Positions 1-64,000 of a stretch of 64,000 bases of DNA are shown here, one piece after another. How positions within the stretch are numbered: position 1 is the first letter of the stretch; every line of letters begins with the position of its first letter. The stretch covers positions 62,001-126,000 of IMG/VR virus record IMGVR_UViG_3300046660_000488, one strand, 5' to 3'. Made by a program: the position numbers and the translations under genes. Below the pieces are notes generated by a model. The model was given only the letters and a program-made list of their open reading frames with translations, did no database searches and had not been told where the DNA came from.

Positions 1-143
1 GCGAGAGCAAAGAGGTAGATCATCGACGCCTGATAGCGCTCACGCAGATCGAAGATGCACGCCTTGTTCAAGACCTCCGTCATGTGGATGGTCTTGTAAT
101 CCGTCAGCACACCCTCGGTGTCGATGTAGACGCGATGGTCCAT
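1..143 (-). CDS. Hypothetical protein, N-terminal part (runs off window start)
   Basis: ATG at 143-141 overlaps the TGA of the upstream gene; open to the window edge (MDHRVYIDTEG...). Confidence 0.55.
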   Translation of the reverse strand, partial: MDHRVYIDTEGVLTDYKTIHMTEVLNKACIFDLRERYQASMIYLFAL

Positions 144-376
144 CAATACTTGAACTGGTTGAGGCAGGCGAATTTCTTTTCCGTCATCCAACGGATGTTC
201 ACCGTGGCCCCGGTGTTGACGAGCACTTGATCGACCGCGTCCGGATCAATGGGCGTGACGCTGTGGACGCGCACGAGGCTGGAGTCCATGGTCAGGAACA
301 GCACCGGGTCCTTGTCGGTGATGGCCATGTAGTCGGCGAGACCAGACGTGTAGGAGACCAGATAGTGCTTGGCCAT
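143..376 (-). CDS. Hypothetical protein (77 aa)
   Basis: Tightly packed in the minus-strand operon. Confidence 0.65.
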   Translation of the reverse strand: MAKHYLVSYTSGLADYMAITDKDPVLFLTMDSSLVRVHSVTPIDPDAVDQVLVNTGATVNIRWMTEKKFACLNQFKY

Positions 377-378
377 GG

Positions 379-1740
379 TCAGTCTTTCTCGTTGAAGGCT
401 TTGCCGTTCAGGTACACCTCGAACATGAAGTGCTCACGGAAATCTCGCCCGACCAACTCGCGCCGCATGGTGTCGGTGTTGACCCGGCTGCGGGTCCGCC
501 AGACCGTATCGCTGACCTTCTTCAGGTCGGCCGGAAGCATGTGGTCGATGCCCAGATCACCGACCCACGGCTCCCCGGTCTTGCGGAACGGGCGGCCGGG
601 CGTGAAATGGACCAAGAACCCGTCGTCGGACTCACGGACCACGAAATAGAATTCCTTGGCCCGGTAGGTCTCGTGGTTGGCCTTGCGAGCCTCTTCGTCC
701 ATGACGTCGATTTCGCCCGCCAGTTCGTTCCACGGGCGCGGCTTCTTCGGACCCTTGTCGTTCTTTTCCACAACGACCGTGCCCTTGGGCACGAGGCGTT
801 CGCCCAGATCGCTGACGGCGTAGACCTCGTTCTCGACGCCAGCCTCGTTCAGGATGGCGGCGATCTTCTCAGCCTCTCGCACGGTCAGGGTGACCAGCCA
901 GCAGCCGGTGGGGCTATTGCGGCGCTTGAACGTCTTGCCGACGTCGTAATCCGCGCTCGATAGCAGAGCGACCACGGCAGGGAGCTTGGCGTCCACGACA
1001 TCGATCTTGCGGTACGTGCCGACCGCGCCGCGCGGGTCGATGATCACCATGTCGGTGTCCGGCGCGCTGTCGGGATCGAAGCCTTCAGGCTCGTCCTCAT
1101 AGACGACCGTTTCGCGGTCCACGCCTTCTTGGTTGGTTACCGCCGTCGCCGACTGGATTTCGTACGAGCCGTCCAGCTTCTTGATGATCCGGATGCCGGT
1201 CACCGCTGTCTCGATCTCGACTTCGCCGTTCATTTCGCTGCTGGGCGGCTTGGCGCCACCGAAGCTGTCGCCGCTCGTGCCGTCCATCATCTTCTTGATT
1301 CTGGAGTCGGACTCTTTCTGCTTGTCGGAGCGCGTGTCCCACGGGTCGTGTTCGGTGAGGCCGAGAATTTCGCCGATGGTGCGGTCGTCGTCCGCCTCAT
1401 CTTCCTCGCGTTCCTTGACGATCCGCATCATGGCCTTGTTGCGGCTCTTGGCGTCGGCGCGATCCTCACAGACTACGATGTCGTGCTTGGCATAGAACGC
1501 GGCGCGCTGGGCTTCGTCGGCGAAGATGATACGGTACGGAGGACGCTTGAAGCCCTTGAAGAAGGGGTCTTCCATCAACTCCGGAACCGGGATGTGCTCG
1601 GCCGCCTGCGCGCCGTAATCCTCTTCGTTGATCACGGCGAGAGCGATGTCGTTGAAGAGGGTGTCGAAGTCTGTCGGCTCATCGGCCGCCACGATCATCG
1701 AAACGAGATCGCCATCACCGCGCTCGAAGGCGTAACGCAT
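379..1740 (-). CDS. Hypothetical acidic protein (453 aa)
   Basis: Long ORF with phage-like codon bias; no family recognised. Confidence 0.8.
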   Translation of the reverse strand: MRYAFERGDGDLVSMIVAADEPTDFDTLFNDIALAVINEEDYGAQAAEHIPVPELMEDPFFKGFKRPPYRIIFADEAQRAAFYAKHDIVVCEDRADAKSRNKAMMRIVKEREEDEADDDRTIGEILGLTEHDPWDTRSDKQKESDSRIKKMMDGTSGDSFGGAKPPSSEMNGEVEIETAVTGIRIIKKLDGSYEIQSATAVTNQEGVDRETVVYEDEPEGFDPDSAPDTDMVIIDPRGAVGTYRKIDVVDAKLPAVVALLSSADYDVGKTFKRRNSPTGCWLVTLTVREAEKIAAILNEAGVENEVYAVSDLGERLVPKGTVVVEKNDKGPKKPRPWNELAGEIDVMDEEARKANHETYRAKEFYFVVRESDDGFLVHFTPGRPFRKTGEPWVGDLGIDHMLPADLKKVSDTVWRTRSRVNTDTMRRELVGRDFREHFMFEVYLNGKAFNEKD

Positions 1741-1743
1741 GCA

Positions 1744-2151
1744 CTAAGCTCCAGACAGTTCGACTCCGAACAGGTTCTCTTCGTTTACCAGATTGAGAAC
1801 GTTCAGCCAATAGGTTCCGGGTGTGACCGGAACGAAAACTGCCGTCAAGTCATCTTCGACGGTCAGGTCAGCATCATGCACACGTATCACGTCGTCCATC
1901 AACGACGACAAATGCCATGTCGCGGGCTGCTTCGCGGGTGCGTAGACGACACCGGCCCCACCCTTCGTCAAGCTGATCCAGCAACGAATGGAGAGGTCTT
2001 GAGGCATCTTGTAGGGATTGGCGATCATCTGCCGCATCCTGAATTCCTTCGTTTCACCGGAAGCAACGGTGAAGGAAAGCAACCCCAGATAGCCAGAAGG
2101 CAAAGTGTAGGATGGCTCGTCGAAGTTAAATTCGAGGTATGGATACAGCAT
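1744..2151 (-). CDS. Hypothetical protein, probably late; ends in TAG in frame with the next gene
   Basis: ATG at 2151 preferred because a hairpin at 2170-2200 covers the track start; TAAATA upstream at 2235-2240. Confidence 0.7.
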   Translation of the reverse strand: MLYPYLEFNFDEPSYTLPSGYLGLLSFTVASGETKEFRMRQMIANPYKMPQDLSIRCWISLTKGGAGVVYAPAKQPATWHLSSLMDDVIRVHDADLTVEDDLTAVFVPVTPGTYWLNVLNLVNEENLFGVELSGA

Positions 2152-2241
2152 GGTGGCCTCTAAAAATGGAGGGACAGTTGGGCTAAACAACTGTCCCTCC
2201 GGGCATATAGGAGAGTTAACTTAGGGCACAACTTTATTTAG

Positions 2242-2718
2242 TCAAACGACGTAGATAACGATGTTATCAAACTCATTTTGAGTTGGGGGCTCAAAACGCT
2301 TGATCATATCATCTACTACCGACTCAGGGATGTATTTTCCCGTCCTTTCGGCACGCTCGGTCAACCTTGCGTCGAGAACAGGCCGGGGGACTTGGAAGAC
2401 CACGGCGTTCTTGGTGTAGGCCTTGGGCACGTTCGCGAGGATGCGGCGCCGAGACTTCACGGTCATGTTGGTTCGGTCCACGATGATGTTTCGCTCGTCG
2501 GCGATTGCCGCGCGGAACTGTTCCATCATCTGCTGGGTCAACAGCTTAAGGTCGAGCTTATTGAACGCCTCGGAGTAGCTGATGCCCTCGGTTGCCGCGT
2601 ACTGGTCTATCATGTCATCCGTGCTGAGGATGACGTAATTCCGGTCACTTTCGTACGGCTTGCGGTAGGTGCTCTTACCCGCCGCCGGGGGACCAATCAG
2701 CAGAGTGATACTGGACAT
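2242..2718 (-). CDS. P-loop polynucleotide-kinase-like protein (AAA_33 type)
   Basis: Walker A GPPAAGKST, LSTDD, IIVDRTN, RxxxR lid, typical of the T4 Pnk kinase fold. Confidence 0.85.
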   Translation of the reverse strand: MSSITLLIGPPAAGKSTYRKPYESDRNYVILSTDDMIDQYAATEGISYSEAFNKLDLKLLTQQMMEQFRAAIADERNIIVDRTNMTVKSRRRILANVPKAYTKNAVVFQVPRPVLDARLTERAERTGKYIPESVVDDMIKRFEPPTQNEFDNIVIYVV

Positions 2719-3337
2719 TATTCGCCCTGTTCTTCAATGTCTTAAATATGAAATCGGTGGTCTTCGAAATGACTTCTGGGTTCAAAAGAACCTCGAAATG
2801 GTTCGTCGGGATCAGGACGTATTTCGGCCCGACCATTGCTTTCTGACTGCTCACCGTGACGACGCCATCGGTCCGCTCGCCAAGTACAACGAGGCTGGAG
2901 TCTGTGACGAACGACAGGATCGGCACTTCCGGCGGTTCATCGCGCAACGAACTCATGACCGGGCTCTGCTGGCTGATGTCGCGGAACAACTGCGTGGGCA
3001 TGAACCAGCGCATAACGCTGGCCGCCCAACTGCCGCCGAACGGTGTGCTCATCGTCACGATCTTGTTGACGCCGCAGTCTTCGTCCTGAGCGATGGCCGC
3101 CGCGATCACACCCCCAAGGCTGTGCCCGATGATGTTGATGCGGCGGGGCTCGGCCTTGGCCTTCTTCCGAAGGTAGGCAATCGTATCGGCCAACGGCTCC
3201 TTGTTGCCGTAGGAAATGTCCACGGCATCGTGTCGCGGCAAGCGTTCCTTGATCCAGTTGAAGGACAGAGGGCTGCTTGCCGCGCCATGGATGTACCAGA
3301 TCAAGGGTCTGGCAGGAGGGGGCGGCCTATACGACAT
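2675..3337 (-). CDS. Alpha/beta hydrolase (lipase/esterase-like)
   Basis: YIHG oxyanion motif, GHSLGG nucleophile elbow, TDGVV, TNH; probable start MSYRPP at 3337. Confidence 0.85.
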   Translation of the reverse strand: MSYRPPPPARPLIWYIHGAASSPLSFNWIKERLPRHDAVDISYGNKEPLADTIAYLRKKAKAEPRRINIIGHSLGGVIAAAIAQDEDCGVNKIVTMSTPFGGSWAASVMRWFMPTQLFRDISQQSPVMSSLRDEPPEVPILSFVTDSSLVVLGERTDGVVTVSSQKAMVGPKYVLIPTNHFEVLLNPEVISKTTDFIFKTLKNRANNVQYHSADWSPGGG

Positions 3338-3378
3338 CGTTAACCATACGGAGTCAGGGAAATTCTGGTCAACGAAAA

Positions 3379-3597
3379 TTAATTCGCCAGACCCCAGAGC
3401 ACCGACAGGGCCAGCCAGCCGAAGCCGAGCACGCGGCTGCGGAAGCTGCGGCCGTCTTGGAGCAACCACCAGACGAAGATGATCGGGAGCAGGAAGATGC
3501 CGAAGCCGAGCAGCGGCGTCACCGGGCGCTGCGGAATTTCCTTGAGGAAACGGTCGATCAGTTCGCCGGAGAGGTTGTTGGGAGGGAGGTCAGACAC
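3379..3597 (-). CDS. Small membrane protein (72 aa)
   Basis: Two hydrophobic segments. Confidence 0.6.
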   Translation of the reverse strand: MSDLPPNNLSGELIDRFLKEIPQRPVTPLLGFGIFLLPIIFVWWLLQDGRSFRSRVLGFGWLALSVLWGLAN

Positions 3598-3682
3598 GAA
3601 AGTATAGTTCCTGAAGATTACTACTCGACATTACTGGGTTTTGTGGTAGACTTCAATTTAATCGAATTTCCGGAGAGCACCC

Positions 3683-4876
3683 GTGGACTTGAAGAACGTC
3701 ATCACCCCCAGCCTGCAACGTCTTCACGACGTTCTGACCAAGAGGGACCACGGTCTGTGGTTCGTCGGCGGGATGGTGCGTGACCTTCTGCTTGGCATCG
3801 AGCCCAAGGACGTGGACCTGTGCACCACCGCGACGCCCGAGCAGATGATCGCCATCTTCACCGAAGAGGGCATCCGCTTCGAGCCGACCGGCCTTCAGCA
3901 CGGCACTCTGACCGTGATCATCGACGGCGAAGTCTACGAGATCACCACGCTGCGGATCGACACCGATCAGGACGGCCGCCACGCGACCGTGGTCTACACC
4001 ACAGACCTGATCCTCGATCTGGGCCGCCGCGACCTGACCATCAACGCGATGGCCATGGATTTCGACGGCAACCTGATCGACCCGTTCAACGGCGCCCAAG
4101 ACCTGACCGACAAGCGCATCCGCTTCGTCGGCAACCCAGATGACCGGATGCGGGAAGACTATCTCCGCATCCTGCGCTGGTTGCGCTTCCACGACCGGAT
4201 CGCCACCGGCACGCCGCTGGACGCCGATACCGTGGCTGCGGCGCGCCGCAACGCGGACGGTCTGCGGAAGATCAAGCGCGAGCGGGTCTGGATGGAAATG
4301 GCGAAGATCGTCTCGGGCAACAATGGCCCGCTGATGCTCCACAACATCTACGCCATGCAACTGGCCGACTGCATCGGCCTGCCTGCTCTGTATCGCCGCA
4401 CCGGGGACGTCTACCCGGACTGCCCGCCCGGCGGCATCGACCGCATGATGGACGTCGCCAAACTGTCCAGCAATCCCGTGACCCGGTTGGTCGCTGTGCT
4501 GAGGAACGAGGCGACGCACCTGCCCATCGCGTGGAAGTGGAGCGCTGAAGAGCGTGACCTGTGCATTTTCTTGGCCGAGCGGGTGGCGGCTCCCGGTTTC
4601 GGCTGGAAGCATATGCTGGCCGTCAGCGGCGTCCGTCGCGAATGGGTTCTGGAGTTGGCCTACCTGCGGGGAGGCCGCGAAGGTCTGTTCCAAGCCATCC
4701 GCGACTGGGACGTCCCGATGTTCCCGCTGAAGGGCGGCGACCTGATCGCGGAAAAGGGCTACAAGCCCGGCCCCATCGTCGGTGAGACCGTCAAGCACCT
4801 GAAGCACATCTGGGCGACGACCGAATATCTGGCGACCCGTGAAGAGCTTCTGAGGCTCGTCGTCACCAGTGCATAG
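3683..4876 (+). CDS. cca: CCA-adding tRNA nucleotidyltransferase (class II)
   Basis: VGGMVRDLLLG..PKDVDL, DLGRRDLTINAMA, EDYLRILRWLRF, ERVWMEMAK motifs. Confidence 0.93.
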   Translation: MDLKNVITPSLQRLHDVLTKRDHGLWFVGGMVRDLLLGIEPKDVDLCTTATPEQMIAIFTEEGIRFEPTGLQHGTLTVIIDGEVYEITTLRIDTDQDGRHATVVYTTDLILDLGRRDLTINAMAMDFDGNLIDPFNGAQDLTDKRIRFVGNPDDRMREDYLRILRWLRFHDRIATGTPLDADTVAAARRNADGLRKIKRERVWMEMAKIVSGNNGPLMLHNIYAMQLADCIGLPALYRRTGDVYPDCPPGGIDRMMDVAKLSSNPVTRLVAVLRNEATHLPIAWKWSAEERDLCIFLAERVAAPGFGWKHMLAVSGVRREWVLELAYLRGGREGLFQAIRDWDVPMFPLKGGDLIAEKGYKPGPIVGETVKHLKHIWATTEYLATREELLRLVVTSA

Positions 4877-5267
4877 AAGCGAGGGCCGTGTACTTTTCGT
4901 GCACGGCCCTTAGCTCGATCTCTGCGGCGGCTTTCTTTTCGGCGATCACCTGAATGATCGCTTGCTTCACCCATTCGACCTCGGGAACGTTGGTCTCGCC
5001 CGTGAAGAACCACGTGCCGTCGTCTTTCTTGATCGGCAGATGTGCCCAGCTTACGCCGGGGTTGTTCGGGGTATGCGGCGGCGCCCTGAAGCAATAGTCA
5101 AGGTGCGTCATATCCGTTCCGTCCCAGCAAACCCATTGTTCCCAGAGGTACAGGTACAGGGGCTGCTCACCCATCATCCGAACGTAGTACGACGAATACT
5201 CCGGCATTTCCTCGAACCCAAGTTCAAGCAGGATCGACCGGATCGGTTCTACGTTCGGATAGGGCAT
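4863..5267 (-). CDS. Hypothetical protein (134 aa)
   Basis: Operon packing. Confidence 0.7.
   Translation of the reverse strand: MPYPNVEPIRSILLELGFEEMPEYSSYYVRMMGEQPLYLYLWEQWVCWDGTDMTHLDYCFRAPPHTPNNPGVSWAHLPIKKDDGTWFFTGETNVPEVEWVKQAIIQVIAEKKAAAEIELRAVHEKYTALASMHW
4882..4910. terminator. Hairpin at a convergent gene junction
   Basis: AGGGCCGTG/CACGGCCCT inverted repeat. Confidence 0.5.
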
Positions 5268-5270
5268 GGG

Positions 5271-5552
5271 TCAGAAATCCGCGTCGAAATTGCCTGCGGC
5301 TGCGCGGTCGGCGACGTCGCTGGCCTTCAGTTCGTTGAACCCGCCGACGCGAACGCCATCGACGAAGATTTGCGGAACCGTACGCTTGGGTCCTTCCAGA
5401 CCCTGCTCGTCATAGAATGCGAACCGCTTGGTGTCGTCGTTGAGGACGATGAACTCGTACGAGATTTTGTGATCGTCGAGCCACACCTTCGCGGCTTCAC
5501 AGTATGGGCAGGGCGGTTCGGTTTTTCCGTAGACGACAATATCCATGATCAT
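5271..5552 (-). CDS. Glutaredoxin
   Basis: CPYC active site, TVPQIF, VGGF. Confidence 0.93.
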   Translation of the reverse strand: MIMDIVVYGKTEPPCPYCEAAKVWLDDHKISYEFIVLNDDTKRFAFYDEQGLEGPKRTVPQIFVDGVRVGGFNELKASDVADRAAAGNFDADF

Positions 5553-5875
5553 TCTCCTAGTGGGGAAGTAGTTATCTCACTAGGAGTGTACCCTAAAGCC
5601 CGCAGTTTTTCCAATTTCCAGACGACACGCTTAGCAATGTCGTCGAGATTTACTGCACCCTCTTTCACCAAAAGTGCAGTCACTGCAAGCACGTCGCCGA
5701 TCTCATCTTCAGTCAACTGGCGGTTCGTCTTGGAGCCCGGAATGTATGGGTTCCGGCTCTCCCATCCGAACCGCCTGACCTTGGAAAGGATTTGGATGAC
5801 TTCGGCCCCCTCTTCTTGGAGTAGGCCGATGAAACCAGCTTCCCGGTCGGTGACCGGGACGTCAGGGGTGATCAT
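5549..5875 (-). CDS. MazG-like NTP pyrophosphohydrolase
   Basis: LQEEGAEVIQ...EDEIGDV acidic helix pair (EExxE...ExxD). Confidence 0.75.
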   Translation of the reverse strand: MITPDVPVTDREAGFIGLLQEEGAEVIQILSKVRRFGWESRNPYIPGSKTNRQLTEDEIGDVLAVTALLVKEGAVNLDDIAKRVVWKLEKLRALGYTPSEITTSPLGE

Positions 5876-7908
5876 TGTTCCTTCGCGTTGTCCGAGGCGG
5901 CCCGAGAGCGAGCAGCCATCTTCTGACCGGCCCAATCGCGCAAGAACGCATCTTCATCGAACGTTTTTGCCACGTAAACACCGGCTGAGTCGAATGTATC
6001 ACCCTCAACCCGAACAAACGAGTCAATTTTAGCCTTCGAAAGGCGGATTTTGAGGGTTTCGATTTCCTCGAACGCCGCCTTGGCCTTGGACATTTCGGTG
6101 GCCAGCAGGCCGACCTCTTCCCAGACCGTCTTGTCGTTCATGAACGGCTTGTCGGTGTCGTGCAGGTTGACGCTCGACGGGTGGGTCTTGGCCGGGTCGT
6201 ACATGTCGATGATCCGGCGGCTGGCGCGAATGATCGGGTCTCCGCCGAGGTAGCCGGGGGCTTTGGCCTTGGCGAATTCCTCAGCGAAGATCGCGGCGCC
6301 GATCATTTCCGGCGTCGGCTCGACCTTGGGGGCCACTTCCTGCTTCATGACCTCGCGCAGGCCGTCGAGGATTTGCTGGATGCGGTCAACCGCCTCCGGG
6401 CTGGTCAAGGTGACGTCCGGCTTGGCGTCGGCCTCACGGTCGGCTTGCTCGGCGGCTTCACGCTCGACGAGGATTTTGGCCACCTCGCGCAGGGCGAGGT
6501 CCATTTCGGTATCCACGACCGGTTCGATGACGCCGGGGACGCCAGCGGTCTGCTCGGCGACCTCGTAGGGCTGGACGGGAAGCTCAGCGTCGTGGATGAC
6601 GCCGTCCGTGCCTTCACCCTTCGGGGTTTCCAGCAGCTTCTTCACCATCGGGTTCTCAGGCCGCAGGATGACCCAGATCACCTTCGGGTTGACGCTCTCG
6701 TCCACGAACGAGTAGGAGCTACCGTCGTAGAAGAATTTCTGGTTCTCGTCGCCGACCCAGTGCAGGCCTTCTTCTTCGCCGAACTTGCTGATGTAGAGAC
6801 CGAAATAGTCCGGGTCTTCGTCGTAGCCGACTTGGCAGACTTCCGCGAAGACCATCGTGTTGATGTTGCGGCCGTTCAGCCAGCCCTTGGTCAGGATCGG
6901 CTCATCGCGCTCGGCGGTTTTTTCGCGGTAGAACGCTTCCAGCGTCTTGGGCGCGGTCTCTTCCGGCGGGCTGAAATCGATCACTTCGATGAAGCTGTTG
7001 TCATCATCGTCGTCGCCGATGGTGCAGGTCTCGCAGGCGTCTTCATCGATTTCTTCAGCATCGGCGTCTTCCGTGACGAAATCGTCCCAGTCGCCTTCGT
7101 AGAAATCCTCGTCGTCCCAGACAGCCTTGGTGGCCAGCAGGTCGTCACGGTCGTCGCCCGTATACTCGGCGATGACCTCGTAGCGGCAGCAGCGGGCCTT
7201 GGCGAAGTTGTAGTCAATCGGGATCGAGACCACGTCCTTCGGGTTGACCTTGACCAGCACGATCTTGTTGCCCGACGCGACGCCGTAATGCGGCAGGTAG
7301 CTCATCGCGCAGAAATGGAAGCCCTTCGAACAGGTCTTCGTGCGATTGTCGTCAACGCCGTTGCGACGCATTTCCAGAATCTTGCCCGGCGAGTTGTCGA
7401 ACCGGCCGGTGTAGATGTCGCGGAAATTGCCGAGCACTTTCTTGTAGGCGATGATGTCGCCATCAGCATGGATGCCCATGCCGTTCTTCTCCATGAACTG
7501 GTACAGTTCATCGACCGCAGTCATGGAGGGGTTCTGCATCACCTTTTCGAGGAAGCGGATGTAGGGGTTCATGTTGAACCCTTCGCTCAGACCCCAGATG
7601 ATGCGGCCGGTGACGGCGTTGTTGACCGGCTCACCGTTGTAGAAGACGATGCCGTCTTGAATGGTGACTTGGCTGTCATTCTGCTCGCGAATGATCTTGC
7701 CGAGATCGCACAGGCCCGTGAGGGAGGCGTGCAGTTCGTCTGCCGCGTCCTTGTCGCCAGCTTCTTGAGCGGCGAACACACTTTTGATGATGGTGACGAT
7801 CTGGTCGTAATTGCGGTGATCCTTGTGGATCACATGGGCCTTACCTTCAATCGTGGTAAGAGAAATCGACATCGGCGTGACAAGCGCCGAGAACGGAACT
7901 TTTTTCAT
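5872..7908 (-). CDS. rIIB: rIIB-like protein with long acidic C-terminal extension
   Basis: IIAYKKV, DNSPG, CSKGFH, VKVNPKDVVSIP, KARCCRYEV; adjacent to rIIA. Confidence 0.88.
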   Translation of the reverse strand: MKKVPFSALVTPMSISLTTIEGKAHVIHKDHRNYDQIVTIIKSVFAAQEAGDKDAADELHASLTGLCDLGKIIREQNDSQVTIQDGIVFYNGEPVNNAVTGRIIWGLSEGFNMNPYIRFLEKVMQNPSMTAVDELYQFMEKNGMGIHADGDIIAYKKVLGNFRDIYTGRFDNSPGKILEMRRNGVDDNRTKTCSKGFHFCAMSYLPHYGVASGNKIVLVKVNPKDVVSIPIDYNFAKARCCRYEVIAEYTGDDRDDLLATKAVWDDEDFYEGDWDDFVTEDADAEEIDEDACETCTIGDDDDDNSFIEVIDFSPPEETAPKTLEAFYREKTAERDEPILTKGWLNGRNINTMVFAEVCQVGYDEDPDYFGLYISKFGEEEGLHWVGDENQKFFYDGSSYSFVDESVNPKVIWVILRPENPMVKKLLETPKGEGTDGVIHDAELPVQPYEVAEQTAGVPGVIEPVVDTEMDLALREVAKILVEREAAEQADREADAKPDVTLTSPEAVDRIQQILDGLREVMKQEVAPKVEPTPEMIGAAIFAEEFAKAKAPGYLGGDPIIRASRRIIDMYDPAKTHPSSVNLHDTDKPFMNDKTVWEEVGLLATEMSKAKAAFEEIETLKIRLSKAKIDSFVRVEGDTFDSAGVYVAKTFDEDAFLRDWAGQKMAARSRAASDNAKEQ

Positions 7909-8008
7909 AGTATAAACTTCCTCAAATAAGCAAAGTTGACCAGCACCTAAAAAGTATACTGGGAAGCTCGTTTCCGACACTTCGCTGGTATTTAGTTAAG
8001 TGCTGTGA

Positions 8009-10255
8009 TTACGCGCTCACTTGTTCCTTTCTCAGCATGTCAGTAGTTCTTACGTACTCGATGTGATCATTGATCACATTCTCATCTACACGTTGGTAGT
8101 CGTGGTTGCTCGACCGCAGCATGTATTTGAAAAGCGGGTACTTTTCGACGAGAGCCCACCACATTTTGGTGAGCGGCCGTGGGCCGAAAACCTTGTAGAC
8201 TTCGCCGTGGCGCGGCCCGAAATCGTAGAAGCTCAGCATTTTCTGCATGGTCTCGGCCGCGTCGGTGTAGGCTTCCTTCACCGCCATGAACTCTTGCCAG
8301 AACCGGCCGATCTCATGGTCGGGGCCGAACGTCTCGTACAGGCGCTTGAGCGTCTTGGGGTCTTGCCCAGCCGGGGTCGAGTTGATGACCCGCAGCATTT
8401 CGGCGATGGCGATGGCGTCGCCCCAGTTGTTTTCCTTGCAGGACTTCAGGACCAGCGGGTTCACGTGATCCCACAGGTTCCGCCATTCTCCGATGTCAGG
8501 GACGACCTGATACTCGAAGTAAAGCTCCATCTGCTCCGGCGTGATGAACATCACGTTGGCGCGCTGGTTGTTGAAGACGCCGAGGTCGCGCATGGACTCC
8601 AGCGTTTCGCCGACCTTCATCATGGTCAAGGGCTTGCCATCCGGCGACTGCGGAACCCCGGCGATGGCCGGGATGAAGAAGCCACCCTCGCGAAGGTACT
8701 GATCCGACACGTCGGCCAGTTCATTCTTGAAGGCGTTGCGCTGGCGAAGGTAGTAGGACGTCACGTTCGAGGGGTCGCTGTAGCGCCTTGGTCGCCCGGC
8801 TTTGTGGGCGCGCTGCTGGATCGTCGGCGGCGCTTTCTTGGGGCGTGGATCGGCCTTGGGCAGACTGGACGCGGGGAGACATTCGATGCCGCCGATGCGA
8901 GCCTTGAATGCCTCCAGCAAGTCCGGGCGATCTTGCGGCACGCGCAGGACATAGATCGCTTCGTTGCTCGGGGTGCGACCGCGCAGGGTTTCCATACGGC
9001 CCCGCGTGGTTCGGCCGTTCAGGTCGTCGTAGTAGAACCGGTCGGTGAACTTGGCGAAATAGTGCGGCGTCTCGGTATCGCGGTTCTGGCGCCGCATCTT
9101 CCGGCCGCCGGTCTTGGCGTAGCCGAATTCGTAGAGCGAGCAGCCTTCGAGACCGGAGTAGAAGCTGAAGATCAGCTTGTTGTCGGCGATGCGCTTGTCG
9201 CCGATGTGGAAGCCGTTCGGCAGGCAATTGAAGACGACCTTGTAATCCTTCACGTCGGCAACGAACGCGCGCATCGCGTGCTCGGTGGTCATCGACGCAG
9301 CATGGCGCTGAAGGTCTTCGGTCAGCCGGGCCATGATCACCCGCAGACGATCCTCAATCGCGGCGACGGTCCGGCGGTCGTAGGACAGTTCCTCGCGAGA
9401 CGGGGTCATGCTGATCGACCCAATCGGGAAGTCGATCTCGATCATGCTGTCCAGCAGCGAGGCCAATTTCTTGTCGAGCTTGGTGCGGTCCGGCGTCAGG
9501 GGATAGGCGACGATGCCGACAACGGCCTTGGGACGGATGGCGTCCTTGTCGAGGCCCATGCCCGAGTACAGGCGATAGCCGTCCCCGGCCAGAACCACGC
9601 GCCTGCTATCGACCTCGAAATAGGCCGCGCCCGTCACGGTCGGGCACGGGCTGAAATAGCGGAAAACTTGCTCGGCCCGGCGCTGGAATTCGGCGAAATC
9701 GGTCGAGCGGACGGCGACCTTGATTTCGATGCCCGTGGGCTCGTCGGACGGCTCCACAGCCATCAGGGTGACCGAAGGCGCGTCTTCCTCGTCGAAGAAC
9801 ACGGTGTAGGTCCGCTTGCGCTTACGGCGCCAGCAAGTGACAGTGAAGCTGTCGGAATAAGCCAGCGGAGACTTGGAGCCCAGACCGAACGCGCCGACCA
9901 CGTCGTTGTTAAGCGTCTTGGTGCTGGCGAAATATGACGAATACAGGCCGTTGATCGACGGAATCGGAGTGTCGCCGTACCCCCGGTGAGCGAGGCCTTC
10001 GCCGTAATCTCGGACGCAGAAAAACGGTTCGAGGTGGTTGGGCAGGTGGACTTCGATGGGCAGGCTACCCTTGCCCGCCTCAATGTGGGCGTCGTGGGCG
10101 TTGCAGGCGATCTCGCGAACGGTCGCGAGAATCTTTTCCTTGTAGAGATCGGACGACAGGACGCGGAACGCCTTACCCGATGGGGTGATCGTGAACTTGG
10201 TTTCCCGACGAAGGCGATAGCGTTGGATGGGGCGGTCGTCGTAAGCGATCTTCAT
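8009..10255 (-). CDS. rIIA: rIIA-like protein (GHKL ATPase N-terminus)
   Basis: VREIACNAHDAH, VRDYGEG, GAFGLGSKSP, SFTV, EPTGIEI; adjacent to rIIB. Confidence 0.9.
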   Translation of the reverse strand: MKIAYDDRPIQRYRLRRETKFTITPSGKAFRVLSSDLYKEKILATVREIACNAHDAHIEAGKGSLPIEVHLPNHLEPFFCVRDYGEGLAHRGYGDTPIPSINGLYSSYFASTKTLNNDVVGAFGLGSKSPLAYSDSFTVTCWRRKRKRTYTVFFDEEDAPSVTLMAVEPSDEPTGIEIKVAVRSTDFAEFQRRAEQVFRYFSPCPTVTGAAYFEVDSRRVVLAGDGYRLYSGMGLDKDAIRPKAVVGIVAYPLTPDRTKLDKKLASLLDSMIEIDFPIGSISMTPSREELSYDRRTVAAIEDRLRVIMARLTEDLQRHAASMTTEHAMRAFVADVKDYKVVFNCLPNGFHIGDKRIADNKLIFSFYSGLEGCSLYEFGYAKTGGRKMRRQNRDTETPHYFAKFTDRFYYDDLNGRTTRGRMETLRGRTPSNEAIYVLRVPQDRPDLLEAFKARIGGIECLPASSLPKADPRPKKAPPTIQQRAHKAGRPRRYSDPSNVTSYYLRQRNAFKNELADVSDQYLREGGFFIPAIAGVPQSPDGKPLTMMKVGETLESMRDLGVFNNQRANVMFITPEQMELYFEYQVVPDIGEWRNLWDHVNPLVLKSCKENNWGDAIAIAEMLRVINSTPAGQDPKTLKRLYETFGPDHEIGRFWQEFMAVKEAYTDAAETMQKMLSFYDFGPRHGEVYKVFGPRPLTKMWWALVEKYPLFKYMLRSSNHDYQRVDENVINDHIEYVRTTDMLRKEQVSA

Positions 10256-10284
10256 AATGGCTAACCCAAAATCACGAACAGTAT

Positions 10285-10494
10285 TCAGCGAAAATCAGTG
10301 ATGATCTGGCCGGGCTTTGTCGCCACCAAGACCATGTCGTAAATTGGGTAGGACTCAACGATGTCTTGTTTGGCGAAGCATTCGATCCAATCGAGGAAGT
10401 CTACCGTGACGCCTGCACTATCTATGACCGTAATCTGTCCTTCAGTGAAGGACTCATCCGTCTCGTAGACCCGAACAAAATCACCAACTTCCAT
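10285..10494 (-). CDS. Small SH3-like hypothetical protein
   Basis: MEVGDFVRV...GQITVID pattern. Confidence 0.55.
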   Translation of the reverse strand: MEVGDFVRVYETDESFTEGQITVIDSAGVTVDFLDWIECFAKQDIVESYPIYDMVLVATKPGQIITDFR

Positions 10495-10598
10495 ACGCCA
10501 CCGTTACAAATATCGAGGAGCGAAAAGCACCCTGCAAATTAGGTAAACGAAACCCTTCAGGGTGTCAAACCGGTTCGTAAACCAAAATGCCGCACGCC

Positions 10599-10604
10599 TA
10601 AATA
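10599..10604 (+). promoter_or_regulatory. Late promoter TAAATA
   Basis: T4-late-like -10 element 4 nt before the lipase GTG. Confidence 0.6.
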
Positions 10605-10608
10605 ATCC

Positions 10609-11418
10609 GTGCTTTTCAGTCCCCTACCACCCGTCCAAGAACAAATCTCGGTGCTCACCAGTCGGTTGAGCGGGCCGGTTTCTGGCATGATTCCTGCCGA
10701 TTTCGACCTGCTGTTCGTGGAGCTTGCGATCCTCGCATATTTTGACGAACCGCTCGCGCAAAAATGGGCCAAATCCATTGGATTTTTCGATGCTCGCAAG
10801 GTGCACGGAGCCGGTGGCGAAACGCTCGCGACCGTCTTCATGAGCGAGTACGACACGGTCATCGCCATCAAGGGCACGGCCGACGTCTCCACGGTTCTGG
10901 TGGACCTCGACCTTGACCTGACGCGCGATGGCGAACTGCCGGGCAAGGTCCACAACGGCTTCCGGAAGCTGACGACAGAGACGTGGAATAGCATCGCCCC
11001 ACTCGTGGCCAACGACCCCAGCGTCTGGATCGTCGGTCACAGCCTCGGGGGCGCCATCGCGGCCATCGTCGCCATCCGCGCCGCGCGCGGTGACGGCTGC
11101 AACGCCAAGGGCATCGTGACGTTCGGGATGCCGCGCCTCGGAACCCACGCCTACGTGTCGAACCTCGCCACGCCGCACAAGCGATGGGTCCACCATCACG
11201 ACCTCGTGCCGCGCATTCCGGCTAAATGGATTGGATACCAACACTTCGGTAAGGAAGAATACATCGCCAATGGCGAGGTACTTCCGAAGACTATCTGGAA
11301 CCGCCTCAAGCGATTTCTTTCCCGCCTTCTTGATCGTCTGCACCTTGATGGTATTGACGACCACAACATCATCAACTACCGGGCTGCAATAATCCGGGGA
11401 CAAGCACGAAAGAGCTAA
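10609..11418 (+). CDS. Class 3 lipase
   Basis: [34 protein letters not shown]-terminal DH. Confidence 0.9.
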
Positions 11419-11636
11419 TGGCTAAAGACGAAACTATCAAAATCGAGGGTCGCATCCTCGAACTGCTTCCCAACGCCTTCTTCCAAGTCAAACTCAATGA
11501 GGCACACATTATTGTCGCCCATTTGAGCGGCAAAATGCGTAAGAACAACATCCGCTGTCTCGTTGGAGACCGCGTCGATGTTGAAATGACGCCCTACGAT
11601 CTGTCCAAAGGACGGATCGTCTACCGGCACAAATAA
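11418..11636 (+). CDS. infA: Translation initiation factor IF-1
   Basis: [52 protein letters not shown]. Confidence 0.97.
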
Positions 11637-12494
11637 TCAGCCAGCGATCCGGCCGAAGTCGATGACCCGGTTCTGGATCATCGGGATGACCGCGTGAGGG
11701 TACGGGATGATCAGGGTACATTGCCCCGAGAATTCCGTGTCCAGCATCGCCATGAGCGTCGTGTACTCCGACAGCGTCCGCATGTTTTCCCGCAGGATCG
11801 CGGCGTCTTCGCCGGTCAGCATCGACGGAACCTCCGTCTTGTCTCCCAGTCGCCCCGACTGGTCCTGACGTAGGGTCGCCCACGATGCCATGATCCCAGA
11901 GATCGCGGCGTTGTAGGACTGACCGCTGTCAGGGAAATTCAGGCTGGGCGCGGTGAAATCCGAGATCACCACCACGTCGCCCTCGCGCGCGCCGCGCAGA
12001 ACGTCGCGAAGCTCATTGAGCTTGGCCATGCGGTGGTTGAGCCCAGCCATGGCGCCGTCGATGTCGCTGGCCACGTTGCGGACCATGATCGCGCGGGGAA
12101 GCTTGATGCCGCTCTCGAACAGGCTGCGGAAGGTCTCCACGGACATCTGGCCCTCGCCGCCGGGGATGAAGGTCGGCTGCGGGATGTCCTCAAGCGGCTC
12201 CGCGCACATCGCCATGATCTCTTCAAACGACATCATGGTCGGCTCGACGCCTTGGTCGTTGCGGGCGTCCTCGCACAGGTTCTCGACCAGTTCGTCGAGG
12301 CTGTAGGGTGGTGTCATCAGATCATGCAGGGTGCGGGCGATCTGGCGAAGCTCGACCATCAGGCCATGAAGCTCCACATCCGGCATCTGGGCCGCCACCG
12401 CATTTTCGTAAGCGTAGGCCGAAAGGAAAGCCGAATCGTAGACCCGACGAACCTCGGGGGTCATCGCGCGATTGTCCAGTTTCGGCACAGGCAA
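11637..12494 (-). CDS. Hypothetical protein (285 aa)
   Basis: Long ORF with good codon bias. Confidence 0.75.
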   Translation of the reverse strand: MPVPKLDNRAMTPEVRRVYDSAFLSAYAYENAVAAQMPDVELHGLMVELRQIARTLHDLMTPPYSLDELVENLCEDARNDQGVEPTMMSFEEIMAMCAEPLEDIPQPTFIPGGEGQMSVETFRSLFESGIKLPRAIMVRNVASDIDGAMAGLNHRMAKLNELRDVLRGAREGDVVVISDFTAPSLNFPDSGQSYNAAISGIMASWATLRQDQSGRLGDKTEVPSMLTGEDAAILRENMRTLSEYTTLMAMLDTEFSGQCTLIIPYPHAVIPMIQNRVIDFGRIAG

Positions 12495-12505
12495 CTCCTA
12501 CGGTC

Positions 12506-12808
12506 TCACTCGACCGTGGTGCTATCACCTTTGCCTATCCTTGTCACCTGCTTTTCGACTTCGTCGGTGTCAGGATCAGGGAAGAGATTGATTTCGATTT
12601 TCGTGACGCCGATCTGCGCGAGTGCTTGTTCGACTTGCTTGGATACAGCATCGAACGTTTCACCGTCTCGGTTCATTAGAATGCGGACCTGACCGCCGAA
12701 GACGGCGACCGTTGAATCGTCGAAGCCAGCGTCGTACAGCAACTCGTCGTACCGGTCGTTGTCCGGCGTCAATCCTTCAAGGATGCAGACTTCAAACTCG
12801 AACATCAC
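12506..12808 (-). CDS. Hypothetical protein, resembles the N-terminal domain of HicB-like/'DNA-binding' antitoxins
   Basis: FEF..ILEG...ELLYDAGFDDSTV...REGETF pattern recognised by eye. Confidence 0.5.
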   Translation of the reverse strand: MMFEFEVCILEGLTPDNDRYDELLYDAGFDDSTVAVFGGQVRILMNRDGETFDAVSKQVEQALAQIGVTKIEINLFPDPDTDEVEKQVTRIGKGDSTTVE

Positions 12809-13137
12809 AGGATCACCGTTCCGTTTCGCAGCATGGTATGGAGGTTCAAGTTGTCACCGTGCTTCATCAGCGCGTGCTGGATTTCGAACACAGCGTCTTC
12901 AGGCGTCAACGCGAACCACTCGCCGCCCTTGCGCTTGTGGGCCAGCGTGCGATGGATCACCTTTTCGAGGGCTCGCACAAGGTCGTTGTTCACAGCCTCC
13001 TTGTGATAGAGAACCAGCGGCGCGGGATGGCCGGTCTGAAGTTGACCAACGCGGCGCTCCGGCGCTTTGCTGAACCCGATCTTCACAAGCTTAGCATCTG
13101 CCCTCTCACAGATGACGTAGATGTATTGTTGACCCAT
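12805..13137 (-). CDS. GIY-YIG superfamily protein (T5orf172/MUG113-like)
   Basis: YIYVI...VKIGFS..PERRVGQLQTGHP, LEKVIH, GGEWF. Confidence 0.85.
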   Translation of the reverse strand: MGQQYIYVICERADAKLVKIGFSKAPERRVGQLQTGHPAPLVLYHKEAVNNDLVRALEKVIHRTLAHKRKGGEWFALTPEDAVFEIQHALMKHGDNLNLHTMLRNGTVIL

Positions 13138-13170
13138 TCTTCCTTTATACAGGAAGTAGAGGTCTCTTTA

Positions 13171-13548
13171 CTATATTTCCAAATTCACCCGAACCAAGCA
13201 CAGTTGCCGGATCGGCTTCTCTTGCTTGGCCAAATGGAAGTTGATGATGTCAGGTTTCTCGAACCACAGCTTGAAGTGAACAGCCTTCACGTGGTCGTCG
13301 ATGCCGATCCTGAAGGACAGCACGCGCTCAAGCTCGCCGAAGCGATCATCCATCCGGTCGCCGATCTTGTAGATGGCCCAGTAATGCTCGATCTTGTGCT
13401 TCAGGAGGAAGGTGAGGGTTTCCGGATAGCCCTGTAGGAACGTGGCCCGCCAGTCCATGGCGTAGCGCTCGGCGTCCGATTCCTCGTAGTCGTCGTCATC
13501 GTTCCTCAGCGACAGGCGGAGGATTTCGATCTCATTGCGCTGGGTCAT
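13171..13548 (-). CDS. Hypothetical protein (FKLxW-motif family)
   Basis: IDDHVKAVHFKLWF motif. Confidence 0.7.
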   Translation of the reverse strand: MTQRNEIEILRLSLRNDDDDYEESDAERYAMDWRATFLQGYPETLTFLLKHKIEHYWAIYKIGDRMDDRFGELERVLSFRIGIDDHVKAVHFKLWFEKPDIINFHLAKQEKPIRQLCLVRVNLEI

Positions 13549-14171
13549 TTTCCTTTGATGCGCGGGATTTCGCGCAGGATCAGGCCATAGTAATCCATGT
13601 AGGCTTTGTACTCCGGCATGGCCTCGATCTCGCGGAGCATGTCTTCAGGCGGCTTGGTCAGCGCAAACTGCGTGACCGCGATGGCGGTGGCCGGGTCCAC
13701 GTCGGGACGCATGGCCCACGCCAGAGCGTACTTGACCCCATCGCGCAGACGCCACGGGTCCTCGACCTCGGTGGCCAGCTTTTCGATGTAGCAGATCATG
13801 TAGTGCATCAGGGCTTGTTCATAGCCCGTTTGCTTGATGACGCGCGGCTCCGCCGTGCCGGTCAGGATGCTCTGAGCCACGTAGGCGGCCGAGCCATCTG
13901 CGGCGGCTTGATAGCGCAGCTTCTGCTCAACGTAGATCGCTTGGGCGAGGCCGGGCGTTGTCGGCTGGAGGCCCAAGTTCTCGTGCATGTCGGTGATCAT
14001 GGCGCGGAACTGCTCGGACGACGCCAGAATCTTCGCCGGGTCGAGTTCGACCGGCTTGATCTTCCGCACGTATTTCTTCGCGCCCTTGCCGACTTTCAAA
14101 CCCACGCTATGCCACCGTTTCTGGTTTACGAGAAACAGCAGCATAGCATCGTTTTGGTTGAAAGCAATCAC
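13545..14171 (-). CDS. Hypothetical protein (208 aa)
   Basis: Overlapping start/stop packing. Confidence 0.7.
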   Translation of the reverse strand: MIAFNQNDAMLLFLVNQKRWHSVGLKVGKGAKKYVRKIKPVELDPAKILASSEQFRAMITDMHENLGLQPTTPGLAQAIYVEQKLRYQAAADGSAAYVAQSILTGTAEPRVIKQTGYEQALMHYMICYIEKLATEVEDPWRLRDGVKYALAWAMRPDVDPATAIAVTQFALTKPPEDMLREIEAMPEYKAYMDYYGLILREIPRIKGK

Positions 14172-15406
14172 TCTTCGCCCAAGCTGGAGTACTTGTAGTC
14201 CCTCCAGTCGAGGCCGCCGATCAGGTCGCGGATACCGTCAACCCGAGCTTGCGTGCCAGCGGTCGGGTGAACCGCCTTGGCGATGGTCGCTCGGATCAGG
14301 TCAGCGGGGTCGGCGCCGCGCTTGATCAGGAACATGTACTGGGCCTCCGGCTGCTTCAGGTTCGCGTTGACGTACTGCGCGAATTCCTTCTGGTCGTCGA
14401 TCCGAATGCTGTCGTACAATTCCTTCACCTGAACAGCGCGCTCTTCCACCGCTGCGGCGAAGTCGGCCGCATAGGCTTCCACGGCCTTGCGGTCGTTCTC
14501 TTCCATGAACGGCTTGACGTCGTCCACGGTGTTGTGCGCGATCATCGCCAGCACGTCTTTCTCGTGCTGGAGGAAGTCCTTGGTCTTGTGAATCTGGCAG
14601 TACCAGAGGCCCTTGACCTTGTACATCCGGCCGTCGTGGAACCGGACGATGTAGCCTTCCATGCCCTGAACGTCGTGGACCTCAGCCATGAACGTCTCGA
14701 TGCTCTCCACGCCGCCGGGCAGGGCGCGCACGACTTCCATGCCCGCTTTCTCGGCGTGCCGCACCATCTTGTCGTACGGCATGTATCCGCCAAACAGGTT
14801 GTCGCGAAGCGCCAGCAAGACCAGACGGTCTTCCGGATAGTCGATGACGATCTTCTGCTTTCGCGAGCACCACTCGAACAGCGGCGTCCAGCCGTGGTTG
14901 ATCATGTTGGCCGCCCATTCCGCGTAATGCGGGTTGGCCTTGATCCACTCGTTGACCGGCTTGGCCACGTCGGTCTCGCCCATCTTCGTGCACCAGACGA
15001 GGCCGTCAGCCTGAGCCGGGCCAGCGCCCGTCCACATCGGGTTGATCATCGACCCGTCCATCTTTTCGAGGACGTGGTGCGGCTCCGACCAGTCGATCAC
15101 GTCGATCTGGCTCTCGGGCTTCTCACCGATGTTGAAGAACTTGGCGAACTTGCGCGCGAGGATGCGGCCGTCCTTGGAGAACGTCAGACCCCGGCATTCA
15201 CGCAGCACCGTGTACTCGCGGTTCAGCGCGGGATCGTCGGTGTTCGGGAACGGGAAAATGCCGTCGAAGCTGATGACGTAATTGAAGATCACGTAATCAC
15301 CACGGTCTGCTTCGATGAACGCGGACGTTCCAGTACGCGCGTTGTGGTTCGCAACAGCCTGACGCACTTCGTCAAGCGTGATGTTCATCGGGAAATGGTA
15401 TCGCAT
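14168..15406 (-). CDS. rnlA: RNA ligase, T4 Rnl1 family
   Basis: RECRG, KFFNIGE, motif I EKMDGSMI, FEW, EGYIV, MYKVK. Confidence 0.93.
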   Translation of the reverse strand: MRYHFPMNITLDEVRQAVANHNARTGTSAFIEADRGDYVIFNYVISFDGIFPFPNTDDPALNREYTVLRECRGLTFSKDGRILARKFAKFFNIGEKPESQIDVIDWSEPHHVLEKMDGSMINPMWTGAGPAQADGLVWCTKMGETDVAKPVNEWIKANPHYAEWAANMINHGWTPLFEWCSRKQKIVIDYPEDRLVLLALRDNLFGGYMPYDKMVRHAEKAGMEVVRALPGGVESIETFMAEVHDVQGMEGYIVRFHDGRMYKVKGLWYCQIHKTKDFLQHEKDVLAMIAHNTVDDVKPFMEENDRKAVEAYAADFAAAVEERAVQVKELYDSIRIDDQKEFAQYVNANLKQPEAQYMFLIKRGADPADLIRATIAKAVHPTAGTQARVDGIRDLIGGLDWRDYKYSSLGEE

Positions 15407-15486
15407 AGTAATCTCCTGTATGGTTAACAGGATGACTACTACGAATATTCAGCGCAATATTTTAGGGTATGGCGTGCTTGCCGTTT

Positions 15487-15741
15487 TCAGCCGCGAAAGT
15501 GAACCACAGCCCACCAGATGATCGGGGTGAGGATTATCGCCTCCAAGATCAGGCTGAACAATGGCAAGTAGAACAGCGCATCCTTGTTGCTCAACCAGAA
15601 CCAATGCACTCGATAGTACTTGGTCTGGAGGTGTTCCATGACCTTGTTCACCGGGACTATCAGCGGCAAGGACAGGATCAGGAGCCCGATCATGATGGGT
15701 GTGACGATTGCCCACCCCAGAGACTTGTGAACGTCGGTCAT
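15487..15741 (-). CDS. Small membrane protein
   Basis: Two hydrophobic segments. Confidence 0.6.
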   Translation of the reverse strand: MTDVHKSLGWAIVTPIMIGLLILSLPLIVPVNKVMEHLQTKYYRVHWFWLSNKDALFYLPLFSLILEAIILTPIIWWAVVHFRG

Positions 15742-15759
15742 GTCGGGCTCCTGAGCCGC

Positions 15760-16353
15760 TTAGGCGGCGATGTCGGCGCGGTTCTTGATGATGCGGTCGA
15801 TGATGCCGAACTCCAGAGCCTGCTGGGGGCTCATGAAGTTGTCGCGTTCCATCGCCTTCTCGATGACTTCCAGCGGCTGGCCGGTGTTCTCGTGGAGCAT
15901 CCGGTGCAGGCGGCGCTGGATGTCCAGCATTTCGTCCATCTGGATTTTCATGTCCAAGGCGATGCCACGGCTACCGCCGCTCGGGTCGTGGATCATGATG
16001 CGCGAGTCCGGCAGGGCGTAGCGCTTGCCCTTCTGGCCAGCGGCCAGCAGCATGGCGCCCATCGAGCAGGCTTGACCCATGCACAGGGTCGCCACGTCCG
16101 GCTTGATGAAGTTCATCGTGTCGCGGATCGCCAGACCAGCGGTGACGACGCCGCCCGGCGAGTTGATGTACATCGTGATGTCATCGTCGCCTTGGCTTTC
16201 GAGGTAAAGCAACTGGGCGACGACGGTGGTGGACATGTTGTCCTCGACCGGACCGTTCAGGAAGACGATCCGGTGACGCAGCAACAGGCTGTAGATGTCG
16301 AACGCACGTTCGCCACGGCCGTCAGCCTCGACCACCATAGGAATGAGAGACAT
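15760..16353 (-). CDS. clpP: ATP-dependent Clp protease proteolytic subunit
   Basis: [17 protein letters not shown], catalytic Ser (ACSMG), His (MIHDP) and Asp (ERDNF) intact. Confidence 0.97.
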
Positions 16354-16451
16354 GAAATACCTTTCAGAAATACACTTCCGGCCCTGAAATTCAGCGAGCC
16401 GGGTTCAAAGCCCAGTATAGGATGGCGGCCGACTATTTGTCGAAATTGACG

Positions 16452-16748
16452 TCAGCACCATTCAACCTTGACGCCGACGATCTTGGCCAGCGCGAGTAGA
16501 ACGCCTTCGCCGTAGCAATGGCCGCCGTGCGTGCTGGACTCGGCGAGGCGGTTCTTCTCTTCCCATGCGGCGTACGCTTCGTACCGGTTGTCGTCCGACA
16601 GATCACCGTCGTAGACGTCCTCGTCGAAGGGGTTGTTGGCCGAATCCTCGCGGTCGATCCACCAGCAGTCATTGTCGAGCGTGACAATGCAAGTCGGGTT
16701 AGCCCGGATGATGTCTTCCAATGGGGTCAGCTTCGGCTTCTTCGCCAT
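16452..16748 (-). CDS. Hypothetical acidic protein
   Basis: Operon packing. Confidence 0.7.
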   Translation of the reverse strand: MAKKPKLTPLEDIIRANPTCIVTLDNDCWWIDREDSANNPFDEDVYDGDLSDDNRYEAYAAWEEKNRLAESSTHGGHCYGEGVLLALAKIVGVKVEWC

Positions 16749-16917
16749 CTGAAATGCCTTCGTTCAAATCGGTTTGATCAAATCGCGCGCCGTAGCGTCG
16801 CTCGGAGACCGCTTGCAGCGGCCCCCGTGCGGGCTCAGCGACTTTCTTGGCCGGTAGGCGGACAAATAGGCCCACCAGCATCAGGACGCCAATCGAGAGA
16901 CCAGCCAGCGCCAGCAT
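16699..16917 (-). CDS. Possible small membrane-anchored protein (72 aa)
   Basis: ATG overlaps the TAA of the vWA gene (TAATG); N-terminal hydrophobic helix; overlaps the next gene by 50 nt. Confidence 0.4.
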   Translation of the reverse strand: MLALAGLSIGVLMLVGLFVRLPAKKVAEPARGPLQAVSERRYGARFDQTDLNEGISDGEEAEADPIGRHHPG

Positions 16918-18350
16918 TACGCGGCCATCGCCATGTACTGCGACGGCACGTAGCGGTTCTTGCGGTTGGCGATCTCTTCCTTCGAGTCGTAATGGGCCGT
17001 GATGCCGAAATTGGCCTTGGCCTTGGGGTTGTCGTGGACGACGAACAGGGTGTCGCAGTAGCCTTCCTCGCCCCACGAACCGACGTGACCATCGGTGAAC
17101 AGGATGAAGCGGACCGGCTCGATGCCCTTCTCGCGCATGAATTTCCAGTTCGACTCCAAGATCGTGCCACCGCCGCCGGTGATCCGGGTCATCCGGTAAT
17201 CGTCGATCTCGTGGATGTTCTCGCCCGTGAATTCTTGGAACGAACCCTCGTCCACGTGGCCGTCGAAACACCACAGGCGAACGCGGAAATCGCGGAATTC
17301 TTCCATGATCCCCTTCACTTCGGAGAGCATGTCGCGGATCATTTCCGGGCCGACCGAACCGGACACGTCGATGGCGATGCAGATGTCGATGGTATCGACG
17401 AAATTCTGCCCCGGCAGGAGCGCGCCGATGCTATAGGACTTGCGCGAAATCCGCTGGAACGTGAAGTCATCACGGATCGACGAGCGGATGTGCGCGTCGA
17501 GCATGCTCCGCCAGTCGAGCTTCGGGTTGATCAGTTCGTCAACGACCCGCAGGACGTTGCCGGGGACCTTGCCGGGCTTGGTCTGCTGGATCGTCTGGAT
17601 CAGGTCAGAGAGAATGTCCGAGCGGATTTTCTCCAAGTCCTTTTCCGTCAGGACCGGAGGACCGTTCTTGGCCGAGATCGTGATGTCGATTTCGTCGGGC
17701 AGACCGTCGCCATTTCCGTCGCCATCATCATCCCCGTCTTCACCGTCCTCGCCGTTTTCTCCGCCCTTGCCTTTCTGCTTCGGACCTTTTTCCTTGCCCT
17801 TCTCACCACCTTCTCCCTCGTCGTCCTTCTTGCCCTTCTTTTTCTTCGGCTTCGGCGCCGAGGCGTCAAGGTGCTGATCGAGGGGCATGACGATGGTAAG
17901 CTGGTTCTTTTCCTTCAGCTTACGGAGGATTTCGTATAGCTCTTCCGACGACATTTCGTCGGTGTACTTGTCGTTGTACAGGCCAAGCTGCGGCATCCGG
18001 CCGATGTCGGCCTTCTTGAGCGTGTAGTTGACGATGTAGTCGATGGCCATGTTCCACAGGTCCGGATCGCGGTGACCGCGACGGCAGATGTGGTCATAGA
18101 CGCAGTGAAGCACCTCGTGCGCGAGCACGAAGTAAAGCTCTTTCTTCTTGAGGTTCTTGACGAATTCCCGGTTGTAGAAAAGGTGACGGCCATCCGTGGC
18201 CATCGTGCTCAGCCACTCACCAGCCTCGACTTCGTGCAGACGGGAAGCCATGCCACCGAAGAACTGCATTTCGAAGAGCATGTAGACCCGCGCCGCAATA
18301 AGCTTGCGGTAGACGGGGTCGTTCATAGTCGGCTTCGTGCCTTCGGCCAT
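16917..18350 (-). CDS. DUF2201-type metallopeptidase-like + vWA domain protein
   Basis: TMATDGR, LAHEVLH (HExxH), WNMAIDYIVN, Lys/Gly/Asp linker, AIDVSGS MIDAS, GGGT, FTDG. Confidence 0.9.
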   Translation of the reverse strand: MAEGTKPTMNDPVYRKLIAARVYMLFEMQFFGGMASRLHEVEAGEWLSTMATDGRHLFYNREFVKNLKKKELYFVLAHEVLHCVYDHICRRGHRDPDLWNMAIDYIVNYTLKKADIGRMPQLGLYNDKYTDEMSSEELYEILRKLKEKNQLTIVMPLDQHLDASAPKPKKKKGKKDDEGEGGEKGKEKGPKQKGKGGENGEDGEDGDDDGDGNGDGLPDEIDITISAKNGPPVLTEKDLEKIRSDILSDLIQTIQQTKPGKVPGNVLRVVDELINPKLDWRSMLDAHIRSSIRDDFTFQRISRKSYSIGALLPGQNFVDTIDICIAIDVSGSVGPEMIRDMLSEVKGIMEEFRDFRVRLWCFDGHVDEGSFQEFTGENIHEIDDYRMTRITGGGGTILESNWKFMREKGIEPVRFILFTDGHVGSWGEEGYCDTLFVVHDNPKAKANFGITAHYDSKEEIANRKNRYVPSQYMAMAA

Positions 18351-18424
18351 CGGGAGAACCTACGCGGAAAAACTTACAAGTCGAGACCCCGGCCGCAGCC
18401 GGGGTCATAGGTAGTCAGTGACGA

Positions 18425-19879
18425 TCAATCGTCGTCATCGTCGTCTTCGTCCGTGCCCATGATCACGTCACGGTTTTCCATGGCGAACCGGTCGAAGTTT
18501 TCCATGGCCACGGTGTCGAACGGCAGCTTGTACAGCGAGATCGAGTGCTTGGCCGCGACGACGCCCGCATCCTTCGGGAAGTTCAGCAGGACGAACGCGA
18601 TGAAGTTGTCGGCCTGCTTGAACCACTCAAGCCGGTCTTCCTTCTTGTTGCCGTTGGCCTTGACCTTGTCGGCCCGGTCACGAAGCTCGAAGCACAGGCC
18701 GGTGGACAGGGCGAAGCAGACCTGCGGGGACTTGTCCCGCATCGTCTTGGTCCGGCCGCTCAGCACTTCCTCGTTCGAGGGGAGCTTGTCCAAGAAATCC
18801 TCGAATTGGAGGAATTCGGACGCCTCGCCGTCGCCGACGCAGCCCGCCGCCACGGCCTTCTTGACCACGTGCGGCAGTTTCGGGTTCGCGGCCAGCACGT
18901 CGGAGAACATGTGCCACGAGCGGGGCGTCTTGAAGCCACGGGCGGCGTTGTTCGGCTGGAAATCGAACAGCTTGCCCTTGTAGCGCTGGAGGTATTGCAT
19001 GACGCGGGGGATGATCGCCCGCGACTTGATGGCCCACGTTTCCCAGTCGTCGTAGTCGGGGACCATTTCGAAGTGGATGAAGCGGTTGGCGACCGGCGTA
19101 GGCATGCGGAAGGTGACGCCACGGTCGGTTTCGCGGTTGCCCATCGCCATGATGAAGACGTTGTCGGGAACCTCGTATTCGCCCAGCTTGCGGTCCAGCA
19201 CCAGTTGGTAGGACGCGGCCTGAACCGAAGGGGGAGCGGAGTTGAACTCTTCGAGGGCGAGGATGGCCGACACTTCGCCGGTGACGGTCCAGCCCAGACG
19301 GCCCCAGTGGAATTCCGGCGGCGTCGCATTGACCGCATCCATGTCGGTGACGACAAGGTGGTCGATGACGCGCTCAGGGTCTTCCTCGTCGTAGACGGGG
19401 ACGCGCTTGGTCGGGACCTTGTAGTCCGAGTTGACCAGAGCGGTGGTGAACCAGTCCTTGCCGCGTTCGAAGATGACGGCCTTGTAGTCCGACGTGTCGC
19501 CACGGCCACGCAGGAAGCGGACGTTGATCTCGGGCTCGGCGCCGAGCGGGTTGTCGAAGCGGATGCGAGTGATCTCGCCCTCGACTTCGAGCTTTTGGTC
19601 GTAGCTGAGGTTTCGCGGCAGAGCCAGCGGCGCCGACCAACGGACGCCGTGGACACCGTTCTCAATGACCGGGAACGGAATGCCTCGAAGGTCGGTTGGC
19701 TCCATCTGCGACAGACGCAGATCGACGAAACCGATCTTGTTCTCAACAGCGATCTGCTGAGCCGTGGCCGACTTGGAGATACCCGGAGGCCCCCAGAGGA
19801 AGACGGCTCGTTTCGTCTTCATGACAGCCCGAATGGCTGTCGCGCACTGTGAGGGTGTAAGGGTGAGTGTGGTGGCCAT
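18425..19879 (-). CDS. MoxR-like AAA+ ATPase, partner of the vWA protein, with an internal insertion
   Basis: WGPPGISKS, DLRLSQMEPTDLRG, LEEFNSAPPSVQAA, GNRETD, ANRFIH, TPRSW. Confidence 0.9.
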   Translation of the reverse strand: MATTLTLTPSQCATAIRAVMKTKRAVFLWGPPGISKSATAQQIAVENKIGFVDLRLSQMEPTDLRGIPFPVIENGVHGVRWSAPLALPRNLSYDQKLEVEGEITRIRFDNPLGAEPEINVRFLRGRGDTSDYKAVIFERGKDWFTTALVNSDYKVPTKRVPVYDEEDPERVIDHLVVTDMDAVNATPPEFHWGRLGWTVTGEVSAILALEEFNSAPPSVQAASYQLVLDRKLGEYEVPDNVFIMAMGNRETDRGVTFRMPTPVANRFIHFEMVPDYDDWETWAIKSRAIIPRVMQYLQRYKGKLFDFQPNNAARGFKTPRSWHMFSDVLAANPKLPHVVKKAVAAGCVGDGEASEFLQFEDFLDKLPSNEEVLSGRTKTMRDKSPQVCFALSTGLCFELRDRADKVKANGNKKEDRLEWFKQADNFIAFVLLNFPKDAGVVAAKHSISLYKLPFDTVAMENFDRFAMENRDVIMGTDEDDDDDD

Positions 19880-20045
19880 TACCGAACGCTCGCTGAAACT
19901 TGCCGCATGCCTGATGCGCTTTTCCCCAATCTGGCGACCGATTTATGTCTCGTCAACCAAATTCGGGTGTAAGTCAGACCTCGCCGGTCCGCCTTACGAC
20001 GCTTTGCACATTCCTACCGGAATAATACAATCGGTCAACGAGAAA

Positions 20046-20513
20046 TCATTCGTCCCAGAATGATGGCATCGTCCGCAAATCGCTTATGCTTCCGTCGTTA
20101 AGCTTAAGCATGACCCCCAAATCAGCCTCAAAAACGACCAGACGAGTTTTTGCGTTCGGGTCTGGTTTTTTGGGGTCGGCCGGTTCCTCTTTGCCGAGGA
20201 AGTAGGGGAGCTTGGCGCGGCGATCCATGAACAGCAGGTCGCGCGATTTTACGACGTAATCGTCGGGTACGCTGATCTCGTACGGCCGGAAGAGCAAGCT
20301 GAGCAGCTTCAGCCCGAGGAAGGTGAGTTTTTGGCCCTTGGCCGTGCCGTCAGCGATCTTCCCGCGATAGCTGCGGAAGATCAGATACATGATCTGCTGA
20401 TCGGTCTTGTCGTTGAAATAGCTGGCGAATTCAACGAACTGAGGCTCCGGCTCGCCATCTTCCGGGTAGACGGCTGGCCGGATGCGCTCGATTAGGCGTT
20501 GGTAGAAGTTCAC
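20046..20513 (-). CDS. Hypothetical protein
   Basis: Operon packing. Confidence 0.7.
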   Translation of the reverse strand: MNFYQRLIERIRPAVYPEDGEPEPQFVEFASYFNDKTDQQIMYLIFRSYRGKIADGTAKGQKLTFLGLKLLSLLFRPYEISVPDDYVVKSRDLLFMDRRAKLPYFLGKEEPADPKKPDPNAKTRLVVFEADLGVMLKLNDGSISDLRTMPSFWDE

Positions 20514-20803
20514 AGGTCCGTTTCGTTGACCTTCACGCCCTGAGTGAGCATGTGGACCTCGAATTTGTCGGTCTTGAAGAGTCGGTTCAGCTTCTCAGCA
20601 AGGTTGAACGCATGCCCCGGATTGCTGAAGGACACCTTCTTGTATTTCGGCCCCAAGTCCAGCAGGTTGTGCAGCGAGCGCAGATTGATCGGCTTGCCTT
20701 CATGGAAGACAGCGTAGATCGCGTCGGCTTTCAAGACCTGCTCAGACTTGTAAGTCTTAGGGTCGGTGTAATTCAGCAGAATAGTCGGCTTTGGTCGAGA
20801 CAT
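20510..20803 (-). CDS. Conserved large-phage hypothetical protein
   Basis: MSRPKP.ILL...YAVF..GKPINL...GPKYKKVSFSNPGHAFNLA pattern; TAAATA upstream. Confidence 0.75.
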   Translation of the reverse strand: MSRPKPTILLNYTDPKTYKSEQVLKADAIYAVFHEGKPINLRSLHNLLDLGPKYKKVSFSNPGHAFNLAEKLNRLFKTDKFEVHMLTQGVKVNETDL

Positions 20804-20886
20804 AGTTCACCCGGTAAATAAAACGGGCACCACGTTGCCCACGTTTTATTTATCCGAATGACACCAACTTTAATGTTGACTTTGGC

Positions 20887-21186
20887 CTACTGTGCCAGCT
20901 TGTCGGGAACGGCTTCCAAGGGAAAACCATTCTTGGTCGCGTCGTTCCGAATCTTCGCGCAGTACCACTCCGCGACCTCACGAGTGTATTCACCAATTCG
21001 GGCGTAGCCCTCGGTGTGAACTTTCATCGTGAGTTCGAAGGCTTTGTCCTCGTCGAGGCCAAAAATGCTCTGGATCAGAGCCGTCACGAATTCCACCGGG
21101 GTGAAATTGTCGTTCAAGAGCCGGACCGCATAGCGCGACGGCGCCTTGAATTGGGTGCGTTCGAGAACGCCTTCTTGCGCGCTCAT
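20887..21186 (-). CDS. clpS: ClpS N-degron adaptor
   Basis: YAVRLLNDNFTPVEFV, VHTEG.A, TREVAE, GFPL. Confidence 0.92.
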   Translation of the reverse strand: MSAQEGVLERTQFKAPSRYAVRLLNDNFTPVEFVTALIQSIFGLDEDKAFELTMKVHTEGYARIGEYTREVAEWYCAKIRNDATKNGFPLEAVPDKLAQ

Positions 21187-21431
21187 CCGTGGACGATCCG
21201 GCTGATGCAGACGATGATCGACAGCAGGCCCCAGAACGCCAGAAACCCGAAGACGAGGATCGAGGTGACTCGACCCTTCGGGGTCATGGGCTTGTTTTCC
21301 ACCGGTTCGTTGCTGGCCTGCTTGCTCAGCATATACAGGTTCGCGAGGGAAATGAGCGCGAACATCAGCGTGGAGATAATCGAATAGCCGATCATAATGG
21401 GTCTCTCAGAAATACGGTGCGAAGATCGCAC
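21183..21431 (-). CDS. Small membrane protein
   Basis: Two TM-like segments. Confidence 0.55.
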   Translation of the reverse strand: MRSSHRISERPIMIGYSIISTLMFALISLANLYMLSKQASNEPVENKPMTPKGRVTSILVFGFLAFWGLLSIIVCISRIVHG

Positions 21432-21452
21432 ATGGTTAAAATCTGGTCAACG

Positions 21453-21477
21453 AAAAAGGGCGGCCGAAGCCGCCCTT
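21453..21477 (-). terminator. Intrinsic terminator
   Basis: AAGGGCGGC/GCCGCCCTT stem followed by a U-tract on the minus strand. Confidence 0.75.
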
Positions 21478-21499
21478 CCGTAAAGGTCTGGCGGCCGTC

Positions 21500-22177
21500 T
21501 TACGAGACGATGAACGACCGGGTGAACTGCACCGACGCCGACAGGGAGATTTTCTGGGCGTTGGTCAGCGAAGCACCGGACGTACCTTCCGGGCCTGCGC
21601 TACCGGCGACGCCGAGGCTGCTCCCGTAGGAAGCCGACGCGATGGTCGCGTTCAGCGACTTGGCGTTCGACGTGCCGTGGTTGCTGAACGTGATCTGGCC
21701 GATCCGGAACGGGCTGTAGGCGCTGTCGGACACGACCTCGTTGATGATCTTCAGTTCTTCCATGGCCTTGATCAGGACGTCCTTGCGAAGTGCGCGCTCG
21801 GCTTCCTCGATCTTCTTGGCCTGAATGGTGGTGTCGGCGATCACGTTGGTGATCTTCAGGCCGGTGCGCGACACGGCTTCCGCACGCTCTTCGAGATTGT
21901 AGTTCTCGCGTTCGCTGACGCGGGCGGCGGCGTTGAGCGAAATGCGCTCGTAGCCGGAGGCGTCGCGCGTGCGGTTCAGGTTGTTGGTCTGCCACTCGGC
22001 GCTCGGGATGAACTTGGCCAGCGCGTCCTTGATGTCGGCGCGAAGCTGTTCCTCGGTGAAACCGGGCGTCAGCATGGCGGCGATGGTGGTGACGATGCGG
22101 ACAGTATCCGACACCACTGTGTTCTCGGCGCGAAGATCGAGGTAGATGTAATCGTTTACGGGTTCAATATTTGACAT
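21500..22177 (-). CDS. SIMPL/DUF541-like protein
   Basis: Composition and C-terminal ISLSASVQF resemble the SIMPL fold. Confidence 0.6.
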   Translation of the reverse strand: MSNIEPVNDYIYLDLRAENTVVSDTVRIVTTIAAMLTPGFTEEQLRADIKDALAKFIPSAEWQTNNLNRTRDASGYERISLNAAARVSERENYNLEERAEAVSRTGLKITNVIADTTIQAKKIEEAERALRKDVLIKAMEELKIINEVVSDSAYSPFRIGQITFSNHGTSNAKSLNATIASASYGSSLGVAGSAGPEGTSGASLTNAQKISLSASVQFTRSFIVS

Positions 22178-22321
22178 CAAAATGGCTCGCGTGAAAGAGT
22201 GTTGTTTAGTTAACATACACCAGAACCGCAATTGCCGCATAAATAAAAACGAAGCGTCTTCGGAGCTTCCCGATCACCTACTTGGGATCGGTTCTAACTT
22301 TGCTTTTTAAGGAAGAATGAT

Positions 22322-22759
22322 ATGAGCAACTTTGCACGCCACGTTATTGGCTACGACTGGCTCCTGAACATCCCCACGGACAATCAGGACAGCTACCCAC
22401 CCCACGACATCGACTCGCTGAGCGAGACCCACTACCGCCTGACTTTGGCCGTGGCCGGTTTCCGTCGTGAGAACATCATGATCACCACCAAGGACGGCTA
22501 TCTCAACGTCGCTGGCACTTTCCTGTCGAAGGAAGAGCGCGCCGCGAAGGAACGAGACGTCCTGAATGGAAAGACGCTGAACCCCACAGCGCCCAAGTCT
22601 CTGCACAAGGGCATCGCCTTCCGGAATTTCAACCGTCAATTCAAGATCGGCCCCGATGTGGAAATCATCAACGCCAGCTTGGAGAACGGTCTGCTCGTCA
22701 TCGACATGGAGCGCCAACTGCCGGAAGCGAAAACCCTCAAGACCATCCCCATCCGGTAA
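22322..22759 (+). CDS. Small heat-shock protein (IbpA/Hsp20)
   Basis: YPPHDI, YRLTLAVAGF, LHKGIAFRNF, ASLENGLLVID, IPI; TAAATA upstream. Confidence 0.93.
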   Translation: MSNFARHVIGYDWLLNIPTDNQDSYPPHDIDSLSETHYRLTLAVAGFRRENIMITTKDGYLNVAGTFLSKEERAAKERDVLNGKTLNPTAPKSLHKGIAFRNFNRQFKIGPDVEIINASLENGLLVIDMERQLPEAKTLKTIPIR

Positions 22760-22765
22760 CCGCAC

Positions 22766-23050
22766 ATGCCCAACACCTCACTGAGCCATGACCACCTAGA
22801 AGACCGCCTCAAGGAGGCGGCAGGATGGAAATTCACAGTCGAGGAATTCAAGGGCATCTTTCCCGAAGTTGAGTACGACGGGAGCAGGTTATATCGCGGA
22901 GACTACCCGTTTGCCGTAACAGCAAACGGGCTTCGGGTCTACTGCGTCTACAACCCAGCGGCTGGGCGGGACAAATACGACATCACGGTTGAAACGCTCA
23001 TCTGCTTCGAGAACGAGGACGGAACCCAACGAACCCACAGCAGATACTAA
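22766..23050 (+). CDS. Hypothetical protein
   Basis: Follows Hsp20. Confidence 0.65.
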   Translation: MPNTSLSHDHLEDRLKEAAGWKFTVEEFKGIFPEVEYDGSRLYRGDYPFAVTANGLRVYCVYNPAAGRDKYDITVETLICFENEDGTQRTHSRY

Positions 23051-23072
23051 CTCACCCATAGACCACGAGAAA

Positions 23073-23107
23073 GAAAGGCGGGGATCACTCCCCGCCTTTC
23101 GCTTTTT
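23073..23107. terminator. Bidirectional intrinsic terminator
   Basis: GAAAGGCGGGG/CCCCGCCTTTC stem between convergent genes. Confidence 0.8.
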
Positions 23108-23505
23108 CAGATGATCGTGTCTTCGTCGTCATCGACGGCGAAGCTGAAGCTGATGACCGGCTTCAACATCTTGTCGTTGGCCACGATGAACATCCCGGCC
23201 AGCGTCACCTTCGTCCGCGTTTCCGGCGACGGATCGAAGTGGAACGCCCCGTAGACCGCGTCCCGATGCTTGAACACGTACTCGGCGATGAACTTGGCGA
23301 ACACGTCAGCGGGAACCGTGTAATCGTAGCCCCGCAGGATATAGGCCACGAGGTCGCCGATCTCGTCAGCGTCATCGTACCAGTACGTGTCGATCAGGTT
23401 GTCGTAGACTTCCACCAGCGCGGGATAGGCAGACGACCGGAGGTGATCCCTCCAGTCATCCAGCTTTGCTTCCCGGTGGTTGGCTCGATGGTTCCCGAAC
23501 AGCAT
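23107..23505 (-). CDS. Hypothetical protein
   Basis: Operon packing. Confidence 0.7.
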   Translation of the reverse strand: MLFGNHRANHREAKLDDWRDHLRSSAYPALVEVYDNLIDTYWYDDADEIGDLVAYILRGYDYTVPADVFAKFIAEYVFKHRDAVYGAFHFDPSPETRTKVTLAGMFIVANDKMLKPVISFSFAVDDDEDTII

Positions 23506-24084
23506 TTAGAACTTCTTCCCATCATCCTTCAGACGGTTCTCGATCTTGTGGTCGGCCCGGCTGGCGTTGAATTCGAGCTTTTCGTTGATCACGGCCCAGA
23601 GGTCGAAACCACGGTCGTCGGCGAGGCCGAAAGTGGCCGACAGGGCGTCGGACAGCTTCAGGCGGAATTGTTCCGTGCGGTTCTTCCGCAGGTGTTCCAT
23701 AGCGGCCGAGACCTCGTTGACGATCCGCAGCAGCAGGACTTCGTCATCGGCGGCGCTGTCAGCCGAGTAGGCGGCGATCTGGGCCGCATAGTCGTAGTCG
23801 AGGAAGCCGCCGTGCAGCGAGGCTTCGGCGCCCAGCATGTCGAACAGTCGGATGGCGACGTCGGCCAGTTCGACTTGGAACATCGGCAGGTGAGGGAGCT
23901 TGTCGTCGTTCAGGTTGCCGATCAGGCCATGGGCGGCTTCGGACACTTCCGAAACGACCAGCATCATCAGTTCCGCGCGGTTGCGGGTGGCGAGGGTCGA
24001 TTCCTTGGTGACCAGATCGGTCCACCAGCCTGCCTTGACGTTACGCGCGTGGATATCCGCCGAAAAGGCGTTCAGGTCGGTCAT
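23506..24084 (-). CDS. MazG-like NTP pyrophosphohydrolase
   Basis: LVVSEVSEAAHG..DDKLPH..VELADVAIRLFD, second helical repeat, KLEFNASRADH. Confidence 0.75.
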   Translation of the reverse strand: MTDLNAFSADIHARNVKAGWWTDLVTKESTLATRNRAELMMLVVSEVSEAAHGLIGNLNDDKLPHLPMFQVELADVAIRLFDMLGAEASLHGGFLDYDYAAQIAAYSADSAADDEVLLLRIVNEVSAAMEHLRKNRTEQFRLKLSDALSATFGLADDRGFDLWAVINEKLEFNASRADHKIENRLKDDGKKF

Positions 24085-24153
24085 GAAATGGTTTTCCAAA
24101 AATGGCGTTAGCGAATAACCCCACATTAACCATCCCGAAAATTCGCAGCAATA

Positions 24154-24351
24154 TTAGTCGGCCTCGGGTGGGCTCTCGATGATGCAGACCTTGCCGCCCA
24201 GCTTCAGCGGGACGTGGGAATCGTCGAGATAGACCTTGCCGTCCTCGACCTTGGTCACCGTGCGCTGTTCGAGGGCGGGCGAGTTGCCGCGCAGCTTGGC
24301 GCGGATCACGGTCTGTCCGACCTTCAGTTCACGTCCAAGGAAGTCGAGCAT
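24154..24351 (-). CDS. Small SH3-like protein
   Basis: DFLGRELKVGQTV pattern. Confidence 0.65.
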   Translation of the reverse strand: MLDFLGRELKVGQTVIRAKLRGNSPALEQRTVTKVEDGKVYLDDSHVPLKLGGKVCIIESPPEAD

Positions 24352-24707
24352 CAGGCGAATTTCACGTTGGAGCCGTTGAGCGCTTGGAGCGCGGCGAGGC
24401 AGACCGCCATCGTGGTCGTCTTGGCGTTGACCATCTGATAGACCCGGCTGTCGTCACGGTAGAAGCACGAGTTGTAGGTGTCCGATTCAGGGATGTGCTG
24501 AATCCGGAATTCCCAGCCCTTGGCCGAGAAGAAATCGACGACGCGGTAAGCGTCGTCGATCACTGTTGAGAACGCGGGTAGGGGAACTCTTTCACGATTA
24601 TCCTGCCCGACCATGTAACGTTGGCCGTCCTCGTTGATCACCACGACACGCCATAGGCGGGTGGCGACCAAGGAGTCCATGGCGGGTCCTGCGTCCGGAA
24701 GCGCCAT
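24351..24707 (-). CDS. Phage ABA-sandwich-like domain protein
   Basis: FSTVIDDAYRVV...AKTTTMAVCLAAL pattern. Confidence 0.6.
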   Translation of the reverse strand: MALPDAGPAMDSLVATRLWRVVVINEDGQRYMVGQDNRERVPLPAFSTVIDDAYRVVDFFSAKGWEFRIQHIPESDTYNSCFYRDDSRVYQMVNAKTTTMAVCLAALQALNGSNVKFA

Positions 24708-24937
24708 CAGTCGCGGCGCCGCTTGGCCTTCGCAGCACGGGAAACGGCTTCCGCCTTCTGGCGGCGACGCTTGGTGCTGGGCTTTTCGTAGGCTTCGCGT
24801 GAGCGAACCTCACGGATCAGACCCTCGCGCTTGACCTTCTTGCTGAAGATGTGGATGGCGGCTTCAACGTTGTTGCCGCGAACATCGACAGACAGGCCAC
24901 GCTTGTTTTCAAAGGGTCCAACTTTATGGACGGACAT
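24707..24937 (-). CDS. rpsU: Ribosomal protein bS21
   Basis: V.VRGNNVEAA..FSKKVKREG..REV..REAYEKPS.KRRR. Confidence 0.93.
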   Translation of the reverse strand: MSVHKVGPFENKRGLSVDVRGNNVEAAIHIFSKKVKREGLIREVRSREAYEKPSTKRRRQKAEAVSRAAKAKRRRD

Positions 24938-25026
24938 TAGCTTAAACTCCGAGTGTGCTAATACTGACAGAATACATTACAAGGCTAAACCGTCGCAATA
25001 TAATCTGTCAGTATTTAGTCTGGAGT

Positions 25027-26289
<1,263 letters not shown>

Positions 26290-26345
26290 AAAATCAAATC
26301 CTACTGGATTGCACCACGCTTTTATTTAGCGGTTGCAAAATTCAG

Positions 26346-27530
26346 TTACACGTCAAGCCAGCCGTTGGACTTGTTCTTCGGGTCCTGCTTGTCGGCGTCA
26401 CGAATGGCTTGAACGATGCCCAAAAGCAGTTCAGGCTTGCGTTCGAGGATCGACAGCATGACCTCGCGCTCGTCCTGCGACAGGGACTGCACTTGGTCGG
26501 AGACCGTGTAGTCCTCAACCGGCTCATCATCCTCGACCTCGTTGACGATCTCGGGCTCTTCCTCTTCAGCCAGAACCTGCTCAACGGCTTCCACCGCCTC
26601 AGCCATGCTGGCCGGGTAGGCGTCGAAGCTGGATTGCTGAACTTGCTTCAAGGTGATGGGGTCATCAGTCGGCGGGGCCAGATTGATCGGGGCGACCGGC
26701 TCGTCGTCTTCCGGCTCATCGTCCACGGACGCGGCGGCCTTGGCCTCTTCCGGCTCGCTGTCCTCGTCGCGGCGCTTGGCGCGTTCCTCGACGGTCTCTT
26801 CGAGCATGGACGCACCGGCGATGATCGACGCGATGGCCAACGGGTCGAAGGCCAGCATGATCAGCAGGATCACGATGTTGACGGCCGACTCCGGGTTCTT
26901 CAGTCCGAGGAAATTGGCGACGTACTTGATCGGGCCGAGCTTGGTTTCGACGGCGTTGACCTGAAGCTTCAGGGGCACAAGCTCCTGAGACACCTTGTTC
27001 ATGTCGGCGTTGGTCGCGTCGATGCTCGCCTTGATCTCGGCGCGCTCAGCGGTCTGGGCCTTACGGGCGCGCAGGCCCTTGCTGGCGTCGGTTCCGATGA
27101 TGGTGTTGACGGCGTTGTCGAGTTGGGTCAGGCGCGCCTTGTTGGCGACGATCTGATCCTTGTACTGGGCGATCTGGGTGTTCTTCTGCTCGATTTGCAG
27201 TTCCACCGGCGCCAGCGGGGCGGATTGTTCGAGGTGACCCTTGGCCAGATAGCCGTAAATGCCCATCGACGTGATGATCATCAGCGACATAACCGCGCCG
27301 GTCATGTAGCCCTTCAGAAGGCCGCCCTTCTTCTTTTTCCAGTTGGCGTGGACCCACGTGGCCACGGTGACCTTGCCCACTTCAAGCGAGCTTGCCATGA
27401 CGATGACGCCAATCGGGGTGGCCGCGAACAGGGCCGCGAGACCAACGACGGAGAAATAGGCGGCGATGATCGAGATCGCCACCCCAACTAGGATCATCCA
27501 AATTGCGGAGTAGTACTTGAGATTATTCAT
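26346..27530 (-). CDS. Multi-pass membrane protein with coiled coil and acidic tail
   Basis: Three N-terminal TM segments, long coiled coil, fourth TM (AFDPLAI). Confidence 0.8.
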   Translation of the reverse strand: MNNLKYYSAIWMILVGVAISIIAAYFSVVGLAALFAATPIGVIVMASSLEVGKVTVATWVHANWKKKKGGLLKGYMTGAVMSLMIITSMGIYGYLAKGHLEQSAPLAPVELQIEQKNTQIAQYKDQIVANKARLTQLDNAVNTIIGTDASKGLRARKAQTAERAEIKASIDATNADMNKVSQELVPLKLQVNAVETKLGPIKYVANFLGLKNPESAVNIVILLIMLAFDPLAIASIIAGASMLEETVEERAKRRDEDSEPEEAKAAASVDDEPEDDEPVAPINLAPPTDDPITLKQVQQSSFDAYPASMAEAVEAVEQVLAEEEEPEIVNEVEDDEPVEDYTVSDQVQSLSQDEREVMLSILERKPELLLGIVQAIRDADKQDPKNKSNGWLDV

Positions 27531-27585
27531 GTTGTGCCAATGCCTTTGCTAATAAGTTGTGTAAAATATGGGTAGTGTTATTAGC

Positions 27586-28041
27586 TCAGGAGAGCATGCC
27601 CTTTACTGTAAGCCATAGTTTAGTGAGGCGGCCAATAAAGGTCAATTTCTCCGGAGTTTCTTCAACCAAAACAAGCGCATGCTCGCGGTCGAGGAACTTG
27701 TACTCGATCTTGGTGGGCTCGAATTTCTTCAGGCCGTCAATGACATCCTGCACGTTCAGTTCCGAGCAGGTGTACAGATCGAATTGGAAGACTGCGGGGA
27801 CACATTCGTCCCACGTGTGGAGACAGCAATGCGACGTCTCGATGATGGCGTCAGCCGTCAGGCCACGGTTGCCCACAACGGGGCAGTACCGGGCGCGCGG
27901 CGCGGCCAGTTCTTTCATGCCGATTTGCTTGATCAGCGCCGACATCCAGTCGCAGACAGCTTGGAGGTCGGCTTCGCCCGGTGGGCGGTTTACTTCAGCA
28001 CGCACAATGAGGTGCTGATGACGGTTATCGGGTGTCATCAA
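27586..28041 (-). CDS. speD: S-adenosylmethionine decarboxylase-like proenzyme
   Basis: HLIV, GLTA..IETSH..HTW, DLYTC; self-cleavage Ser motif. Confidence 0.85.
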   Translation of the reverse strand: MMTPDNRHQHLIVRAEVNRPPGEADLQAVCDWMSALIKQIGMKELAAPRARYCPVVGNRGLTADAIIETSHCCLHTWDECVPAVFQFDLYTCSELNVQDVIDGLKKFEPTKIEYKFLDREHALVLVEETPEKLTFIGRLTKLWLTVKGMLS

Positions 28042-28080
28042 TCATGGGACCAATCTACAGATGTGAGAGTTCGCCGGGCC

Positions 28081-28647
28081 TTATTGGGCCGGGCGCGTGA
28101 CCGTGATCGCCGCTTCGGCGGTCGCGACACTGTTCGTGAGGGCGCCCACATCAATTTGCATGATGCGGCTACCAACGCGGACGATTGCGTTGGCCGTGGC
28201 TCCGTCACGGAATCCCGTGCTCTTGGTCTGGTCGATCACTTCCGTGGTCCAGCCCAGACGGGTTTCCATCAGGCCTCGCGCAATGCAGCGCTTGAGAGCC
28301 GGGATGCCGGTGATCTCGACGTTGCCATTGGCCTCGTCGCGGGTGATCAGCGAATCATCACCGTGCTCAACGGTGAGCGTCATCGTAAACGACGACGGCG
28401 CGGTGTTGGCAGTGCCACCAACCGCAACAGTGTTGGCCACGTAGATCGTGCCCATTTCTTGCATCTTTTCAACGACATTACGGAAACGCAGGTTGCCGCG
28501 CTCCTTGTCGAGACCGGCTTGCAGGCCGTTCGGCTGCTGACCCTTGGCCATGTAGTAGCCAAGTTCTTTGTCGTCGATGAAGCCAGTAGTCGCATTTGCG
28601 GCCGCAAAGCTGTTCTGGATGGACACCTGATAGATAGTGTTCAGCAT
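28081..28647 (-). CDS. Probable virion/late protein
   Basis: TAAATA upstream (28686-28691); Thr/Ala/Gly/Asn-rich. Confidence 0.65.
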   Translation of the reverse strand: MLNTIYQVSIQNSFAAANATTGFIDDKELGYYMAKGQQPNGLQAGLDKERGNLRFRNVVEKMQEMGTIYVANTVAVGGTANTAPSSFTMTLTVEHGDDSLITRDEANGNVEITGIPALKRCIARGLMETRLGWTTEVIDQTKSTGFRDGATANAIVRVGSRIMQIDVGALTNSVATAEAAITVTRPAQ

Positions 28648-28815
28648 GGTCAATTCTCCCTGTGCAGGCCACAAATGTGTTAGGTTATTTATGCGAAATC
28701 ATTTGGTTGACGAGATTTGCCTGATGGGTTAACCATAGTCGGATGGCCGCACCTCACGAATTTCTGGTGCAGGCCGATTTGATAAATGCGATTATTAGAC
28801 CCGGATTTTTGAGTA

Positions 28816-30762
28816 ATGAGCATTCCCCAGCTTGACGACGATGACATCGAGAAGCTTGACGACTTCCAGCACGCACGTCTTCGCACCGAAATGTGGTTGG
28901 GATCGCGAGACCCGAACACCCTGAACGTCCTCGAATACGAGGCCGGGAAGCCGAAGGCTGTTGAGACGACTTGGGTTCCGGCGGTCTTCACGGCCTTCCG
29001 TGAAATCCTCGACAACGCTCTGGACGAAATGATCACGCGCGGATACGGCGACCGGCTCGATGTGAGCTACGATCCCGCCACCGCGACCTTCATGATCAAG
29101 GACAACGGCCGGGGCATCCCGATCAATTTCAACGAGAAACACAAGCAGTACTCCGCCACGATGGCGATGACTGAGACCAAGGCTGGCCGAAACTTCAAGG
29201 ACCGTGGCAACTCGCGCGGCCTGAACGGCGTCGGCGGCTCGGTGGTGAACTTCTGCTCGGAATACCTGACCATCGACGTCATCCGCGACAAGAAGCATTT
29301 CAACCAGCGCTTCAACGAAGGCACGGGCGAAAAGCTGATTATCGAAGACCCGATCATCATGCCGACCGGTTCCAAGGACACGGGCACGAAGGTCAAGGTG
29401 AAGCTGTCGCACAAGGTCTTCCACGACCTGACCCTGCCGGAGAGCTTCATCAAGGCCCGCGTCTTCGAAGTGGCCCTGTGCTACCCGAAGCTGAAGGTCT
29501 ACTACAACGGCAAGCTCGTTTCGGCTGGCAAGCAAGGCGTCGAGAAGACCCTGTTCGGCGACCGCAAGCCGATCACCATCACCGTAGACGCGGTGACCAA
29601 CGTCAAGACCGGCACGATCCTGCCCGACAACACGCCGGAAGTGGTCCAGCGGCCGTTCCTGAGCAAGTTCTGGCTGGTCCCGGCCTTCTTCGAGTCGAGC
29701 GGCGAGCACACCCACAGCCTCGTCAACTGCATCCCCACGTTCCACGGCGGCAAGCACGTGGACACGTTCAAGCGCGGGTTCTTCGCTGGCATGCTCTCGG
29801 CTCTGGCCTCGAAGAGCAAGGCCAAGAAACTGAACCCGAACCGGTCGGACATGGAAGACGGGATGTTGATCTACAACATCACGGAAATGGACTCGCCCGC
29901 CTTCGACAGCCAGTCCAAGACGCGCCTGATCAACGAGGAAGTGGCGTCGGTGATCCGCAAGGCTCTCGACGACCCGGACTTCTTCAAGGGCGTGATCCGC
30001 CGCAATCCGGAGTGGGTCGATATGATCTACGCCCGTTGCGCGGAGCGGACCAAGAAAACCGACGACGCCGAAGCCAACAAGCTGGCCAAGAAGAACCTGC
30101 GGACCAAGGTCGCCGACCTTGAAGACGCATCCGGCGCCGACCGTTCCAAGTGCATCCTGTTCATCGCCGAAGGCAAGTCGGCCGTGGCGGGCATGGTCGA
30201 GGCGCGCAACGCCATGATCCACGGTGGCCTCCCGCTGCGCGGCAAGGTGCTTAACGTGTTCGAGGAGTCCACCAAGACCGTCCTCGAAAACAAGGCCCTA
30301 AGCTCGATCATGAAGGCCGTAGGCCTGATCCCCGGCCAGCGCGTGAACCGCCACCAGCTTCGCTACGGCAAGATTTACATCACCACGGACGCCGACGAGG
30401 ATGGGAAGAACATCGCAGCCCTGCTGATCAACTTCTTCTTCACGATGTGGCCGGAGTTGTTCGATCCCGAGAAACCGCCGTACGTCTATCTGTTCGACAC
30501 CCCGCTGATCGTCGCAGTCAAAGGCAAGACGCGGAAATACTGGTACAACGAGGACTACGACGACTTCAACCCGGAGCAGTACAAGGACTGGAAGCTCACC
30601 CGCGCCAAGGGTCTGGCCGCCCTGAAGAAGGACGACTGGAAGTGGGTACTTGAAAATCCGAAGGCTACACCCATCACTGACGATGGCGAACTGAAAGAGG
30701 CGATGAACCTCTTGTTCAATCCGAAACTCGCTGATAAGCGAAAGGAATGGATCGGGATGTGA
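28816..30762 (+). CDS. DNA topoisomerase II large subunit (T4 gp39+60 / GyrB-like)
   Basis: EILDNALDE, DNGRGIP, GLNGVG, TOPRIM AEGKSA, PLRGK, TTDADEDG, KGLAAL. Confidence 0.96.
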   Translation: MSIPQLDDDDIEKLDDFQHARLRTEMWLGSRDPNTLNVLEYEAGKPKAVETTWVPAVFTAFREILDNALDEMITRGYGDRLDVSYDPATATFMIKDNGRGIPINFNEKHKQYSATMAMTETKAGRNFKDRGNSRGLNGVGGSVVNFCSEYLTIDVIRDKKHFNQRFNEGTGEKLIIEDPIIMPTGSKDTGTKVKVKLSHKVFHDLTLPESFIKARVFEVALCYPKLKVYYNGKLVSAGKQGVEKTLFGDRKPITITVDAVTNVKTGTILPDNTPEVVQRPFLSKFWLVPAFFESSGEHTHSLVNCIPTFHGGKHVDTFKRGFFAGMLSALASKSKAKKLNPNRSDMEDGMLIYNITEMDSPAFDSQSKTRLINEEVASVIRKALDDPDFFKGVIRRNPEWVDMIYARCAERTKKTDDAEANKLAKKNLRTKVADLEDASGADRSKCILFIAEGKSAVAGMVEARNAMIHGGLPLRGKVLNVFEESTKTVLENKALSSIMKAVGLIPGQRVNRHQLRYGKIYITTDADEDGKNIAALLINFFFTMWPELFDPEKPPYVYLFDTPLIVAVKGKTRKYWYNEDYDDFNPEQYKDWKLTRAKGLAALKKDDWKWVLENPKATPITDDGELKEAMNLLFNPKLADKRKEWIGM

Positions 30763-30974
30763 TGACTGTCGAGAAGCCGAAAGCCCCGTACACGGTTCTG
30801 GTTCGGCTTGACAGCATCGAGCACTGCAAGGAGGCGATGGCTTGGTTCGTCGCCTCCTTCCCCGACGAGACCCCAAACTTCACCATGCGCTACGCCAAGG
30901 CTGGCGAGTACGTCCTGCGCGCCCGGTTCGTCAGCAAGAAAAACGCAGCCGTCTTCAGGTTGTTCTGGTCATGA
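30762..30974 (+). CDS. Small protein (FKLxW-motif family)
   Basis: C-terminal FVSKKNAAVFRLFWS. Confidence 0.65.
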   Translation: MTVEKPKAPYTVLVRLDSIEHCKEAMAWFVASFPDETPNFTMRYAKAGEYVLRARFVSKKNAAVFRLFWS

Positions 30975-30999
30975 AAAAAGGCGGTTCCTTAGAACCGCC
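30974..30999. terminator. Intrinsic terminator at a convergent junction
   Basis: GGCGGTTC/GAACCGCC stem with flanking A-tract. Confidence 0.65.
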
Positions 31000-31273
31000 C
31001 ACTCTTTATGTCATCTTCGGCCGTGGTGATTGACGGCCGCCCGAAACAGGTGCACGGCCCGTCGTATTCCCGCTCCAGACGCCCCCTGACGGCGTAGAGC
31101 ATGCTGATCTCCACCTCCCCATTCGGATAGACCTCGTAGGGCCTGTTGCACTCGCGGCAGGCCTCAGTTGTCTTGTCTCGAACAACAACGCTCGCGAAAT
31201 GGAGACAGTAGGGGCAATAGTGCTCCACTACCGTCTCTGCTTCCACGTGATAGTTGGCGGCCGGGTTTCTCAT
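30989..31273 (-). CDS. Zn-finger-like hypothetical protein
   Basis: CPYC...CREC. Confidence 0.6.
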   Translation of the reverse strand: MRNPAANYHVEAETVVEHYCPYCLHFASVVVRDKTTEACRECNRPYEVYPNGEVEISMLYAVRGRLEREYDGPCTCFGRPSITTAEDDIKSGRF

Positions 31274-32739
31274 AGCTTCAACTTCTTCAGTTCTTCGAGT
31301 TCAGTGTTGTATATATCCTTGCGGCGCGCTGGCTTGGCGAGAATATCCTTGTACTCTTTGATGTCGAGTTTCAGCTTCTCGATGATCGCGGTGACCTCCG
31401 CCTCGTATTCCTTGGTCCACCGGTAGGTGGGCAGGCTGACGACACGGCTCATCTGCGATTCGTCGAGCACGATCTTGGCCTTGCCGATGACCGTGGTGAC
31501 TTCCTCGACGACGCCTGCCCGGTTCGGGAACTTGCCCAGCTTCGAGGTGAAGCTGGTGTCCTTGAACAGGGCCTTCAGCGCGAGGTAGTAATTGAGTTCG
31601 TAGCTGGCGTCGTCGCGCATCTTCTCGTAGCGATTGACGTACCATTGCAGGCGCCACGCCACGAATTCCTTGACCACGTCTTCGGCCGACTCGTACTGCT
31701 TGATCCGTGTGCCGCCCCAGTCGATCACGACGATCCGTTCGGTGACCTTCTGGTGCAGCTTGAAGAACTCGACGGCGTCAGCGTCGGTCCACGCCTTGCG
31801 GGCCGGGACCTTGGTCTTGACGACCTTGCCTTCGATGGTCTCCGTTTTCACCGACGCAGGCTGAGCCGCCAGCGATCCGCGCAGCATCTTGATGGTGATC
31901 TTGATGCCGTCCGCCGACTCGTCGGTGAAGCCCTTGATCTCGCCGCTGTCTTCCATGGCGATCAGACGCTCTCGGAAATCCTCAAGCTCCATGCCCGGCG
32001 GCAGTTCGCTGATGTAGATCGTCGAAGTGTCGATGATCTTGGCCTTGCCGGTGTAGACCCACTGGTTGGGACCGACGTTCTTGACCGAAATGTCGTAGCG
32101 CTCATACGTCGGGATCAACTGCTTGACCGGACGGTCGTTCAGAGCGTCCTGCGTGGCCTGCACGAGGGCCTTGAACTGCCGGGGCAGGATGTTGGTGCTC
32201 CAACCCACCGCGACGCCCTTGACGCCGTTCAGGAGGACTACAGGGATCAGCGGCAGGAAGTGCTTGGGCTGGAGGTTCGAGCCGTCGTAATTCTCTTCCA
32301 GCGGGATCAGGTCGAGGTCGTTGTAGAAGAACGCCTGAGCGGCCTTGGAGCGGACGACCTCGGTGTAGCGCGGCGCGCCGATGCCTTCGACCGGCGCGAT
32401 GCGGCTACCGAACGCTCCCTCGCCCTGAATCAGGGGGACGTTGTTCTTGTAGGGGGCGGCCAGCAGGTTGATGGCGTTGTTCGCCGACGTCTCGCCGTGG
32501 ACGTACAGACGCTCGTAACCCATCAGCCCCGACAGGGCGAAGGTCTTCAGCTTCTCGGCACGGTTCCGCAGCAGCCACAGCGCCACGCGCTGGCCAAACT
32601 TCATGCCGTCTTCCACTGCCGGGATGGCGCGGGTTGAACAGACGTAGATGGCGTATGAGCGGCTGTCGCGGAGGATAAGCTTGCTCGAAGACAGCAAAAT
32701 GGCCTTCGAAGACAACGGTTTTGGTACTGACTTGGCCAT
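31270..32739 (-). CDS. DNA topoisomerase II medium subunit (T4 gp52 / GyrA-like)
   Basis: RAIP..EDGMK.GQR, YVHGETS, GAFGSR, APRYT catalytic Tyr, LLNG..GVAVG. Confidence 0.95.
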   Translation of the reverse strand: MAKSVPKPLSSKAILLSSSKLILRDSRSYAIYVCSTRAIPAVEDGMKFGQRVALWLLRNRAEKLKTFALSGLMGYERLYVHGETSANNAINLLAAPYKNNVPLIQGEGAFGSRIAPVEGIGAPRYTEVVRSKAAQAFFYNDLDLIPLEENYDGSNLQPKHFLPLIPVVLLNGVKGVAVGWSTNILPRQFKALVQATQDALNDRPVKQLIPTYERYDISVKNVGPNQWVYTGKAKIIDTSTIYISELPPGMELEDFRERLIAMEDSGEIKGFTDESADGIKITIKMLRGSLAAQPASVKTETIEGKVVKTKVPARKAWTDADAVEFFKLHQKVTERIVVIDWGGTRIKQYESAEDVVKEFVAWRLQWYVNRYEKMRDDASYELNYYLALKALFKDTSFTSKLGKFPNRAGVVEEVTTVIGKAKIVLDESQMSRVVSLPTYRWTKEYEAEVTAIIEKLKLDIKEYKDILAKPARRKDIYNTELEELKKLKL

Positions 32740-32806
32740 AAAATCGCTTAAAACAATAAGAAATGGGGCGACTTTCGCCGCCCCATCTGGAAATCACCGG
32801 CGAAAC

Positions 32807-33136
32807 TTAGGCGACGCTCGCCCAGTGGATGCCGTGGGAGTTGTCCACGCCGACCCGGATGTTCACGTCCTTGCCGAGGACTTCCTTGGCAACCCGACGC
32901 AGACGCTGTGCCAGTTCGTACGACTGGTCTTGGGTCAGGCGGGCCTGCTTCAGCATCTGGCCCAGATCGACAGACACGATGGCCGAGGGGTGCTGGTGGC
33001 CGTTGACGTGAACTGCCTCGCGCGTGAGGCCAATGTTCTGGGTGGCCAGCCAGTTCTTCAGGTCGTTGAGTTCAACGGTGCTCTTTGCACGCGCCGGACG
33101 CTTGCCTTCAGTCTTCTTGGTCATTGGAAATAACAC
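32807..33136 (-). CDS. Hypothetical protein
   Basis: Good codon bias. Confidence 0.65.
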   Translation of the reverse strand: MLFPMTKKTEGKRPARAKSTVELNDLKNWLATQNIGLTREAVHVNGHQHPSAIVSVDLGQMLKQARLTQDQSYELAQRLRRVAKEVLGKDVNIRVGVDNSHGIHWASVA

Positions 33137-33448
33137 TCAAAGTATAGGGAGACCCGCGAAATCTTTGAGCGGCGGGCCGTATCGCTCTATCCCCAAAGTA
33201 CCCAATAGGCCCTTGACATCGCAATATATTTCGTTCGCCAGACGGAAATTCGTCTCCGGAAATTCGCTCGAAAATTCGTGCACCAACTTAAAGCGGCTTT
33301 TAGTTAACGACTTTTTGTGATAAATATCAATGGCCTGCACATTTTTGGAGCAAGTCCCAGCCTATCGTTGGGGCATATTGAGGTTGACAGGCCGCCTCCG
33401 GAACCCGTTTAATCCGGCTTCCTGTTAAACACTTTTTAAGGAGAACTG

Positions 33449-33985
33449 ATGCGATCCCGCAAGACCGCTGCTGCATTTCTATTCGTGCTAACTCTACTAA
33501 CGACAAGCATTTTCTCGGGCACGACAGCTAAAGCTTCCACTCCCCAACCCACCATCGCAGCACTCGAAAAAATCGTCCCCTCGTCGCTTGACGACATCGA
33601 CGGGGAAAACCGCAACCAGATCGTTTGTCTCGCTCTGAACATGTATCACGAAGCTCGGGGTAGCACCCAAGCCGACATCATGGCAGTCGGGCACACGACC
33701 AAGAACCGAACCAAATATCGAAAGAAGACCTACTGCAACGTCATCTGGGAAAAGGGCCAATACGACTGGGTCCGACGTCCGATTTCGCAGCAAATGCCCA
33801 AGGACTTAAAGACGTGGCGCCAAATGGTGGATTCCGCCCGTCAGATCGTCATGGACGATCTACCCGATCCGACTAAAGGGGCAGACAGTTTCTATTCTCG
33901 TCGTCGGGGACCAACAGCACAAGCCACACGGTCCTCTGTTCGCGTACCCATTGGCGGTAATGTTTATTACCGAATGGGTGGTTAA
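33449..33985 (+). CDS. SleB-like cell wall hydrolase (Hydrolase_2) with signal peptide
   Basis: CLALNMYHEARG, AVG..KNR, CNVI..GQYDW, DPTKGA; RBS AAGGAG. Confidence 0.88.
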   Translation: MRSRKTAAAFLFVLTLLTTSIFSGTTAKASTPQPTIAALEKIVPSSLDDIDGENRNQIVCLALNMYHEARGSTQADIMAVGHTTKNRTKYRKKTYCNVIWEKGQYDWVRRPISQQMPKDLKTWRQMVDSARQIVMDDLPDPTKGADSFYSRRRGPTAQATRSSVRVPIGGNVYYRMGG

Positions 33986-33996
33986 ATAGGGCAATC

Positions 33997-34362
33997 ATGA
34001 GCCCCGAAGACCTAGAACTCTGGAAGAAGGTGACCGAAGGTCTGGTTCCCTTGCTTCCCAAAACCAGCGCTCCGGCAATCCGGCCGGATGCGCTCGTTAT
34101 TCAGCGTCCCCGTGCGCGCCAGTCGGAAATCGACTTGCACGGCCTCACCATCCAACAAGCTTGCGTCGAGACCCGGCAGTTCATCACGGACGCCAAGGCC
34201 GCAGGCCTGCGTCACGTGACCATCATCACGGGACTGTCCGGCTACATCCGCCGGGAATTCCCCTTCTGGGTTGATCAGCTACCCGAAGTCCGCAAGATCG
34301 AGCCGTTCAGCGGCGGCGGAGCCTTCAAAGTCTATCTCAAACGCGATAAGCGCCGAGCGTAA
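33997..34362 (+). CDS. Stand-alone Smr-domain nuclease (SmrB-like)
   Basis: N-terminal EDLELWKKV helix, IDLHGLT..QA, IITG, GGGA. Confidence 0.9.
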   Translation: MSPEDLELWKKVTEGLVPLLPKTSAPAIRPDALVIQRPRARQSEIDLHGLTIQQACVETRQFITDAKAAGLRHVTIITGLSGYIRREFPFWVDQLPEVRKIEPFSGGGAFKVYLKRDKRRA

Positions 34363-34858
34363 TCGGCGCCAGCGAGTCCACCAGAATCACGCCATGCTCG
34401 TCGCAGCCCGGCTTCACCAGATGCAGAAGATCGTCCACCAAGACGGTGCAGCCCAACTCGGCCGCCTTCTTGCCCTTGAACCGGATGAACTCGCGAGCAT
34501 GGTCGATCTTCAGCGCTTCCCAATCGCCGGTCGCCTCAGCCTCGTACAGCGCCATGCGGGCATTGATCTCGTTGTCCACGACGCCGCAATGGACGTTAAA
34601 GCAATCCGACACGATGGTCGGACAGCGGTGGATGCCAGCGATCAGCCGGTGAGCTTCGTGCAAGCCGTGGGCGTGCAGTTCAGGGATGATGATGTCGGCC
34701 CACTCGTCCGTCTCACGGAAGGTGATGACGTGGTGGGTCTTGTGGGGCGTCATGGCGATGTAAGCGCGCCAGAAAGCCGAATTGTCACCCTTGATCAGGG
34801 TCTTGTCCATGTCCCACGCGATGGTGTCGTGCAGGTCGAGTACTGGATGAAGGTTCAT
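34337..34858 (-). CDS. HAD-superfamily phosphatase-like protein
   Basis: AWDMDKTL motif I, ITFR, LVDD motif IV. Confidence 0.7.
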   Translation of the reverse strand: MNLHPVLDLHDTIAWDMDKTLIKGDNSAFWRAYIAMTPHKTHHVITFRETDEWADIIIPELHAHGLHEAHRLIAGIHRCPTIVSDCFNVHCGVVDNEINARMALYEAEATGDWEALKIDHAREFIRFKGKKAAELGCTVLVDDLLHLVKPGCDEHGVILVDSLAPITLGAYRV

Positions 34859-34914
34859 AATGTCCGCAGAGAATGGTTACGCGAATATTTAGGATTTTGA
34901 CACAACCTATGATT

Positions 34915-35635
34915 CGATTCTATCGTCCGACTCTTGGACTGTTTGTCCACCATAGCTCAGGGCGTACAGCGGTTGCCCACCGCACGACGGAAGCCGGGAC
35001 TCTATCCAGACCGGCAACCATGAGGCAGAGCAGCCGACAAGACATATGACGAGCTACAAGCCGGTGCAAGTCCGGATGGCAAGCAACCTCATGTGGCCAC
35101 TTGGTGGAACACTCGTTCCATAAGAGCGCGCCTTAAAAAGAAGAGAGTTGCGTCTTGTTTCATTTGACGCCTCTCTGCGTGCGACCGATCCCTCGACTGT
35201 CGGCGTACGTGCTTGAACTACACCCTCATAACCGTTTTGCTATACCCGTTCACCCGAGACGCACCGCGCCGGGGATGAAAGCGCTCGCTTGAGCACATCC
35301 TTCCGGACCGCGCAACGTCTCCATCTTCAGGTGGAACGCGCAAGGATTGGGCCGTCACATGCTGGTACAGGGAAACCGCCAGCCTCAGCAAACAAACTGA
35401 TCGCGGCTTGTCGAGAGACCAACAACTCATGGTCAAATCATCCTCCCTCTTGGACTGGAATCCTTTACCCGGATTTCTGTTCAAGGGGGAGGAAAGAGAC
35501 ACTAAATCTATGGTTCAAGGAATAAACGGTCTCCTTCCTCTATCATCAAGGTACAACTTGGCGTGACGGGATGAGCGTAGCGACAGCGAAGCGATTCCCA
35601 AGCGCCATCAGGAGGCGTAGCCGCCTGATCGAATA
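34915..35635 (+). ncRNA. Putative large structured non-coding RNA/element
   Basis: ~830-nt gap without a credible ORF; many nested complementary stems, a T-loop-like hairpin and a GAAA tetraloop (see findings). Confidence 0.6.
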
Positions 35636-35695
35636 GATTTGCATTTCGTTTACCATTATGCGTATGATCATGAAATTGTTTTTTAAGCCATTTTC

Positions 35696-36220
35696 ATGCT
35701 CATCACCCCGCCCAAAATTCTTGTGGCAGACATCGAGACCAACGCCATCCACAACCCGACCCGTTTCTGGGTCCTTGGCATTCTCGATTACCACACCGAC
35801 GAGTTCACCGGACATGTGGGCGACGACGACATCGCCGAGGGGCTGATGCGTCTGGAAGAAGCTGACCTGATCATCGGCCACAATTTCTTGGGCTACGACA
35901 ACAAGAATATCACCCGCCTGACCGATGGCGTCTTCGTCCTCGACAAGGAGAAGATCATCGACACCGTCAAGCTGAGCAGGTCACTCGTCAAAGAGTTCGA
36001 CACCTCTCGCGGCGGTCCGGGCCACGGCCTGAAGGCATGGGGTGATCTTTTCGGTTACCCGAAGGGTAACTGGGACAAATTCGACCGTTTCTATCCCGAA
36101 ATGGTCCCATACTGCGAGCAGGACTGCCGAATCACCAAGAAGGTGTTCGATTTCGTCAACGAGATCGAGACCGGCATCCATGGTCGCATCAACCTGCTGG
36201 AACGAGCGAATGTCCGATGA
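35696..36220 (+). CDS. Stand-alone DnaQ-like 3'-5' exonuclease (PolA-exo type)
   Basis: ExoI ADIETN, ExoII GHNFLGYD, ExoIII YCEQDC. Confidence 0.88.
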   Translation: MLITPPKILVADIETNAIHNPTRFWVLGILDYHTDEFTGHVGDDDIAEGLMRLEEADLIIGHNFLGYDNKNITRLTDGVFVLDKEKIIDTVKLSRSLVKEFDTSRGGPGHGLKAWGDLFGYPKGNWDKFDRFYPEMVPYCEQDCRITKKVFDFVNEIETGIHGRINLLERANVR

Positions 36221-37001
36221 CATTTTCACCCAAATTGGCCTCGACGATGAGGACCGGTTCAACGCGGAGAACGACATCGAGTTGATGCCGACCGATCCTC
36301 GCGATCTTAACGGCATACCAGCAGATGAACTCGACTCTGAGATCGAGTTGGCACAACTGGATGGCTTTACCTATGCGGAGGCCAAAGCCATGGTCCTTCG
36401 CCGCGCCAACGTCGATACCGCGTTGACCAAGCACGGGATGATGGCGCCCGACAGCGTCATCGCCAAGGTCCGCGACACGCGCAAGCTCGACGATTCTGCC
36501 TTCATCTTGGCTCCCAAGGACGTGAAGGCGACCTCGGTTTCGATCATGAACCGCATTCGCGGGATCGTCACCTACGCCAAAACCTACCCGACCGGAACCT
36601 ACGTCCTGCTCGGCGACCACAAGAACTGGTTCGTCTGCCGCATCGGCCTTGTCGAGGACGACACGTTCCAACACGTGGTCCACGTCATGAAGGACAAGGA
36701 TGGTGTTCACTGGATGGACGCCGCCAAGGTCAGGCATTCGTTCTCCAACCGCTGGGAGAGCATCATTCATGCTTTCGCGGATGACGAAGACGCTGTCGTT
36801 TTCATCAAGCAGTTCGAGAGCAAGATTTACCGCCTGCAAGCAATCATCGAAGAGTCCGACCGCATCATGCTTGAAAGCATGCAGAGCGGTGACTACCAGC
36901 GTGCACGAAATATTTCAACCGCGATGAACTCAACATACGACGAGTGCATCGACCATTTCAGAACGCTCGGCGTCTACAACAAGATGTTCGACGACAACTA
37001 A
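36210..37001 (+). CDS. Hypothetical protein
   Basis: Probable start MSDDIF at 36210. Confidence 0.75.
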   Translation: MSDDIFTQIGLDDEDRFNAENDIELMPTDPRDLNGIPADELDSEIELAQLDGFTYAEAKAMVLRRANVDTALTKHGMMAPDSVIAKVRDTRKLDDSAFILAPKDVKATSVSIMNRIRGIVTYAKTYPTGTYVLLGDHKNWFVCRIGLVEDDTFQHVVHVMKDKDGVHWMDAAKVRHSFSNRWESIIHAFADDEDAVVFIKQFESKIYRLQAIIEESDRIMLESMQSGDYQRARNISTAMNSTYDECIDHFRTLGVYNKMFDDN

Positions 37002-37011
37002 GGAATTTGAC

Positions 37012-37212
37012 GTGAAGATTTCCACCGCTCGCAATCTCATCTTTGGTCTGTATGGCTTTTTCTTCTCGTTGTGCGCGGTGTTTGCCGTCGCGTGGGGCAC
37101 GCATGTCGTGGTTTGCATCAAGAACCATGAATACCTGTTTATGCTCGTCGGCGCCATCGCCTTCCCGGTCGCCGTCGTTCATGGGATTGGCATCTGGTTC
37201 GGAGTTTGGTAA
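37012..37212 (+). CDS. Small membrane protein
   Basis: Two TM segments; RBS AAGGA. Confidence 0.7.
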   Translation: MKISTARNLIFGLYGFFFSLCAVFAVAWGTHVVVCIKNHEYLFMLVGAIAFPVAVVHGIGIWFGVW

Positions 37213-37222
37213 ACCAAATCCT

Positions 37223-37633
37223 ATGACCAAGATCGAGCGCCAAGGCCTTCCGCAGTTCGCGACCACGACAGCCACTAAAATCTGGCTGGACATCATGAAG
37301 CGCAGCCGGGAAAAACTGATCAGGGAATCTGGTTGGGACCATGCCGCCGCCCTTCCAGTCGGGACATTTGTCCTCTGCGGCACGCGGCTCAATTGGTCTA
37401 TCGCTCGGGTCGGGTTCGACGTGGGTCCGGGGTTCGCACCGTCCGCCAAGCTGACGTCGCTGCGCGATCTGACATGGACGCTTTTCGACCGCGAATACCG
37501 GGAGAAATACGCCCCGGTGGAACCGTGGGACAGTGTGTTCTACGATTTCAAGAGTGACGCTGACTTGGCCGATTTCATCAAGGCGGCCTACAAAGTCGAA
37601 GGCCGCTTCCGAGACTGGTCGAACATCTGGTGA
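37223..37633 (+). CDS. Hypothetical protein
   Basis: Operon packing; FKSDADLADF motif variant. Confidence 0.65.
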   Translation: MTKIERQGLPQFATTTATKIWLDIMKRSREKLIRESGWDHAAALPVGTFVLCGTRLNWSIARVGFDVGPGFAPSAKLTSLRDLTWTLFDREYREKYAPVEPWDSVFYDFKSDADLADFIKAAYKVEGRFRDWSNIW

Positions 37634-37857
37634 CCGACTATCCACACAAGGTGGTCATCACCCTCGACGATCATCCCGACGTCTGGGATCGGAAGGCGAT
37701 GGCGAATTACGAGTTCGTCGTCCTGACCCCGGATACTGAGGCGTGGATGCTCCGCAATCTGCACGGCAAATTCCAAGCCTTCCCGTCCGACGTGGACATC
37801 GTCTTCGAGTTTGCCAGCGACCGTGACGCAACCCTTTTCAAGCTGTTTTTCGCATGA
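37630..37857 (+). CDS. Small protein (FKLxW-motif family)
   Basis: FASDRDATLFKLFF. Confidence 0.7.
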   Translation: MTDYPHKVVITLDDHPDVWDRKAMANYEFVVLTPDTEAWMLRNLHGKFQAFPSDVDIVFEFASDRDATLFKLFFA

Positions 37858-38186
37858 CCGATCTGCGATCCGATGAAGTCGAAATCCTGACCCGCGAGCC
37901 CCGCCGCATTTCGATGCGGCCGGAAGCCATCGCCGAGCGCCAGCGGGCCTATAAGAACAATTGCATCAAGATCGACCGGCGGAAATACCCCAAGCTGTTT
38001 GGTTGCCCGCGCTTTGCAAAAGGCATGGAGTTCGATCAACCCAGCCCAACTCTATTGGCGTGGAAACGCAGCCCCGCTCGTTTCGGCGTCATCAAGATCG
38101 AGCCCCACGTCATGGGCCTCGTCATTCGCTTTGAATCGCTGGCCGATATGGTCCAGTTCGAGAGGGACTTTATTGATGTCGCGTGA
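37854..38186 (+). CDS. Hypothetical protein
   Basis: ATGA overlap; FESLADMVQF motif variant. Confidence 0.65.
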   Translation: MTDLRSDEVEILTREPRRISMRPEAIAERQRAYKNNCIKIDRRKYPKLFGCPRFAKGMEFDQPSPTLLAWKRSPARFGVIKIEPHVMGLVIRFESLADMVQFERDFIDVA

Positions 38187-38634
38187 ACCTTGGGTGATCC
38201 GCTGGCGCCAGCGAACGGCTGACGGTCTGCGCTGGCGGTATCGCTGTCGCAATCTCGGCCCATCACCGGTGCTGGACTTCGTTTCCACCCATGCGGTCGA
38301 TGGTGGTGACGATTTTCCGTGGGTGTACTGGTCGTTCAAGTCGGAAGACATCGAAGCACAGTTTGAAGAACTGTTCCCGAGCGACCACTATCCGGACGAT
38401 GACGACACCCTCGACACTCCGCCTCCAGTTCCGGTGGTCGTCAGCCCCGAGCAAGAGGCGATGGAGACGGAGATCATGACGATCCTTCAGGATGAAATTC
38501 AGAAAGAAATCGTTCGTGAAATCCGGGCCGAAGATCGACTTCGGCAGATCAAGGAAGAGGCGGCGATGAAATCGAAACTTCGAGCGACGCAGCACCTGAT
38601 CGACGGCGTCATCGACCGGATGATGAAGCGCTAA
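38176..38634 (+). CDS. Hypothetical protein
   Basis: Probable start MSREPW. Confidence 0.65.
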   Translation: MSREPWVIRWRQRTADGLRWRYRCRNLGPSPVLDFVSTHAVDGGDDFPWVYWSFKSEDIEAQFEELFPSDHYPDDDDTLDTPPPVPVVVSPEQEAMETEIMTILQDEIQKEIVREIRAEDRLRQIKEEAAMKSKLRATQHLIDGVIDRMMKR

Positions 38635-38723
38635 GCAGAGGCCACCTTCGGGTGGCCTTTGTGCTATTGACTTCCCGCCAAAACAGTATAGATTGGAATC
38701 TCAACTTCACGGGAGAGCCGATC

Positions 38724-39026
38724 TTGAGCCAAGTCGCCCAGACGATCATTGCCCAACTTGGTGGCCATCGCTTCATCGCGATGACTGGCGCCAAGCTGGT
38801 TCGTATGGAAGACGGCCTGATGATCAACCTGCCTCCCAAGATGAAGACCAAGGACCGGATCAACAAGGTCATCATCCGCCTCGACGTCGGCAAGGATGTG
38901 TACACGGTCACCTTCGGCCGGTTCTGGAAGCTCGACTTCAATCCCATCGTCGAGCTTGACCGGATCGAGGCTGAAGGCCTTCGCGATGCGTTCGAGCGCC
39001 ACACCGGCCTGCGGACCTCGCTGTGA
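38724..39026 (+). CDS. Conserved phage hypothetical protein
   Basis: VAQTIIAQLGG.RFIAMTGAK pattern; TTGACT promoter and GGAG RBS upstream of TTG. Confidence 0.75.
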   Translation: MSQVAQTIIAQLGGHRFIAMTGAKLVRMEDGLMINLPPKMKTKDRINKVIIRLDVGKDVYTVTFGRFWKLDFNPIVELDRIEAEGLRDAFERHTGLRTSL

Positions 39027-39517
39027 ACGTCACCACCATCGACCTCGAATTGATCCGGCCCAACGTCAACGGGGTGACCTATGGCGGCATGGGGCGCGTG
39101 TTCGCTCGCACGCCGACCCTCCTGCTGGTCTGGTTTAAGGGCGCGAACGTCAAGGGCGGCGGCTACGATTACATCTGGTCACCCGCGACCATGCGCGTTC
39201 TCGACCGCAAGGACCACGGGTCGCGCGGCCTGTCGCGCCGCATCTGCCAAGGCGAACGCCTGCACCAGCGCATCTTCACGCGGTTTGCCGACCAGATCGA
39301 CGAGCACCTTGGGGAAGGCTTCCACAAGCTGCTGGAGATCGACAAGACCGTCGTCGTGGGCGACAACGAGCCGTTCAGCAAGTACGGCCACGAAATGCCC
39401 ATCACCGGCCATGAATTCGGCTACGAGCACATGAAGGAACAGGAGAGCAAGCGCGCGGCTCTGATCGCGGCTGGCTACTCCGGCCTTGAGCTTGAAATGC
39501 TGGTGCAGCGCCTGTGA
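39023..39517 (+). CDS. Hypothetical protein
   Basis: GTGA overlap. Confidence 0.7.
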   Translation: MNVTTIDLELIRPNVNGVTYGGMGRVFARTPTLLLVWFKGANVKGGGYDYIWSPATMRVLDRKDHGSRGLSRRICQGERLHQRIFTRFADQIDEHLGEGFHKLLEIDKTVVVGDNEPFSKYGHEMPITGHEFGYEHMKEQESKRAALIAAGYSGLELEMLVQRL

Positions 39518-39771
39518 GTACGCTGGCCGACACCGCCGTCCGGATGATCAAGGCCAGCGGCCTCATGACCGTGGTCTGGGGTGATGGCATCCTCGTGGAC
39601 ATCTGCTTCAACGCCGGTGTCCCGTACGAGCATCCCCTGCACGCCATGCAGAAGACCCTCGCCGCGCTGGCCAAGGACGAACGCTTCGAGGCGTTCCATA
39701 TCCGTGGCAACGATTCCCGTGGCCGTCAGCGCCGAGTGCGCGCGTTCAAGCTGAAGGAAGCCTTCCGATGA
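39514..39771 (+). CDS. Hypothetical protein
   Basis: GTGA overlap. Confidence 0.7.
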   Translation: MSTLADTAVRMIKASGLMTVVWGDGILVDICFNAGVPYEHPLHAMQKTLAALAKDERFEAFHIRGNDSRGRQRRVRAFKLKEAFR

Positions 39772-39908
39772 CCGAAGCCCACAAGCAAGGCGAAGCCGCC
39801 TATAAGGCCGGGAAGTCCAGCACACAGAACCCCTACGCATCGGGGACGACGGAACACGACGATTGGCAAGAGGGCTGGTGGGAGACCAAGGATCGCTACA
39901 TGGGCTAA
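39768..39908 (+). CDS. Ribosome modulation factor (RMF/CrpP)-like protein, 46 aa, not in ORF track
   Basis: MTEAHKQGEAAYKAGKSSTQNPYASGTTEHDDWQEGWWETKDRYMG matches the A..xG..A..xG.....xPY......W..GW pattern; ATGA overlap with upstream gene. Confidence 0.75.
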   Translation: MTEAHKQGEAAYKAGKSSTQNPYASGTTEHDDWQEGWWETKDRYMG

Positions 39909-39991
39909 GCACAGTTTCTCAACTGTGCTGTCTTGACTTGCCTGTGGAATAGTGCATACTGTGTTTCTCGATCACAGATGGAGGTAACCGC

Positions 39992-40156
39992 GTGCCCAAC
40001 CCGAACGACTACAATTCCTCGGACGAGTACAAGGACGCGGTGGCCGTCTACATCGCGCAGACCAACGACCTCAGCGTCGCTCGGGCGCGACAAGGTCTGG
40101 AAACCCTGATCGCGCGCGGTCTGGTGGTCTTCCCCGAATTCAAGCGGGCGGCCTGA
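39992..40156 (+). CDS. Small hypothetical protein (54 aa), not in ORF track
   Basis: GGAGG RBS, GTG start, TTGACT..CATACT promoter upstream. Confidence 0.65.
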   Translation: MPNPNDYNSSDEYKDAVAVYIAQTNDLSVARARQGLETLIARGLVVFPEFKRAA

Positions 40157-40159
40157 ACC

Positions 40160-40576
40160 ATGAGGATGCCAGAAAAAGGCCCCAACCCGCGCTATCATGC
40201 GATCACGTCGGACCATGCGGCCCAGATCGTTCGCGACAGCGATCCCACCACGCCGCACATCATCTTCGGCGACCAAGTGGCCGTCCGCTCTGCTCTGGAG
40301 GCCACGGGCCTGCAAATCACGCAGATCAGCGGCGCTGAATTCGCGAGCGTCCGCACGACGCCGTTCAGCCCGACTGAACTGCGTGGCATCGTCCTGATCG
40401 ACGATGTCGCCAGCCTATCGGAAGACGACCTCTACTCGGCTTTCTACCACCTGAAGACCATTCGCGGCCTGCTGACGGCGCCGGTGGCTCTGTCGGTTCC
40501 GGTCGATTACACCTTGTGGGGAACGTCGGCCGCCAAGATCACCAACTTCCTGAATTTCCTGATCGTCGAGGATTGA
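40160..40576 (+). CDS. Hypothetical protein
   Basis: Operon packing. Confidence 0.65.
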   Translation: MRMPEKGPNPRYHAITSDHAAQIVRDSDPTTPHIIFGDQVAVRSALEATGLQITQISGAEFASVRTTPFSPTELRGIVLIDDVASLSEDDLYSAFYHLKTIRGLLTAPVALSVPVDYTLWGTSAAKITNFLNFLIVED

Positions 40577-40629
40577 TCCTCGTCAGCATTTGGTTTACCA
40601 AATTGGCCATCTTTTAACGAGGGTGGCCA

Positions 40630-41304
40630 ATGCGCTCCGACCAATTTGCTTTCTGGCTTCAGGGCTGGTTCGAGCTTAACGAAGAGGCCGGACAAACCGT
40701 CTTCGATTACGACAACGTCTACCAATGCCTCTACCCGTGCATTCGGTCGCACCTGAAGCTCGTGTTCGAGCTTGAGCCGAATCCCTCGAAGCTCTGTGTC
40801 TGGTTGGACGGCTATCTCGAAGCCGTCTACAACCCGTTCGATTTCACCAGCACCCATCTTCTGGCGATCAAGGCTCGGCTGGACAACGAGTTTATCCACG
40901 TCATCGACAAGAGCTACCCGCCGGAGAAGACGGCCGCTCTGAACGCGATCCACACGAAGAACCCTGCTCCACACGCCGCAGCGCCCGGCCTTGGTCCGTT
41001 CGTGGCCACCACGGTCGGCGCGCAGCCGGTCCATCCCGCAAAGGATGGCGGACCGGTCTCATTCCAGCCCAACATGGCTCAGATGTCGTTCTACGAGCAG
41101 ATGGTCAAGACCAACGGCGGCGGCGCGACCTTGAACGCCCTGATCGGCATGCTCCGCACCGAATTCGAGCGTGACCCCGGCCCGCACCCACATTCGTTCC
41201 AGTACGTGAAGGGCGAGAAAATGGGCTACGACGGCGTGACCAAGGACACGGGCCACCACATGAGCACGAACAACGAAGCCTATCATCCGGGCGCTCGCTG
41301 CTGA
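40630..41304 (+). CDS. Hypothetical protein
   Basis: FAFWLQGWFEL / WLDGYLE internal repeat; RBS GAGGG. Confidence 0.7.
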   Translation: MRSDQFAFWLQGWFELNEEAGQTVFDYDNVYQCLYPCIRSHLKLVFELEPNPSKLCVWLDGYLEAVYNPFDFTSTHLLAIKARLDNEFIHVIDKSYPPEKTAALNAIHTKNPAPHAAAPGLGPFVATTVGAQPVHPAKDGGPVSFQPNMAQMSFYEQMVKTNGGGATLNALIGMLRTEFERDPGPHPHSFQYVKGEKMGYDGVTKDTGHHMSTNNEAYHPGARC

Positions 41305-41349
41305 CCGCACAACGCGCTTGATCTGCCCCCCGGCGTCGGGCATAGGATC

Positions 41350-41428
41350 GGGCAGTACCTTACATAGGTGACGTGCTGAACATTCCCTTGGGAGCACGTG
41401 GCTGGTGCGATTCCGCCGGGTACACCCA
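41350..41428 (+). ncRNA. tRNA-like cloverleaf ending in CCA (non-canonical)
   Basis: GGG.GTACC/GGTAC.CCC acceptor-like stem, ACC/GGT arm, ACGTGCT/AGCACGT arm, GGTGCGATTCC T-loop-like arm. Confidence 0.45.
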
Positions 41429-41465
41429 TTTTCTTGTTGACGAGATTTCTCGCTCGACTATATGG

Positions 41466-41543
41466 TGACGATACAGCTTCGGCTGCTCGGGCTTCGGCCC
41501 CCACGTTCGCTTGGTGGCGCCCTAGCAGGCGAACGTGGCCCAA
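41466..41543 (+). ncRNA. Small structured RNA with two cUUCGg tetraloop hairpins
   Basis: CAGC-TTCG-GCTG, GGGC-TTCG-GCCC, CCACGTTCGC/GCGAACGTGG; TTGACG promoter immediately upstream. Confidence 0.5.
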
Positions 41544-41565
41544 AGTCGTTGACGAAAATAATTGT

Positions 41566-41594
41566 TGACGAGAAATAGGCGCTGTGACTAAATA
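41566..41594 (+). promoter_or_regulatory. Composite TTGACG / TAAATA promoter of the tRNA operon
   Basis: TTGACG-N17-TAAATA. Confidence 0.65.
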
Positions 41595-41691
41595 GAATTA
41601 TCAGCGGTGAGTGCGCGGGACTTTCAGTTACCCCGGATCACCGAAACTCAATCGCCCCAAGGGGCACAGACGACAGAAAGGGAATAGTGTT

Positions 41692-41784
41692 ATGACCACG
41701 ATCATCAGTTCACACTCGTATTGCTATTCCTCCAGCTATCATTCGGGTAGCGGGTTGCTGTCGTGCGAGGATTTCACGGGCTAA
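41692..41784 (+). CDS. Attenuator leader peptide (30 aa) MTTIISSHSYCYSSSYHSGSGLLSCEDFTG
   Basis: RBS GAAAGGGA; codons 6-18 are only Ser/His/Tyr/Cys, matching the downstream tRNA set; not in ORF track. Confidence 0.85.
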   Translation: MTTIISSHSYCYSSSYHSGSGLLSCEDFTG

Positions 41785-41811
41785 GGTCCAAGTCGAAATC
41801 ACCAAGTGAAC

Positions 41812-41884
41812 GCAACCCCGAGCACCCACACAGGTCCGGGGTTTTTCTTTGCCCCGTCGCCTGAAAAGGTTCCGGGGTTTTTTA
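41812..41884 (+). terminator. Tandem intrinsic terminators (attenuator) upstream of the tRNA cluster
   Basis: AACCCCG/CGGGGTT+TTTCTTT (41814-41850) and GCCCCG/CGGGGT+TTTTT (41851-41884); GCAACCC(41812-41818) can alternatively pair with GGGTTGC (41752-41758). Confidence 0.85.
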
Positions 41885-41932
41885 TTGTCTGAAAGGGTTA
41901 ACGAATGAAGTAAACAAGTCGATGTACTTTGC

Positions 41933-42024
41933 GGAGCCGTGGTAGAGAGGCTTATTGCACCCGTTTCGAAAGCGGGAGTGGTCGTAAAAACCCACCGAGG
42001 GTTCGAATCCCTCCGGCTCCGCCA
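41933..42024 (+). tRNA. tRNA-Ser(CGA)
   Basis: CCCGT-TTCGAAA-GCGGG, long variable arm, GGTTCGAATCC, G73-CCA. Confidence 0.95.
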
Positions 42025-42053
42025 AGTACATCGAATATCTGAAGCTCCTTCGC

Positions 42054-42143
42054 GGAGGGCGGGCAGGCCGGTAATGCAGCGCACTGCTAATGCGTACAGC
42101 CCTTCAAACGGCTGAGAGGGTTCGATTCCCTCGCCTTCCGCAA
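42054..42143 (+). tRNA. tRNA-Ser(GCT)
   Basis: GCGCA-CTGCTAA-TGCGT, long variable arm; 3' end GCAA (CCA not encoded). Confidence 0.92.
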
Positions 42144-42155
42144 AGGAGCTTCAAT

Positions 42156-42247
42156 GGAGCCGTGGCCGAGTGGCTTAAGGCGCTCGCTTGGAAAGCGAGT
42201 GTGGTCGTAAAAACCCACCGTGAGTTCGAATCTCACCGGCTCCGCCA
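42156..42247 (+). tRNA. tRNA-Ser(GGA)
   Basis: CTCGC-TTGGAAA-GCGAG; acceptor stem and variable arm identical to Ser(CGA). Confidence 0.95.
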
Positions 42248-42251
42248 ACAT

Positions 42252-42338
42252 GTTGTGATGACCGAGTGGTCGAAGGTGCGGGATTGCAACCCCCGTAGCG
42301 TAAAGCTCACGTGGGTTCGAATCCCACTCACAACTCCA
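42252..42338 (+). tRNA. tRNA-Cys(GCA) with atypical long variable arm
   Basis: CGGGA-TTGCAAC-CCCCG, U73-CCA, variable hairpin AGC-GTAAA-GCT. Confidence 0.88.
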
Positions 42339-42362
42339 AATACGCTCCGTGGTCTGTCTTGT

Positions 42363-42446
42363 GGGCAGGTGGGTGAGTGGCTGAAACCGGAGGACTGTAA
42401 CCCCTCTCTGAAAGGCGCGCTGGTTCGAATCCAGCTCTGCCTACCA
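42363..42446 (+). tRNA. tRNA-Tyr(GTA)
   Basis: GAGGA-CTGTAAC-CCCTC, variable arm, A73-CCA. Confidence 0.92.
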
Positions 42447-42478
42447 GTCAGACCACGGAGCAAAATGTTCTTTCTCAT

Positions 42479-42563
42479 GCACAGGTGGTGTGAGTGGTTT
42501 AAGCCGGGAGACTGTAAATCTCCTCCGAAAGGGACGCTGGTTCGAATCCAGCCCTGTGCACCA
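42479..42563 (+). tRNA. tRNA-Tyr(GTA), second copy
   Basis: GGAGA-CTGTAAA-TCTCC, A73-CCA. Confidence 0.94.
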
Positions 42564-42610
42564 GAAAGAACATTTGAGCCAGTCTAGCGAAAGCAAAGCT
42601 GGTTCATTTT

Positions 42611-42686
42611 GCTAGTGTAGCTCAGTTGGTAGAGCGTCGGCTTGTGGAGTCGATTGTCGCGGGTTCGAGCCCCGCCGCTAGTTCCA
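42611..42686 (+). tRNA. tRNA-His(GTG) lacking G-1 (G1.U72, U73)
   Basis: TCGGC-TTGTGGA-GTCGA; base -1 is T. Confidence 0.9.
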
Positions 42687-42739
42687 TTTCAACCCGAGCA
42701 TCCGGCAATTGTGCCGGTGCTCACAACAGGAGAAATATC

Positions 42740-42970
42740 GTGCAAGTCCAGACCCACACGCAATGCGTTCTGCGTCGCGCTACGGGGTCCACTCAAGTCT
42801 CGTGGATTCCGACCAAATTCGCTCAGGAAGGTCGTGTTCTCGAACTTGATGAAGATGGCCGTGCAAACGGCTGGACTGTCGCGGAAGTCTGGGGCTTCAA
42901 CATGCCCTCCAAGATCGTCTTCGAGCGTGAACGCGATTTCAAGAACCACCGCAAGGCGACCGACGTATGA
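42740..42970 (+). CDS. Hypothetical protein
   Basis: AGGAG RBS, GTG start. Confidence 0.65.
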   Translation: MQVQTHTQCVLRRATGSTQVSWIPTKFAQEGRVLELDEDGRANGWTVAEVWGFNMPSKIVFERERDFKNHRKATDV

Positions 42971-43134
42971 GCAAGCCCGACAAGAAAAAGGCCAAGCTCC
43001 AATCGGCGATCACCGCGCTAGAGGCCAAGCTGCAACAGTCCCTCGGGAAGAAGGACTCGCGCACCGTTGAAATCGACGTCCCCGGCACTCTGCGTCAGAT
43101 TGCCGTCCTGAAGAAGCAATTGGAGGCCGTGTAA
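42967..43134 (+). CDS. Small basic coiled-coil protein (55 aa), not in ORF track
   Basis: ATGA and TAATG overlaps with both neighbours. Confidence 0.7.
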   Translation: MSKPDKKKAKLQSAITALEAKLQQSLGKKDSRTVEIDVPGTLRQIAVLKKQLEAV

Positions 43135-43412
43135 TGGCTGGCCGGATCGAAACGTATACGCACAGCGACAAGTCGGTTCCCAACAAGGGAGGCGCCATTG
43201 TCGCAGTCCGCTCGCAGACCGATTTCGCGGCCCGCACGGACGAGTTCATAGCCTTCGCCCAGAAGGTCGCCAAGATGTCGTTCGCGGCTCAGGCAACCAA
43301 CTGGGAGGACGTCACGGCCGCCTTCCCCGATTTGGAAGATGAGCGTGTCGCCCTGACGAAGGCGATCAAGGAAAAGGTCGAGATCGACCAGATCGTCATC
43401 CTGACGATCTAA
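43134..43412 (+). CDS. tsf: Minimal elongation factor Ts core subdomain (92 aa)
   Basis: GRIETYTH...GGAIVAVRSQTDFAARTDEFIAFAQKVA matches EF-Ts G.I.SYIH...GVLVEVNCETDFVARNEEF..LA; KEKVEI matches GENIKV. Confidence 0.8.
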   Translation: MAGRIETYTHSDKSVPNKGGAIVAVRSQTDFAARTDEFIAFAQKVAKMSFAAQATNWEDVTAAFPDLEDERVALTKAIKEKVEIDQIVILTI

Positions 43413-43416
43413 GAGG

Positions 43417-43524
43417 TCTGGGTTGACTGAGTGGTCATAAGGTTGATCGGATACTAGAGAGCGGAGGTGGGTGTACCGGCCCAACACCAAGGCTCACGTG
43501 GGTTCGAATCCCACACCCGGAACA
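43417..43524 (+). tRNA. Aberrant tRNA-like gene with intact acceptor/D/T arms and an expanded, unpaired anticodon region
   Basis: TCTGGGT/ACCCGGA acceptor; T arm GTGGGTTCGAATCCCAC identical to the Cys tRNA at 42252; no canonical anticodon stem. Confidence 0.6.
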
Positions 43525-43541
43525 TTTACGAGGACAAGGAC

Positions 43542-44160
43542 ATGTTGAGAGGCACGAGAATTCTGGAAGGCGACGAAGCCGTCGCCTACGCTAAGGTGAT
43601 CGACACGCTGCGGGTGTGTCTTCATTGAAGCTGGCTTCGAGGAAGTGATCCTTCCGGCGATCTGGGAACAGCAGACCTTCATTGATAAGGCTGGCCCCGA
43701 GATCGTCAACCAGATGTGGGCATTCAAGGACAAGGGCGACCGCCCTGTCTGCCTCATCCCCGAAGTCACCGGTCTCGTGCAAGAGACTTGGCGGGATACA
43801 TGGTCGAAGACGTGCAAGTCCAAGCGCATCTTCTACGTCTCCCGCTGCTACCGCTACGAACGCCCCCAAGCTGGGCGCTACCGTGAATTCACACAGTTCG
43901 GGGTAGAGTTGCTTGGGGACGTTCCCGGCGGGACCGAAGAGGTCAAAGGTCTGCTGATCGCCGTGCTCGACAAGCTCGGCCTCAGTTACCGGTTCAGCGA
44001 CGCGGTCAAGCGAGGCTTGACCTACTATGTCGAGGACGGCTTCGAGGTCGAATGTGAGAGCTTGGGCGCCCAGAAGCAGATCGCCGGTGGCGGTCGATAC
44101 GCGGAAGGGATCGGGTGGGCCATTGGTGTGGACCGCCTGCTGCTCGCGCTCTCGAAGTAG
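43542..44160 (+). CDS. hisS: Catalytic-domain-only histidyl-tRNA synthetase, made via +1 frameshift at 43620-43625 (205 aa)
   Basis: Frame-0 MLRGTR...TLRVCL joins frame+1 IEAGFEEVILP, gapless against HisRS motif 1; motif 2 RYERPQAGRYREFTQ; motif 3 GGGRY..GWAIGVDRL; no anticodon-binding domain. Confidence 0.88.
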
Positions 44161-44167
44161 TTTCTAT

Positions 44168-44243
44168 GGTGGTGGTAGTTCAGCGGTAGAACGCCAGACT
44201 GTGACTCTGGATGTCGCGGGTTCGATCCCCGTCCATCACCCCA
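44168..44243 (+). tRNA. tRNA-His(GTG) with canonical G-1:C73
   Basis: G-GTGGTGG/CCATCAC-C-CCA; CCAGA-CTGTGAC-TCTGG. Confidence 0.95.
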
Positions 44244-44337
44244 AATTCTGGTTGACCAAATACCCCGGCGGGTGTTAGGTTGGCCAATCGATCAACTCCT
44301 CACGCTTGTATTTCATTGCAGCAAGAGGAGAAGAAAG

Positions 44338-44589
44338 ATGCAAGTTTTCGTACTGACCGAGTCGCATCACATCGCGTACGAGGGAACGTGGACCGTAGTC
44401 CAAGGCGTCTATCTGACGCGGGATGAAGCCTTCGCGAAAGTGAAGGAACGCCTGCCAAAGGAAGCCGACCATGGGCAAGAAAAGTTCATGATCGTTCGGA
44501 GCCGTAGTGCAGACGAGCAGTGGTTCAGGCTACGTGAAATGACCGTGGGCGAGTACCAAGGTCGTGACGTTCTGTTCTATGAAGACTAA
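44338..44589 (+). CDS. Hypothetical protein
   Basis: GAGGAG RBS; start MQVFVL. Confidence 0.7.
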   Translation: MQVFVLTESHHIAYEGTWTVVQGVYLTRDEAFAKVKERLPKEADHGQEKFMIVRSRSADEQWFRLREMTVGEYQGRDVLFYED

Positions 44590-44641
44590 CGAGTGGGCGG
44601 GCTTCGGTCCGCCCATTCCACCCGCCGGACCGACGTGATAC

Positions 44642-44732
44642 GGAGGGTTGGCCGAGCGGTAAGGCTCTGGTCTTGAAAACCAGTGACAGGGTGACGAGCC
44701 CTGCGGGGGTTCGATCCCCTCACCCTCCGCCA
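44642..44732 (+). tRNA. tRNA-Ser(TGA)
   Basis: CTGGT-CTTGAAA-ACCAG, long variable arm, G73-CCA. Confidence 0.95.
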
Positions 44733-44926
44733 CGACGTTCTTCGCGCTTACGGCGCTTCCTACCCAGCATCGCCTTCATTTTATCCATGCCGGTCTCGAA
44801 CGCGGCCATGGCCTTGTTGGCGTCGTCCTCGCTCTCACCGCAAGACAGCGTCTCCCAAGCAAATGCGTCACCGGCGACGGACAGTACGGCCGATAGCTCG
44901 GCTTCGGTAAGTCGAATGCGTTCCAT
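44720..44926 (-). CDS. Small hypothetical protein
   Basis: Probable start MERIRL with GGAG RBS. Confidence 0.55.
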   Translation of the reverse strand: MERIRLTEAELSAVLSVAGDAFAWETLSCGESEDDANKAMAAFETGMDKMKAMLGRKRRKREERRGGG

Positions 44927-44994
44927 GAGGTGATCTCCTTCACCTTTACTAGGCCACGATTTCACCCTGATGTGCGCGGCACACCAAAATAAAT

Positions 44995-45699
44995 TCAGAT
45001 TTCGTCGCTATCCGGATCGAAGGTCTGGTTGAAGACCGACTTGATCTGCTGCGGATAGAACGCGATCCACCAGTCAGTCGGCTTGTACCCACGCGATCCG
45101 CCATCGGCCATGGTGTCGATCAGATGGATGCCGTCATAGCCCTCGCTGATCAGTTGCTGCTGGAACGCGGCGACGTCTTCGGTCTTGGATTTCACTCCGT
45201 CCGGCAGATGGTTCATGACGCGCGTCCAAGCATCGTTGGACAGCATTTCCTTCTGCTTGGCGTCGTAGGCCTTCCGGATGCGGTAGTAGTCGTTGTGGGG
45301 ATCGTTCTGGTCGAGGGTCTTGAGCTTTTGGGCCAGATCGCGAAGCTCTTCGAGGTCTTCGTCCCAGAGCCAATCGCCGCTCATCGCCAGCGGGCGCTTG
45401 ATCGACAGGAAGCACGGCTTGACGTTGGCGCCGGTCGCAGGCCCGGTCTCCGGGTGATAGCCCGCGAAATAGTTCGCCGTGTCCGGGCTGACGTCGAACC
45501 AGAACCCGAGGCGGTTGAAACCAGACCCGGCCGAGCCGAAGGCATGGTGCTTGAAGGTGGCGAAGTCTCGGAACGTGCCGTGGTAGCAGACCAGCGGCTG
45601 ACCTTGCTTGTCCACGACCTTAGAGCCCTTGAACCACGCTTGGAACGCAGGGTTCTCGGCGACGTTGGCTCGTTCCATGAGATTGATGTATTCGCGCAT
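44995..45699 (-). CDS. ADP-ribosyltransferase-like protein (ART-PolyVal type), late
   Basis: AFQAWFKGSKVVD..G.PLVCYHGT, GFWF, VKPCFLSIKRP, GYDGI, IAFYPQQIKS; TAAATA 5 nt upstream of ATG. Confidence 0.75.
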   Translation of the reverse strand: MREYINLMERANVAENPAFQAWFKGSKVVDKQGQPLVCYHGTFRDFATFKHHAFGSAGSGFNRLGFWFDVSPDTANYFAGYHPETGPATGANVKPCFLSIKRPLAMSGDWLWDEDLEELRDLAQKLKTLDQNDPHNDYYRIRKAYDAKQKEMLSNDAWTRVMNHLPDGVKSKTEDVAAFQQQLISEGYDGIHLIDTMADGGSRGYKPTDWWIAFYPQQIKSVFNQTFDPDSDEI

Positions 45700-45896
45700 G
45701 GTCGTATTTATGACCAAGCAAAAGGCTCCAGAACCGGTGGGGACCGTTCTGGAGCCTTCCGGGGATTATCCGGGGACCAGCGCCGTGTGTTGTTCAACGC
45801 TGGCCTGACGAGGCTCCCACGGGCCTCTGTGTCGGTCAAACGAAAACACCCGGCCCATTGCTGGACCGGGTGCAAGATTTCGTGACTGGCAGAGGC

Positions 45897-46454
45897 TTAG
45901 CCGCCGTCTCCACCGCCACCACCACCACCACCGTCTCCGCCGCCGCCGCCGCCCGAGTCACCACCCGAGCTACCGCCATCCGAAGACGAGGACGACGAGT
46001 CTGAACCGGCCGAAGAGTCCGACGACGCTTCACCGGCCGATTCCGGGCCGCCTTCCGCGTTGCTGGCCTCGACCTCAGCGGCCGTGGCCGGTTCGCCTTC
46101 GCCGACGACCTCGATCTCGACGCTCACGGATTCAGCTTCGGCGATTTCCGAAGCGGATGGCTCCGTGCCCGGCTCAGCCTCGGCGATGTTCACCGTGCCT
46201 TGCGCGCCGTTCGAGGCGGTAACCTCGGACCCCACGGTCGGAGCGGACGATCCGGTGTAGTAGCTGCGGCTCTGATCCGTCATGATGACGTAGTAGAAGA
46301 ACCAGTCGTTGCTGCTGCTGTCCTGATAGGCCCAGCGGCCATCCTTCAGGTGCTTGACGGCGACGACTTGCTTGTGCGTCCGGTGGGACGGCTCGCAGGC
46401 CGCCAGAGATAGGCCGATGGCTGCGACAGCCAGCGCCGTGATGATGCGCTTCAT
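45897..46454 (-). CDS. Lipoprotein with Ser/Gly-rich acidic tail
   Basis: Signal peptide with LAAC lipobox; C-terminal poly-Gly. Confidence 0.8.
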   Translation of the reverse strand: MKRIITALAVAAIGLSLAACEPSHRTHKQVVAVKHLKDGRWAYQDSSSNDWFFYYVIMTDQSRSYYTGSSAPTVGSEVTASNGAQGTVNIAEAEPGTEPSASEIAEAESVSVEIEVVGEGEPATAAEVEASNAEGGPESAGEASSDSSAGSDSSSSSSDGGSSGGDSGGGGGGDGGGGGGGGDGG

Positions 46455-46463
46455 GTAGTCCCC

Positions 46464-47138
46464 TTAGTCGTGCTTGTGGAAATCGGCGCCACTGGTGGTG
46501 GCGTTGGTGTCGGTCGCCGCCGGATGGTGGGCGTGAAGCATGTTGGCGACCCATGCGATGAAGACGGTCGTGCCGATGAACATGGCGTGGATCGCCATTT
46601 CCATACCGAGCGTGTTCCACGTCACCTCGTGATGCGCGGCCGGGTTGCCGACCTCCATGAAGGTCTTCAGCAGGTGGATGGCGGTGACCGCGACGAGCGA
46701 CATGCTCATCTTGATTTTCAGGGTCGAGCTATCCAGCCCGTTCATCCAGCGCGGCTTGCCGCCCAATTCGCTGAATTTGTATTCCTTGACGAAGGTGTTG
46801 AAGCCGCCGACCGTGACCATGACCATCAATTCCCCGATCATGACCGCGTCGATCAGGCTCAGCACGAACAGAAGCCGCTCAGGACCGTCGTGTTGGAAGA
46901 TGGCGAAGATGTTGAAGTGGTGGTCGTGCGTGAAGGCGTAGAACACGATGTCCTGCACCAGTTGGACGCCGTAGAGCGCGATGACCAACAGGAACATCAG
47001 GTACATGGGGACGAGCCCCAAGCGGCTGTTGTAGATCAGCTTGCCCGCAAAATCGACAAAGACGGTCGATCCGCTGGGTTGGACGAGAGGCGCCTGCTTC
47101 GTCTTTGTCGGGCGAGGATCGCCGTGGCCGATAGTCAT
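46464..47138 (-). CDS. YqhA/UPF0114 family membrane protein
   Basis: IYNSR...LSLID...GGFNTFV...LKIKMSMSLVAVTAIHLLK.FM. Confidence 0.82.
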   Translation of the reverse strand: MTIGHGDPRPTKTKQAPLVQPSGSTVFVDFAGKLIYNSRLGLVPMYLMFLLVIALYGVQLVQDIVFYAFTHDHHFNIFAIFQHDGPERLLFVLSLIDAVMIGELMVMVTVGGFNTFVKEYKFSELGGKPRWMNGLDSSTLKIKMSMSLVAVTAIHLLKTFMEVGNPAAHHEVTWNTLGMEMAIHAMFIGTTVFIAWVANMLHAHHPAATDTNATTSGADFHKHD

Positions 47139-47183
47139 GAAAGGGTTTCCCGATGGTAAAATGTCGGGAAACCAATTTCATGC

Positions 47184-47681
47184 CTATTGGTTTTCGTCAA
47201 CCAATTTCAGGAGGTGTTCGGCGACCTCGCCGCGACCCAGAACCGGGTCAACGTACCAGACGCCCTTGCCTCCAGCAGCACGCCAGCGCTTGATGTTGAC
47301 GAAGAAATCGTCCACCAGCACGTCGCCCGGCGCCTTCATGTGGAGGGCCTTGTCCTTGCTTCGGCAGGTGATCACCGGAATCTCGTAGCCGTATTTCGAC
47401 CCGAAGTGCTTGGCGTACCATTCGACCTTGTGGGCGGCGGCGCGGTCATAGCCGGTTGCCGGACAGCCGGTCAGGATCGTCGGCTTGAAGGGCAGGACCA
47501 GATCGAAGAGATCGTAGGCCTCGTCCTTGACCGGCATGTCGAGCCAGAAATTGGGGTAATCCTCGACGCGAGCCCAAAGCTCCGCGTCGCCAAGTTCGCG
47601 GCAGGTCTTGCCCCACTGCGCGTATACGTGTTCGTCGAAGGCGGCCAGAACGCCGTCACTATCCAAGAAAATATGTGTCAT
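47184..47681 (-). CDS. HAD-family 5'(3')-deoxyribonucleotidase-like protein
   Basis: FLDSDGVLA, FWLDMP, LTG, K.EW, LVDD, W..AGG.G. Confidence 0.85.
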   Translation of the reverse strand: MTHIFLDSDGVLAAFDEHVYAQWGKTCRELGDAELWARVEDYPNFWLDMPVKDEAYDLFDLVLPFKPTILTGCPATGYDRAAAHKVEWYAKHFGSKYGYEIPVITCRSKDKALHMKAPGDVLVDDFFVNIKRWRAAGGKGVWYVDPVLGRGEVAEHLLKLVDENQ

Positions 47682-47733
47682 GTGCCATTATATAGCCAAG
47701 CTGAAATGCCCGGCCATATATGGTTTACGAGAT

Positions 47734-47979
47734 TTAAGTCCCGTAGGTGAAGATCACCTTGCCGCTATGGTCGAGGACGGCGAACTGCGGCCGGACGACG
47801 CCGTGGTAGACGGCATTGATGCTGAGCACCTTGTCGGCGATCTCTTCGGCGTGAAGCTCTTTGACGCGCTCTTTCGCGCCATGCAGGGTCATGGTCGTCT
47901 CGACCAGCGGCCCGATCTCCACTTCATATTCATCCCGGCCGGTTTGACGTACAGTGCGGCGGTGGATGCAGAAGGACAT
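47734..47979 (-). CDS. Hypothetical protein
   Basis: Operon packing. Confidence 0.6.
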   Translation of the reverse strand: MSFCIHRRTVRQTGRDEYEVEIGPLVETTMTLHGAKERVKELHAEEIADKVLSINAVYHGVVRPQFAVLDHSGKVIFTYGT

Positions 47980-47998
47980 GGGTGACCCTGAAGATGTT

Positions 47999-48073
47999 TG
48001 GCGCCTTCAGCCGGGCTCGAACCGGCGACCTACAGATTTAGAGTCTGCTGCTCTACCGCTGAGCTATGAAGGC
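47999..48073 (-). tRNA. Amber suppressor tRNA (CTA), G73
   Basis: GCCTTCA/TGAAGGC, GCAGA-CTCTAAA-TCTGT, GGTTCGAGCC, CCA encoded. Confidence 0.92.
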
Positions 48074-48079
48074 GTCCTT

Positions 48080-48155
48080 TGGTGATCACAGTCGGGCTCG
48101 AACCGACGACCCGCAGATTTAGAGTCCGCTGCTCTACCAACTGAGCTATGCAATC
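48080..48155 (-). tRNA. Amber suppressor tRNA (CTA), A73
   Basis: GATTGCA/TGTGATC, GCGGA-CTCTAAA-TCTGC, CCA encoded; TTGACC promoter upstream. Confidence 0.92.
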
Positions 48156-48208
48156 AGACCAAAGACGATCAAACATCTATCAGGCCATTCCAATCTGGTC
48201 AACCAAAA

Positions 48209-48547
48209 TCAGTCCAGATCGTTCAGGCGGCTGGTCACGTCGTGCTCGCCGTTGATGCGGCGATAGCGACCGGTCAGCTTTTTGGCCCAGCGCTTGCCAT
48301 AGCCCCAGACTTCGTCGTGGGAGCAATAGCCGCGAGGGGTCTTGCGGTGCGGCGCGCAGACAGGCATTTGGGCGCCATAGCTGTCGCGACCGTGGAACCA
48401 GTGTTCCTTGTTGAAGTCGTTGGCGTCGCTGAGGTGACGAGCACGACGAGGGGCAGTCACGCCGGGGGCGTGCTTGGCCTTGGCGTTCTCGTAGTGGCGT
48501 TCACCGGGGTGATAGCCGGGGAGGCGACGACGGGTGGTTCGAGACAT
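48209..48547 (-). CDS. Basic Arg/His-rich hypothetical protein
   Basis: Start MSRTTRR with AGGAG RBS. Confidence 0.65.
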   Translation of the reverse strand: MSRTTRRRLPGYHPGERHYENAKAKHAPGVTAPRRARHLSDANDFNKEHWFHGRDSYGAQMPVCAPHRKTPRGYCSHDEVWGYGKRWAKKLTGRYRRINGEHDVTSRLNDLD

Positions 48548-48661
48548 CGGTTTTCTCCTGTGCGGAAATGCACAATCGAAAACCGGAGACGGCGAGTACG
48601 GCCATGCTGGTCGATCCTCAAAAAGTTGAGCCGCCACTATATAGCGACGGCTCGTCTTTCG

Positions 48662-49153
48662 TCAACCAGATTGTGGCCGATGTTTCGCAAGTAGAGTGGC
48701 GAGCAGAGCCCGTTCTGCCTCGTCTTGCTTCACTTGTCGCGCCGCAGCAGCTTCCGCCGATTTCCTCGCGGCTTCCTGAGCAGCCGCTTCGACGGCCGCC
48801 AGATGCTTGATCCACGTCTCCGACGACGTCAGTTTGTTTTCGTCGAAGTAGGTGGTCGCGATGGTGATGCTGATGCCGTCGAAGCCGACCGAATCGTGGT
48901 CGTCCCATTGGCCCTTGCCCGGCATTTCGTTCCGGACCTTGTAGGCGGCCATGCGCTCGTACAGTTCGTCGAGGCTGTTGGCCGTCAGGACTTCGGTCTC
49001 CGAGCCCGTCTCGCGCAGGTAGTTGTCGCGGTTGTTGCGATACTGGGTCGTCGTCGCGTTGACGTTGAACTGGACGGCCGGGGCGCCGTCGTAATCGTCT
49101 TCGTGATAGTCGAGCCCAACGATGTCGAGCTTTTCCACGGTGATGGTGTCCAT
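48662..49153 (-). CDS. Hypothetical protein
   Basis: Start MDTITV with AGGAG RBS. Confidence 0.7.
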   Translation of the reverse strand: MDTITVEKLDIVGLDYHEDDYDGAPAVQFNVNATTTQYRNNRDNYLRETGSETEVLTANSLDELYERMAAYKVRNEMPGKGQWDDHDSVGFDGISITIATTYFDENKLTSSETWIKHLAAVEAAAQEAARKSAEAAAARQVKQDEAERALLATLLAKHRPQSG

Positions 49154-49211
49154 CGCCGATCTCCTGTGATTTGGGGAAAGGACCGGCGCGGGTCTCCCCG
49201 CGCCGGTATCG

Positions 49212-49775
49212 TTAGGCCGCCTCTTGCACGGCCCGCACGGCGGCGGGCGTGATGAAGGCGTGGCCGCCCGCTTCGATCCGCAGATCGGCTCGACGGATAC
49301 GCAGAAGTCCTCGGGTCGAGCCCTCGTCCTTCTCCATGGTCTCAAAACCCTGCGTGCTCTCGAAATGAGAGACGTAATAGGTCTTGCCGCCGGTCTTCAA
49401 CGTCCACTTGGGCAAGAAGGGAAACTCGATGGAGCCCTTGTTGAAGTGGAAGTCGATGAACCGGCAGTTCGTCGCCGTCAGCGGGAACAGGGCTTCCTGT
49501 TCCGCCAGCGCCTTGTGCATGCCAAGGATACGATCCCGGCGCGCCTCGGCGTCTTTGATCATCGCGAGCATCTTTCGCGCCATGGCCTGCTGAGAGGCCA
49601 GTTCACGGTGGAGACTCGGGGCAGAGTCGTGCTTCAGCCGAGCGGCGTTCTTGGCCTTGCGCTTGGCGACGGTGATTTCCGCCGACAGTCGCTTGTAGAC
49701 CACACGCCATTGGGCTCGCCACGCAAGGTAGCTTTCCCGGTCGGTGAAGGTGGGGAACATCGCATAAGCGCTCAT
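49212..49775 (-). CDS. Hypothetical protein, N-terminus paralogous to 49790-50068
   Basis: FTDRESYLAWRAQWR. Confidence 0.75.
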   Translation of the reverse strand: MSAYAMFPTFTDRESYLAWRAQWRVVYKRLSAEITVAKRKAKNAARLKHDSAPSLHRELASQQAMARKMLAMIKDAEARRDRILGMHKALAEQEALFPLTATNCRFIDFHFNKGSIEFPFLPKWTLKTGGKTYYVSHFESTQGFETMEKDEGSTRGLLRIRRADLRIEAGGHAFITPAAVRAVQEAA

Positions 49776-49789
49776 GATGTCAGCCTCCC

Positions 49790-50068
49790 TTAAGCGGCTT
49801 GAGTTTCGCGGGCGGCCAGTTGAGCGTTCTTCTGCTCAGTGGCTTCCTTACGAAGCTCCATCATTTCGCGCGCCTCGGATTTCAAGGTGCGGATGTTGTT
49901 CTGAAGGCGAGCCGCAGCGTCGAGCTTGTTGGCGCGGAACGCCTCTTTGCACGACATCTTGCTTCGACGGAGGTTGGCCGACAGTTCGGCGTACTCCTCA
50001 CGCCATTCGGCGCGCCAAGCAAGGAAGGATTCGCGGTTGGTGAAGGAAAGGGTTTGCAGGTTGGTCAT
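49790..50068 (-). CDS. Helical hypothetical protein
   Basis: FTNRESFLAWRAEWR; GGAG RBS. Confidence 0.75.
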   Translation of the reverse strand: MTNLQTLSFTNRESFLAWRAEWREEYAELSANLRRSKMSCKEAFRANKLDAAARLQNNIRTLKSEAREMMELRKEATEQKNAQLAARETQAA

Positions 50069-50125
50069 GTGAATTCTCCGTATCAGGGGGATTGGATCGT
50101 TATGGGAAGAAGAAGCTGGTGGCAG

Positions 50126-50362
50126 TCAGACCTTCAGGTCGTCGTACCAGCGAAGTTTGAAGTGGACTGCGTCCCGCACGTCGCGGAAGTAGTACACCTC
50201 ATAGCCGGGGCTGAAGAAGAACTGGTCGCGAAGGAATTCCTCGCACCATTCAGTTACTTCAGAGACGGGCGGAGCCGTCTTTGGCGGCAAGTATCGCCGG
50301 GGTCCTAGTCGGACCCGTTCCAACTTCCCCCACAGCGTCTTCATGCGTCGCATGAAATCCAC
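50126..50362 (-). CDS. Small protein (FKLxW-motif family)
   Basis: YFRDVRDAVHFKLRWY. Confidence 0.72.
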   Translation of the reverse strand: MDFMRRMKTLWGKLERVRLGPRRYLPPKTAPPVSEVTEWCEEFLRDQFFFSPGYEVYYFRDVRDAVHFKLRWYDDLKV

Positions 50363-50406
50363 GTGCCGGGAGAACTCAGGAGGTTGGGAAATCTACTTCA
50401 TGGTCG

Positions 50407-50784
50407 TTATCTCCATCGCAGTTTGAACATGATTGCATCTACCTCACTCGCGAAAGTAACCGCGACCTTGGTGGAGCAGTCGGATGCGAAACCAACTCGT
50501 TTGAAGTGGTCTCGACAATTGGAGGATAGCCACTTTTCCATTCGTGTCAAGTCCCTCCAATCAAAATCGGTGCACTTTACGATGCACCAGCCCTTTGGCA
50601 TCTTCGCGAGGATGGCCTGATAGCCGGGTTCGTCTTCCCAGCGATCCTCTCCAAGCATACCGTACCCATACTCTCCTTCTGCCCAAGGATCGTCTTCCGG
50701 AAGCTCGTAGTCTTCGTCGGTCAGGTTGCTTTCATCGAACTCGGCATCGAAGCCGTCTTGCTTGTTTTTGTTATTGATTTCCAT
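50407..50784 (-). CDS. Acidic protein (FKLxW-motif family)
   Basis: TFASEVDAIMFKLRWR; probable start MEINN. Confidence 0.72.
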   Translation of the reverse strand: MEINNKNKQDGFDAEFDESNLTDEDYELPEDDPWAEGEYGYGMLGEDRWEDEPGYQAILAKMPKGWCIVKCTDFDWRDLTRMEKWLSSNCRDHFKRVGFASDCSTKVAVTFASEVDAIMFKLRWR

Positions 50785-50983
50785 TTGAATACGCACGAAA
50801 AAAGGCCCACTCACGCGGATCGCGAGCAGGCGGAGTTGAAAAATAGGCATGAAAAAGCCCGCAACGAAAGCGCGCAAAAGAGCACGCTCCGGCGGGCGGG
50901 GCGACAGTCAGATCAGAAGAAGGGTGGACCTAACGGTAGGGCATGAACCTATTTAGACCGACGATAAATCGTCTGTCAATTTC

Positions 50984-51349
50984 CTACTTGTTTCGCCAGT
51001 GAGGTTTCTCGCCGCGATCCTCGGCGTCCATCGCGGCCTGCATGCGGCGATTGTATTTCATCTGGTGGGGATCGTCCTCACCCTTCGGGCTCTCGGCGTC
51101 GTAATAGCGTCCGTTGAACTGGACGATGGAATGGCCGGGGAACATGCCCTCGATCTTGGTAGTCGAGAGAATTTCGGCGCCCGGCCCCAGAGCCTTTGCC
51201 AGCTTGTGGGCGAAACCCCAGCACCAGCCGTTGTTGATCGCCCAAGGCGACATCTGGAAGCCCGCGCGGATGCGGAGGATGGCTTCCTCGACCGGGTCGG
51301 TGACCATTTTCTCTTCAAGAATGTCGTAGAGGTGCATCAACTCGCGCAT
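50984..51349 (-). CDS. Late protein, possible papain-like/transglutaminase fold
   Basis: NNGWC, GHSI, YYDA resemble a Cys-His-Asp triad; TAAATA 5 nt upstream. Confidence 0.6.
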   Translation of the reverse strand: MRELMHLYDILEEKMVTDPVEEAILRIRAGFQMSPWAINNGWCWGFAHKLAKALGPGAEILSTTKIEGMFPGHSIVQFNGRYYDAESPKGEDDPHQMKYNRRMQAAMDAEDRGEKPHWRNK

Positions 51350-51411
51350 GCACATATTTAGGGCGATGGCTTACACGTAAGCCATACTCGCTATTATGAC
51401 TTACGTGTAAG

Positions 51412-51864
51412 TCACTCGGCAGCGTCGTACTCGAAAAGGTCCGCCATCCGGATGATCGCCATGTCCTTCAGGAACTGGTCGCGGTCGCCGAACCACTCAG
51501 ACGAAGCGCTACGGAAGAATCCCAAGCGGGCTCCGAGCACACGTTGATTGAACGTGTGCTGATCACCGGTGACGGCCACGCTGGTGGGCAAGGTCGAGAG
51601 GGAGAAATTATGGAAGACGATGCCCCAAGCATTGTCGATCCGGCGGATGATGGTGTGCTCGCGCTCACCGGCGCCAATGATCTTGGGCTTGATCGTGTGT
51701 AGGACCAGTTTCTGGCCGAACATGTCGTACTGGGTGTTGGTCCCGCGCCAGCGCCCGCCGTGCCGCACGTGGCGGAGCAGGTTCCACTGATACTCGCGCG
51801 TCATGCTCTCCGGAAGTGGCTTGGCGTCTTTCGACAGCTTCCGGAATTGCTCGTGCGTCATCAT
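51412..51864 (-). CDS. Hypothetical protein
   Basis: Operon packing. Confidence 0.7.
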   Translation of the reverse strand: MMTHEQFRKLSKDAKPLPESMTREYQWNLLRHVRHGGRWRGTNTQYDMFGQKLVLHTIKPKIIGAGEREHTIIRRIDNAWGIVFHNFSLSTLPTSVAVTGDQHTFNQRVLGARLGFFRSASSEWFGDRDQFLKDMAIIRMADLFEYDAAE

Positions 51865-51868
51865 GGGA

Positions 51869-52339
51869 TCAGCCCACGATCATGTAGAACGATCCACCAT
51901 CCCTGACGTGGTGTCGGGCGATCATGGCGCGCAGTGGGACCGGGATGTCGCGGCCGTCCGGGTTATGGACGATCAGCAACCGGTTCATGACGCGGTTGCG
52001 TTCGAGGAACCGTACGGTCTGGGCGATGGGTTGGTCGATCAGCGTGTCGGCCATCATGACGTCGGAGCCGATGCCGTGGTCAGCCAGATTGCTGCGAAGC
52101 TCGGCCATGTTGATCGGCCGAATCTGGACGACAAACAGCCCATCGCGACCACCCGCCCGGTATTTTCCGGCCAGTTGGCTGGCGACCTCTGCGGCGTGAT
52201 CGGCTTCGTACAAAGCAGCCTCGTTGAACTGTGAGCCTTTCCTTTGTCGGAAAGCCGCCATTTCGTCAACGAGAATATTGCGAACATTATTAACGGTGGG
52301 GTAATAAATAAGAGTGGCTACGGAATTAGCCGTAGTCAC
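51869..52339 (-). CDS. Hypothetical protein
   Basis: Start uncertain. Confidence 0.55.
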   Translation of the reverse strand: MTTANSVATLIYYPTVNNVRNILVDEMAAFRQRKGSQFNEAALYEADHAAEVASQLAGKYRAGGRDGLFVVQIRPINMAELRSNLADHGIGSDVMMADTLIDQPIAQTVRFLERNRVMNRLLIVHNPDGRDIPVPLRAMIARHHVRDGGSFYMIVG

Positions 52340-52398
52340 ATCGTAGGCAGAAGTCCCCGCAAGTTGGCGAGGCAGAAGTCCTACAAGGAGAATAGAAT

Positions 52399-53061
52399 AT
52401 GGCTCGCAGAAAGCCTGCGCGCGGACCTGTGTCCGTGCAGCAAACGGAGTATACGCCTACTGTCGTGGAATTTATCCTCGACGAGACCGGCTCCATGACG
52501 AAGCATAAGACCGCAACGGTCAACGGCTTCAACGATTTCCTAAATGAACAGAAAGCACAGCAAGGCACTTGCCTGCTGACCCTGACCAAGTTCCACACCG
52601 GAATTGGCCAGACGTCGCCGTACGTCGATCTCGACATCGGCATGGTCCCAAGCATGAAGTACGACTGGTTTGTTCCGGGCGACTCAACTAATCTTCGGGA
52701 CACTGTCGGCCAGCGATTGGCTGCTCTTCGTGAGCGGCTTTCGACGTGGTCGGTCAAACCGAAGGTTCTCTTCGTGATCATGACCGATGGTGGCGACAAT
52801 GCCAGCAGACAATACAGCGTCAAAGACCTGAACCTCGCGATCACGCAAGCGATCCAAGAAGATGGTCACAACTTTATGTTCCTCGGAGCAGACCAAGACG
52901 CTACGGCGGTCGGCCTGTCCTTTGGTATCCCCGCCGGGAACATCAAGTCCTTCAGCAGTTCAGAGTTCCGCGAGACCATGCAAACGGTCTCCGCAGCAAC
53001 GTCTGCTTTCCGTGCTTCGTCGTCTTACACCGACGCCGATCTGTTCAAGACCGCAATCTAA
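52399..53061 (+). CDS. vWA domain protein
   Basis: FILDETGSM, STNLRD, VIMTDGGDNAS, FLGA; AGGAG RBS. Confidence 0.85.
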   Translation: MARRKPARGPVSVQQTEYTPTVVEFILDETGSMTKHKTATVNGFNDFLNEQKAQQGTCLLTLTKFHTGIGQTSPYVDLDIGMVPSMKYDWFVPGDSTNLRDTVGQRLAALRERLSTWSVKPKVLFVIMTDGGDNASRQYSVKDLNLAITQAIQEDGHNFMFLGADQDATAVGLSFGIPAGNIKSFSSSEFRETMQTVSAATSAFRASSSYTDADLFKTAI

Positions 53062-53073
53062 GGCTATACTCAA

Positions 53074-54015
53074 ATGTTGCAGAACCAATACGAAATCCGG
53101 GTGCTGGTCAAAGGCCGCCCCATCGCTGAATACTACCACAACGGCCAGACCTTCATTGAAGGCCGTGACGGCTCCAACTTCGAAATCCAGTTCCGGAACC
53201 TGACCAACCAGCGTGTGGAAGCACTGGTCGCGGTCGATGGTCGTTCGGTAGTGGATGGCGACGAAGCCAGCCCCGAAAGCCGTGGCTTCGTGGTCGCCGC
53301 GCACGAGACCATCGTGATCCCCGGCTGGAAGCTTGACGCTGAACAAGCCGCCGCCTTCCTGTTCGCGGGGAAGCAGCAAAGCTACTCGGCCGCGATGTCA
53401 GGCGGCAAGTCGCACAACACCGGCGTCCTCGGCGTCATGGTGTTCAAGGAGAAGGTCGCACGGACGGCGTTCACCGGCGGTGGCATCATGCGCTCGCGGT
53501 TCGCCTCTCCGGGCGTGTCTCCGCAGATCACCGACTATTCCTACTACGGTGACCCGATCCGTCCTACCTACGGCGCGGCAGGCCATCTGGGTGGCGTCGG
53601 CATGAGCCGTTCGGCGTCTTCGTCGCGCACGAAGGGCATTCCGACGACGCTGGAGAACACCTTCGCTGGCGCGAAGCTGTCGGCTGACACGGCCTACACG
53701 TCGTCCACCATGGACTGGATGGACATGGAGCAAACCCGTAGCATGGCTTCGGTCCAGCCGCAGAACGCCGTCGAGCAGACTCTGGGCACTGGCTTTGGCC
53801 AAGCTCAGGATTTCAAGACGCAGGAGATCGAGTTCAATCGTGGCGATCTCGCGTCGCAGATGGTCCTCTACTACGACGACGCCCGTGGCCTGCGCGCCCG
53901 TGGCATCGAACTGAGCCGTAAGAAGGCGGTTCGCGTGCAGACCACCCAACCGGACGCTTTCCCCGGTTTCAAGAAGCAGACGGGATGCAAGCCGCCTCCC
54001 GGCTGGCAGGGCTAA
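53074..54015 (+). CDS. Conserved hypothetical protein co-transcribed with vWA gene
   Basis: FEIQFRN..RVEA.VAVDG.SV.DG, IPGW, NTGVLGV, TLGTGFG. Confidence 0.8.
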   Translation: MLQNQYEIRVLVKGRPIAEYYHNGQTFIEGRDGSNFEIQFRNLTNQRVEALVAVDGRSVVDGDEASPESRGFVVAAHETIVIPGWKLDAEQAAAFLFAGKQQSYSAAMSGGKSHNTGVLGVMVFKEKVARTAFTGGGIMRSRFASPGVSPQITDYSYYGDPIRPTYGAAGHLGGVGMSRSASSSRTKGIPTTLENTFAGAKLSADTAYTSSTMDWMDMEQTRSMASVQPQNAVEQTLGTGFGQAQDFKTQEIEFNRGDLASQMVLYYDDARGLRARGIELSRKKAVRVQTTQPDAFPGFKKQTGCKPPPGWQG

Positions 54016-54080
54016 TTACGCCGGACCGGCTCGGAGCAATCCGGGTCGGTCCACCCTTCCATTTCCAGCGGATTCCGCCC

Positions 54081-54890
54081 GTGTCCCTCAATTCGCATTT
54101 CCTCGACCTCGACTATCTGAAATCCACCGGTGCTACCCCCGCCTATTTCGGCCTTGGGTTCATCCAACTGAAGATCGACGAACACCGCCGCATCCATTTC
54201 TGGATCGACAAGGGCATCGTCGGCTCCGAAGAGACCCACGACCATCGCTATCCGTTCTACTCGGAAGTCCTGAAGGGCTACATCGAGAATTACGACTTCA
54301 CGTTCATCCCCAACGTGAACGGCGAGTTCGAAATGGTCTCCGTCTCTTGCGACCCTGAAAACCCAGCGCCGCAGCACGGCCGCAAGGCTGGCCACATGGA
54401 GCAGACCGGCTACCAAGCGCTGTCGGCCGGTTCCGGCTACAACATCCAAGCGGGCCGTTTCCACCAGAGCTACGCCGATCCCGGCACGGTCACCCTGCTG
54501 ACACGTGGCGAAACGCGGTTCAAGTACGCCAATGTCATCCGTGGTCGGAATGACAAGGCCATCTGTGCGTTCTCGAAGACGCTCAGCGTCGAGGAATGCT
54601 GGGAGAAGATCGCCGAAATTCTCAACCCCGCGCCCAAGGGCAAGCCCGGCTACCATCTGGCCGAAATTCCCAAGGGGGAAGTGGGCGAGGTCTCGAAGAT
54701 CGTCGAGGAAGCCCTTGAGCTTCAGGATTTCGATCAGCAGCGGACTGCGGTCGGCGGCCTCGTGGAACTGTCCGATCTCGTCGGCGCCATCGAAGCCTAT
54801 CTGGCCAAGCACCATCCGTCGATTGGCCTGAGCGACCTGAAGACCTTCGCCGACATCACCAAGCGGGTATTCGAAAATGGACACCGTTGA
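54081..54890 (+). CDS. Cupin-like domain fused to a MazG-like helical domain
   Basis: HDHRYPFYSEVLKG...GRFHQ (cupin); GEVSKIVEEALEL...ELSDLVGA (MazG-like). Confidence 0.65.
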   Translation: MSLNSHFLDLDYLKSTGATPAYFGLGFIQLKIDEHRRIHFWIDKGIVGSEETHDHRYPFYSEVLKGYIENYDFTFIPNVNGEFEMVSVSCDPENPAPQHGRKAGHMEQTGYQALSAGSGYNIQAGRFHQSYADPGTVTLLTRGETRFKYANVIRGRNDKAICAFSKTLSVEECWEKIAEILNPAPKGKPGYHLAEIPKGEVGEVSKIVEEALELQDFDQQRTAVGGLVELSDLVGAIEAYLAKHHPSIGLSDLKTFADITKRVFENGHR

Positions 54891-55473
54891 AAGCTGGGAG
54901 CGCCTGACAAAGACGCTTCGCCATTTCTCCAACACCGGGTTCGCTTACAAAGACGCGCCGTGGATGGTCCCTTACGAGTTCAACATGGCGACCTGTCCGG
55001 ATGAATTGTTTCTCGTCGAATCGCAGGTCGGCTACCACGTTGGCTCGGCAGAGCAAAGCTTCATCTGCCTTGACCACAATGGGTGGCTTGAGAAGGGTAA
55101 ATATTGCGCGCTTACGCCATGTTTCCGCAATGAATTTGTTCTGGATGAGCTTCATCAGCAAGGTTTCATGAAGGTGGAGCTATATCAGACGGATGATGTC
55201 ACCGACGAAGCACTGCTGTATTTGGCCCGCGCCTGCCGATGGCATTATGTCGCATTGGCAGAGGCTGCGCTTGGTGGCACAAATACGACCCAAGAGTGCA
55301 TTAACCTTTTGGAAACCTCTGAAGGCTTCGATATAGAGTGGAATGGGATCGAGCTTGGCTCGTACGGTCGTCGCTCATGGCGCGGACTGACGTGGCTATA
55401 CGGTACTGCACTTGCAGAACCGAGGTTTTCCAAGGCTTTACGACGGAATCTTGAAACGGTTAAAAACGTATAA
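54877..55473 (+). CDS. Truncated class II aminoacyl-tRNA-synthetase-like enzyme
   Basis: GSAEQSF, motif 2-like TPCFRNE..LHQ.GFMKVEL, DIE.NGIELGSYG, motif 3-like GTALAEPRF. Confidence 0.65.
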   Translation: MDTVESWERLTKTLRHFSNTGFAYKDAPWMVPYEFNMATCPDELFLVESQVGYHVGSAEQSFICLDHNGWLEKGKYCALTPCFRNEFVLDELHQQGFMKVELYQTDDVTDEALLYLARACRWHYVALAEAALGGTNTTQECINLLETSEGFDIEWNGIELGSYGRRSWRGLTWLYGTALAEPRFSKALRRNLETVKNV

Positions 55474-55627
55474 TATCCGCCCAAATCGAGCTTGACGGGT
55501 TGTCGCACCCATGGCTAAGGTTGCGACATATTGTCGGTGGGAAACCAATCTCGAAAGAGAGTGGTTGACAATTTTGCACAGGAATAGCACCTTCGCCTAA
55601 CGAGCCTACAGGCTCGGGAGGTTACTC

Positions 55628-56080
55628 TTGTTTATGGAAAATTCGTCGTTCACCCTCAGCGAGGTTGAAGCACCGTGCGTCAACGACATGGCGATCATGT
55701 CGTTCAACGCTTCGATGACGGCAGACAAGTTCTCGCTTACATCGTTGAAGGCGACAGAGATTTTGTCTCTGCACTCACGCCGCAAGAGCGACAAGTCTGA
55801 AGACCTATCGGACCTCCTGCACTCGAAGATCGACGGATTGCTCGGCTTCATGCTGACGACATTCAGGCCCACCGCGTCGTTCGATTCAGTCACGGACGCG
55901 ATGGACAAGCCGATAACTGCGAACGGTCTGAACCCGTTCGATCTGGCGGCCATCGACGAGGGCGCCATTCCGGTGGCCATCGTCCGGACCTTGGCGAAAT
56001 GCCGGGTTGATTTCGACCATCACAAGCTTCGCAACTGGTCACCATTCGCGACCAGATACGCCGCTCAGCTACTCGCTTAG
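55628..56080 (+). CDS. Hypothetical protein
   Basis: GGAGG upstream. Confidence 0.6.
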   Translation: MFMENSSFTLSEVEAPCVNDMAIMSFNASMTADKFSLTSLKATEILSLHSRRKSDKSEDLSDLLHSKIDGLLGFMLTTFRPTASFDSVTDAMDKPITANGLNPFDLAAIDEGAIPVAIVRTLAKCRVDFDHHKLRNWSPFATRYAAQLLA

Positions 56081-56491
56081 CTGAGACATCCGCCAGTCGA
56101 TGTACTCGCCTCGATCCGCCCAGCGGGCTGGATCGGTCTTGTACGTATCGCGTAGGGCGGGCTCCAACGCATCAAGCTGCTCCAGACTGAAACGCTCGAC
56201 GACCGGTTGGTTCGGGTCGCGCATGATCCTGACGATCATGTGCGCGGCTGCGCGATACGCTTCCTGCGTATGCGGGCGTTGCTCGTTGTACTCGCCCTCG
56301 TCCTTGCCGGTGTTCTTGGCCGGAAGCTCGTCGAAATAGTAGGCCCCCATCTGGAAGCCGAACAGGTACTCGTAGATGTCGCCCGCGATATAGTCCTCTT
56401 GGACGTCAGGCGGCGAGGCGCGAAAATGCTCCTTCCAGAACACCCCGCGCAGCTTGGCGGCGTCGAATGCGCTATCAAGTTCATCTGACAT
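56069..56491 (-). CDS. Hypothetical protein
   Basis: Good codon bias. Confidence 0.65.
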   Translation of the reverse strand: MSDELDSAFDAAKLRGVFWKEHFRASPPDVQEDYIAGDIYEYLFGFQMGAYYFDELPAKNTGKDEGEYNEQRPHTQEAYRAAAHMIVRIMRDPNQPVVERFSLEQLDALEPALRDTYKTDPARWADRGEYIDWRMSQLSE

Positions 56492-56625
56492 TTTCGTACA
56501 CCACCTGTTGACAGGCCAAACTCAGGCGCGTATCAGCCGCGTCCTGTCTCAACGATCTCAGGGAGGTCACACATGATGAGCGCTCCCGTATCGTGGATTT
56601 GCTCGGCCGCAGCGATATCGCTCGG

Positions 56626-56835
56626 CTAATCAGCCCTTAGCAGGGGCTTTTCATCATCGGCTTTGACTAGCGGCTTGGCGCCAGCGTTTTGACGCGCGCG
56701 CTCCATGACGCTCTCAATCGACTCGCCCCTCAAGGCGAGGATGATGCGCGCCACCGCGACACTCAGACCGGCTACCAGCATCTGGAAGCCGATGAAGTGC
56801 CAAAAATCCCCAAGAACGAATTTGATAATTTCCAT
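56626..56835 (-). CDS. Small membrane protein
   Basis: MEIIKFVLGDFWHFIG hydrophobic N-terminus. Confidence 0.6.
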   Translation of the reverse strand: MEIIKFVLGDFWHFIGFQMLVAGLSVAVARIILALRGESIESVMERARQNAGAKPLVKADDEKPLLRAD

Positions 56836-56924
56836 GACCTGATGATGCGGGACATGGAAATTGCGGTCAATTTTTGTATGTGGGATATTTCGTTTACCAG
56901 ATAATTTAAGAGGGGGACCACCCC

Positions 56925-58013
56925 ATGGAACTGATCACGAAACTGTCGGACGCCAAGCTGATCTCGCCGCCCAAGTGGCTTGCGGCTGGGACGGTCTACG
57001 CCACGATCACGGGCTCGATGGCCTATGGCGTCAACTTGGACGACTCGGATCAGGACGTCTATGGCGTTGCGATCCCGCCCAAGCAAGTCATCTTCCCGCA
57101 CACCAACGGCGTCATCGCCGGGTTCGGGGACCAAGGTGAAGTGTTCGAGCAATGGACCGAACACCACATCAAGGACCCTAGCGGCCGGATGGAGTACGAC
57201 TTCACGATCAGCAGCATCGTGAAGTATTTCCAACTGTGCATGCAGAACAACCCGAACATGATCGACACCCTGTTCACGCCTGACAACTGCGTGATCCATC
57301 GCACCCCGATCAGCGACCTCATCCGGACCAACCGGCGGATGTTCCTGCACAAGGGCGCGTGGCACAAGTTCAAGGGCTACGCCTTCTCGCAGATGGCGCG
57401 CTACACGTCGGCCAACGAAAACCAGAAAGTCGGCCGGGTCGTGAAGTACATGCTGGATCACGAGATCGCCAACGAGGATTTCTATCTGCGTCTCATGGCA
57501 GAATCCACTCGCCGGACCATCCTGAGTGACGGGGGTGAATATACCAGCGAGGGCAATACTGGCATGCGGCATCTGTCCGACAAAGAGTTGGTCGATTTCG
57601 CTGGGATGGTCAAAGGCCTGACTGAGCGCCAGATCAAGACGGTCGAGGCGGGCATGGACACCAAGTCCATGTACCACATCGTCCGCCTGATGAACGAGGT
57701 CGAGCAAATCTTGACGACCGGTGATCTGGACCTCCAGCAGAACCGGGAGCAGATGAAATCGGTCCGTCGTGGCGAATGGACTGTCGAGCGCATGAAGGAA
57801 TGGTTCGAGACCAAGGAAATCTCGCTGGAACAGGTCTATCTGGACAGCAAGCTTCCTCACAGTCCTGACGAAGACGCGATCCGTCGCTTGCTTCTTCAGT
57901 GCTTGGAACAGGCCTACGGCAACCTCGACAACCTGATCAATCGGGAAGTCGATCACGGGAAGCTGGCCTTGATGCGAGACATCCGCGCCTTGCTGGAAAC
58001 GCACGGCGGGTAG
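56925..58013 (+). CDS. Pol-beta-type nucleotidyltransferase (RlaP/NrdC.11-like)
   Basis: TGSMAYG...SDQDVYGV, NNPN.IDTLF, KGYA, K..YH.VRL. Confidence 0.85.
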   Translation: MELITKLSDAKLISPPKWLAAGTVYATITGSMAYGVNLDDSDQDVYGVAIPPKQVIFPHTNGVIAGFGDQGEVFEQWTEHHIKDPSGRMEYDFTISSIVKYFQLCMQNNPNMIDTLFTPDNCVIHRTPISDLIRTNRRMFLHKGAWHKFKGYAFSQMARYTSANENQKVGRVVKYMLDHEIANEDFYLRLMAESTRRTILSDGGEYTSEGNTGMRHLSDKELVDFAGMVKGLTERQIKTVEAGMDTKSMYHIVRLMNEVEQILTTGDLDLQQNREQMKSVRRGEWTVERMKEWFETKEISLEQVYLDSKLPHSPDEDAIRRLLLQCLEQAYGNLDNLINREVDHGKLALMRDIRALLETHGG

Positions 58014-58092
58014 TATTCGTAGTATAGGCACTTGACTGTGCTTCAAAAAAGTGTAGAGTCCTCCTTGTCATCACGACAAGGAGGACTTTCGC

Positions 58093-58329
58093 ATGAGCAC
58101 TAAAGCTGAGCGCGCCGCCAAGGCTTTCGCCGCTTTCCAGCGTAAGGTCGCCCGGATGGATCGTCCGACGCTCGAAGCGTTCGTGAAAGACGTCAACATT
58201 CGTGAATGGGAAGCTCGCGAGCGGTTCAATAAGAGCCGCAGCGTCCGCGACAGCGAGGGCTACGCCAAGCGTCGTCAGGAAGCGAGCCACGCCAAATCGG
58301 TCCTGAACGGCCTTCCGAAGGCCGACTGA
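58093..58329 (+). CDS. Small basic protein
   Basis: TTGACT-N17-TAGAGT promoter, AAGGAGG RBS. Confidence 0.75.
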   Translation: MSTKAERAAKAFAAFQRKVARMDRPTLEAFVKDVNIREWEARERFNKSRSVRDSEGYAKRRQEASHAKSVLNGLPKAD

Positions 58330-58331
58330 TC

Positions 58332-58574
58332 ATGGTCACGAAGATCAACAAGCGCAACGACCACGGCGTCAAGGACTCGATGTACATGTACCGCACCGTC
58401 AAGGGCGTGCACTACATCCAGTGGGCGATCTACGCCACGCCGGAGCGCGTGAAGGCGTACCGTGAAGCGGGCGTCAGCGTCCGCAAATTCGTCGGCGAAT
58501 TCTTCATCCCCGAAACTGACAAGGACAAGGCCGCCGCTGTCGATCTGCGTCTCGGCGAAGACAAGTGGTGGTGA
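58332..58574 (+). CDS. Hypothetical protein
   Basis: Operon packing. Confidence 0.7.
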   Translation: MVTKINKRNDHGVKDSMYMYRTVKGVHYIQWAIYATPERVKAYREAGVSVRKFVGEFFIPETDKDKAAAVDLRLGEDKWW

Positions 58575-58882
58575 TGCAGACCCTGTCGGGCATCTACGAC
58601 GGGCACGAGGCCGTCGTCCTCTATGAGGGCGACGACAAGCCCGTGCACGTCTTCGTCTGGCTGATCGCCCAAGAAATGGTGCTGATCGACGAGACCGTGC
58701 CCCGCGTGAAGGTCGCCAGCGCTTGGCTTGCATCGAAGCTTGGAACCTACCAGACCATGCACCTGCTGTGGGACCACGGTATTCCGGAGACCAGCCTGCT
58801 CTGGGATTTGAACCACACCGGCAAGCCATCGGACGAGTATCTGAGGGCTGAGTTTGGCGAGCCGAAGTCTCTGTCGAAATAA
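58574..58882 (+). CDS. Hypothetical protein
   Basis: TGATG overlap. Confidence 0.65.
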   Translation: MQTLSGIYDGHEAVVLYEGDDKPVHVFVWLIAQEMVLIDETVPRVKVASAWLASKLGTYQTMHLLWDHGIPETSLLWDLNHTGKPSDEYLRAEFGEPKSLSK

Positions 58883-58965
58883 TCAAGCAAAGATGCGAAA
58901 CTCTGCTTGACGCGGATCGAAAAGTCTATATAAATAGCTCCAACGACCACTTGGAGACCAAACGC

Positions 58966-60291
58966 ATGCGCGCTCGCGAAATCAACCTGCCGGAAAGCCT
59001 CGCCGACGTCCCCACCGTGATCCAAGGGATGCTGCTGAAGCTGCGGAAGGATCAAGGCGCGAGCCTGAACGCCAAGCTGCTGGCCGGTATCTTCACCCTG
59101 CCGGATTTCCACGGCTGGACGATGACCAACGAAAAGATGATGCGTCCGTCGAACGGCGGCTGGGTCCTGTCCACCACGCCTTGGGGCATGTGGTACAAGG
59201 ACGCCGCCAGTTCGAGCATGTCGTCGCTGGGCAAGAACGGCCACATCAGCACGGCGGCCTATTACCACGTCAAGGACAAGCCGGAAGATGCGTGGGACAT
59301 CCGTCGCCGCGAATCGGTCGAGAAGGGCCTCGCCAACCTCGATTTCTTCAAGGCGAACCTGTCCAAGAAAGGTCGCTGGGAAATGCAGAATTTCCGCGCG
59401 ACCGAATTCTCGAACGAGCGCCAGACCGGCATCAAGTTTGAATTCGATTTCTACACCATGAACTCGGTGTACAACATCACCTCGCCGCAGGGCGAGACCT
59501 ACATGGTCGGCGGCGACTACAAGAACGGCGCCGCTGTGCAGACGACCTTCCCCATGTTCTTCGAATGGGCCAAGGAAAACACCAACTTCATGGACTGCGT
59601 GCTCTCCGCCCTGAAGATGGAGCCCCACGCGAAGAAGGAAGACCCGAAGTCGCGCTACGTCCCGCCGCACACGGCCTCGGCTGAAGAGAAGAAGGTCTAT
59701 GCCCTTCTGACCAGCATGACGGACGACATCGCCGCCGAGCAGCGCAAGAAATACTACGACTGGAACGTCGCCAGCATCGAGCGTTTCACTGAGTTGCGCG
59801 CGGCTGGCGACAAGGAAGCGATCAAGCGCTTCGCCCAGAACCACTCGGGCCTGCTGGGCGCCGTCTGGGACCGCGAAGCCAAGAAACTGAGCGCCGACTG
59901 GAAGGCCAAGCTCGAAAAGTATGTCGCCGACATCATCGCAGGCATGCAGAACATGTTCGTCCGCAAGAACACCCGCAAGCTGGCTTCGATCCTGTCGGCC
60001 AAGGGCAACATGAAGGAAGAGAAGGTTCTGTCGATCCGCGCCACCAATCAAGGCACCATCGACGCCCGGATGCTCTTCACCTTCGAAGACGGTTCGTCGT
60101 TCCAGACCAGCCAGTCCACCGAATGGTCGCACGCCAGCGACTACTGGGGCCGGGTGACCGAATTCCTGCGCTTCCCGACCCGCTTCCACGACGTGGTCCT
60201 GCCGAACGGCGAGAAGATGAAGGGTCCTTCGGAAGAGCAAATGAACACCGTGTTCGTCGGCGCCCCGTCCGGCGCGACGATGGATTACTGA
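58966..60291 (+). CDS. Probable virion-packaged protein (MRARE N-terminus)
   Basis: TAAATA at 58931-58936, GGAG RBS. Confidence 0.75.
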   Translation: MRAREINLPESLADVPTVIQGMLLKLRKDQGASLNAKLLAGIFTLPDFHGWTMTNEKMMRPSNGGWVLSTTPWGMWYKDAASSSMSSLGKNGHISTAAYYHVKDKPEDAWDIRRRESVEKGLANLDFFKANLSKKGRWEMQNFRATEFSNERQTGIKFEFDFYTMNSVYNITSPQGETYMVGGDYKNGAAVQTTFPMFFEWAKENTNFMDCVLSALKMEPHAKKEDPKSRYVPPHTASAEEKKVYALLTSMTDDIAAEQRKKYYDWNVASIERFTELRAAGDKEAIKRFAQNHSGLLGAVWDREAKKLSADWKAKLEKYVADIIAGMQNMFVRKNTRKLASILSAKGNMKEEKVLSIRATNQGTIDARMLFTFEDGSSFQTSQSTEWSHASDYWGRVTEFLRFPTRFHDVVLPNGEKMKGPSEEQMNTVFVGAPSGATMDY

Positions 60292-60310
60292 TTGCATCTG
60301 ATTGCATCTG

Positions 60311-60348
60311 AGCCCCGTCTGGTTTACGAAAAGCCAAACGGGGCTTTT
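60311..60348 (+). terminator. Intrinsic terminator
   Basis: AGCCCCGT/ACGGGGCT plus TTT. Confidence 0.7.
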
Positions 60349-60350
60349 GC

Positions 60351-60884
60351 ATGTCTGGGCAGTACGACAAGACGCGGGGTCGAGCGATCCGCGACATCGC
60401 CCTGAAAGCGGCGTACCACGGCACGTATCACACGGCCGCACGGCTCGTGGAAGAGTACCAGCTTGCGTTCATGGATCGGAAGCTGATCGTCTCCTACATG
60501 CTGGTCCGGCGCTCATCCACGCGCCAGCACGATTACTCACACGCGGCGATCACCGTCACCAACGGCTCGCGGTGGACGGCCCGGCTGACCATCAAGGTCG
60601 CCGACGACGATCCGATGTGGCATTGTGAGAAGACCGATTTCCAAGGCAACACCACCGTTTTCTCGCAAGGCCACGACCTAGAGTTCGCGCCGGGTGTCGA
60701 GCAGATCAAGAGCGAGCTTAAGCGCCGCATGATCAACGCATCGACCGTGACCGCCATCGGCATCTGGCTCTGCAAATACGGCAAAGAGACGGAATTCTGG
60801 TTTAGCGGCTTGGGCGATCAGGAAGCTGCTGGTAGACACTTCGACACCGATTACACCCTGTTCAAACTCTCGGATTTTGACTGA
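60351..60884 (+). CDS. Hypothetical protein
   Basis: C-terminal DYTLFKLSDF motif variant. Confidence 0.65.
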   Translation: MSGQYDKTRGRAIRDIALKAAYHGTYHTAARLVEEYQLAFMDRKLIVSYMLVRRSSTRQHDYSHAAITVTNGSRWTARLTIKVADDDPMWHCEKTDFQGNTTVFSQGHDLEFAPGVEQIKSELKRRMINASTVTAIGIWLCKYGKETEFWFSGLGDQEAAGRHFDTDYTLFKLSDFD

Positions 60885-61270
60885 TGGCTCGCACGACACC
60901 AACCGCTCCGCAATTTCGTTCAACGCAGACGAAGTTGTTCCATGCGACGAAAGCCGCGCTCGACGAAGTCAACGCCAAGATGACCGTCGCGTACGAGGGC
61001 ATGATCGAGAACACCATGTCGCGACGCCACGTGTCGCTGCTGTTCCAGAAGCCGGACCGTGAGCAGGCCGAGAAAATGATCCAGCGGACCACGCCCGGAT
61101 ACTGGGATTACTGGCGGCTCGAAAATGACCAAGCGAAGCTGCACAATTTCTTCCTGTCCCTCGACAACAACATCATCGAGGAAGAGGTCGCGGTTGGTGA
61201 GGATATCCTGCGGATCATCCGCATCCATTCTGATATCCGGTTCCTCGGAATTGTCGAAGAAAGCACTTGA
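60884..61270 (+). CDS. Hypothetical protein
   Basis: TGATG overlap. Confidence 0.65.
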   Translation: MARTTPTAPQFRSTQTKLFHATKAALDEVNAKMTVAYEGMIENTMSRRHVSLLFQKPDREQAEKMIQRTTPGYWDYWRLENDQAKLHNFFLSLDNNIIEEEVAVGEDILRIIRIHSDIRFLGIVEEST

Positions 61271-61322
61271 CGGATATAATCTGGTGCACTAAATGTAGGT
61301 CATCGATTGAGAGATCGGTTGT

Positions 61323-61400
61323 GACGCGGTGTCCCGAGTCGGCTAGGTACGTGGTCCGCAAGATCATGGCACGGTGGTTCAAGTCCATCCCGCGTCACCA
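61323..61400 (+). tRNA. Atypical tRNA with GCA anticodon (C33, A73)
   Basis: GACGCGG/CCGCGTC, GTGGT-CCGCAAG-ATCAT, GGTTCAAGTCC, CCA. Confidence 0.65.
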
Positions 61401-61420
61401 ATCTCTCTCAGCGATTTTAT

Positions 61421-61497
61421 GACGGCATGGCAGAGTGACTATGCACCAGATTGCAAATCTGGATTAGGGGTCGGTTAAAATCCCCCTGTCGTCTCCA
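61421..61497 (+). tRNA. tRNA-Cys(GCA) with degenerate T arm
   Basis: GACGGCA/TGTCGTC, CCAGA-TTGCAAA-TCTGG, U73-CCA; T loop lacks TTCG. Confidence 0.7.
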
Positions 61498-61504
61498 AGG
61501 TTTC

Positions 61505-61580
61505 GGGGCCTTAGCTCAGTTGGTAGAGCGCCTGCTTTGCAAGCAGGATGTCATCGGTTCGAGTCCGATAGGCTCCACCA
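61505..61580 (+). tRNA. tRNA-Ala(TGC)
   Basis: CCTGC-TTTGCAA-GCAGG, G3.U70, CCA. Confidence 0.96.
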
Positions 61581-61600
61581 TTCCCCAGTCAGAGACGCGC

Positions 61601-61963
61601 ATGACCGCTCGCGAAATCCCTCCGGTTCCAACGTCCCCGGAGACGCTTGAAGCATGGATCGCGTTCCTGCGTACGGCCACGCCGCTGGAGCGGCAGTGCG
61701 CGAAGATCAAACTCAATAGCGTCTGGCCGAATAGCCCTCCGATAACGGCGAGCCTGAAGGTCATGCACGACAATCCTCGGCTCATGGAGAGCCTGACACA
61801 AACCGGTCAGGAATCTCTGCGGCTGCTGTTCGCGGGTGAAAGCTTGAGCGAATTCTACCGCGACAACCCCCTTGAACCTCTTCCTGATACGGACTCCGTG
61901 ATGGGAACGCTCCCGCCGCTGGAAGGCCTGCCCACCCTTACGGAGCCCAAAGATGCCGGTTGA
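61601..61963 (+). CDS. Hypothetical protein
   Basis: Start MTAREIPP after tRNA-Ala. Confidence 0.6.
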   Translation: MTAREIPPVPTSPETLEAWIAFLRTATPLERQCAKIKLNSVWPNSPPITASLKVMHDNPRLMESLTQTGQESLRLLFAGESLSEFYRDNPLEPLPDTDSVMGTLPPLEGLPTLTEPKDAG

Positions 61964-62507
61964 GAATGAGCGCAAGTACGTCCTCGCGGTCGATGAGCCC
62001 TATGCGTTCCGTGACGAATTGCTGGCGCGCACCGGCGCCCGCAGCCAGCGCATCCAGCAAGGCTACGTCGGTGAGCACATTCGCTTCCGGCTGTCCCAGA
62101 CGGCGTCGTATCTGCGGACGTTCAACGCCTTCATGACCTTCAAGATGAAGGTCGGGGACGAACTGATCGAGATCGAGACCGACATGGCGCTCGCTGATTT
62201 CCGCAAGCTCTGGGAGTCCGACAAGGTCGAGCGCAAGCTTATCAAGGAACGCATCTGCGTTCCGCACTACAACAACACGTGGGAAGTCGATTTCTTCATC
62301 GAACCGGCCGACGTCGGCAATGGATTCGAGAAAATCTACATGGTCATGGCAGAGGTCGAACTGCCGCCCGGCAGGCTCCTGCCGTCAAGCGTGCCGAAAT
62401 TCATCAACGACAACCTGATCTATTTGGTTGAGCCCAACGACCTGCGGTTCGTCAACGCCCGCCTCGGCACGCCGGACGAGGTCCGCGCACTGGTCGCCAG
62501 CCTCTAG
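61953..62507 (+). CDS. CYTH-domain triphosphatase-like protein
   Basis: ENERKY (ExExK), IQQGY, EIE, KERI, WEVDFF, MAEVEL. Confidence 0.88.
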   Translation: MPVENERKYVLAVDEPYAFRDELLARTGARSQRIQQGYVGEHIRFRLSQTASYLRTFNAFMTFKMKVGDELIEIETDMALADFRKLWESDKVERKLIKERICVPHYNNTWEVDFFIEPADVGNGFEKIYMVMAEVELPPGRLLPSSVPKFINDNLIYLVEPNDLRFVNARLGTPDEVRALVASL

Positions 62508-63802
62508 CGTTTCTTGATCGGCGCGAAGCGCATGCGGCTGGTGGGGATCACCACGCTGGCGTTGAACTCGCCGATGAAATTGGCGGGCATGTCGCTGGCC
62601 TGCCACGGGTCGCGGTCCCAGCCTTGGGATCGCGGCGATCCCTTCATTTCGTAATTGCCGACGTTGTCGCGGCGAATGTCGCCGTTGTAATACTCGCTGT
62701 CGTGGTTGTCGTTCTCAGTTTCCAACTCGGCGGCGCGCGCATTGGCTTCGTCAGCCGTGTTGAACGTTTCCTTGTGCGTGACGTCGTCGGCGTACTCTTC
62801 GCCGTTCCACTTCGCTCGATAGTAAGTCACCGTGTATTTCATCGGTGTGCGGAAGTAGATCACGCACGGAAACTTGTCTCCACCGGCCTTCAGCACGCGG
62901 GCCGCGCGGTGGCGACCTTCGTGGCCCTTGACCTTCCCGGTCTCTTGAACCACCCGCAGGAACGGGATGTTGTAAGAGGACTTGTTGAAGTCTGGGTCCG
63001 TCCCCTTCTTGAAATCGTCGAGCGACACCTTGGCGTCGTCCAGCACGTCCTGATACTCGCGCTCGTTCGTCGTCGTCAGACGGATGAAGTCGGCCGGGTT
63101 CATGACGCAGATCATCGCGCCATACATGCTGCGCGCATGCTTCACGCCGCCCTTGTTCAGCGGTAGGCGGACGGTCTCTTCGTTCACCGCGTTGGCGGCC
63201 CGCTCCAGATCGTCCCGCGTGCCGCGCGCCATGACCTCGACCCGGTCGGCCGGGATCGCGTCCGTGATGGCCACCACGCCCATGCCCAAGGTGTGCTTGG
63301 CGCGCCAGCCGTCCTGATCGGTGTAGGCGATCTTGACCAGCACGTTGTTCGCGCCCGGCTCGGCGTAGTTCAGGTCAGGCTCTGCTGAGGCGTGGACGAT
63401 AGGACGGCCGCGAAAGACGCCGCTGGACGATCCGTTCGTGTACTCGGCGTCGGACATCACGCGATAGAGGTGCTTGGGCGGCTCGCCGTCCTGTGTGCGC
63501 GGCAGGACGCGGCCATCCTTGAAGGGACCTTCGATCAGGCCCTCGACCACCGGAGCCTTCTTGTTGGCGGGTTTGCCGTCATCGCCGTAGAAGGTCTGCT
63601 TGCCGGTCTTGTCCTTGTTCGGGGTGTCCTTGGCGCCGGTGGTGTGACCAAAGCCTGTCCACGTCGGCGGCAGGCCGTTGTCATCGACGGTGTTGCCGAA
63701 TTTGGAAGCCTGACGCTTCGTCTCGCCCGGCCCCACGTCGCAGGTGGAGTTGATGCCGGGGACCACGAGGCCAAGTTCAGAAAGGATTTCACGAGCGCGC
63801 AT
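62504..63802 (-). CDS. Late multidomain protein (possible ART-like and ParB/Srx-like domains)
   Basis: MRARE N-terminus; LYRVMS..EY...VHAS; GHEGRHRA; TAAATA 5 nt upstream. Confidence 0.7.
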   Translation of the reverse strand: MRAREILSELGLVVPGINSTCDVGPGETKRQASKFGNTVDDNGLPPTWTGFGHTTGAKDTPNKDKTGKQTFYGDDGKPANKKAPVVEGLIEGPFKDGRVLPRTQDGEPPKHLYRVMSDAEYTNGSSSGVFRGRPIVHASAEPDLNYAEPGANNVLVKIAYTDQDGWRAKHTLGMGVVAITDAIPADRVEVMARGTRDDLERAANAVNEETVRLPLNKGGVKHARSMYGAMICVMNPADFIRLTTTNEREYQDVLDDAKVSLDDFKKGTDPDFNKSSYNIPFLRVVQETGKVKGHEGRHRAARVLKAGGDKFPCVIYFRTPMKYTVTYYRAKWNGEEYADDVTHKETFNTADEANARAAELETENDNHDSEYYNGDIRRDNVGNYEMKGSPRSQGWDRDPWQASDMPANFIGEFNASVVIPTSRMRFAPIKKR

Positions 63803-63848
63803 TGCTGTATTTATCGACCACAGTTTTCACAGATGCTACTGTTTCTTA

Positions 63849-64000
63849 ATGAAGATCGCAGTCATCACAGCATACTACAACGAGACGTTCGAACAACTGA
63901 TGAAGTGTCACGACAGCGTCGTGAAGCAAAGCGGAGACGTCACGCACTTCATGGTCTCGGACGGCAAGCCCCATCCCGATATTGATTACTGGAACGGCGT
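63849..64000 (+). CDS. Glycosyltransferase family 2-like protein, N-terminal part (truncated by window end)
   Basis: KIAVITAYYNE...SVVKQ...HFMVSDG. Confidence 0.7.
   Translation, partial: MKIAVITAYYNETFEQLMKCHDSVVKQSGDVTHFMVSDGKPHPDIDYWNG

What the first reader, a model, noticed from the sequence alone, without database searches (positions are those of the whole stretch)
47999..48155. Tandem pair of amber (CUA) suppressor tRNAs in a genome that is not amber-recoded
Seen: two intact tRNAs with CT-CTA-AA loops, encoded CCA and their own TTGACC promoter. They differ in acceptor stem and discriminator (G73 vs A73). The AGAGCAG..GACT-NNN-AATC..GGTCG context resembles tRNA-Lys, one base from CTT. 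Long genes are intact in code 11 and about ten genes end in TAG (e.g. cca, clpS, hisS, 56925-58013). Inference: conditional readthrough with two different amino acids, rescue from premature stops, or an early stage of stop-codon reassignment.
Basis: partly seen in the sequence, partly recalled or inferred. Interest (0 to 1): 0.7.

Follow-up and report, generated by a model that had tools for sequence, protein, structure and literature searches.

The report
Paired amber-suppressor tRNAs of a megaphage
Two intact tRNAs that read the UAG stop codon sit side by side in a 578-kb soil bacteriophage that otherwise uses the normal genetic code; the same "one A73 plus one G73" pair recurs in related giant phages (it was already reported, unexplained, in phage XacN1), so it is a conserved but still unexplained tool rather than a sign of a changing code.

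Summary
Window 48155-48080 and 48073-47999 (minus strand) encode two canonical tRNAs with CUA anticodons and encoded CCA. They differ mainly in acceptor stem and discriminator (A73 vs G73). The "genome" is a complete 578,292-bp rhizosphere megaphage with 69 tRNAs and about nine aaRS-like genes. Standard code fits best in every 10-kb bin. TAG ends 96 of 677 called genes. I found no gene interrupted by TAG and no conserved extension after a TAG stop. The pair is not unique. Four related giant phages (XacN1, Phosso and two IMG/VR genomes, 34-46% protein identity) and two further contigs each carry at least one A73 and one G73 CUA tRNA. Within a phage the tRNA cores are homogenised (59/59 identical in XacN1) while the acceptor ends stay different, which points to selection for two charging identities. 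No phage aaRS is shared by all five, so host enzymes must charge them, at least in XacN1. Conserved genes of the four relatives almost avoid TAG (0-3.5%); this phage does not (13.6%). Best reading: working amber suppressors causing partial UAG readthrough in infected cells, purpose unproven. XacN1's pair was published in 2018, so this is a new member of a known, unexplained kind.

The parts
48080..48155 (-). tRNA(CUA), 76 nt, discriminator A73, acceptor GATTGCA/TGTGATC, CCA encoded; first gene of the pair
   Evidence: ARAGORN; Rfam RF00005 63.2 bits; sequence; family covariation
47999..48073 (-). tRNA(CUA), 75 nt, discriminator G73, acceptor GCCTTCA/TGAAGGC, CCA encoded; second gene, 6 nt downstream of the first
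   Evidence: ARAGORN; Rfam RF00005 72.3 bits. Its acceptor+73 matches the G73 copy of XacN1 at 11/15 positions, although the cores match at only 43/59
48174..48202 (-). Possible promoter: TTGACC, 17-nt spacer, TAGATG, ending 18 nt before the first tRNA. The -35 part is good, the -10 part poor
   Evidence: Pattern unique in the window. Not accepted by the sigma-70 consensus scan. Phosso has TTGACA-17-TAGAAC before its A73 CUA tRNA
48636..48665 (-). Consensus-like sigma-70 promoter (TTGACG-18-TATAGT) upstream of ORF 48209-48637. It could alternatively drive a transcript that runs into the tRNA pair

Best explanation
The two genes are working amber-suppressor tRNAs carried by a standard-code megaphage of the XacN1/Phosso clade. 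They are this phage's copy of a conserved two-member module: one CUA tRNA with A73 and one with G73.

Shown here:
- The tRNAs are canonical and under structural selection.
- The module recurs in related phages.
- The acceptor ends are kept different while the cores are homogenised.
- None of these phages has in-frame TAG codons.
- No phage-encoded synthetase is common to all carriers.

Inferred mechanism:
- The tRNAs are transcribed in the infected cell and matured. CCA is encoded, and the phage also has a CCA-adding enzyme and an Rnl1-type ligase.
- A37 is probably isopentenylated, because A36-A37-A38 is the MiaA motif (from memory).
- They are charged by host synthetases of two different identities. 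The A73 copy most likely goes to LysRS (U35, A73, A31-U39, Lys-like body). The G73 copy goes to a G73-dependent enzyme, GlnRS where the host has one and otherwise unknown.
- They then compete with RF1 at ordinary UAG stop codons, so UAG-ended reading frames are partly read through to the next stop.

Inferred purpose, the weakest step: no phage gene needs them, and the conserved genes of four sister phages have almost purged TAG stops. I therefore take the readthrough to fall mainly on host messages, as a host-takeover or perturbation device that the phages' own genes avoid. This phage has not purged TAG. Among the five it is the only one with an RF1-like release factor gene, which might offset suppression at its own stops.
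For: - Real tRNAs. Fifteen of 21 stem pairs show compensatory changes across 21 family members.
- Conserved module: XacN1 tandem A73 then G73; G001 syntenic tandem A73 then G73 followed by a terminator; Phosso G73 + A73 and G002 2 x A73 + G73; contigs L013 and L018.
- The five complete genomes are one clade: 53-207 reciprocal best hits at 34-46% identity.
- Selection on the acceptor end: XacN1 core 59/59 identical but acceptor+73 2/15; this phage 52/59 against 7/15; the G73 copies of this phage and XacN1 share acceptor 11/15 but core only 43/59.
- No recoding.
- No TAG-interrupted gene. No conserved extension or conserved TAG stop.
- Host charging: the aaRS sets differ among the five and XacN1 has none. 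This phage has no class II LysRS, AsnRS or GlnRS.
- Lys/Gln inference: CUA tRNAs are taken by E. coli LysRS through U35, A31-U39 favours LysRS and C31-G39 favours GlnRS (PMC1483225). Lys is the nearest or near-nearest own isotype of most A73 copies.
- TAG avoidance in conserved genes of the relatives: G001 4/147, G002 5/159, Phosso 5/142, XacN1 0/65, against 20/147 here.
- The RF1-like gene occurs only in this phage among the five.
Against: - Nothing shows expression, charging or suppression. Only DNA runs hold the sequence.
- In this phage TAG stops are not depleted: 14% of genes, TAG/(TAG+TGA) 0.22 against a trinucleotide baseline of 0.24, and 13.6% of conserved genes.
- There is no excess of back-up stops after TAG. 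Efficient suppression would therefore extend many of the phage's own proteins.
- TAG avoidance in the relatives could simply reflect the usual TAA preference of highly expressed genes and their lower GC. I ran no control phage lacking CUA tRNAs.
- The G73 acceptor (G1-C72, C2-G71) does not look like tRNA-Gln.
- If the host is an alphaproteobacterium (suggested by the G-1-less tRNA-His), it may lack GlnRS (from memory).
- In G001 the A73 partner has a long variable arm, so the A73 copies may not all carry the same amino acid.
- The host-directed purpose is reached by elimination, not by evidence.
Confidence: 0.5

Rival explanations
1. Host-range hedging. The two tRNAs do the same job with the same amino acid, but carry alternative acceptor/discriminator identity sets, so that at least one is charged in whichever host the phage enters (or one by a phage enzyme and one by a host enzyme).
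For: Diverged duplicates with different discriminators are a genome-wide theme in this phage: Cys U73/A73, Glu A73/G73, Gln U73/G73, Asn A73/G73, Lys A73/U73. The two tRNA-His genes in the window belong to the two identity types known to be orthogonal. One lacks G-1 and has G1.U72; the other has G-1 and C73 (PMC3875453). XacN1 is reported to have a wide host range (PMC5852040).
Against: For most synthetases a change of discriminator changes the identity rather than tuning it. No known single enzyme uses A73 in some bacteria and G73 in others together with a CUA anticodon. The G73 acceptor is conserved across phages with hosts as different as Xanthomonas and (probably) alphaproteobacteria.
Confidence: 0.15
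2. Programmed readthrough of a few phage genes that end in TAG, giving C-terminally extended isoforms.
For: 96 genes of this phage end in TAG, and 11 have a coding-like in-frame continuation of at least 40 codons.
Against: - Those continuations are neighbouring genes with their own Shine-Dalgarno and start codon.
- Their frequency equals that after TGA and is lower than after TAA.
- No TAG stop is conserved among orthologues beyond chance: 4 coincidences seen against about 3 expected over ten genome pairs.
- Apparent alignments past stops are noise.
- The XacN1 authors also found nothing behind its 18 TAG stops.
Confidence: 0.1
3. An intermediate on the way to TAG reassignment (Borges et al. 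model: loss of TAG stops, gain of suppressor tRNA, then in-frame TAG in late genes).
For: TAG stops are rare in XacN1 (9/467), Phosso (27/517) and G002 (39/596) and almost absent from their conserved genes. This is the state predicted to precede recoding (bioRxiv 10.1101/2021.08.26.457843).
Against: Five genomes separated by 34-46% protein identity all keep the module and none has in-frame TAG. The state is therefore stable. This phage and G001 still use TAG for 12-14% of genes. This phage carries an RF1-like gene, not the RF2 found in TAG-recoded phages. GC is 47-59%, not the low GC linked to recoding.
Confidence: 0.1
4. Insurance against nonsense mutations. In a GC-rich 578-kb genome most one-step nonsense mutations give TAG (from CAG, AAG, GAG, TGG), and suppressors inserting Lys and Gln would restore many of them.
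For: The two likeliest inserted residues are one-step neighbours of UAG (inference). The genome is very large and 59% GC.
Against: The selective benefit per generation would be tiny compared with the cost of reading through 14% of the phage's own stops. Relatives with 47-52% GC keep the module too. Nothing tests this directly.
Confidence: 0.08
5. Not used in decoding: a decoy, regulator, primer or neutral passenger within the large tRNA arrays of these phages.
For: No target is known. The phage carries other odd tRNAs whose use is unclear.
Against: The loop is the optimal suppressor type (U33, CUA, A37, A38). The cloverleaf is kept by compensatory changes. Selection acts precisely on the acceptor/discriminator end, which matters for aminoacylation. 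The module has survived long divergence.
Confidence: 0.07

Closest known systems
The two tRNA-Sup(CUA) genes of Xanthomonas jumbo phage XacN1 (Yoshikawa et al. 2018, PMC5852040)
   Same: Tandem pair on one strand a few nucleotides apart, A73 copy first and G73 copy second, in a standard-code giant phage with a near-complete tRNA set. The G73 acceptor stems match at 11/15 positions. The phages share 68 orthologues.
   Different: In XacN1 the pair lies in the 66-kb terminal repeat (so four copies), next to a tmRNA gene. The two cores are identical. TAG stops are nearly purged and there are no phage aaRS genes. Here there is a single pair, cores 52/59 identical, TAG stops common, about nine aaRS-like genes and an RF1-like gene.
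Single CUA tRNAs of other cultured jumbo phages (Ralstonia phage RsoM2USA, PMC8504454; Sinorhizobium phage Phosso, PV764938)
   Same: CUA tRNA in a standard-code giant phage with tens of tRNAs. Phosso's A73 copy is 53/59 identical in the core to the A73 copy here.
   Different: They are annotated as one suppressor or 'tRNA-Pyl'. Phosso in fact has a second, G73, CUA tRNA 275 kb away, so the two are not always adjacent.
Suppressor tRNAs of TAG-recoded (code 15) phages: crAss-like, Lak and others (Borges et al.; Peters et al., PMC9523058)
   Same: Phage-encoded CUA tRNA acting in a standard-code host and probably charged by host enzymes.
   Different: Those phages have in-frame TAG in structural and lysis genes, low coding density in code 11, low GC, often RF2, and TAG = Gln. 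None of this holds here.
Classical bacterial amber suppressors (E. coli supE Gln, supF Tyr, Lys-inserting CUA tRNAs)
   Same: Same anticodon and loop type. U35-driven acceptance by LysRS or GlnRS is documented for CUA tRNAs (PMC1483225).
   Different: Those are single-base mutants of cellular tRNAs and are recognisable as such. These have no clear parent isotype in the phage and are conserved wild-type genes.

Membership tests
Canonical elongator tRNA (Rfam RF00005) | Covariance-model score above the 29-bit gathering threshold | tested here: met
   72.3 and 63.2 bits, model positions 1-71 of 71
Canonical elongator tRNA (Rfam RF00005) | Cloverleaf kept by compensatory changes among relatives | tested here: met
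   15 of 21 pairs have double changes that keep the pair in 21 related CUA tRNAs. The D arm and anticodon loop were fixed by my search pattern and say nothing.
Amber suppressor tRNA | Anticodon CUA in a 7-nt loop with U33 and a purine at 37 | tested here: met
   Loop CTCTAAA in both genes
Amber suppressor tRNA | Is aminoacylated in the cell | not testable with these tools
   Only DNA runs hold the sequence. Identity is inferred from A73/G73, U35 and A31-U39.
Amber suppressor tRNA | Causes UAG readthrough in vivo | not testable with these tools
   Indirect only: TAG stops are rare in conserved genes of four sister phages but not in this one.
tRNA-Pyl (ARAGORN's label) | Atypical body: 3-nt variable loop, 6-bp anticodon stem, small D loop without G18G19 (from memory) | tested here: not met
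   Both have G18G19, a 5-bp anticodon stem, a 5-nt variable loop and a normal T loop. ARAGORN's label follows the anticodon only.
tRNA-Pyl (ARAGORN's label) | PylRS encoded nearby or in the genome | tested here: not met
   The only PF01409-family gene is classed by NCBIfam as 'PheS-related mystery ligase SrmL' (438 bits), not PylS. It is absent from the four relatives that keep CUA tRNAs.
Suppressor tRNA of a stop-codon-recoded phage (code 15) | In-frame TAG in phage genes; higher coding density when TAG is sense | tested here: not met
   Density 0.833 in code 11 against 0.803 with TAG as sense. No 10-kb bin gains more than 0.05 with TAG as sense; one bin, 470-480 kb, gains 0.05, from 0.64 to 0.69. 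No TAG-interrupted gene.
Suppressor tRNA of a stop-codon-recoded phage (code 15) | Phage RF2 (reads UAA/UGA) often present | tested here: not met
   One RF-family gene only, closest to RF1, with PxT-type motif PPT and GGQ
XacN1-type CUA tRNA pair of giant phages | One A73 and one G73 CUA tRNA in the same genome | tested here: met
XacN1-type CUA tRNA pair of giant phages | Carrier phage related to XacN1 and using the standard code | tested here: met
   68 reciprocal best hits with XacN1, 132-187 with Phosso, G002 and G001. All use the standard code.

The most novel reading that the evidence does not exclude
A clade of standard-code megaphages has maintained, over long divergence and by selection on the acceptor end, a two-identity amber-suppressor module (A73 + G73). 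The module makes UAG ambiguous, with two amino acids plus stop, in infected cells. This would be a stable third state between the standard code and reassignment, used as a weapon or regulator rather than for reading the phage's own genes. In this phage it may be counterbalanced by an RF1-like factor whose own synthesis is gated by an in-frame UGA. A speculative extension: readthrough of host messages feeds non-stop ribosomes into tmRNA tagging and the phage-encoded ClpXP/ClpS system.
Probability: 0.25. Interest if true: 0.75.

Novelty: new member of a known kind. Interest (0 to 1): 0.5.

Why it matters
Suppressor tRNAs in phages are usually read as the signature of a recoded genome. Here a whole clade of giant, cultivable or complete phages keeps amber suppressors while reading TAG as stop. 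It keeps them in two charging flavours. If the tRNAs act as inferred, these phages deliberately loosen one stop codon in the infected cell. That bears on how stop-codon reassignment starts (or fails to start), on host takeover by megaphages that bring their own translation kit, and on annotation, where 'tRNA-Pyl' or 'tRNA-Sup' calls should not trigger code 15. XacN1 and Phosso are in culture, so the question is directly testable. If the tRNAs turn out to be idle, the finding is only a curiosity of large phage tRNA arrays.

Tried and rejected
- Regional or gene-specific TAG recoding: rejected. Evidence: code comparison in 10-kb bins; extensions after stops; same-frame neighbours and their junctions; upstream-stop analysis; constructs with X at the stop compared with relatives.
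- Back-up stops after TAG: no enrichment.
- A release factor linked to the module: the RF1-like gene is present only in this phage among the five, so it is not part of the conserved module.
- A dedicated synthetase: the PheS-related 'SrmL' ligase was an attractive candidate, being of the PylRS/PheRS class. It is absent from G001, G002, XacN1 and Phosso. No other aaRS is shared by all five.
- A conserved protein neighbour: ORF 49212-49775 recurs near CUA tRNAs in three loci, but Pfam, PHROGs and the Atlas give nothing. It is probably synteny only.
- Parent isotype of the tRNAs: no clear parent. Lys, Trp and Arg are all within 0.77-0.82 core identity.
- TAG-recoded carriers of the same tRNA family, which could have revealed the inserted residue: none among 15 IMG/VR loci.
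- Expression: no RNA run holds the region. Read laying was not used, because contigs cannot show RNA ends.
- Single-sequence folding gives near-cloverleaf minimum-energy structures with unremarkable z-scores, as is usual for tRNAs, and is not informative.

Full report
**What is at the coordinates**

ARAGORN finds two tRNA genes with anticodon CUA on the minus strand, at 48080-48155 and 47999-48073. Rfam's general tRNA model scores them 63.2 and 72.3 bits over its full length, against a threshold of 29.

Read from the sequence, both have:
- U8 and A14, and a 4-bp D stem with G18G19;
- a 5-bp anticodon stem ending in A31-U39;
- the loop C32-U33-C-U-A-A37-A38;
- a 5-nt variable loop, a T loop TTCGA and an encoded CCA.

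The first gene has acceptor stem GATTGCA/TGTGATC (two G.U pairs) and discriminator A73. The second, 6 nt downstream, has GCCTTCA/TGAAGGC and G73. The ARAGORN label 'tRNA-Pyl' only reflects the anticodon; the bodies are ordinary class-I tRNAs.

TTGACC, 17 nt and TAGATG end 18 nt before the first tRNA, and the pattern is unique in the window. The -10 part fails the consensus scan. That scan finds a better promoter at 48665-48636, in front of the preceding ORF.

**What the genome is**

The window is bases 62001-126000 of a single 578,292-bp contig with 59% GC. It is an IMG/VR virus record with direct terminal repeats, rated complete.

It carries 69 tRNA genes grouped by amino acid, usually in two or more diverged copies. 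No UCA or UUA suppressor was called.

Phage-type genes in the window include:
- a CCA-adding enzyme, a T4 Rnl1-type RNA ligase, ClpX and both subunits of a type II topoisomerase;
- an ART-PolyVal domain protein;
- ClpP and ClpS;
- an RlaP-family nucleotidyltransferase.

The only public runs that hold the sequence are DNA from rhizosphere or soil metagenomes.

Genome-wide the phage also encodes ArgRS, TyrRS, TrpRS, a short ThrRS, SerRS, AspRS, GluRS, a 171-aa HisRS core and a 'PheS-related mystery ligase SrmL'. It has no class II LysRS, AsnRS or GlnRS.

**Is TAG a stop here?**

A self-trained codon-usage gene caller gives 677 genes and 83% coding density. Stops are TGA 332, TAA 249 and TAG 96.

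- Treating TAG, TGA or TAA as sense lowers density and total coding score, and no 10-kb bin clearly prefers TAG as sense.
- Extensions after TAG stops are no longer than after TGA or TAA.
- Nine TAG-ended genes are followed in frame by another gene. Where the junction is clear it shows a Shine-Dalgarno and a start codon, often TAG-GAGG-N-ATG.
- The rate of such pairs is 9% after TAG, 7% after TGA and 14% after TAA.
- Looking upstream of every gene gives the same answer: 4% for TAG, 3.9% for TGA and 13.7% for TAA.
- TAG/(TAG+TGA) among stops is 0.22, equal to the trinucleotide baseline of 0.24.

So the genome is not amber-recoded, globally or locally, and TAG is not avoided.

**Relatives**

BLAST of the pair against GenBank phages found two relevant records. 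Xanthomonas phage XacN1 has an annotated tandem 'tRNA-Sup x2'. Sinorhizobium phage Phosso has a 'tRNA-Pyl(cta)'.

A pattern scan of IMG/VR for the D arm plus a CUA loop gave 15 loci, seven of them on contigs of 240-608 kb.

I fetched four whole genomes:
- G001, 607,744 bp;
- G002, 462,455 bp;
- XacN1, 384,670 bp;
- Phosso, 469,473 bp.

 All five genomes share 53-207 reciprocal best hits at 34-46% identity. All are standard-code by the same test.

Each has at least one A73 and one G73 CUA tRNA:
- XacN1 has A73 then G73 in tandem, inside the terminal repeat.
- G001 has A73 then G73, 1 nt apart and followed by a terminator, flanked by homologues of window ORFs 49212-49775 and 47184-47681, so it is syntenic.
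- Phosso has G73 and A73 far apart.
- G002 has two A73 and one G73.
- Contigs L013 and L018 also hold one of each.

If A and G were equally likely and independent, seven mixed sets out of seven would have a chance of about 1%.

**Selection on the acceptor end**

In an alignment of 21 family members, 15 of 21 stem pairs show compensatory double changes.

Within XacN1 the two tRNAs are identical at all 59 core columns but at only 2 of 15 acceptor+discriminator columns. In this phage the figures are 52/59 and 7/15. Between phages the reverse holds for the G73 copies: acceptor 11/15 but core 43/59.

The cores are therefore homogenised within a genome, by gene conversion or repeated duplication. 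Meanwhile two distinct acceptor ends are preserved, and the G73 type (G1-C72, C2-G71, pyrimidine-rich 5' strand) is conserved across phages.

The acceptor stem and discriminator matter chiefly for aminoacylation. This is the strongest argument that both tRNAs are charged and that the two are meant to be charged differently.

**Who charges them, and with what**

No phage synthetase is common to the five carriers, and XacN1 has none. Host enzymes must therefore do it, at least there. The SrmL ligase was checked for this reason and is confined to this phage.

For E. coli it is documented that CUA tRNAs are accepted by LysRS through U35. A31-U39 favours LysRS and C31-G39 favours GlnRS (PMC1483225). 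Both tRNAs here have A31-U39. Across the family the 31:39 pair varies (A-U 9, C.A 5, C-G 4, U-A 3) and is shared by the two members of a pair, so it does not separate the types.

The A73 copies have tRNA-Lys as nearest or near-nearest own isotype in four of five genomes. The G73 copies have no consistent parent.

From memory, the class IIb enzymes all read U35 and differ in discriminator (Lys A73; Asp and Asn G73). GlnRS needs G73 and readily takes CUA tRNAs.

My inference is Lys for the A73 copy and Gln, or another G73-dependent residue, for the G73 copy.

Caveats:
- The G73 acceptor does not resemble tRNA-Gln.
- The host may be an alphaproteobacterium without GlnRS.
- G001's A73 copy has a long variable arm, which suggests a Tyr- or Leu-like identity there.

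**What they act on**

No in-frame TAG exists to be decoded.

No TAG stop is conserved among orthologues beyond chance. Between this phage and G001 the count is 0 of 23, and over all ten genome pairs there are four coincidences against about three expected.

Constructs with X at the stop, compared with the relatives' genomes, gave two hits across TAG, and both are alignment noise. The XacN1 authors reached the same negative result for 18 TAG stops.

What does differ is TAG usage in conserved genes (reciprocal hits in at least two other genomes):
- G001: 4/147;
- G002: 5/159;
- Phosso: 5/142;
- XacN1: 0/65;
- this phage: 20/147.

 The four relatives thus avoid TAG where it would matter, as expected if amber suppression is real in infected cells. 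The usual TAA preference of well-expressed genes and their lower GC could contribute, and I ran no control phage.

This phage is the exception, and it is also the only one of the five with a release-factor gene.

**The release-factor gene (outside the window, genome about 29,988-30,683)**

It is closest to RF1 (NCBIfam and PDB). It lacks domain 1 and keeps a PxT-type motif (PPT) and GGQ. It has an in-frame TGA where uninterrupted homologues have Trp or Phe.

Of 47 classifiable homologues on IMG/VR contigs, 17 have an in-frame stop at or near this place, and it is always TGA. Twenty change frame by +1, and 7 are uninterrupted. That resembles the UGA-dependent autoregulation of bacterial prfB, but in an RF1-like protein. 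I did not take it further.

It is not part of the conserved suppressor module. An RF1-like factor would oppose amber suppression, which is why I mention it as a possible reason that this phage tolerates TAG stops.

**Comparison with what is known**

Phage suppressor tRNAs are well known in recoded phages. There they go with in-frame TAG or TGA in late genes, low coding density in code 11, low GC and sometimes RF2. None of that applies here.

CUA tRNAs in standard-code jumbo phages have been reported and left unexplained: two in XacN1 and one in RsoM2USA. The present pair is a further member of that kind.

In the papers I read I did not find three points:
- the two copies are systematically one A73 and one G73;
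- this holds across a clade;
- the acceptor ends are held apart while the cores are homogenised.

I cannot exclude that these points are noted elsewhere.

**Verdict**

The most likely mechanism is partial UAG readthrough by two host-charged suppressors in infected cells. The purpose is unproven. By elimination, and from the TAG avoidance of sister phages, I favour an effect aimed at host translation.

Confidence is about 0.75 that they are functional suppressors, about 0.5 for the mechanism as stated, and lower for the purpose.

Noticed in passing
window 42252-42338 (+); also genome 42360-42445, 508664-508748 c, 508998-509082 c, 516221-516306, 516932-517019: Six tRNAs of 85-88 nt have a long variable arm and a Tyr/Ser-like D arm but anticodons of class-I amino acids: Cys GCA, Thr UGU, Lys UUU and CUU, Gln UUG, Asn GUU. 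Each sits beside a normal-length isoacceptor. G001's A73 CUA tRNA has the same build. They could be mistranslators, nuclease-resistant substitutes or ARAGORN artefacts.
   Followed up: no
window 42611-42686, 43645-44160, 44169-44243 (+): Two tRNA-His genes of the two known orthogonal identity types: one without G-1, with G1.U72 and U73; one with encoded G-1 and C73. They flank a 171-aa HisRS catalytic core with motifs 1-3 but no anticodon-binding domain, which ends in TAG. The mini-HisRS is 66-78% identical in G001 and Phosso. In G001 it sits beside a G-1-less tRNA-His, so which tRNA it serves is open.
   Followed up: partly
genome 29,988-30,683 = L003 1175-1869 (+), outside the window: RF1-like release factor without domain 1, with PPT and GGQ motifs and an in-frame TGA at a Trp/Phe position. 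Among 47 IMG/VR homologues, 17 have an in-frame TGA (never TAG or TAA), 20 have a +1 frame change there and 7 are uninterrupted. This looks like a conserved UGA-gated recoding site in a phage release factor, although this phage is not TGA-recoded.
   Followed up: partly
genome 520,228-521,463 = L183 228-1463 (+), directly after a tRNA array: NCBIfam equivalog 'PheS-related mystery ligase SrmL' (438 bits against a cut-off of 300). It is a single-chain PheRS-alpha-like enzyme of unknown substrate, absent from the four related phages. No paper found.
   Followed up: partly
window 15760-16353, 20887-21186, 25027-26289 (-); XacN1 37201-37621; G001 576377-576796: The phage encodes ClpP, ClpS and ClpX. 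The relatives XacN1 and G001 encode a permuted tmRNA, in XacN1 only 1 kb from the CUA pair. No tmRNA was found in this phage. There is a possible link between readthrough, non-stop rescue and proteolysis; this is speculation.
   Followed up: no
whole genome compared with G001, G002, XacN1, Phosso: TAG ends 13.6% of conserved genes in this phage but 0-3.5% in its four relatives. This phage is also the GC-richest (59% against 47-52%) and the only one with an RF1-like gene.
   Followed up: partly
window 52399-53061 and 53074-54015 (+): Two adjacent genes in the same frame, separated by TAA plus 12 nt. G001 keeps the same in-frame arrangement at 603156-601603. Genome-wide, same-frame neighbours are about twice as common after TAA (14%) as after TGA or TAG. 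This is probably tight operon packing and was not examined.
   Followed up: no
window 3683-4876 (+), 14168-15406 (-), 56925-58013 (+): A tRNA maintenance set: CCA-adding enzyme, T4 Rnl1-type RNA ligase and an RlaP-family nucleotidyltransferase. It fits a phage that replaces or repairs the tRNA pool of its host.
   Followed up: no
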